Origin: Candidatus Dormiibacterota bacterium
GTDB taxonomy: Bacteria > Chloroflexota > Dormibacteria > Aeolococcales > Aeolococcaceae
NCBI GenBank assembly: GCA_019236085.1
Contig: JAFAJR010000091.1
Location: 1 to 30,322 of the forward strand
Reading direction: 5' to 3'
Length of the DNA: 30,322 nucleotides
Shown piece after piece: positions 1 through 30,322 of the stretch; position 1 is the first letter of the stretch; every line of letters begins with the position of its first letter. Under the pieces are notes generated by a model that was not told the origin of the DNA, did not search any database, and saw only the letters and a program-made list of their open reading frames with translations. The position numbers were made by a program, and so were the translations under genes.

Positions 1-55
1 CGGTGGCACGACGGACTTCGTGATCGACGACACCGCGCTGAACCAAGCGTCGTGA
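1..55 (+). CDS. 3' end of an upstream gene (partial), possibly the C-terminal beta-sandwich domain of a secreted protease/hydrolase
   Basis: The frame starting at nt 2 reads GGTTDFVIDDTALNQAS* (TGA 53-55). It resembles the 'TSFVIDDTAL' C-terminal motif of actinobacterial-type secreted peptidases. Only 17 codons are visible. Confidence 0.45.
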   Translation, partial: GGTTDFVIDDTALNQAS

Positions 56-126
56 TTACTTCCGGCGCCGCGCACCGCGCGCGGCGCCGGGAACCTCTCT
101 TGGCCGGCGGTCGTATTCATCACGTG

Positions 127-564
127 ATGCGATGGGTCGCCGGTGCAGCGGCTGTGGGTGGCGTGCTGCTGCTCAGCGGGTGCGGCGCTGGCACGAGTGC
201 GCCGCCGCCAACTGCCTCGCCGTCATCCGCGACGCCAGTGCAGTGCGGCAGCGCGACTGCACGCGGCAACACGCTGGTGGTTTCCGGCAGTGCTGCGCTG
301 ACCTGCTTTGAAGCGGCGCTGTCCCACTGCACCGCCGCCACCTTCAAGCTGCAAGAGTTCGGGGTCGACACCGGGGTTATTCATTCGTTCACTGTGCTCG
401 GCGGCAATCCCTGCGGGGTGCGCGACGATCACAGCTTCTACCGGGCGCCGCAGTCACCGTCGCCGTCTGTGAGCGACACGTGCGACGGCGTGGCCATTCA
501 GGGTCCTGAGGTCTCGCTGCTGGCGTGCGGCAGCGAGGGAACCATCACGCTTCCGCCTGGCTAG
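127..564 (+). CDS. Cys-rich hypothetical lipoprotein
   Basis: From ATG 127: MRWVAGAAAVGGVLLLSGC is a signal peptide with lipobox LSGC. A Pro/Ser/Thr linker follows, then a ~110-aa domain with 6 Cys. The ORF-track start at 52 is probably over-extended. Confidence 0.75.
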   Translation: MRWVAGAAAVGGVLLLSGCGAGTSAPPPTASPSSATPVQCGSATARGNTLVVSGSAALTCFEAALSHCTAATFKLQEFGVDTGVIHSFTVLGGNPCGVRDDHSFYRAPQSPSPSVSDTCDGVAIQGPEVSLLACGSEGTITLPPG

Positions 565-565
565 T

Positions 566-757
566 TCATGTTGACTTGTCGTCGCCGTTGTCGTCGACCG
601 CGTCTGTAAGGATCAACCCGAGCTGCCGCGCCATCGCCTCTGCAGTTTGCAGCGCAGCTTCCTCCTTCTCCTCTTCGGTCATCTGCTGCCAATTCGGCGG
701 AAACCCGACGAAGGCGCGCGTGGGATGCCGATGCTCGCTGTTGTCTGTGTTGGACAT
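566..757 (-). CDS. 63-aa acidic microprotein of unknown function, downstream of a SAM riboswitch
   Basis: Strong SD (GGAGGAG, 764-770) 6 nt before the ATG. Non-random amphipathic sequence GFPPNWQQMTEEEKEEAALQTAEAMARQLG. The start codon lies within the riboswitch pseudoknot. Confidence 0.75.
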   Translation of the reverse strand: MSNTDNSEHRHPTRAFVGFPPNWQQMTEEEKEEAALQTAEAMARQLGLILTDAVDDNGDDKST

Positions 758-858
758 AGGTTGCTCCTCCGGCGGAACCGCATCCCCGTGAATCGGGTGG
801 GCACCTTGCGTGTCCAGCGCAGGTTGCCGGGCGACACTCGTCGCCGCTCTTGATGCGA
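751..858 (-). ncRNA. SAM-I/IV variant riboswitch (translational)
   Basis: The minus strand reads CGCAUC-AAGAG-C-GGCGAC-GAGU-GUCGCC-C-GGCAACC-UGCG-CUGGACA-CGCA-AGGUGCC-CA-CCCG-AUUCA-CGGG-GAUGCG-GUUCC-GCCGGA-GGAGC-AACCU-AUGUCCA. P1 CGCAUC/GAUGCG, J1/2 AAGAG, P3 with the GCAACC/GGUGC SAM-binding core, P4 and P5 are all present. The L3 UGGACA can pair with the 3' UGUCCA (PK-2). There is no kink-turn in P2, which fits SAM-I/IV rather than SAM-I. Confidence 0.88.
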
Positions 859-863
859 CGCCA

Positions 864-892
864 AGTCTACTCGATGGACTTCACGACGTCAC
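864..892 (-). promoter_or_regulatory. Sigma70-type promoter for the riboswitch transcript
   Basis: Minus strand GTGACG (892-887), 17 nt, TAGACT (869-864). The predicted TSS (~857-858) coincides with the 5' end of P1. Confidence 0.6.
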
Positions 893-1264
893 GAGGCGAA
901 CCCGTGCGGCTGTGACGGCTGCGGATGCCAAGTGCCGATCGGCAGTCACCAGCTCACAATTGAGCGCTTCGGCGAGGGCGAGGTACGTGGCGTCGTATGC
1001 CGTGAGATTGTCGCGCAATGACCAGATGCGCTGCAACAGCGGCCGGATGTCGTAGCGATTCAGCTCGATGTGCGGCCAGACGCGGATGGCAGCCTCAGCA
1101 GTCGCAACGCCGACCCGGCCCAGCCGGACCTGCTTGCGGAGGGCACTCACAAGCTCTGCGTCGATCGTGAACGGAGCGCACAGCGTCTCGCTCGACATGA
1201 TCGTCGCGGCCTCCCCGTCCTGGAGCAGCGCCCACAGCGCCGCCGACGCGTCAAGGACGATCAA
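881..1264 (-). CDS. vapC: PIN-domain toxin (VapC family)
   Basis: TTG start at 1264 gives MIVLDASA... with the PIN acidic tetrad: LDAS, AEL, YDATY, TAD. It overlaps the antitoxin stop by 14 nt. Confidence 0.9.
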   Translation of the reverse strand: MIVLDASAALWALLQDGEAATIMSSETLCAPFTIDAELVSALRKQVRLGRVGVATAEAAIRVWPHIELNRYDIRPLLQRIWSLRDNLTAYDATYLALAEALNCELVTADRHLASAAVTAARVRLVTS

Positions 1265-1511
1265 TGGAGGCGTTGATCTGCCGATCCCGCTCCTCTCGAG
1301 CCTCGTGGATGGCAGCCACAATCTCGTCAGCCGTCAGCGACAGGTCAGCTTTGGGGATGCTGGCCAGCAGCTCGGCATTGCGGCGGCGCATAGCTGCGGC
1401 GGTCAGCTCGCGGATGGCGAGGGTATTCACGGAGATGCCGTCGCGTTCCGCCATTCGCTGGAGGCGCTGGACCACCTCCGCCGGCACATTTCTCACATAC
1501 AGCGTGGCCAT
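1251..1511 (-). CDS. vapB: Ribbon-helix-helix antitoxin (FitA/VapB-like)
   Basis: MATLYVRNVPAEVVQRLQRMAERDGISVN is the typical FitA-like RHH N-terminus. It lies directly upstream of the PIN toxin. Confidence 0.85.
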   Translation of the reverse strand: MATLYVRNVPAEVVQRLQRMAERDGISVNTLAIRELTAAAMRRRNAELLASIPKADLSLTADEIVAAIHEAREERDRQINASIDRP

Positions 1512-1514
1512 CTC

Positions 1515-1536
1515 TGCTAGCACGATGCTAGCATCG
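1515..1536. promoter_or_regulatory. Putative vapBC autoregulatory operator overlapping an extended -10 element
   Basis: Two TGCTAGCA palindromes (1515-1522, 1526-1533) lie 11 bp apart. The second is inside the perfect 14-bp palindrome CGATGCTAGCATCG (1523-1536). The minus strand contains TGcTAGCAT (extended -10). Confidence 0.7.
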
Positions 1537-1575
1537 CCCGTTTCGCGGGACAACCGGCGGACAGCTGCTCGCTCT

Positions 1576-1612
1576 TAATAAGAACGAGGCCGCCCCGCAG
1601 TGGGACGGCCTC
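1576..1612 (-). terminator. Intrinsic terminator of groEL
   Basis: Minus strand GAGGCCGTCCC-ACTGC-GGGGCGGCCTC forms an 11-bp stem with one G-U pair, followed by the U-rich GTTCTTATTA. It starts 25 nt after the groEL stop. Confidence 0.8.
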
Positions 1613-1637
1613 TCGCAAATCGGACGAAGGTCCGGAC

Positions 1638-3293
<1,656 letters not shown>

Positions 3294-3343
3294 TTAGCAC
3301 TCGGCGTGGCGGAGTGCTAGCGGGCTGCGCGAGGGAGTGCTAG
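3294..3343. promoter_or_regulatory. CIRCE (HrcA operator) plus an overlapping degenerate second CIRCE; groEL promoter
   Basis: TTAGCACTC-N9-GAGTGCTAG at 3294-3320. A second CTAGCgggC-N9-GAGTGCTAG at 3317-3343. Minus-strand TAGCAC-N17-TAAACT (3319-3291) is the likely promoter. Confidence 0.92.
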
Positions 3344-3391
3344 CCGAGCGTCTTGCGGAGCACTTCACACGGCTTCTATGCGCGATCAGCG

Positions 3392-3868
3392 TCAGCCGTC
3401 CGCCGCAGCCTCCAACGCCGCAATCTCAACCTTGGTCATCTGCAACATCGCCGCCATCACACGGGTGCTCAGCTCTCGATCAGGCGACCGCATCAACTCC
3501 ATGAGCCGCGTTGGCACGATCTGCCAAAAGAACCCATAGCGATCCGTCAGCCAGCCGCATGCGACCTCCGCACCACCTTCACCGAGCCGCTCCCAGTAGT
3601 AGTCAACCTCGGCCTGATCTGCGCACTCGACGTACAGCGACACCGCCTGCGTGAAGGGATGATTCGGGCCACCGTTCAGCGCGAGAAACGGCTGTCCATT
3701 GAGCCTGAACTCCGTAGTCATCACCATGCCGGCCGGACGCGGTCCTGCATCGCCGTAGTGCGCAACCGACCCCATCTGCGAATCCTTGAAGATGCCCGTG
3801 TAGTACCGCGCGGCCTCCTCGGCCTCCGTGTCGAACCAGAGGCAGATGGTGAATGGCGTGTTGCTCAT
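3392..3868 (-). CDS. VOC family protein (PhnB / 3-demethylubiquinone-9 3-methyltransferase-like)
   Basis: Motifs ICLWFDTEAEEAARYY, FLALNGGP, QAEVDYYWERL and CGWLTDRYG.FWQIVP. Confidence 0.9.
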   Translation of the reverse strand: MSNTPFTICLWFDTEAEEAARYYTGIFKDSQMGSVAHYGDAGPRPAGMVMTTEFRLNGQPFLALNGGPNHPFTQAVSLYVECADQAEVDYYWERLGEGGAEVACGWLTDRYGFFWQIVPTRLMELMRSPDRELSTRVMAAMLQMTKVEIAALEAAADG

Positions 3869-3876
3869 GAGATCTG

Positions 3877-4254
3877 CTACGAGCTCGCCTTTCCGAAGTT
3901 CCCCATCTGCACGTCGATGAACTCGTACGCCTCATCGCCGACGACCCAACCGTCATGGCCCGCTGGGATCCGGTACGCGTCGCCGGCGCCAACCTCCGCC
4001 TCACTGCCATCGTTCAATCGCACGTGCAGGCGACCCGTGAGCACGTATCCCACATGCTCATGTTCGCAGCTCTCGGTCCCCACGATGGGCTTCACATCCT
4101 CGGACCAGCGCCAGCCCGGCTCGTATCGCCCGCGGGCGATCTGGCGATCGCCCACAGTCACCAGCTCCACCTTGCCCTTGGCAAACTCGACCACTTCGCC
4201 TCCCGACAACGCCTTCGCCTCAGCGCGCATTTCGTCGCTCCGTATCTCACTCAT
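3877..4254 (-). CDS. Cupin domain protein
   Basis: EPGWRWSEDVKPIVGTESCEHEHVGYV and IPAGHDGWVVG cupin motifs. Confidence 0.88.
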   Translation of the reverse strand: MSEIRSDEMRAEAKALSGGEVVEFAKGKVELVTVGDRQIARGRYEPGWRWSEDVKPIVGTESCEHEHVGYVLTGRLHVRLNDGSEAEVGAGDAYRIPAGHDGWVVGDEAYEFIDVQMGNFGKASS

Positions 4255-4378
4255 CCGATCCGCGCCAATGATTCTGACGTTTCCGCTACGCCGTCATGAC
4301 GCGGTCATCGCGGAGCGCCGACTCGTGGTAGCACACGTGATGGCGGGAATCCCCAACCGCACGACAAGGAGGGACGTT

Positions 4379-5038
4379 ATGGCGACGATCCTCACCCACC
4401 GCGCCGACACAATCGGGCGCCGTCAGCCGCAGGCCGACAACGCACGCCTGCTGCGGCCCAGCCGCGGCTACTCGGTGACGCGCAATCCCTTCGCCATCTG
4501 GGAAGTGCTGCCCATCGTCACACTCAGTTTCGCCGGCCTGGCCGTCGCCATGCTCTTTATCGACAACGAGTACCTCGCCTCGATGGCCGTCGGCGGCTTC
4601 CTCGTCTTCACGCTCGGCATGCTGCTGGTCTCGGCGGTCGCGCTCAAGGGCACGCTCGACCTCACGCACGAGGGCATCAGCTTCCAGCGCGGCAAGGACC
4701 ACCTCACCGCGTCGTGGGATCAGATCGTCGCTGTCGAGAACCGCAGCGACTGCGGCCTCACGCTGGTCATCCGCGATCCCCAGCAGACGCGCAGCCACAT
4801 CCGCCTGCCCGGTGGCTTCGGCGCCGAGAAGGGCGTCGCCACCATCCCGCTCCGCCTGTTCGGCGACCGCCAATTCTCCATCCTCTACGACATCCGCGAT
4901 CGCCTCCCCGAGTCCATGTGGAAGCCCGCGCTGGAGACAGCCGGCCGGCGCTCGACAGCCCGCATCGTCCTGGACTACGCCGCGGTGGTCGCCGTGTGCG
5001 GGCTGGCGCTCTTCGTGGTGCTCCGCATCTACAGCTGA
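4379..5038 (+). CDS. Hypothetical membrane protein (2 TM + probable bacterial PH-like domain + C-terminal TM)
   Basis: SD AAGGAGG before ATG 4379. Two hydrophobic helices are followed by LDLTHEGISF...SWDQIVAV, a bPH-like signature, and a C-terminal hydrophobic helix. Confidence 0.65.
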   Translation: MATILTHRADTIGRRQPQADNARLLRPSRGYSVTRNPFAIWEVLPIVTLSFAGLAVAMLFIDNEYLASMAVGGFLVFTLGMLLVSAVALKGTLDLTHEGISFQRGKDHLTASWDQIVAVENRSDCGLTLVIRDPQQTRSHIRLPGGFGAEKGVATIPLRLFGDRQFSILYDIRDRLPESMWKPALETAGRRSTARIVLDYAAVVAVCGLALFVVLRIYS

Positions 5039-5053
5039 ATCCCCATCCCCCGG

Positions 5054-5102
5054 CGTCAAGTCTTCCCCGAAACTTGACGTCCGACCGCTTCTCGATATAT
5101 CG
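5054..5102 (+). promoter_or_regulatory. padR promoter with palindromic operator candidates
   Basis: Inverted repeat CGTCAAGT-N10-ACTTGACG (5054-5079) contains the -35 TTGACG. The palindrome CGATATATCG (5093-5102) covers the -10 region. Confidence 0.6.
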
Positions 5103-5150
5103 TGAGCGCATGGAACCGCTCTCGATAGGAACAAGGAGCACACGACCGGC

Positions 5151-5798
5151 ATGACCGACACCACATTCGACCAGCGCCACGACCCACGCCATCTCGGCAT
5201 CGACAGGCACGAGCTGCGCAACCTCATTCATGAGGCGCGCCGGCGCCATCGTCACGGCGGCCCGTTCGGCCGCGGCGGACCCGGACCCTGGAACCGGGGA
5301 CACGGCTTCTTCGGTGGCGCGCCGTTCGGCGGCGGCCGCCGCGCCGGCCGCGGCGACATCCGCGCCGCCATCCTGGCGCTCCTCAACGAGGAGCCGATGC
5401 ACGGCTACCAGATCATCCAGGAGCTGTCGCAGCGCACCGATGGCGCCTGGCGCGCCAGCCCGGGCTCCGTCTACCCCACGCTGCAACAGCTGGAGGACGA
5501 GGGTCTGGTGAAGGCCGTGCAGCAGGAAGGCGGCCGCCGCGTGTTCGAGCTCACCGACACCGGGCGCGAGGAGGCCAAGACCAGCGCCGCCACGCCACCC
5601 TGGGAAGAGGTGGCCGGCAGTGTCGACGACACCATGCACTCCCTGCGCGACATCTTCGTGCAGGTGGCAGCAGCCACCTGGCAGGTGGGCTCGCACGGCA
5701 CCGTGGCCCAGGTGACCAAGGCGCAGGAGATCCTCCGCGACGCCCGTCGCGGCCTGTACCAGCTGCTGGCTGAGGACGAGAACACGCCCAAGAGCTGA
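5151..5798 (+). CDS. PadR family transcriptional regulator with a His/Gly/Arg-rich N-terminal extension
   Basis: RGDIRAAILALL.EEPMHGYQIIQEL...SPGSVYPTLQQLEDEGLV. SD AAGGAG. Confidence 0.95.
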   Translation: MTDTTFDQRHDPRHLGIDRHELRNLIHEARRRHRHGGPFGRGGPGPWNRGHGFFGGAPFGGGRRAGRGDIRAAILALLNEEPMHGYQIIQELSQRTDGAWRASPGSVYPTLQQLEDEGLVKAVQQEGGRRVFELTDTGREEAKTSAATPPWEEVAGSVDDTMHSLRDIFVQVAAATWQVGSHGTVAQVTKAQEILRDARRGLYQLLAEDENTPKS

Positions 5799-5816
5799 CC
5801 GGCGATCATCCCGGTC

Positions 5817-6422
5817 GTGACCACCGGCGCTCCGCCGCCACCGGCTCCGCCACCGCCGAGCGGTGCGGCGCCACCGGTCACCTTCACTCAGACGGCGCAG
5901 GCGCTGGGTGGGGTGATCGATCGCCTCACTATCTGGCTGCTCGACCTGGGCACCTGGCTGCTGGGCGCCATGGTCGCCTTCAACCTGGTGATTCTTGCGG
6001 CGCTGCTCACGGTCGGCCCGGTGGACCGCGCCGTGCTGATTGCGAGCTGCGCGCTGGCGGTGGCGCTGCCGCCTGCCGTTTCGGCCTTCGCCCTGCTGCG
6101 CCTGGTGCGCGACGTGGAGCAGATCGGCCTGGAGGAGGCGGCCATCGAGTCGTTTCGCGCCGCGGGCGTGGAGATCCGAGACCAGATCGGCTCCCAGCCG
6201 CTGGCTGAGATCCGCCGGCGGCGCACCCACAGCGCGCTCCGTCTCTCGTACCTCCTGCTCGGCGTCAGCGTCCTGCTCACGCTCACCGGCACCACCGCCT
6301 GCTTGTGGCACATGGCCTGGTGGATCGCTGTCGCCTTCATGGTGGCGGTGGCCGCAAGCCTGGCTGTTGTGGGCCGCGGTGTTGCCATGTCGCCTCGCTC
6401 GCCGCGGACCAAGCGACGCTGA
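5817..6422 (+). CDS. Hypothetical 4-TM membrane protein with a Pro-rich N-terminus
   Basis: Four hydrophobic segments, GC-type codon usage, and it fills the gap between padR and the P450 gene. Confidence 0.65.
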   Translation: MTTGAPPPPAPPPPSGAAPPVTFTQTAQALGGVIDRLTIWLLDLGTWLLGAMVAFNLVILAALLTVGPVDRAVLIASCALAVALPPAVSAFALLRLVRDVEQIGLEEAAIESFRAAGVEIRDQIGSQPLAEIRRRRTHSALRLSYLLLGVSVLLTLTGTTACLWHMAWWIAVAFMVAVAASLAVVGRGVAMSPRSPRTKRR

Positions 6423-6482
6423 CAACGCTGACGATCCTTCCTGACGCCGGGAGGGCCCCCGCACTCGCCTTGACCTTCCGAT

Positions 6483-7766
6483 GTGATGATGGGCGCCGTG
6501 ATCTCGACCAGCCCCGCCGTGAAGGAACGCGACCCGCTGCACGTGCTGGCGGTGCTGGCGCGCCGCAAGGGCGACATCTTCGTCTACACCACGGGGCAGC
6601 CCCAGTCCTTCCTGGTCAACCGCCCGGAGTGGGTGCGGCACGTGCTGGTCGACGGCGCCGACCGCTACTCCAAGGACACGCCGATCAACTCCGGCTTCGC
6701 CGACACGATCGCGCACGGTCTGCTCAACAGCGAGGGCGCCGTGTGGCGGCGACAGCGCAGCCTCATGCAACCCGCGTTCGCGCGCCGCTACCTGCCCACC
6801 ATCGCGTCGGTGGTCGACCGCGAGGTGGAGCGCATGGTCGACGCCTGGCCGCACAGCAACGGCCACGTCGACATCGACCTGCATGCCGAGACCACCAAAT
6901 TGCTGTTCCGCATCACGTCCATCGCGCTGTTCAGCGTCGATCCGCGGCCCTGGGACGGACGGCTCACCATGCCCATCCTCACCGACGCGCTTCCTGTTCT
7001 CACCGACGAGTCGCAGTACCCATTCCGCGTGGCACAGCAGGCCATCTGGTCGGTGGCGGAGAACATCGTGGCCCAGCGGCTGGTGGCGCGGCGTGCCTTC
7101 GACGACCTGCTGGGCCGTCTCATTCATTCGGGCACCGACGACGCCGACTTCGACGCGCTCCGCGACCACGTGGTGAACATGGCGCTGTCGGGATACGAGA
7201 CCACGGCGAGCGTCGTCACCTGGGCGATGTACACGCTGGCGCAGAACCCGGCCATCGTGGCGACGCTGCGCGGGCAGATCGACTCGGTCACCGGCGGACA
7301 GCGGCTGACGCTCGGGCACCTGGCGTCACTGCCATACCTGACAGCAACTGTGAAGGAGACGATGCGGCTGTACCCGCCGGCGTGGATCATCGGCCGCCGC
7401 GCGCTGCACACCGATGTCATCGGCGGCGTTGAGATCCCGGTGAACTCGGTGGTGGCCATCAGCCCGTACACCATGCACCGTCATCCGCGCTACTGGCCGG
7501 AGCCCGACAATTTCGAGCCGGCGCGCTTCCTCGGCGACGACACGGATCGCGAGAAGCAGCCGTTCACCTACATCCCTTTCGGCGCCGGACCGCGCACCTG
7601 TATCGGGACCAACTTCGCCCAGGTGGAGGCGCCGCTGATCATCGGCCAGCTGCTGCAGCGCTTCTCCTTCGAGGTGATGAACGACGCGGCTGTGGAGCCG
7701 CGCGGCATCTTCGTTCTGGTGCCGAGCGACCGCATCCACGTGCGGTTGCGATCCAGAGCCGCCTAG
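6483..7766 (+). CDS. Cytochrome P450
   Basis: Heme motif PFGAGPRTCIG, I-helix SGYETT, K-helix ETMR (ExxR) and a PARF meander motif. Confidence 0.95.
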   Translation: MMMGAVISTSPAVKERDPLHVLAVLARRKGDIFVYTTGQPQSFLVNRPEWVRHVLVDGADRYSKDTPINSGFADTIAHGLLNSEGAVWRRQRSLMQPAFARRYLPTIASVVDREVERMVDAWPHSNGHVDIDLHAETTKLLFRITSIALFSVDPRPWDGRLTMPILTDALPVLTDESQYPFRVAQQAIWSVAENIVAQRLVARRAFDDLLGRLIHSGTDDADFDALRDHVVNMALSGYETTASVVTWAMYTLAQNPAIVATLRGQIDSVTGGQRLTLGHLASLPYLTATVKETMRLYPPAWIIGRRALHTDVIGGVEIPVNSVVAISPYTMHRHPRYWPEPDNFEPARFLGDDTDREKQPFTYIPFGAGPRTCIGTNFAQVEAPLIIGQLLQRFSFEVMNDAAVEPRGIFVLVPSDRIHVRLRSRAA

Positions 7767-7784
7767 CCGCGTCAGCCCGCTCGA

Positions 7785-7820
7785 GGCGACAGGCACCTGT
7801 CGCCAGGGTCGTGCACCCTG
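7785..7820. terminator. Two tandem GC hairpins after the P450 gene (possible terminator or stabiliser)
   Basis: GGCGACAG-gcac-CTGTCGCC (7785-7804) and CAGGGT-cgtgc-ACCCTG (7804-7820). There is no U-tract. Confidence 0.35.
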
Positions 7821-7861
7821 AGCAATAGCAAAGGGCAGACCAGCACAGGAGGGCGTGGCAC

Positions 7862-8728
7862 ATGAAGCAGACCGATCGCATCGAGGCACTGGGGGCACTC
7901 TTCACGACGTTCCTGAACAAGGCCAAGGACCGCGGATTCATCGTGCTGGACGCGGACAGTGACCACGACCAGTACGCGCAGTTCAAGCTGCACGACGGTG
8001 CACTGCTGGGCGAGGTGAGCTCGCGCCAGTGGCACGAGCCGGAGCGACCCCTCGCACCGGCTTCGGTGGCGGGGCTCGCCGCACTCGGATTCACCGGTGG
8101 TGGACCGGAGAAGAACTTCGCCAAGGACGATCTTCCATCGTCGCCGGCGGAGCTGGCCCGGCTCACGGACTCGCTGCTGCGAACTGCGTACGAGCTCGAC
8201 GACGAGTACAGCGTCACCGTGCACTACCTGGTGTTCAACGACGTGACGCTACCGCGGGCGCAGCACTTCACGCGGGACATGATCGAGAAGCACCTGCGCG
8301 GCAAGGGCGTGCACTTCCTCCGCGACGACGATGGTGACTTCCGCGCCGACTTCCAGTCCGACGAAACGTCCGGACCGGTGGTGGTGTGGCTGGTGGCGTC
8401 AGGCCCTGACGAGACCGTATACACCGTGTCGAGCGTGTCGCCCGACGGGGCGGCACCGGAGCTGCGGACGGAGGCCGTGGAGCGGTGCAACGAGTGGAAC
8501 AACGAGCAGCGCTGGCCCAAGGCAACTGTCTGCGGCTATGAAGGTGCCTGGCATATCCGAACCGCATACGATGTCGACCTCGCCCCTGGCATCACTCAGG
8601 ACCTGTTCGACCAGGTCACGTACAACGCCATCTCAGCGTCGCTCGAGTTCTGGCGCTGGCTCGCTTCCCCGCAGGAGAGCGCCACCACGAGCGGCGACGC
8701 CGGGGACTCGCGAGATGGAGGAGGCTGA
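7862..8728 (+). CDS. Two-domain T3SS-chaperone/YbjN-like protein (TY-Chap-like N-terminal domain + YbjN domain)
   Basis: N-terminal QYAQF...GEVSS...LAALGF pattern. C-terminal CNEWNNEQRWPKA...DVDLAPGITQD pattern, typical of YbjN-like sensory-transduction regulators. SD AGGAGG. Confidence 0.65.
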   Translation: MKQTDRIEALGALFTTFLNKAKDRGFIVLDADSDHDQYAQFKLHDGALLGEVSSRQWHEPERPLAPASVAGLAALGFTGGGPEKNFAKDDLPSSPAELARLTDSLLRTAYELDDEYSVTVHYLVFNDVTLPRAQHFTRDMIEKHLRGKGVHFLRDDDGDFRADFQSDETSGPVVVWLVASGPDETVYTVSSVSPDGAAPELRTEAVERCNEWNNEQRWPKATVCGYEGAWHIRTAYDVDLAPGITQDLFDQVTYNAISASLEFWRWLASPQESATTSGDAGDSRDGGG

Positions 8729-8743
8729 CAAGCCTCCTCCATC
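8714..8743. terminator. Hairpin between convergent genes (likely bidirectional terminator)
   Basis: Perfect 13-bp stem GATGGAGGAGGCT-gaca-AGCCTCCTCCATC. It overlaps the stop of 7862-8728 and ends 10 nt from the permease stop. Confidence 0.7.
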
Positions 8744-8753
8744 CCACCGGATC

Positions 8754-9617
8754 TCAGTGCACCGCGGCTTTGGAGAACGTGCGCACCGCCAGAGTCACGC
8801 CGAGAACCGCGAACACCGCCACCACGCCGAGGCTGAGCGCCGCCATGGCGGTTGGGTTGCTCATGCCCCAGATGTTCGTGAGCCCGCTCGCCCGCGCTCC
8901 CATCAGTCCGTACCGCACCACCGCCAGCGCATGCGTCAACGGCAGGAACTTGGCGAACACATCGAGGAAGCCGGGAAGAACGCTGATGGGGAACAGCGAG
9001 CCGGCGAAGAACCAGGGCACGATCGCCACCGCCGGCGTCGCGCTGATGAACTCCTCCTGGCGGCCGATGCGGCTGGCCATCGCTTCTGCGATGCCGTACA
9101 TCCCGATCGTGAACAGGAGCACCGCACCCACGAACCAGGCAAGGCCCGCCGCGGTGATGTCGAACGTTGCGCCGCGGATTGCAGCCAGCACCACGAGGAC
9201 CGCGAGCTGCACGGCGGTGATGGCGACCACCACCACCAGGTTGCCCAGCACCAGCAACGCCCGCCGCACCGGGGCGGCCAGCAGCTCACGCTGCGCACCG
9301 CTGAGGCGGTCGACGATGACGCTGAGCCCGGCAAACTGCGTATTGAGCGGGATCAGCAGGCCGACGGTCGCCAGCGCCACGAACGACATGTAATCGACGC
9401 CGCCGTGCGTGGCGCCGAGTGCGTCGCGCAACGCCGGCGCGATCACCAGGGCGAACAGCACCGGTGTCAGCAGCGGCACCACCAGCTCGCGCGGCGTGCG
9501 GACGCTCAGGGCAAAGCGCCGGGCTGCAAGGGTCCGTAGCGCATTGAAAGCAGCGGGTCGCGGCGCGGCGCTGCGTGTCCTCACAGGCAGCGGACGGATG
9601 GCGGTCATGGTCGTCAT
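8754..9617 (-). CDS. ABC-2 type exporter permease (DrrB-like)
   Basis: About 6 TM helices. Motifs IVDRLSGAQRELLAAPVRR, FAGSLFPI and PLTHALAVVR. SD AAGGAG 8 nt upstream of ATG 9617. Confidence 0.9.
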   Translation of the reverse strand: MTTMTAIRPLPVRTRSAAPRPAAFNALRTLAARRFALSVRTPRELVVPLLTPVLFALVIAPALRDALGATHGGVDYMSFVALATVGLLIPLNTQFAGLSVIVDRLSGAQRELLAAPVRRALLVLGNLVVVVAITAVQLAVLVVLAAIRGATFDITAAGLAWFVGAVLLFTIGMYGIAEAMASRIGRQEEFISATPAVAIVPWFFAGSLFPISVLPGFLDVFAKFLPLTHALAVVRYGLMGARASGLTNIWGMSNPTAMAALSLGVVAVFAVLGVTLAVRTFSKAAVH

Positions 9618-9656
9618 CACGAGTTCTCCTTGTGCAGCAAATGAATCCAACGTCAG

Positions 9657-10604
9657 TTACGCGGCGCCGGCGAAGGTGTTGCCGGTGAGCCGCAGGTACA
9701 CGTCGTCAAGCGACGGCTGGCGCGTCGCCAGCGCCGTGATGTCGAGGCTCATGCCCCTGATGGCGGCGACCACCTCCGGTGCATCGCCGTTGCGCATCGG
9801 CAGCGTCACGGTGCCGCCGACGACAAAGGCCGCGTCGTCGGCAATGCCCCGTCCACGGAGCATCGACAGGGCATGCGAACCGTCGCCACGCACGCGCAGC
9901 TCCACCACCTCGTGGCCGAGCGATGCGAGCAACGCAGGCGGCGTGTCGAGCGCCACGATCTCGCCTTCGTGCATGATCGCCACCCGGTCACACAGGCGCT
10001 CAGCCTCATCGAGGTAGTGCGTTGTGAGCAAGATTGTCATGCCAGTGCTGCGCAGGCCGGCGATGACATCGATCAGCTCGTGACGAATGCGGGGATCGAG
10101 CCCCACGGTCGGTTCGTCCAAAAACAACACCTGCGGGTCCGACACCAGCGCGCGTGCGATCTCCAGACGCCGCCGCTGGCCACCGCTGTAGATGGCGACT
10201 GGACGGTCGATGATGTCGCTGATGCCGAGCGTTGCACTCAGCTCGTCGATGCGCGCAGCGCCGCCGACGTTCCAGAGTCGCGAATGGATCTCGACGTTGC
10301 GCCGTCCGGTCAGTGTGAGGTCCAGCACCTGGTCCTGGAACACGACGCTGCTCGCCGCACGCGCAGCCAGCGGCTCGCGCACCACGTCGTGTCCGGCCAC
10401 GCGCGCGGCGCCGCCGGTGGGCCGCACCGTGGTGGTGAGGATGCCGATCGTCGTCGACTTTCCCGCGCCGTTCGGCCCCAGCAGTCCGAACACCTCGCCA
10501 CGTGACACCGTGAAGTCGATGCCTCGCACCGCCTCTACGCCGCCTGCGTACACCTTGCGCAGCGACTGCACTTCAATCGCCGCACCGTCAATCTCATCAT
10601 TCAT
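9657..10604 (-). CDS. ABC exporter ATP-binding protein (DrrA-like)
   Basis: Walker A GPNGAGKS, signature YSGGQ, Walker B LFLDEP, H-loop TTHY, C-terminal PSLDDVYLRLTG. SD GAGGAG. Confidence 0.95.
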   Translation of the reverse strand: MNDEIDGAAIEVQSLRKVYAGGVEAVRGIDFTVSRGEVFGLLGPNGAGKSTTIGILTTTVRPTGGAARVAGHDVVREPLAARAASSVVFQDQVLDLTLTGRRNVEIHSRLWNVGGAARIDELSATLGISDIIDRPVAIYSGGQRRRLEIARALVSDPQVLFLDEPTVGLDPRIRHELIDVIAGLRSTGMTILLTTHYLDEAERLCDRVAIMHEGEIVALDTPPALLASLGHEVVELRVRGDGSHALSMLRGRGIADDAAFVVGGTVTLPMRNGDAPEVVAAIRGMSLDITALATRQPSLDDVYLRLTGNTFAGAA

Positions 10605-10656
10605 CGTCGCTTCTCCTCGATGGTCGCCATCGCCGCGTCTGCGGCAGCGTGGAATG

Positions 10657-10683
10657 GACGGCCTCATACCCTTCGGTGTGACA
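10657..10683 (-). promoter_or_regulatory. ECF41-type promoter driving the ABC exporter
   Basis: Minus strand TGTCACA (10683-10677), exactly 16 nt, CGTC (10660-10657). This matches the ECF41 consensus TGTCACA-N16-CGTC. Confidence 0.85.
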
Positions 10684-10694
10684 CCCGCGGCTGA

Positions 10695-10721
10695 TGTCAC
10701 ATCGCGGCCCCCTGCTTCGTC
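10695..10721 (+). promoter_or_regulatory. ECF41-type autoregulatory promoter
   Basis: TGTCACA (10695-10701), exactly 16 nt, CGTC (10718-10721), ending 33 nt upstream of the sigma ATG. Confidence 0.85.
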
Positions 10722-10754
10722 CTACAGTGGATGCGAGCCCATGAGGACAGCGCC

Positions 10755-11699
10755 ATGAAGCAGCCCGAGTCCAGCGATCCGATCGTCCTCGCGGCGTGGC
10801 ACGAGCACCGCGGCCACCTGCTCGACGTCGCGTACCGCATGCTGGGCTCTGTCAGCGACGCCGAGGACGTGGTGCAGGACGCCTTCGCGCGCCTGCTTCG
10901 TGCGGACACTGGGTCGATCGACGACGTGCGCGCCTGGCTGGTCGTGGTCACCAGCCGGCTTTGCCTCGACCAGCTGCGATCCGCTCGGGTTCGCCGCGAG
11001 GCGTACGTCGGCCCGTGGCTTCCCGAGCCGGTCATCGCCGTGGACGAGCAACTGCTTCCCGAGGAGCGCATCACGCTCGATGAGAGCGTGCGGATGGCGC
11101 TGCTGCTCGTGCTCGAACGCCTATCGCCCGCGGAACGAGTTGCGTTCATCCTCCACGACGTCTTCGAGTACTCCTTCGATGACATCTCTCGGGTGATGGG
11201 CAAGACCTCCGCCGCATGCCGCCAGCTGGCGAGCAGGGCGAGGCGTCATGTGAACCAGGAGGGCGCCGGGTTGCGCGGTGTCATCGACCCGGTCGAGGCA
11301 CGCCGTGTCGCCGACCGCTTCATCGCCGCGGCGACGACCGGCGATCTGCACGGTCTGCTCGAGCTGCTGGACCCCGAGGCGGCAGGCTGGACCGACTCCG
11401 GCGGCCTTGTCGCGGCACCGCGCGACCGCCTGGTTGGGCGGCAGCGCGTTGCCGAACGGTTCCTGTGGTGGCTGCGCACCTTCGAGATCACGCTCGAACC
11501 CATGCCCGTGAACGCTGCAGCAGGTGCACTGGCGATGCAGCACGGAGACCTCATGGCGGTGCTGGTGTTCGAGATCGACTCGGGCCGGGTCGCGACCATC
11601 CATTCGGTGGCCAACCCCGAGAAGCTGCGCCATGTCAAGGCGGCGCTCGACCGCGCTGCCGCACAATCGGACGGTGCCGCCAGCAGTCTGGCTCACTGA
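10755..11699 (+). CDS. sigJ: ECF41 (SigJ-like) sigma factor with fused SnoaL-like C-terminal domain
   Basis: AYRMLGSVSDAEDVVQ, linker YVGPWLPEP, AFILHDVF, DSGG (variant of DGGG) and NPEKL, which are the ECF41 signature motifs. Confidence 0.92.
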   Translation: MKQPESSDPIVLAAWHEHRGHLLDVAYRMLGSVSDAEDVVQDAFARLLRADTGSIDDVRAWLVVVTSRLCLDQLRSARVRREAYVGPWLPEPVIAVDEQLLPEERITLDESVRMALLLVLERLSPAERVAFILHDVFEYSFDDISRVMGKTSAACRQLASRARRHVNQEGAGLRGVIDPVEARRVADRFIAAATTGDLHGLLELLDPEAAGWTDSGGLVAAPRDRLVGRQRVAERFLWWLRTFEITLEPMPVNAAAGALAMQHGDLMAVLVFEIDSGRVATIHSVANPEKLRHVKAALDRAAAQSDGAASSLAH

Positions 11700-12585
11700 C
11701 ACCATTCCCGATTCGCTGCGCACGGTGCTGCCGGACGGCATCGACGTGCACGTTGCGCCGCCCGCCTTGCCCGATCATCTCGGCTCGGGCGAGATGCTCA
11801 TCGGCCAGTTCTCACCCGAACGCACAGTCGATGTGATGCGTCGCATCGATGGCCTGCGCGTCGTGCAGGTCATGAGTGCCGGCGTCGATTCCATCGTGCC
11901 GCAGATGGCGTCCGGCGTCATCTTGTGCAACGGCTCCGGCGTGCACGACTCATCTGTGGCCGAATGGGTGGTGATGGCGACACTCGCGATGCGCCGCAAG
12001 CTGCCTGAACACGTCCTCTCGCAACAGTCTCAGCATTGGGAGTGGACCAGCGGCGGGGCCGACCTCGAAGACGCCACGGTGCTCATCGTCGGATACGGCT
12101 CCATCGGCGCTGCGGTGGAGGCGCGCGTGCTTCCCTTCGGAGCACGCGTCGAGCGCGTGGCCCGAACAACACGAGACGGCGTGCACGCTGCAGACGATCT
12201 GTCGTCCCTGCTGCCTCAGGCCGACGTCGTCGTCATCCTGGTGCCGCTCACAGCCGCGACGCACCACATTGTCGACGCCGCGTTCATCACGCGCATGAAG
12301 CCCGGCGCCCTGCTGGTCAACGCGGCACGGGGGCCCGTCGTCGACACCGACGCACTGCTCGAGGCGCTGCGAGCCGAGCGCATCGCGGCAGCGCTTGATG
12401 TGACCGATCCGGAGCCTCTGCCTGACGGCCATCCGCTGTGGTCGGCGCCGAATGTACTCATCACGCCGCACATCGGCGGCGCTGTGACGCGAGTGTTCGA
12501 ACGTGGATGGCGGTTCGCCGGCGAGCAGGTGCGGCGCTACATCGCCGGCGAGCCACTGCGCAACGTCGTCAGCGACGGGTACTGA
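11674..12585 (+). CDS. D-isomer-specific 2-hydroxyacid dehydrogenase
   Basis: GYGSIG Rossmann motif, NAARG, DVTDPEPL and TPHIGG catalytic motifs. The GTG 11674 start is inferred and overlaps the sigJ 3' end by 26 nt. Confidence 0.9.
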   Translation: MPPAVWLTDTIPDSLRTVLPDGIDVHVAPPALPDHLGSGEMLIGQFSPERTVDVMRRIDGLRVVQVMSAGVDSIVPQMASGVILCNGSGVHDSSVAEWVVMATLAMRRKLPEHVLSQQSQHWEWTSGGADLEDATVLIVGYGSIGAAVEARVLPFGARVERVARTTRDGVHAADDLSSLLPQADVVVILVPLTAATHHIVDAAFITRMKPGALLVNAARGPVVDTDALLEALRAERIAAALDVTDPEPLPDGHPLWSAPNVLITPHIGGAVTRVFERGWRFAGEQVRRYIAGEPLRNVVSDGY

Positions 12586-12634
12586 GGGACCGCCGGCGTC
12601 GCCCGGCCGCAACCGGCCCCTGTTACGCTGCGGC

Positions 12635-13648
12635 GTGGAGGTTGTGAGACTGCCCCGGTTCCCCCTTCGCCTGCTGCGCCGCTACTGGGCCGAGCTGTTC
12701 GCGTTTGCGGGTCTGGTCGCCCTCATCATCGGCGTCAACCCGCCCAAGCTGGGCCATGCATTCGCCCATGTCAGCTGGCCCCTGGCGCTGGGCATGGTGC
12801 CCGTAGTGCTCGCGCTCTACCTCTGCCGCGGCACTGCATGGTGGTATGCGCTGCGTGGCATCGGCGAGCACGCGCGCTTCTCGCAGGTGCAGACGATCGA
12901 GCTCGCCGGCCAGGTGATGATCATCCTTCCGATGGGCGACCTCGCCCGGGTCGCCATGGTGCGCGACGCCGACCGCGAGCACGGCATCGGCGCCATCACC
13001 GCGACCGTAGCGTTGCAGGAGCTGCTGTACATGTGGATGGTGAGCCTCGGTGCGCTGCCGCAGCTCGCGCAGCGCCACGACGTCGCGCTGTTCATGCTCA
13101 TCTCCACCTTCGGCTTCGGCTTCGTGTTCGCCGTCATCCTCTGGGAGCCGTTGTACCAGCGCGCGATCCGCATCGTGGAGCACGTGCGCGTGCTGCGCCG
13201 TTTCGACCAGCAGCTGCACGAAATACGGCCCGCCTTCGTCACGTTGTGCAAGCCACGTACGCTCCTGCCAATCGCTGCATACCAAGCGCTTGCGGCAGTG
13301 CTCTCGTTCTTCCTCTTCTACATGGCGCTGCTCGCAGTTGGGGTCACCAATGTCTCGTACATCACCGCTGTGTTCGTGCTCGGCGTCAGCTACACCTTCT
13401 CAGCGATCAGCTTTCTGCCCCTTGGCATCGGCGCCTTCGAGGGCCTGCTGACGGTCATCATGCTCACCTACGGCATCCCTGCCGCAACCGGCGCCGCGGC
13501 GGCGCTCATCTACCGCGGCTACAACGACGTACTCATGGCGGCGATCGGCGGGCCCGCATTGTTGTTTGTGCGGCGCATGCAGCGCAGCGGTCGGTGGCGC
13601 GGTGCTGCACCTGCGGAACCACGCCGCACGGTAACCGCCACGAGCTGA
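12635..13648 (+). CDS. Lysylphosphatidylglycerol synthase TM-region / flippase-like membrane protein (YbhN/UPF0104)
   Basis: About 8 TM helices, a GDLARV motif and PLGIGAFEG (variant of PGG.G..E). The start is uncertain (GTG 12635 or 12644). Confidence 0.8.
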   Translation: MEVVRLPRFPLRLLRRYWAELFAFAGLVALIIGVNPPKLGHAFAHVSWPLALGMVPVVLALYLCRGTAWWYALRGIGEHARFSQVQTIELAGQVMIILPMGDLARVAMVRDADREHGIGAITATVALQELLYMWMVSLGALPQLAQRHDVALFMLISTFGFGFVFAVILWEPLYQRAIRIVEHVRVLRRFDQQLHEIRPAFVTLCKPRTLLPIAAYQALAAVLSFFLFYMALLAVGVTNVSYITAVFVLGVSYTFSAISFLPLGIGAFEGLLTVIMLTYGIPAATGAAAALIYRGYNDVLMAAIGGPALLFVRRMQRSGRWRGAAPAEPRRTVTATS

Positions 13649-13669
13649 TCTCCGGCTACAATCCGCGCC

Positions 13670-14125
13670 ATGGCGTGGTGGTACTCCCTGCTGCTGACGA
13701 TCCACATCCTGTCGGCGATCACCGCCGTTGGGTCCAACCTGACCTATGGCGTGTGGGCCGCACGAGGAACCATCGAGTCGCAGCACCTCGCGTTCGTCCT
13801 GCGCGGCATCAAGTTCATCGACGACCGCATCGCCAACCCTGCGTACGGCCTGCTGCTTGCGACCGGCGTGACCATGTGGCTCACCACGTGGCCGCTGGGA
13901 ACACGCTGGATCATCTCCGGCCTCATCCTGTATGCCTTGGTCGCGGTGCTCGCCATCACCATGATCTCGCCTGCGCTGAACAAGGAGATCGCGGCCGTCG
14001 AAACTCAGGGACCCACGTCCCCTGAAGCGCTGGCCTATGCCTCCCGGGTGCGCGGCGTCGGCATCTTCGTGAGCGTCGTGGTGCTCGCCATCGTTTTCGT
14101 GATGGTGTTCAAGCCCGCATTCTGA
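13670..14125 (+). CDS. DUF2269-like 4-TM membrane protein
   Basis: IHILSAITAVGSN motif and four TM helices. TACAAT lies 7 nt before the ATG (leaderless). Confidence 0.8.
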   Translation: MAWWYSLLLTIHILSAITAVGSNLTYGVWAARGTIESQHLAFVLRGIKFIDDRIANPAYGLLLATGVTMWLTTWPLGTRWIISGLILYALVAVLAITMISPALNKEIAAVETQGPTSPEALAYASRVRGVGIFVSVVVLAIVFVMVFKPAF

Positions 14126-14141
14126 TCGGGCTGGGATCAGA
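14121..14141. terminator. Hairpin spanning two convergent stop codons
   Basis: TCTGATC-N7-GATCAGA includes both stop codons. There is no U-tract. Confidence 0.35.
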
Positions 14142-14727
14142 CGTGGCGGCCGAGAAAGGCCGCCAGGCGGTCTGTGGGACATGCATCTGCCGGCGCCGGG
14201 CGCTCCGGACCGTACACACCCGTGTCTCGCGGCACCAGGTACTTCAACAGGTGCAGCACACGCAGACATTCGTCTGCGACGTCGGGAGCGAGGTCGGTGG
14301 GCTGCCCCGTGGCTCGCGCCAGGTCCCAGGCGTGCACCAGCATGTCGTTGGTGCAGTGCTGCACGGTGGCAGCGATGGACAGCGCCCCGAACGGCGTGAA
14401 GAAGCACGGCTCGACGACGTGGTCGGAGATGAACGCCAGTGCCGTGCGCTCCACCGAGTGCGCGAAGGCCGCGGTCAGAAAGGCGTCGTCCACCCACTGT
14501 TGATCCTGGTGCGTGCGTCCCGCGACGGTGTCTCCGTACAGTTCGTTGACATCGATCACGTGGTGGATGAGCTCACGCACGTTCCAGGCGGGACACGGCG
14601 TGAAGTTCGTCATGCGGTGCCGCGGGATGCCGCGCAGCACGCGCATGATGGCATCGCATGCCAGCGCATAGTCGCTGAGCAGCGTCTCGCTGAAGCGCAG
14701 GGCCGGCCCGCCTCCCGCCACCGCCAT
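14137..14727 (-). CDS. TIGR03086-family metal-binding protein (DinB/MDMPI superfamily)
   Basis: TPCPAWNVRELIHHV and HAWDLARATGQ motifs. ATG 14727 lies 8 nt after the extended -10 TGcTATCGT. Confidence 0.88.
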   Translation of the reverse strand: MAVAGGGPALRFSETLLSDYALACDAIMRVLRGIPRHRMTNFTPCPAWNVRELIHHVIDVNELYGDTVAGRTHQDQQWVDDAFLTAAFAHSVERTALAFISDHVVEPCFFTPFGALSIAATVQHCTNDMLVHAWDLARATGQPTDLAPDVADECLRVLHLLKYLVPRDTGVYGPERPAPADACPTDRLAAFLGRHV

Positions 14728-14745
14728 CGGTGCGGACGATAGCAA

Positions 14746-15876
14746 TCAGCCCATCAGGCGCAGCATCGCCGGGCCGCCGGTGCGGAGGAAGCGCACGCCG
14801 AGCAGCGCTGCAACAGTCAGCAGCACGATGTTGGCGACCGTTCCCGCGTCCCACGCAACACCCGCACCGAACGCGGCGAGCGTGTGCGACGCAGGAATCG
14901 CACCGATCGCATGGAACAACGCTGCCACCGCAAGGCCTGCGGCGGCCATCGCAGCAAACGACACGACGAAGAGGTACGCAGCGGGGCGAACACCGTAGTA
15001 GCGGCGGTAGATGTCGAGGATCGGCAGGATGACGAGGTCGCCGAAGATGAATGCGATGGCGCCGGCAAAGCCGATGCCGGCACGCCACAGCGTTGCAGCC
15101 AGCGGCACGTTGCCCACCGAGCACACGAAGCTGAGCATGGCGACGAGCGGTCCGATGAAGGCGTCCCACACGTCGCTCCACACCCCGTGCCCGCTGAGAA
15201 ACAGCGCCGCCCACCACGAGCTCGGCACCCAGGATGCGAGCGCTCCGGCGATGAGAAAGCCCAGCAGCAGGTCGAGCCACAGGCTGTACACGTTCATGAA
15301 GAAGTAATGGCTCACACCTGTCAGCGCTCGCGAGGAGAAGGCGCGGCGCAGCAGCGGACCGTCGGTGACCGACATGTCCATGGCGGCATGTCCCTCCATG
15401 CGTCCCTGGACGCCGCGTTCCGCCTGCGCCCTCGCTGCAGTGACGAGTGACGGCCGCAGCGTGGCGCGGAACAGCAGCGCCAGCAGCACAACCATGATCA
15501 CGCCGCCGGCGAGCTCGGCACCGAGGAACTGCCAGCCCAGGAGCACGACCAGCACCAGCCCCAGCTCGAACACGAGATTCGTGGAAGCGAATTCGAAGAT
15601 GATGGCGTTGCCGAACGACGCGCCCTTGCGGAACAACGTGCGGGCCACCGCGACCGCGGCATACGAGCACGATGACGACGCTGCGCCGAACAGCGTTGCC
15701 AGCGTCACGCCGCGCACCGAATCGCGTCCCAGAGCCCGGCTGACCGCCTGTTTCGGCACCAGCGTTTCGATTGTGGCCGACAGCAGAAAGCCCAGCAGCA
15801 GCGGCCAGAGCACCTGCCAGAACATCGTGCCGGCAAGGCGCAGCGCATCGGCGATGTGCTGCACGACAACCATCAT
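14746..15876 (-). CDS. Predicted permease (DUF318/ArsP_1 family)
   Basis: SSCSYAA, FEFASTNLVFELG and FVCSVGNVPLA motifs. Multiple TM helices and a Met/His-containing loop (RMEGHAAMDMS). Confidence 0.88.
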   Translation of the reverse strand: MMVVVQHIADALRLAGTMFWQVLWPLLLGFLLSATIETLVPKQAVSRALGRDSVRGVTLATLFGAASSSCSYAAVAVARTLFRKGASFGNAIIFEFASTNLVFELGLVLVVLLGWQFLGAELAGGVIMVVLLALLFRATLRPSLVTAARAQAERGVQGRMEGHAAMDMSVTDGPLLRRAFSSRALTGVSHYFFMNVYSLWLDLLLGFLIAGALASWVPSSWWAALFLSGHGVWSDVWDAFIGPLVAMLSFVCSVGNVPLAATLWRAGIGFAGAIAFIFGDLVILPILDIYRRYYGVRPAAYLFVVSFAAMAAAGLAVAALFHAIGAIPASHTLAAFGAGVAWDAGTVANIVLLTVAALLGVRFLRTGGPAMLRLMG

Positions 15877-15901
15877 TCAGCGGCGCCCGTGCGGCGCAGT
15901 G

Positions 15902-16339
15902 TCAGTCCGGGAAGCCGTGCGCCCGGTTCCACTCCTGGGCGCCGCGGGCCGCGTCGATGATGCCCACGATCCAGGCCACGAATGCGATGGGCCACACCAC
16001 CGCCATCGTGATGAAGATGCCTGCTGGCCAGTTGGCGGCGAAGTACCCGGGCCGGCACAGCCGTTGAAAGCAGTCAGGGAACGTGCCGGCGATGGTGGCG
16101 AAGTTCACCGCGAACACCACGAAGAAGGTGATGACGCAAGCGACGAAGACCCCGAGCACCGCGGCACCCCAGCGCCACCGGCCCTGCAGCAGCGAGCCCA
16201 GTCCCGGCACGAACACGCTCGCCAGCAGGTACGGCCAGAGGCTGCGGCGCTGCGGCGTGCCGGGCTGCCACGCCGGCACCCACTGGTAGCCGTTCCACCA
16301 GAAGCGGCCGTCGGCCGAATACTGCGGCGGCGTCTGCAC
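15902..16339 (-). CDS. Membrane protein with a DUF2510-like N-terminus and a TM2-like hairpin
   Basis: QYSADGRFWWNGYQW N-terminus, SVFVPGLGSLLQGRW, 3 TM helices and a CxxxxC loop. The GTG lies 7 nt after TAAGGT. Confidence 0.7.
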   Translation of the reverse strand: MQTPPQYSADGRFWWNGYQWVPAWQPGTPQRRSLWPYLLASVFVPGLGSLLQGRWRWGAAVLGVFVACVITFFVVFAVNFATIAGTFPDCFQRLCRPGYFAANWPAGIFITMAVVWPIAFVAWIVGIIDAARGAQEWNRAHGFPD

Positions 16340-16372
16340 GGCCCTTACCTTAGCCCGTCGAAGAGTGCGTCG

Positions 16373-16540
16373 CTACCGCCACAACGCTCTCCAAATGCCG
16401 GCGCGAGCCAGCGCGCGTCCGACGATCTTGTTCTTCGCTCGCCGCGCGATGCGGTGCGGGTTGCCCGAGGCCAGGGTCGAGATGTCGTTGGCCAGGCGTG
16501 CGGTCCGGTACAGGCTCGAGACGAATGACCTACGCCTCAT
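16373..16540 (-). CDS. 55-aa very basic microprotein
   Basis: MRRRSFVSSLYRTARLANDISTLASGNPHRIARRAKNKIVGRALARAGIWRALWR has 12 R + 2 K and 1 D. The ATG overlaps the upstream gene end by 11 nt (translational coupling). Confidence 0.65.
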   Translation of the reverse strand: MRRRSFVSSLYRTARLANDISTLASGNPHRIARRAKNKIVGRALARAGIWRALWR

Positions 16541-16820
16541 CGAGAGCCTCAGCCACAAAGTGCTGAGCGTCGGCGGCCAGCTCCTCGCGTTCGTGCTCGT
16601 CCTTCTCGGCCAGCTCTATCAGCCGCTGCGCCGCATCACGATGCTGCGTCCCGATGACCAAACCAACTGTGAGCCAGTAGTCCGCCGTCTCCATCAGGAG
16701 CGCGTGGAGTTCCTCCGGCACTTCTGCGCGCACGTCTGCCATCGAGTGGAGCAGGGCCTTGCCGTACGTCTCCCACTCGGGAGGTTCGGCTGAATGAGTC
16801 GAATGACCGCCGTCCGCCAT
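16530..16820 (-). CDS. 96-aa acidic helical hypothetical protein
   Basis: SD GGAGG 7 nt upstream. 22 D/E vs 6 K/R and 7 His. GC-type codon usage. Confidence 0.8.
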   Translation of the reverse strand: MADGGHSTHSAEPPEWETYGKALLHSMADVRAEVPEELHALLMETADYWLTVGLVIGTQHRDAAQRLIELAEKDEHEREELAADAQHFVAEALDEA

Positions 16821-16858
16821 CAGGAGTCCTCCGTTTTCGCGATCGCCCTTCGGTCAGC

Positions 16859-18394
16859 CTACGCCGCCATCGCGGGATAGACGCCGATCCGGTCCTTGCC
16901 CGCACGCTTCGCCGCATACATCGCGACGTCGGCGCGGCGCAGCAACTCCTCGGCGCCGTCAGTGTCCGGTTCGGACAGCGCCATGCCCATGGTGCCGCGG
17001 GTCGAGCACACGAAGTCGTCGATGTTGAGCGGCTCGCGCAGCGCCGCCAGGACGCGGCTGGCGATGGTTCCCAGCTGCGATTCGTCGGTGATCCTGTCGA
17101 TGAGCATGGCGAACTCGTCGCCGCCGAAGCGCGACGCGAGGTCCAGCGGCCGCAGCGCGCCGCGCATGCGCGATGCCACGGCTCGCAACACACGGTCGCC
17201 GGTGGCATGGCCCAGCAGGTCGTTGACCTGCTTGAAATCGTCGAGGTCCAGGAACAGCACGGCGCACCGGGCGCCCGTTGAACGGTTCTCCTCCAATGTC
17301 CGAGCAACCTGGCGCGTGAAGTACGCGCGGTTGGGAAGCCCGGTGAGTGAGTCGTGGTTGGCCTGGTGGTCCAGCTCGCGCTCACGCACCGTGAGCCGCT
17401 GCATCAGACGCGCGTTGTCGGTGACCACCAGATACTGCCGCACCAGCACCAGTGCTACCAGGGCGAACATGGTCCAGAACGTGAAGCGGTCGATGGCGCC
17501 GTTGCGCACCATCTCGGCGATGGCGACGCCGAGCGCCGCCGCGACCGGCGGATACGGCAGCAGCGCCGAGAAGCGCGACGGGAAGACGTGGGGTGCGTCT
17601 GCTCGCATCGGGCTGTGCACCGACCGCAGCGCTGCCAGCGCGATCAGCACATATCCTGCGACCCACCCAGCGTCCAGCGGACTGCCGGCACCGTAGGTGT
17701 TGTTCGCCGTCTGATACGCGAAGTTGCTATCGGCCACGGCAGCAGCCACGAGACCGGCGGCGAGCAGCAGCAGCGGGGTCGCGCTGCCGCGAGCCACACG
17801 GCCGACACGCAGCAGGATGATCGACACGATCGCCACATCGCTGAGCGGATACAGCAGGCTCAGCACCATGGCCAGCGTGGAATCGGCACCCGCCTGGTAC
17901 ACGGCGCCCAGCACCGTCGTCCAGCTCACCACCAGGAAGCCCGCGACGATGAGCAGTCCGTCGAGGACGCTGCGGATGTGGGTTCTCGTCTGCTCGTAGG
18001 CGACGGGGAAGGCAAGGACCGCGGCGACCGCGAATGGCACCATGCCCAGGTAGCCGGCGTCGGCGAAGGACGGGAACGGCGTCTGCACGTTCTGCACCAG
18101 CTGGTACCAGTTCCACACCGTCTGCCCGAGACCCCAGCACAGCGCCGAGCAGGCCATGAGCGCCCAGGCCAGGCGCAGCCGCCGGTGGTGGCGCCAGGCT
18201 GCGACGGCACACGCCGCGGCGCCGGCGTAGGCTGCCACCGTCTCGGTGATGTTGTCGAAGTAAGTGTACGTGCTGGCGCCGAAGAGGTTGGCCACCATCC
18301 CCGCCACGAAGAACACGATGAAGGCGCCCACCAGCACGGCGGACGCGGTCCACCAGTGGGCGCGCAGCCAGGAGGCCTGCGACCATGCGGTCAT
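16859..18394 (-). CDS. Membrane-bound diguanylate cyclase (GGDEF) with a multi-TM sensor
   Basis: About 9 N-terminal TM helices (FPSFADAGYL motif), HDSLTGLPNR, FLDLDDFKQVND, an RPLD I-site and an intact RFGGDEF. There is no EAL domain. Confidence 0.95.
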   Translation of the reverse strand: MTAWSQASWLRAHWWTASAVLVGAFIVFFVAGMVANLFGASTYTYFDNITETVAAYAGAAACAVAAWRHHRRLRLAWALMACSALCWGLGQTVWNWYQLVQNVQTPFPSFADAGYLGMVPFAVAAVLAFPVAYEQTRTHIRSVLDGLLIVAGFLVVSWTTVLGAVYQAGADSTLAMVLSLLYPLSDVAIVSIILLRVGRVARGSATPLLLLAAGLVAAAVADSNFAYQTANNTYGAGSPLDAGWVAGYVLIALAALRSVHSPMRADAPHVFPSRFSALLPYPPVAAALGVAIAEMVRNGAIDRFTFWTMFALVALVLVRQYLVVTDNARLMQRLTVRERELDHQANHDSLTGLPNRAYFTRQVARTLEENRSTGARCAVLFLDLDDFKQVNDLLGHATGDRVLRAVASRMRGALRPLDLASRFGGDEFAMLIDRITDESQLGTIASRVLAALREPLNIDDFVCSTRGTMGMALSEPDTDGAEELLRRADVAMYAAKRAGKDRIGVYPAMAA

Positions 18395-18501
18395 CGCTGC
18401 CAGTTTTGGGTGGCCGTGTGACCAACCGTCAGCGACTGCAACACGGCTGTGGAACGAGAGCGTGAGCGGCGGCTGGGAGCCGGACCCTATGATCGGCCGC
18501 C

Positions 18502-19344
18502 GTGAGCCAGGAACAGAGCCTCCGCGGCCGGGTAGCCATCGTCACCGGGTCGAGCCGCGGCATCGGCCGCGCCTTCGCGCTGCGCCTGGCCGAAGAGGGC
18601 GCCGCGGTGGTGGTGACAGGCAAGTCCGAGACCTCGACGAAGCGGCTGCCGGGCAGCATCCACACAGTTGCAGCGGAGATCGAGGCGGCCGGTGGCACCG
18701 CGATGGCGATGCGGCTCGACGTGCGTCACGAGGAGGAGATCGCAGCGATGGTCGACGCCACGCTGGAGCGCTTCGGCCATGTGGACATCCTTGTCAACAA
18801 CGCCGGCGCGCTGTGGTGGCAGCCCGTGCTGCAGACGCCGGCCAAGCGCTACGACCTCATGTGGGAGGTGAACGTCCGCGCTGCCTTTCTATGCGCAGCC
18901 CACGTGCTGCCCAGCATGATCGAGCACCGCTGGGGGCACATCATCAACTGCTCGCCGCCGATCGGCACCGACGCCAACCCCGGCTACGTCGCCTACATGA
19001 CGACCAAGATGGGCATGACGCGCGTGGCAATCGGCATCGCTGCCGAGCACGCCGAGGACGGCGTGGCTGCCAACTCGCTGTGGCCTGTGACGCTCATCGA
19101 GAGCCTTGCCACCATCAACTACAACGTTGGCGACCGCAGCATGTGGCGTTCGCCGCGCATCCTCGCCGATTCCCTGATCGAAATCGTGCGCACCGAGCCG
19201 CCCTCGCTCACCGGGCAGCAGCTGCTCGATGAGCCGCTCCTGCGTTCCCTTGGCTACAGCGACTCGCAGATCGACTCGTACTGGGTCGAGGGCAAGCCGG
19301 AGAACCCCGTGTTCATCGACGGCCGCAGCGGCGCCGCCATGTGA
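18502..19344 (+). CDS. SDR family oxidoreductase (HSDL2 / citronellol dehydrogenase-like)
   Basis: TGSSRGIG, NNAG, YMTTK (YxxxK) and NSLWP.T.I. The GTG lies 8 nt after TATGAT. Confidence 0.9.
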   Translation: MSQEQSLRGRVAIVTGSSRGIGRAFALRLAEEGAAVVVTGKSETSTKRLPGSIHTVAAEIEAAGGTAMAMRLDVRHEEEIAAMVDATLERFGHVDILVNNAGALWWQPVLQTPAKRYDLMWEVNVRAAFLCAAHVLPSMIEHRWGHIINCSPPIGTDANPGYVAYMTTKMGMTRVAIGIAAEHAEDGVAANSLWPVTLIESLATINYNVGDRSMWRSPRILADSLIEIVRTEPPSLTGQQLLDEPLLRSLGYSDSQIDSYWVEGKPENPVFIDGRSGAAM

Positions 19345-19380
19345 GACCGGGCTCCGGAGGACAGCGCCTATGATCGGACG

Positions 19381-20487
19381 GTGAGCTCTTCCTCCAGCAG
19401 GGACCGGTACGCGAGGGGAGCGGCGATGGGCGCGCTGGCCGCGGCCGCAGTGGTGGGAGCCCGCGCCTTCTTCAAGCCCAACACGCAGGCCAAGCGCCGT
19501 TTGCTCGACTGGGACTCGGTGCGTCGCACCGCTGTGGAGCGCGGCGGCAGGGTCAGCGCCGCTCGCCGGGCCACGCAGAGCGAGGCATACCAGGCGTTCG
19601 CCGCGGAGCTGGCGCCGCTCTTGGGCGAGGTGTGTCCCGACGTGCCGTTCGACGTGCCCCAGATCACGGCGCTCGACCGGCCCGCTTTCGTCGACGCCAA
19701 CATCCGCATAGCGCAGCGCGTGCTCGTCCCCGTGGAGCGGCTTCGCGAGTTGCTGCCGGAGTCGGCAGCAACAGCGTTGAGCCGGCGGATGATGGATCGC
19801 TACGTGGGCGAGCTCTTCGGCCTCATGTCGCGCCGCGTGCTCGGCCAGTTCGACCCCGTGCTCTCGCTCGACACTGAGACGACAGATACCGCGGCGCTAT
19901 TCATGATCGAGCCCAACCTCGACGACGTGCAGCGGAGCAGTCAGCTCGACGGCGTCGCGCTGCGCCGCTGGATCCTGCTGCATGAGCTCACCCACGCCTG
20001 GCAGTTCTCCCGCCATCCATGGCTCAGCGAGCACATCGGCGAATCCATCCGGCGCATGGTGGTGGAGAGTGTCAGCGCCGACGGCACGTCCCTGCTGCAG
20101 TCGCGCGACGTGCTGCAGCGCCTGCCGGAGATGCTGCGTTCGCAGATCCGCACAGTGATGTCGCTGCAGTCGCTGATGTCGGTGCTCGAGGGCTACAGCA
20201 ACTTCGTGATGCACCGCGTGGGCGAGCGGCACATCGAGGGGGCCGCGGCATTGCAGGCAGCGCTGCGCCGCCGCCGCCGCGAACGCACAGCCATCGAGCG
20301 TCTGGTGCTGACAATCACCGGCCTGGAGATGAAGATGCGCCAGTACGACGTTGGCGAGCGCTTCTGCTCGCAGGTGGCCGACCGTGCCGGGCTGGACGTG
20401 CTGAACCGCGTGTGGGAGTCGGCTGAGATGATGCCGACAGCCGCGGAGCTCAAGCGCCCAGGCGACTGGATCGCTCGCGTCGGTTGA
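19381..20487 (+). CDS. Zinc-dependent metalloprotease, zincin DUF2342-like (F420-biosynthesis-associated family)
   Basis: LHELTHAWQF (HExxH), MSVLEGYSNFVM third ligand, KMRQYDVGERF and LNRVWESAEMMPT..EL..P..WI.RV. Confidence 0.88.
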   Translation: MSSSSSRDRYARGAAMGALAAAAVVGARAFFKPNTQAKRRLLDWDSVRRTAVERGGRVSAARRATQSEAYQAFAAELAPLLGEVCPDVPFDVPQITALDRPAFVDANIRIAQRVLVPVERLRELLPESAATALSRRMMDRYVGELFGLMSRRVLGQFDPVLSLDTETTDTAALFMIEPNLDDVQRSSQLDGVALRRWILLHELTHAWQFSRHPWLSEHIGESIRRMVVESVSADGTSLLQSRDVLQRLPEMLRSQIRTVMSLQSLMSVLEGYSNFVMHRVGERHIEGAAALQAALRRRRRERTAIERLVLTITGLEMKMRQYDVGERFCSQVADRAGLDVLNRVWESAEMMPTAAELKRPGDWIARVG

Positions 20488-21875
20488 CCCGGCGTCCTGA
20501 CGGCGTGGACCGCGTTCGCATCGGCGCCGGTCAGGGTTTCTACGGCGACACACCGGACGGCGCGATCGACGTCGCATTGCACGGCGACGTGTCATACATC
20601 TGCTTCGACGCGCTCGCCGAGCTGACCATGGCGATCCTGCAGAAGGACCGCATGCGCAACCCGGAAGGCGGCTACACGCGTGACCTGCCGCACTTCATGC
20701 GCCGGCTCCTGCCGGCGGCGCGGGAACGCGGCATCAGGCTCATCACCAATGCCGGTGGCATGAACCCGCACGGGGCCGCCGCGGCTGTGCGCGCTGTTGC
20801 TCGCGAGCTGGGGATGCCGGACCTCGCTGTCGCGGCGGTGAGCGGCGATGACCTCAACAGCGACATCGACGACCTGCGTGCCGGGGGCGTCGAGCTGCGC
20901 AACAGCGATACCGGCACGCCATTCGACGACATCCGCTCACGCACGGTGTTCGCCGTCGCCTACCTCGGAGCCCAGCCCATTGTGGATGCGTTGCGCCAGG
21001 GCGCCGACGTCGTGGTCACGGGGCGAGTGGCTGACGCATCGCTCTTCGTCGCCCCGCTGGTGCACGAGCTCGGCTGGTCATTCGACGACTGGGACCGTCT
21101 TGCAGCCGGCGTGGTTCTGGGCCATCTCATGGAGTGCAGCGGGCAGGCGACGGGCGGCAACTTCAGCGGCGACTGGCAGAGCATCCCCGACCTGGACCGC
21201 ATCGGCTATCCGGTGTGCGAAGTGCGCAGCGACGGCACCGCGATGCTCACCAAGCCGCCGGGCAGCGGCGGGCGCGTGAGTGTCGACACCGTCAGGCAAC
21301 AGCTGCTGTACGAGGTGCTCGACCCGCGGCGGTACATGAACCCCGACGTCGTCGCAGATTTCACCACCGTTCAGCTGCGCGATGCCGGCGACGACGTCGT
21401 CGAGGTCAGCGGTGTGCGCGGCATGGCGCGGCCCGAAACCTTGAAGGTGATCTGCGGGTATCTCGACGGCTGGATGGGAACGGCGACGATCGGGTACTCG
21501 TGGCCGGATGCCGCTGCCAAGGCGCGTGCCGCGGCAACGCTCATCGACAAGCTCGCCGCGCGTGCCGGTCTCGAGCCGCTGGAGCAACGCATCGAGATCA
21601 TCGGTGTGGACAGCCTGCATGGCGGCGCGGCCCCGGAGGTAGCGCAACCGAATGAGGTCGTGCTCCGCGTCGCGGCGCGGTTCGCAACAGAGGACGAAGC
21701 AGCGCGGTTTCCCCGCATCACCATGCCGCTGGCTCTCAACGGACCACCGTTCATCGGCGGCGGCGCGTCACCCGGCGGACCGCGCGCGCTGCTGGGCGTG
21801 TGGCCGTCTGCCGTCGAGCGCAGCCTCGTCGAGAGCCGCGTCGTGGTGACGGTGACGCGAGCCGGTGAGCACTAG
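20484..21875 (+). CDS. atuA: Acyclic terpene utilization AtuA family protein (DUF1446)
   Basis: VRIGAGQGFYGD, LAELTMAIL, NAGGMNP, AYLGAQPI, GADVVVTGRVAD, GHLMEC..Q.TGGNF and QLLYEV.DP..Y.NPDV. The TTG start overlaps the upstream TGA. Confidence 0.92.
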   Translation: MTRRPDGVDRVRIGAGQGFYGDTPDGAIDVALHGDVSYICFDALAELTMAILQKDRMRNPEGGYTRDLPHFMRRLLPAARERGIRLITNAGGMNPHGAAAAVRAVARELGMPDLAVAAVSGDDLNSDIDDLRAGGVELRNSDTGTPFDDIRSRTVFAVAYLGAQPIVDALRQGADVVVTGRVADASLFVAPLVHELGWSFDDWDRLAAGVVLGHLMECSGQATGGNFSGDWQSIPDLDRIGYPVCEVRSDGTAMLTKPPGSGGRVSVDTVRQQLLYEVLDPRRYMNPDVVADFTTVQLRDAGDDVVEVSGVRGMARPETLKVICGYLDGWMGTATIGYSWPDAAAKARAAATLIDKLAARAGLEPLEQRIEIIGVDSLHGGAAPEVAQPNEVVLRVAARFATEDEAARFPRITMPLALNGPPFIGGGASPGGPRALLGVWPSAVERSLVESRVVVTVTRAGEH

Positions 21876-22217
21876 ATGCGTGTCCAGCTGGCCGCTGTTG
21901 CACAGGCGCGGAGCGGGGACAAGGCTGACCTTGCCAACGTCGCGCTCTTCGCGCCGAGCGATGCGCTGTACGAGGTGTTCAAACGCGAGGTGACTGCGGA
22001 GAAGGTGCGCCGGCTCTTCGGTGACTTCGTCCGCGGCGCGGTCGACCGGCACGAGGTGCCGAACGTCCGTGCGCTGAACTTCGTGCTGCACCAGGCGCTC
22101 GACGGTGGCGCAGCACGCTCGCTGCGCAGCGATCCCCTGGGCAAGTCGTACGGTTCCCTGCTGCTACGCCTGGAGATCGAAGTGGACCCGGCACTGCTCC
22201 CGCGACGGGAAGCCTGA
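21876..22217 (+). CDS. AtuA-related small protein (C-terminal partner domain)
   Basis: AQARSGDKAD.AN, V.R.EVPNVRALNFVL..ALDGG...SLRSDPLGKSYG. It abuts atuA. Confidence 0.88.
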   Translation: MRVQLAAVAQARSGDKADLANVALFAPSDALYEVFKREVTAEKVRRLFGDFVRGAVDRHEVPNVRALNFVLHQALDGGAARSLRSDPLGKSYGSLLLRLEIEVDPALLPRREA

Positions 22218-22245
22218 AGGCAGCGGCACCCGTCGGCCTGCGGCG

Positions 22246-22872
22246 CTAGAGCCGGCGCAACACCTCGCGGCGGCGGCGCTGGTAGTCGACGTCGTTCAGC
22301 TCGCCGCGAACATGCCTCGTGGAGAGCAACCGGATCTCGCTCAGGATGTCGAGCAGCGGGGCGTCGGAGCTGCTGGCGAACCAGGACGAGGGCTGGCTTT
22401 CGGGCTGCGCCTGGCGGCTGTCCCATGACTTCACGAAGAACAATCCCTTGACCGCGGCATACGGGATGCCGAACACTTCAATCTCGTCAAGCGTTGGGCT
22501 CATGAGGGGGAGAGCCATCCCGTGCCGATGCCGCTGCGGCTCCGCGTCGACGTAGCCGCGGAGCACTTCGCCGCCCCAAAAGTGGATCGCGACCTTGCGC
22601 AGGCCGCGGTCGTCCTCGAGGTCGCACTCCTCGCGGCGCAGCAGCACTGTCTTCACCGATACCCAGGGGATGACGACCTCGCTGTTGTTCGACATGTCGG
22701 AAACGGCGACTGTGAAGTCCGGGCTGTCGAGGTCGAGCTCGCCGGCCACCCCGTCGAGCAGCTCGTCGTCGGCGAAACGCACGACGACTCGCTCACCGAG
22801 GTCCCCGTCCCGTTCCTGGATCGCCTGCACCGCGAGCTCCCTCGTGCGCTCTCTGTATCCCTTCCGCGTCAC
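22246..22872 (-). CDS. DUF6982-like tandem-domain protein with a C-terminal SHOCT-like helix pair
   Basis: Two similar modules: VVVRFADDELLDG...IPWVSVKTV and KVAIHFWGGEVLRG...IPYAAVKGLFFVK. The C-terminus is LLDILSEIRLL...GELNDVDYQRRRREVL. The GTG 22872 start is inferred. Confidence 0.65.
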   Translation of the reverse strand: MTRKGYRERTRELAVQAIQERDGDLGERVVVRFADDELLDGVAGELDLDSPDFTVAVSDMSNNSEVVIPWVSVKTVLLRREECDLEDDRGLRKVAIHFWGGEVLRGYVDAEPQRHRHGMALPLMSPTLDEIEVFGIPYAAVKGLFFVKSWDSRQAQPESQPSSWFASSSDAPLLDILSEIRLLSTRHVRGELNDVDYQRRRREVLRRL

Positions 22873-22930
22873 CGCCTCACCGAGTCCGGCATCCGCGAGG
22901 GGTTGTATAGACAAGGACGCTCGGGGGCGC

Positions 22931-22956
22931 TGAAACCTTGCAGCGCTGCGCACGAA
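22931..22956 (+). promoter_or_regulatory. Candidate ECF-type autoregulatory promoter
   Basis: TGAAAC-N16-CGAA ends 4 nt before the ATG and resembles the SigW-type TGAAAC-N16-CGTA. The spacer holds the palindrome GCAGCGCTGC (22940-22949). Confidence 0.45.
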
Positions 22957-22960
22957 TGCG

Positions 22961-23848
22961 ATGTCTGAGCAGAACCACAAAGCGGTCGCACCAGGACACC
23001 GCGGCTATACTCCGGGCCTGGCGAACGAGGGGCCGCAAACGTCAATCCGTGGGGAACTGGCAACGTCCGATCGACCGGCTGCCGGCGACGGGTCCACCGT
23101 CGACGACGTTTCGCTCGTTCTCGCGTATCTCGACGGTGACGCCGCGGCATTCGACACGCTCTTCGGCCGCTACAATCAGCGGGTCCGCTCCGTCTGCCTG
23201 AGGTATCTCGGCGACGAGGCGGCGGCCGAGGACCTGGTGCAGGAGACCTTCTTCAACGTCATCCGTTCGCTGCACAAGGTAGGCGAGGGCTTCAACTTCG
23301 GCGCCTGGGTGCACCGCATCGCTGTGAACATCTGCCAGGACGAGCTGCGTCGCCGGAACCGCCGCGCCAGCCACGTCGCCGACCCCTCGGGCGACCCCGA
23401 GGAGCAGATGCTGAAGCTGGCCGACTCCGACCGGCACCGCAGCCCCGAGGACGCGCTGGAGATGTCATATCTGCGCCAGCTGGTGTGGCAGGTGGCGAAG
23501 AAGCTGCCGGAACGCCAGCGCATGGTGCTCACGCTCCGAGAGCTGCAGGGCCTGTCGTACTCATCCATCGCCCACGTGATGGGTATCAGCGATGCAGCAG
23601 TTGAGACGCTGCTGCACCGGGCACGCAAGCGCTTCAAGGAGGAGTACCTCCTGCTGGACACGCCGCCGGAGCATCCTGGGGATTGCGCCATCACAGCCAG
23701 GCTGCTCATGGAGAACGGACGCGACAACCTCGATGCGGTGCAACGCCGCCGGGTGGTGGACCATCTCTCGGCCTGCGCCTGGTGCCAGGCCCGCTTCCTG
23801 CCCGATGAGGCCGAGGCGGCGCCCGCGATGAGCCGCGGAGCGCGCTGA
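22961..23848 (+). CDS. ECF sigma factor with a fused C-terminal zf-HC2/ZAS zinc-binding domain
   Basis: Region 2 AAEDLVQETF...FGAWVHRIAVN and region 4 LPERQRMVLTLRELQGLSYSSIA...VETLLHRARKR. The C-terminal C-X25-HLSACAWC matches the ZAS motif. Confidence 0.92.
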   Translation: MSEQNHKAVAPGHRGYTPGLANEGPQTSIRGELATSDRPAAGDGSTVDDVSLVLAYLDGDAAAFDTLFGRYNQRVRSVCLRYLGDEAAAEDLVQETFFNVIRSLHKVGEGFNFGAWVHRIAVNICQDELRRRNRRASHVADPSGDPEEQMLKLADSDRHRSPEDALEMSYLRQLVWQVAKKLPERQRMVLTLRELQGLSYSSIAHVMGISDAAVETLLHRARKRFKEEYLLLDTPPEHPGDCAITARLLMENGRDNLDAVQRRRVVDHLSACAWCQARFLPDEAEAAPAMSRGAR

Positions 23849-24981
23849 TCGATCGACCGCGCCAGGTCCTCTGCGCCCCCAACGCCTTCAAGGGGTCGCT
23901 GAGCGCAGAGGAGGTCGCCATCGCCATGGCGCTGGGGGTCGAGGATGCCGGGTTCAGCGCCCAAGCCCTACCACTGGCCGACGGCGGCGACGGCACGCTC
24001 GACGTGCTCATCGCAGCGGCCGGCGATGCCTCCAGCATCAGCCACCACACGGTACATGGGCCGCTGGGTGAGCCCGCCAGCGGCAGGGTCGGATGGCTCG
24101 GCGACGGCCGCGCGGTGGTGGAGATGGCAGACGCCGCCGGCTTGCGCCTGTTGCGCAGCGACCAGCTCGAGCCGCTGCTGGCGTCGTCCCGGGGCTGCGG
24201 CGAGTTGATCGTCGCGGCCTTGGACGGTGGTGCGACGGAGGTGATCGTCGGCGTCGGAGGCAGCGCGTCATCGGACGGCGGCGCCGGCATCCTGCAGGCG
24301 CTGGGTTCGGCGCTGCTGGACTCCGCGGGACGCGAGGTCGGGCCGGGAGCCGCCGGGCTCCTTGAGCTGGAACGCATTGATTGCCAGTCGCTGCGCCGTC
24401 TCGACGGCAGAGTGTTGGTAGCGGTCGACGTCCGCAACCCGCTGCTCGGGCCGTTTGGCGCGGCGGCGGTGTTCGGCCCTCAGAAGGGAGCCGGTGCGGC
24501 ACAGGTGGACGTCATCGAACAGGCCCTCGGCCGGCTGGCGGCCATGGCCGAGCGCGACTGCGACGCGGCTGGGCTTGCGGATGCTGACGGTGCCGGCGCG
24601 GCGGGTGGCGCCGGGTTCGGGCTGCTCGTGGCCGGGGCAGAGCTGCTGCCCGGGGCGTCGCTGGTCTGCGACGTTGCCGGCTTGACCCCGGCCTTCATCG
24701 CGGAATTCGAGCTGGTGCTCACCGGCGAGGGCCGGCTCGATTCGCAGACCTCCTTCGGCAAGGCGCCCGCCGAAGTTGCCGCCCGAGCCGTGGCGGCCGG
24801 CGTGACCGTGGCGGCCGTCGCCGGAACCGTCCTCGACCCGCTGCCGGCGATGTTCACTACAGCCGTGGGCCTGGACAGCGTCGCTGAACCGGGTGCAGAT
24901 CTCATGCGGGACGCCGCGGCGCTGGTGCGCCTCGCCGCCGCCGAGGCCGTCAGGCGGGTGCTGGGCTCAGGCGCTCAGTAG
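23845..24981 (+). CDS. glxK: Glycerate kinase (GlxK/GarK family)
   Basis: VLCAPNAFKGSL, PLADGGDGTL, GGSASSDGGAG, FGPQKGA, GAGAAGGAG and TGEGRLD.QT.FGK. The start is inferred at CTG 23845 (see findings). The first ATG is at 23926. Confidence 0.93.
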   Translation: MIDRPRQVLCAPNAFKGSLSAEEVAIAMALGVEDAGFSAQALPLADGGDGTLDVLIAAAGDASSISHHTVHGPLGEPASGRVGWLGDGRAVVEMADAAGLRLLRSDQLEPLLASSRGCGELIVAALDGGATEVIVGVGGSASSDGGAGILQALGSALLDSAGREVGPGAAGLLELERIDCQSLRRLDGRVLVAVDVRNPLLGPFGAAAVFGPQKGAGAAQVDVIEQALGRLAAMAERDCDAAGLADADGAGAAGGAGFGLLVAGAELLPGASLVCDVAGLTPAFIAEFELVLTGEGRLDSQTSFGKAPAEVAARAVAAGVTVAAVAGTVLDPLPAMFTTAVGLDSVAEPGADLMRDAAALVRLAAAEAVRRVLGSGAQ

Positions 24982-25931
24982 ACGGGGGTCAGCCAGTCGA
25001 GGTACTTGGCGTCCTTGCCGCTGACCACTCCCTGGTACATCGACTGCAGGCGCATGGTCAGCGGTCCGGGCTCGCCGTCACCCACCGCGCGGCGATCCAC
25101 CTCGACCACGGGAGCCACCTGCGCCCCGGTGCCCACGAAGAAGACCTCGTCTGAGTTGTACAGCTCGGTGCGGTCGATGGAACGCTCCAGCACCTCGACA
25201 CCCATCTCCTCGAGCATGAGATGCATCACGGTCTGCCGCGTGATGCCCTCCAGGATGTTGTCCGACGGCGGCGGCGTGATCACCTGGCCCTTGCGCACGA
25301 TGAAGATGTTCTCGGCGCTTCCCTCGGCGACGTGACCGTCATGCGTGAGCATGATGGCTTCGTCGAAACCCGCTTGCAGGGCCTCGCTTTTTGCCAGTGC
25401 GGAGTTCACGTACAGCCCGGTGCACTTGGTGCGCACGGGGGCCATGGTGTCGTCGATTCGCCGCCATGACGAGACCATGGTGCGGATGCCCTCGGTGCCG
25501 ACGTACGGTCCCATGGGCGCGGTGACGATGGCGAAGCTGTCGCTGACGTCGTGCAGCTTCACGCCGATGATCTCGTCAGCCTTGAAGCAGAGCGGCCGGA
25601 TGTACGAGTCCTCGCGGTATTCGTTGCGCCGCAGCAGCTCCATGCTGATGGCGCACAGCTCCGGGATGGAGTGCGGGATCGTCATCTGCATGGTGCGCGC
25701 GTTCTGCAGCATCCGCTCGAAGTGCTCCGGCAGACGCAGCACATAGAGCTGGGAACGCTCGACGTTCCAGTACGCCCGGATGCCTTCGAAGATGCCGGTG
25801 CCGTAGTTGAGCGCATGGGTCAGCAGGCCGATCTTGGCGTCGGCGTAATGCGTGTACGCGCCGTTGAAGAACACCCACGACTGCTCTCGCCGGGTGGCTG
25901 CGTCAAGGCGGACCGGGGCCGTCTGGGTCAT
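24975..25931 (-). CDS. ilvE: Branched-chain amino acid aminotransferase
   Basis: THALNYGTGIFEGIRAY, YIRP, PLP-lysine in RTKCTGLY, VAEGSAENIF, ILEGITR and VGTGAQV. Confidence 0.95.
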   Translation of the reverse strand: MTQTAPVRLDAATRREQSWVFFNGAYTHYADAKIGLLTHALNYGTGIFEGIRAYWNVERSQLYVLRLPEHFERMLQNARTMQMTIPHSIPELCAISMELLRRNEYREDSYIRPLCFKADEIIGVKLHDVSDSFAIVTAPMGPYVGTEGIRTMVSSWRRIDDTMAPVRTKCTGLYVNSALAKSEALQAGFDEAIMLTHDGHVAEGSAENIFIVRKGQVITPPPSDNILEGITRQTVMHLMLEEMGVEVLERSIDRTELYNSDEVFFVGTGAQVAPVVEVDRRAVGDGEPGPLTMRLQSMYQGVVSGKDAKYLDWLTPVY

Positions 25932-26081
25932 ACGGCAGGCAAGCGTACAACCTGGGGAAGACAGCGGTGTCGCGGAACTGTTTGCGCGGACCGTTTGTTA
26001 TGCTCCATGACAGATCAATCACCGGGCCGTAGCTGCGTTCGGGACGCGGGGGGGTGGATCGGCCGGGGAGATGGAGGCGCC

Positions 26082-27641
26082 ATGACCGACGTTGTGAAGA
26101 CCCGCCCAGCTTCGCTGCCCGAAGCCCGGTCCATCCGGTGGAACCCCTCGCCCGCGGAGCTGCGCGATCTGACGTCGCGTATGCCCAACGCCAAGCACAC
26201 CGAGTACGACAACTACAACGTGCAGACCCGCGTTGTGTCACGCAGCAAGGGCAGCACCTACATCATCACAGACCATCCCGAAGAGCACAGCGATCAGACG
26301 GTGAGCAGCGAGGAAGGGCAGCGGATCGCTGACCGGCAGAACGAGTACATCCGCAACCAGGACATGCTGGTGGTGGACGGGTACATCGGCAACGACCCGG
26401 AGTTCCGCGTCCCGGCGCGGCTGTACATCGAGGCCGCGAACGCGAACATCGCCGGCATGCAGCGCTGGCTCTATTTCGACGCCGACGGCGCCGGTGAGGA
26501 CTTCGAACCCCGCCTCACCATCATCTACACGCCCAACCTCGAAGCACCCGGGTATCCCAGCGACCGCGTCATCGCGGTGGACCTCGAGGCCGGCGTCACC
26601 CGCGTGCTGAACAGCGACTACTTCGGCGAGTCCAAGAAGGGCGGACTCCGCATGTGGAACAAGCTCACCTACGACCGCGGCGGCCTCTCGCTGCACGCCG
26701 GCTGCAAGGTGGTGCCCACGGACCGGGGCGAGCAGGCGATGCTCATCATCGGTCTGTCCGGCACCGGCAAGACCACCACCACCTTCACGCGCCAGAACGA
26801 GAGCAAACCGGTGCAGGACGACTTCGTCGCGCTATACCCGGGCGGCCACGTGGTGGCCACCGAGAACGGTTGCTTCGCCAAGACCTTCGCGCTGGACCCG
26901 AAGTTCGAGCCCACCATCCATGGCGCTGTGTGCAAGCCCGAGGCGTACCTCGAGAACGTGTCGCAGAACGAGGCCGGAACTGTCGACTTCTTCGACACCT
27001 CCTACACGCCGAACGGCCGCGCCGTCTTCCGGATGGATGCGCTCGGCTGGCACAAGGACGCCCGCCAGGTGCAGGCGGTGCAGCACCTGCTGATCCTCAA
27101 CCGCAACGAGAACATCATCCCCGCCGTGGCTCGCCTGACCCGTGAGCAGGCGGCGCTGTACTTCATGCTGGGCGAGACCCAGGGGACGTCTGCAGGCGGC
27201 AAGGACGAGGAGGGCAAGTTCCTCCGGGTGCCGGGCACCAACCCCTTCTTCCCGCTGCGCCACGAGCAGCAGGGCAACCGCTTCCTCGAGCTGATGGACA
27301 GCTGCAACTTCGCGGTCTATCTGCTGAACACCGGCCGCATCGGCGGCCCCGAGGGAGAAGCCAGCAGCAAGAAGGTGACCATCCCCTACTCGAGCGCTGT
27401 GGTGAAGGCCATCGCCGAGGGCACCATCCAATGGGAGGCCGACCCGGACTTCGGCTACGAGGTGGCGAGCGCCGTGCCCGGCATCGACGACCCCGAGATC
27501 CTGCAGCCGAAGAAGCTCTACCAGCGGACCGGCCGCGGCGACGAGTACGCCTCCATCGTGGAGCGGCTCAAGGGCGAGCGCCGGGCATACCTGGAGAAGT
27601 TCCCCGGGCTGCGCGACGAGATCGTCGCCGCCGTCGCCTGA
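26082..27641 (+). CDS. pckA: Phosphoenolpyruvate carboxykinase (ATP)
   Basis: DYFGESKKG, HAGC, GLSGTGKTT, QDD, ENGCFAKT and YLLNTG. SD GGAGG. An extended -10 TGtTATGCT lies at 25996-26004. Confidence 0.95.
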   Translation: MTDVVKTRPASLPEARSIRWNPSPAELRDLTSRMPNAKHTEYDNYNVQTRVVSRSKGSTYIITDHPEEHSDQTVSSEEGQRIADRQNEYIRNQDMLVVDGYIGNDPEFRVPARLYIEAANANIAGMQRWLYFDADGAGEDFEPRLTIIYTPNLEAPGYPSDRVIAVDLEAGVTRVLNSDYFGESKKGGLRMWNKLTYDRGGLSLHAGCKVVPTDRGEQAMLIIGLSGTGKTTTTFTRQNESKPVQDDFVALYPGGHVVATENGCFAKTFALDPKFEPTIHGAVCKPEAYLENVSQNEAGTVDFFDTSYTPNGRAVFRMDALGWHKDARQVQAVQHLLILNRNENIIPAVARLTREQAALYFMLGETQGTSAGGKDEEGKFLRVPGTNPFFPLRHEQQGNRFLELMDSCNFAVYLLNTGRIGGPEGEASSKKVTIPYSSAVVKAIAEGTIQWEADPDFGYEVASAVPGIDDPEILQPKKLYQRTGRGDEYASIVERLKGERRAYLEKFPGLRDEIVAAVA

Positions 27642-27652
27642 TCCCGCGTCCC

Positions 27653-27673
27653 GGCGGCCGTAACAGGACCGCC
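27653..27673 (+). terminator. Hairpin after pckA
   Basis: GGCGG-CC-gtaaca-GG-a-CCGCC starts 11 nt after the stop. There is no U-tract. Confidence 0.35.
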
Positions 27674-27781
27674 ACAAGCGAGCGCCGGAACCCGGGCTGA
27701 CGTCACCGCCGGGTGACGGCCCCGACCCGGCTTCATCGAAACCGGGATCACCACACACTGGTGTGGGTCACTCTTGCGGCG

Positions 27782-30322
27782 ATGCTCCCCCGGCACAGGC
27801 GCTCTACGCTCCTCGCACCTGCCGTCGCCGCTTCGCTGCTGCTCGTGGCCTCGATGTCGGCGCTCGCCGCCGGCAGCGCCACCCTCTTCCCCAACGGCAC
27901 CAGCGGCGCCAGGGCCAACACCGAGTGGCGGACCAACGTCTCAGGTGGCGGCGTCGCGATTCGGCGCACCCTGCTCCACGCCTACCTGGTAGGCGGCGAG
28001 TACCTGGTCATGGGCTCGAGCGCCATGGGTCAGGGATCGGCCGACATCCTGGTGTGGGACCCCGGGCTAGTCACGGGTCCGATCGGGAATGAGACCATCC
28101 CGGGCACCGCGTCATTCAGCTGCGCCGCCCAGCGATCCGGCAGCGGCGACACCAACCAGGGCGTCATCGCCAGCCGCGCCGAGGAGCTTGCCGGTTCTGA
28201 CACGGTCCCGCTCGGCGGGGTGACCAACGGCTACGACCCGTGCTACTACCAGGCCCCGTCGACGGGCATCTACTCGATAGCTGTCGTCGGTCCGGCGGGC
28301 TTGAACGCGAACGCCGACGGCAGCATCGGCGCCGACGTCGGCCTCACCAACGCCAATGACTTCAGCGCCGCCCAGGGTTCGTCGATCGCAGCCTGGGACG
28401 TCACGGTGCGCAGCGACATCACCAACGCGAGCTCGACCCAGACCGGGCGTGTGTTCACGTACGTCCTGGCGAACTTCACCGGCGGCAACGGGCTTCCCGT
28501 GTACTCGACCACCTACGTCGTCACCCAGGACGGCTACCAGTACCGCGTTGACGACCGCGGCATCGACCCCAACGGCTGGTTGCAGTATGCCAACCAGGTC
28601 GGCTTCCTCGACCCCGACGGCGTGACACCGCTTGACCACGACGCGGTGGGGGCCCCCGGCCCCGAACTCACATCGCTGGATGGCGGCGTCCAGCTGGCGC
28701 CACCGCAGTTCCCCATGTTCTTCGAGCCGCCGGACAACAGCACGCTGACAGCGCTCGGGATCCCGCTCACCACCACCGCCCCTGGGGTGAGCAACGTCAG
28801 CTTCGCGGGCAGCCAGAGCGGCAGCACCTCCTACTACTCGACGGGCGGCACGTTCTCGCTCACCGCGAGCCAGCGCGGCGTGTACCAGATAGTGATCAGC
28901 CGCGACGGCGTCAACTTCGACCCCACCAACCCGCTGAACCGCGTGCTTCGCGCTGCGGTGCCTGCGGGCGTGAGCACCGCAAGCTGGGACGGCAAGGACA
29001 ACAGTGGCAATTACTTCCCCAGCGGCGCCAGCTATCCCTTCCACGTCACGCTGCAGGGCGGCGAGTATCACTTCGCCTTCTTCGACGTTGAGAACGACGT
29101 CCCGGGCGGTCCGACCATCACGTTGCTCAATCCTCCGGGCGGCACCTGCCCGGCGCTCAACGGTGGCTGCCACGCGGGTTTCTACGACGACCGCGGCTAC
29201 ACCACGACGAGCGGCAGCACGGTCGGCACGCCCGGCTCGGTGCTGTGCGGCAACGGCCCGCCGTCCGTGGACCACAGCGATCCCATCCTCGGGTTCGACA
29301 CCAGTAGCAACCAGCGCTCCTTCGGCGCACTCAGCGGCGGCAACACCAACGCTCCCTGCACCGGGAGCTTCGGCGACGACAAGGACCTCGACCTGTGGAC
29401 GTATTTCCCGTCGGCCGTGCAGTCCAGCTTGCTGACGATCGTGCCCACGGCGGACATCGCCGTCACCGACATGGTGAACAACGCGACTCCGAACTACGGC
29501 ACCGACGTGACGTTCACCGTGACCGCGGCTGACAACGGGCCGGAGAACGCCACAGGTGTCGCGCTCAGCGATCTGCTCCCAACCGGCCTCACCTACGTCA
29601 GCAGCACCGTCACGCAGGGCTCGTACGACCCCTCGACCGGCACCTGGACGGTGGGTGCGGTGAACAACGGCAGCAACGCCACGCTCACCATCACCGCGCA
29701 GGTGAGCAGCACCGCACAGCTGACCGATACCGCAACCAAGACGGCAGAGGATCAGACTGACCCGGTCTCATCCAACAACAGCGCAAGCGCGACGGTGAAC
29801 CCGGCGTCGGCCGACATTGCGGTGACGGATGCAGTCAACAACGCGACGCCGTCAGTCGGCATCAACGTCACGTTCACGGTGACTGCCACGAATGACGGCC
29901 CCAGCAATGCGACCGGCGTGGTGATCACCGACCTGCTGCCGAGCGGCATAATGTTCGTCACCGCCGCACCGGCCGCCGGCACGTCCTACAACGCCACGAC
30001 CGGCGCGTGGTCCATCGGCCCGCTGGCCGACGGCGCACAGAAGACTCTCCTGCTCACCGGAACCGTCACGCAGCAGGGGGCCATCACCGACATTGCGACC
30101 CGCACAGCGAGCTCGCCACCGGATCCCAACCCGGCCAACGACCGCGCAAGCGCTGTGGTCAATGCTCCGGAGGCGGACCTCGCGATCACGCTCACAGCTC
30201 CTGCCACGCTCCCCGCAGGCGGTAGCGGTGATTACGCCATCACTGTCACAAACAACGGACCCACACCGGCCTCCGGTCCCATCACTGTGACTGACACGCT
30301 GCCCGCGGGTGCGACGTACACC
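27782..30322 (+). CDS. Large secreted/surface protein with a FlgD-like Ig motif and DUF11 repeats (partial, runs off the window end)
   Basis: The frame is open from ATG 27782 to the window end, so it is absent from the ORF track. It has a Sec signal peptide (MLPRHRR...VASMSALA), WDGKDNSG at ~aa 402, and DUF11-like repeats with T.T.TN.GP..ATGV...DLLP.G motifs. Confidence 0.92.
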   Translation, partial: MLPRHRRSTLLAPAVAASLLLVASMSALAAGSATLFPNGTSGARANTEWRTNVSGGGVAIRRTLLHAYLVGGEYLVMGSSAMGQGSADILVWDPGLVTGPIGNETIPGTASFSCAAQRSGSGDTNQGVIASRAEELAGSDTVPLGGVTNGYDPCYYQAPSTGIYSIAVVGPAGLNANADGSIGADVGLTNANDFSAAQGSSIAAWDVTVRSDITNASSTQTGRVFTYVLANFTGGNGLPVYSTTYVVTQDGYQYRVDDRGIDPNGWLQYANQVGFLDPDGVTPLDHDAVGAPGPELTSLDGGVQLAPPQFPMFFEPPDNSTLTALGIPLTTTAPGVSNVSFAGSQSGSTSYYSTGGTFSLTASQRGVYQIVISRDGVNFDPTNPLNRVLRAAVPAGVSTASWDGKDNSGNYFPSGASYPFHVTLQGGEYHFAFFDVENDVPGGPTITLLNPPGGTCPALNGGCHAGFYDDRGYTTTSGSTVGTPGSVLCGNGPPSVDHSDPILGFDTSSNQRSFGALSGGNTNAPCTGSFGDDKDLDLWTYFPSAVQSSLLTIVPTADIAVTDMVNNATPNYGTDVTFTVTAADNGPENATGVALSDLLPTGLTYVSSTVTQGSYDPSTGTWTVGAVNNGSNATLTITAQVSSTAQLTDTATKTAEDQTDPVSSNNSASATVNPASADIAVTDAVNNATPSVGINVTFTVTATNDGPSNATGVVITDLLPSGIMFVTAAPAAGTSYNATTGAWSIGPLADGAQKTLLLTGTVTQQGAITDIATRTASSPPDPNPANDRASAVVNAPEADLAITLTAPATLPAGGSGDYAITVTNNGPTPASGPITVTDTLPAGATYT
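29450..30322 (+). repeat. Tandem DUF11-like domain repeats (2 complete + 1 partial)
   Basis: Repeats start at 29450 (ADIAVTD), 29810 (ADIAVTD) and 30173 (ADLAITL), with periods of 360 and 363 nt. Confidence 0.9.

Follow-up and report, generated by a model that had tools for sequence, protein, structure and literature searches.

Near one end of the window, by which we mean the whole 30,322-nucleotide stretch of a Candidatus Dormiibacterota contig analyzed here, the minus strand likely carries a self-contained cassette made of a SAM-I/IV riboswitch and a single gene, which encodes a 63-residue member of a microprotein family and would be expressed when SAM is low. We put at roughly 60% the probability that this reading is right and that the link to SAM has been selected, as aptamers of three classes abut members of the family and no other gene runs in the same direction in four loci. 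The core of the cassette comprises the following elements, given by their positions in the window.

747..861, minus strand: SAM-I/IV riboswitch aptamer (RF01725), with P1, a P2 without internal loop, P3, a 3' hairpin and a 3' tail.
811..816, minus strand: P3 loop UGGACA, 5' strand of the predicted pseudoknot and perfect complement of 751-756.
764..770, minus strand: Shine-Dalgarno sequence GGAGGAG, 6 nt upstream of the AUG, located from the cmscan alignment and the sequence.
751..756, minus strand: 3' tail UGUCCA, 3' strand of the predicted pseudoknot, overlapping the UG of the AUG and codon 2.
566..757, minus strand: gene of the 63-codon microprotein P0001 (ATG 757-755, stop 568-566), recognized by its coding signal, homologues and dN/dS.

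A complete SAM-I/IV aptamer had been proposed here from the letters alone, together with an Rfam covariance-model search as the way to check it. That search (cmscan) returned a significant match to RF01725 at 747-861(-), with 51.6 bits against a gathering score of 41.1 (E 7e-6) and a span of model positions 1-99 of 99, not truncated. At the same site the SAM-I model reaches a sub-threshold 35.8 bits, the SAM-IV model has no match in the MAG, and a whole-genome search found this aptamer to be the only SAM-clan switch in the 2.07-Mb, 79%-complete assembly. Besides this full-length match above the gathering score, which places it with the SAM-I/IV riboswitch and the SAM clan (CL00012), the RNA has the SAM-clan core, consisting of P1, the AGAG motif of J1/2 and a P3 flanked by GCAACC and AAGGUGC. 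P1, P2 and P3 are all recovered in the minimum-free-energy fold, and in the cmscan alignment GCAUCAAGAG, GGCAACCUG, CAAGGUGC and GAUGC agree with the consensus at every letter. P2 is an uninterrupted 6-bp hairpin (GGCGAC/GUCGCC) devoid of the internal loop (kink-turn) of SAM-I and SAM-IV, and this is the feature that sets the SAM-I/IV variant apart (Weinberg et al., 2010; PMC2864571). The absence of this loop is shared with the described SAM-I/IV riboswitch (PMC2864571), and so is the pseudoknot between the P3 loop and the 3' tail. By our estimate, a 6-bp match between a 7-nt loop and a 20-nt tail has a chance expectation of ~0.007, and when the aptamer was compared with that of one relative, these two sequences had the pairing (GGACA/UGUCC in the relative) at the same model positions. 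A survey of 60 relatives found no SAM-I/IV aptamer besides this one (L003 1501-1611(-), genome G029, same family; 57.6 bits), which precedes a class-V aminotransferase (cysteine-desulfurase-like) gene; on its other side, our reading of the translations suggests Fur-family-like and katG-like genes. Also, a metagenome contig of run X3 contains a diverged second SAM-I/IV aptamer (5 mismatches and 3 gaps relative to window 774-856) with different flanks, which points to other carriers of the class in the same soil community.

Like other SAM-I/IV riboswitches, the aptamer holds the ribosome-binding site in its 3' part, in a translational OFF layout. The Shine-Dalgarno sequence (770-764) falls in the loop and 3' strand of the 3' hairpin (GUUC 778-775 / GAGC 766-763), the AUG (757-755) of the 63-codon ORF is covered by the predicted pseudoknot, and a scan of the minus strand found no terminator-like site either between aptamer and ORF or after the ORF. 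We are highly confident that this is a real SAM-I/IV aptamer, with a sequence that appears laid out as a translational OFF switch, and its RNA is an ordinary member of RF01725. From the placement of these elements, given by the sequence and the covariance model, we infer how SAM would be bound and how the switch would operate. When SAM is plentiful, the aptamer would fold, its 3' hairpin would hold the Shine-Dalgarno site, and the pseudoknot pairing the P3 loop with UGUCCA would overlap the start codon, thereby blocking translation of the 63-residue protein. When SAM drops, the ribosome-binding site would be freed and the protein made.

Riboswitch RNAs can also act in trans, as do SreA and SreB of Listeria, and the element could in principle be a SAM-dependent small RNA of that kind, next to an ORF that is merely incidental. 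That the unit contains no enzyme gene and that its aptamer is the only one of the SAM clan found in the genome would suit such a role. Nevertheless, the lack of a terminator between aptamer and ORF, the building of both Shine-Dalgarno and AUG into the aptamer, and the conservation of the ORF family across three aptamer classes make it extremely unlikely.

The cassette is delimited by the following features.

864..892, minus strand: promoter-like site read from the sequence, GTGACG (892-887), a 17-nt spacer and TAGACT (869-864).
52..564, plus strand: convergent gene with a lipoprotein-like signal sequence and no Pfam domain, which bounds the riboswitch unit.
881..1553, minus strand: vapBC-like pair, with a FitA-like RHH antitoxin (1251-1553) and a PIN toxin (881-1258/1321), from Pfam matches PF22513 and PF01850.

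The promoter proposed in the sequence-only reading stands only in part: the hexamers and the 17-nt spacer exist as described, but the site is weak, with 8 of 12 consensus positions matched, and was not called by a promoter scan. It overlaps the vapC-like stop codon (883-881), and a promoter at 864..892(-) is plausible from its sequence. The same reading had correctly placed the end of the ORF 1 nt from the stop of a convergent gene (568-566 on the minus strand, 564 on the plus strand). Its corollary also holds, namely that the ORF cannot share a transcript with a met, cys or SAM-synthetase gene, given a convergent next gene across a 1-nt gap. SAM riboswitches are well studied, and their regulons are thought to consist of enzymes and transporters for methionine, cysteine and SAM. 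In contrast with the described members of the SAM clan, the switch in the window controls no gene for the biosynthesis or transport of these compounds, only the 63-aa protein. A search of 40 relatives yielded no orthologue of the convergent gene. Beyond the opposite end of the cassette lie the FitA-like RHH antitoxin, the PIN toxin and groEL, and the whole segment 1-1600, a contig end by groEL, looks variable, combining the orphan lipoprotein-like gene, the riboswitch cassette and the vapBC-like pair.

Several lines of evidence indicate that the ORF encodes a protein under constraint. Under a codon-usage model built from 181 long ORFs of this genome, the log-likelihood is +17.9 bits in the frame of P0001 and -7 to -49 in the other five frames; per codon, it equals that of the neighbouring vapB-like gene, and the GC contents of the three codon positions are 0.63/0.42/0.75. 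Pairwise dN/dS values among family members range from 0.23 to 0.53. Independent assemblies from several soil and rhizosphere metagenomes contain the same arrangement of riboswitch and ORF; the sequencing runs found to carry the locus were DNA runs only. Because of its homologues, codon signal and dN/dS, P0001 is very probably a real member of a conserved microprotein family.

This family is rare. A word-indexed protein search with P0001 alone as query returned only P0001, and a six-frame search of 60 close relatives yielded no homologue. An exhaustive phmmer search of 1.84 billion representatives recovered P0004 (68 aa, 55% identity) and P0005 (78 aa, 50% identity), with E-values of 1.5e-4 and 3e-4 and identities that apply to the centre of P0001. 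Profile searches added P0007, P0010 and P0013-P0017, as well as the fusion protein P0012, to which the family aligns with E 1.9e-11 in hhalign, while scans of genome and metagenome contigs contributed one and two new loci, respectively. The family thereby reaches ~13 distinct loci, encoding members of 55-87 aa that all come from uncultured organisms; carriers number 4 among 374 genomes of the class and 3 among 401 sampled from the phylum. Its core reads R-A-F-[VI]-x-[VIF]-P-P-[NG]-W-x2-[ML]-T-[DE]-E-[EQ]-[KQ], followed by a helix ending in A-[LM]-x-R-Q-L, and corresponds to residues 12-47 of P0001 in an alignment with P0004, P0005, P0007, P0009 and P0010; 14 columns are invariant among five family sequences. 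Outside the core, the tails are unrelated, variable and disordered. AlphaFold2, run on a shallow alignment, predicts a single helix at residues 28-45 (pLDDT ~80) and disorder elsewhere, and this model favours viewing the microprotein as a short binding module.

Pfam, NCBIfam, PHROGs and PADLOC contain no significant family for the microprotein; the PADLOC anti-phage defence HMMs gave no match at E<=0.1, and an ESM Atlas search returned nothing above noise. With the PDB included, none of these resources provided a clue to a partner or function; the only PDB profile match, a low-complexity helix match to the C-terminus of eL13, was disregarded. We found no description of the family in the literature on SAM riboswitches with small or hypothetical proteins, or on those of Chloroflexi. 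Being small and composed of a short extended segment followed by a helix, the microprotein recalls both the ribbon-helix-helix proteins of the MetJ type and the MbtH-like proteins. A ribbon-helix-helix identity (MetJ/Arc/CopG) was rejected on the AlphaFold2 model, a single helix (28-45) with no such fold, and on the absence of a Pfam RHH match. For MbtH (PF03621, for which >27 bits was required), the best score was that of P0004 (11.9 bits, E 0.16) and P0001 had none; P0004 shows a weak VPxGW-like resemblance, with no significant Pfam or NCBIfam match. A RiPP precursor was discarded since no riboswitch-linked locus has a co-directional neighbour gene; P0001, P0004, P0005 and P0009 contain no Cys. 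The phmmer match to P0002 (976 aa, tandem repeats) is a repeat artefact. Another protein of the representative library, P0003 (596 aa), is a repeat protein with SAFDKPVNWETMTDKQK units, in which four repeats of a 45-aa unit, SAFDKP[VD]NWE[TV]MTDKQK plus a helix, resemble the microprotein core (phmmer E 4.8e-6); its composition looks eukaryote-like. Finally, the C-terminal tail of P0014 (AARAAGGSDPAFDPGVGCETPSR; L025 1-802) almost repeats a segment of the upstream gene, which suggests a local duplication or a mosaic.

The sequence-only reading had itself raised the possibility that the ORF is what a deletion left of a met gene; a remnant of a cys or SAM gene, or an ORF arising by chance in GC-rich DNA, may be considered along with it. 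The sole other SAM-I/IV aptamer among the 60 relatives does precede a full-length gene, that of the class-V aminotransferase. The idea of a remnant was not borne out, because the relatives of P0001 are all stand-alone genes of 55-87 aa sharing the same core, and none matches any enzyme in Pfam; a chance ORF would not explain a codon signal confined to the ORF's own frame. Both versions are effectively refuted.

The link between the family and SAM is best judged from the other members. A SAM-clan aptamer of one of three classes lies directly upstream of a family member in 5 of the ~13 distinct loci, listed here with the protein, the aptamer class and its score.

Window, P0001: SAM-I/IV, 51.6 bits; AUG within the 3' tail of the aptamer.
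L005, P0004: SAM-IV, 68.4 bits; aptamer end 25 nt before the ATG.
L006, P0006 then P0005: SAM-I, 57 bits; aptamer end 6 nt before the first of two ORFs.
L009, L010 and L011, P0008 then P0009/P0013: SAM-I, 55.4 bits; tandem layout as in L006.
L015, P0011, a single ORF cut by the contig end: SAM-I, 55.7 bits; aptamer end 6 nt before the ATG.

In L006 and L015 the Shine-Dalgarno sequence lies within the 3' strand of P1. Where two ORFs stand in tandem, the family member is the second, preceded by a first ORF similar in layout; this first ORF (P0006, P0008) looks like a paralogue in the alignment, but an hhalign E of only 0.059 against the family profile does not establish it as one. The next downstream gene is convergent in the window, L005, L006 and L009, that is, in all four loci with downstream sequence, which leaves the small ORFs as the sole regulated products. 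Few genomes of the order have a SAM-clan aptamer, SAM-I/IV being found in 1 of 60 relatives and SAM-I in 4 of 40, with one copy each. Since such aptamers are so rare, the pairing of aptamer and family in 5 of ~13 loci and in three architectures cannot be chance. These five loci and three aptamer classes make it probable that the family has been selectively wired to low SAM in several lineages.

SAM control is not a property of the whole family, given that at least six homologous loci lack the switch. No Rfam match at E<=1 was found upstream of the homologues in L007/L008, L012, L025, L026/L027, L028/L029 and L030, the search having covered 160-180 nt upstream of P0007 in L007/L008; the riboswitch-less homologues are P0007 (L007/L008), P0010 (L012, a Chloroflexia MAG), P0014, P0015, P0016 and P0017. 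Likewise, fused or weaker family matches in G133 and G662 had no Rfam match at E<=1. The expectation that homologues would be consistently preceded by SAM riboswitches is thus borne out in five loci and three classes, but fails in at least six others. The sequence-only reading had named homologues without a riboswitch as a point against itself; their occurrence only weakens its claim.

The SAM-I/IV and SAM-IV loci (the window and L005) encode the two most similar proteins, which, in data too thin for proof, would fit switch and gene having been inherited together while the periphery of the aptamer changed. It may be that a single orthologous cassette switched between SAM-I, SAM-I/IV and SAM-IV architectures; if so, it would preserve in nature a record of class conversion within the SAM clan. 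Elsewhere in the same order, four loci of genus g25 (L031-L034, in G040, G047, G050 and G041) carry a SAM-I riboswitch of 59-65 bits with the Shine-Dalgarno sequence in the 3' strand of P1. Its target is a ~300-aa protein, the only Pfam match of which is TY-Chap3 (YbjN/T3SS-chaperone-like peptide-binding; E 1e-8), making it, as judged from its sequence, another non-metabolic target of a SAM riboswitch in the order.

The recurrent convergent layout raises the question of whether the main output could be RNA. According to this alternative, translation of the ORF at low SAM would let transcription enter the convergent gene, and the resulting antisense RNA would lower its expression. Convergence in four of four riboswitch-linked loci with downstream sequence, gaps as short as those of the window (1 nt), L005 (29 nt) and L009 (57 nt), and the lack of a terminator-like site on the minus strand after the ORF are all in line with it. 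On the other hand, no relationship links the convergent genes (one is the orphan lipoprotein-like gene, one is of unknown identity, and two encode permeases, of the BPD_transp_1 and ABC-2 types), the gap in L006 extends to 537 nt, and the conservation of the amino-acid sequence, with dN/dS <1, is left unexplained. We consider antisense control very unlikely; like the trans-acting RNA and the remnant, it explains less of the evidence than a cassette with the microprotein as its output.

The window copy also exists in nature as an allele from which the following segment is missing.

615..701, minus strand: 87-nt segment absent from a natural in-frame deletion allele, found in Logan contigs.

The deletion is flanked by direct repeats TCGGGTT at 708-702 and 621-615 on the minus strand; residues 19-47, and with them the whole conserved core, are gone, leaving an ORF of 34 codons. 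This allele was found among Logan contigs in three of four soil and rhizosphere metagenomes, with identical flanks that include the riboswitch. In two runs the deleted form is the only one assembled over this stretch, contigs being evidence of presence and not of absence. Part of the population can clearly do without the window copy, and this core-deletion polymorphism argues against an indispensable role in homeostasis for it. The cassette as a whole looks accessory because of the patchy distribution of the family (4 of 374 and 3 of 401 genomes), its variable surroundings by vapBC and the polymorphic loss of the core.

It may then be asked whether SAM matters at all to the microprotein, which could instead be a phage-derived or mobile-element accessory module without any sulfur or SAM role. 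Such a module would have landed behind a SAM riboswitch, or would travel with one, and would be dispensable and in the process of being lost in the window's genome. The links to phages lie outside the riboswitch-linked loci: a phage-type domain, phrog_17808, is fused to the module in G133, and in L028, within an operon where KYSxDQPRDxHGRF motifs recur, P0016 comes directly after such a domain, overlapping the stop of the gene that encodes it at its C-terminal end. Moreover, Atlas neighbours of the phrog_17808-type domain are mostly Uroviricota, the distribution of the family is very patchy, the window copy adjoins vapBC and the orphan lipoprotein-like gene, and the core-deletion allele is common in nature. 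Conversely, a chance landing does not explain why aptamers of three classes abut family members with the ribosome-binding site within the aptamer; dN/dS is <1 in riboswitch-linked pairs, and no phage genes were seen around riboswitch-linked loci. We regard a module with no SAM role as unlikely, though a serious contender. Its accessory component does not conflict with the cassette reading, as an accessory gene can be SAM-controlled, and an accessory or mobile-element origin is compatible with a real aptamer, a real family and wiring to low SAM.

The phage-like operon of L028 (1-2821) and of L018/L019 in G133 combines the KYSxDQPRDxHGRF repeats, the phrog_17808-type domain, the microprotein module and a GNAT gene; a second G133 copy of the phrog_17808-type domain and module appears frameshifted. 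The window's own genome has no phrog_17808 match.

As to what a SAM-controlled microprotein would do, its action would rely on the extended segment and one amphipathic helix, i.e., RAF-phi-x-phi-PPNW-xx-MT-EEEK followed by ~18 helical residues. We infer, at low confidence, that this module is most probably not an enzyme but an adaptor or inhibitor that takes up its fold on a partner protein. Binding to a partner so as to adjust the use or supply of SAM is a tentative proposal. The sequence-only reading had suggested MetK, a methyltransferase or a transporter as candidates; nothing was found to link the microprotein to any of them. A cyanobacterial glutamine riboswitch reportedly controls gifB, the gene of the glutamine synthetase inhibitor IF17, and offers the closest functional parallel to a circuit of riboswitch and microprotein. 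Both systems have a metabolite riboswitch with a small protein as its only output, and IF17 acts on the pathway of the metabolite that is sensed. They differ in that the glutamine switch is turned ON by its ligand whereas that of the window would be turned OFF by SAM, and the two proteins have no sequence similarity.

A more specific proposal, which we hold to be quite unlikely as it stands, makes the PPNW-MTEEEK microprotein a dedicated low-SAM effector that binds a partner protein, in either of two versions. First, by analogy with IF17, it may modulate the supply or use of SAM, for instance through MetK or a major methyltransferase. Second, it may be an alarm output in conflicts with phages, a version derived from the fusion of the module to a phage-type domain and from the depletion of SAM by some phages.

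The significance of these observations has its limits, in that the family is rare, comes from uncultured soil bacteria only, is not always linked to a riboswitch and appears dispensable in this population. Within these limits, the cassette is a known switch with a new class of output. Three SAM-clan classes, each with members of one uncharacterised microprotein family as only output, point to a protein-level layer of the low-SAM response that has so far gone undescribed. The family is also a test case for aptamer classes replacing one another before the same gene, and would lengthen, with a case from the SAM clan, the short list of circuits in which a riboswitch controls a regulatory microprotein, gifB being one.
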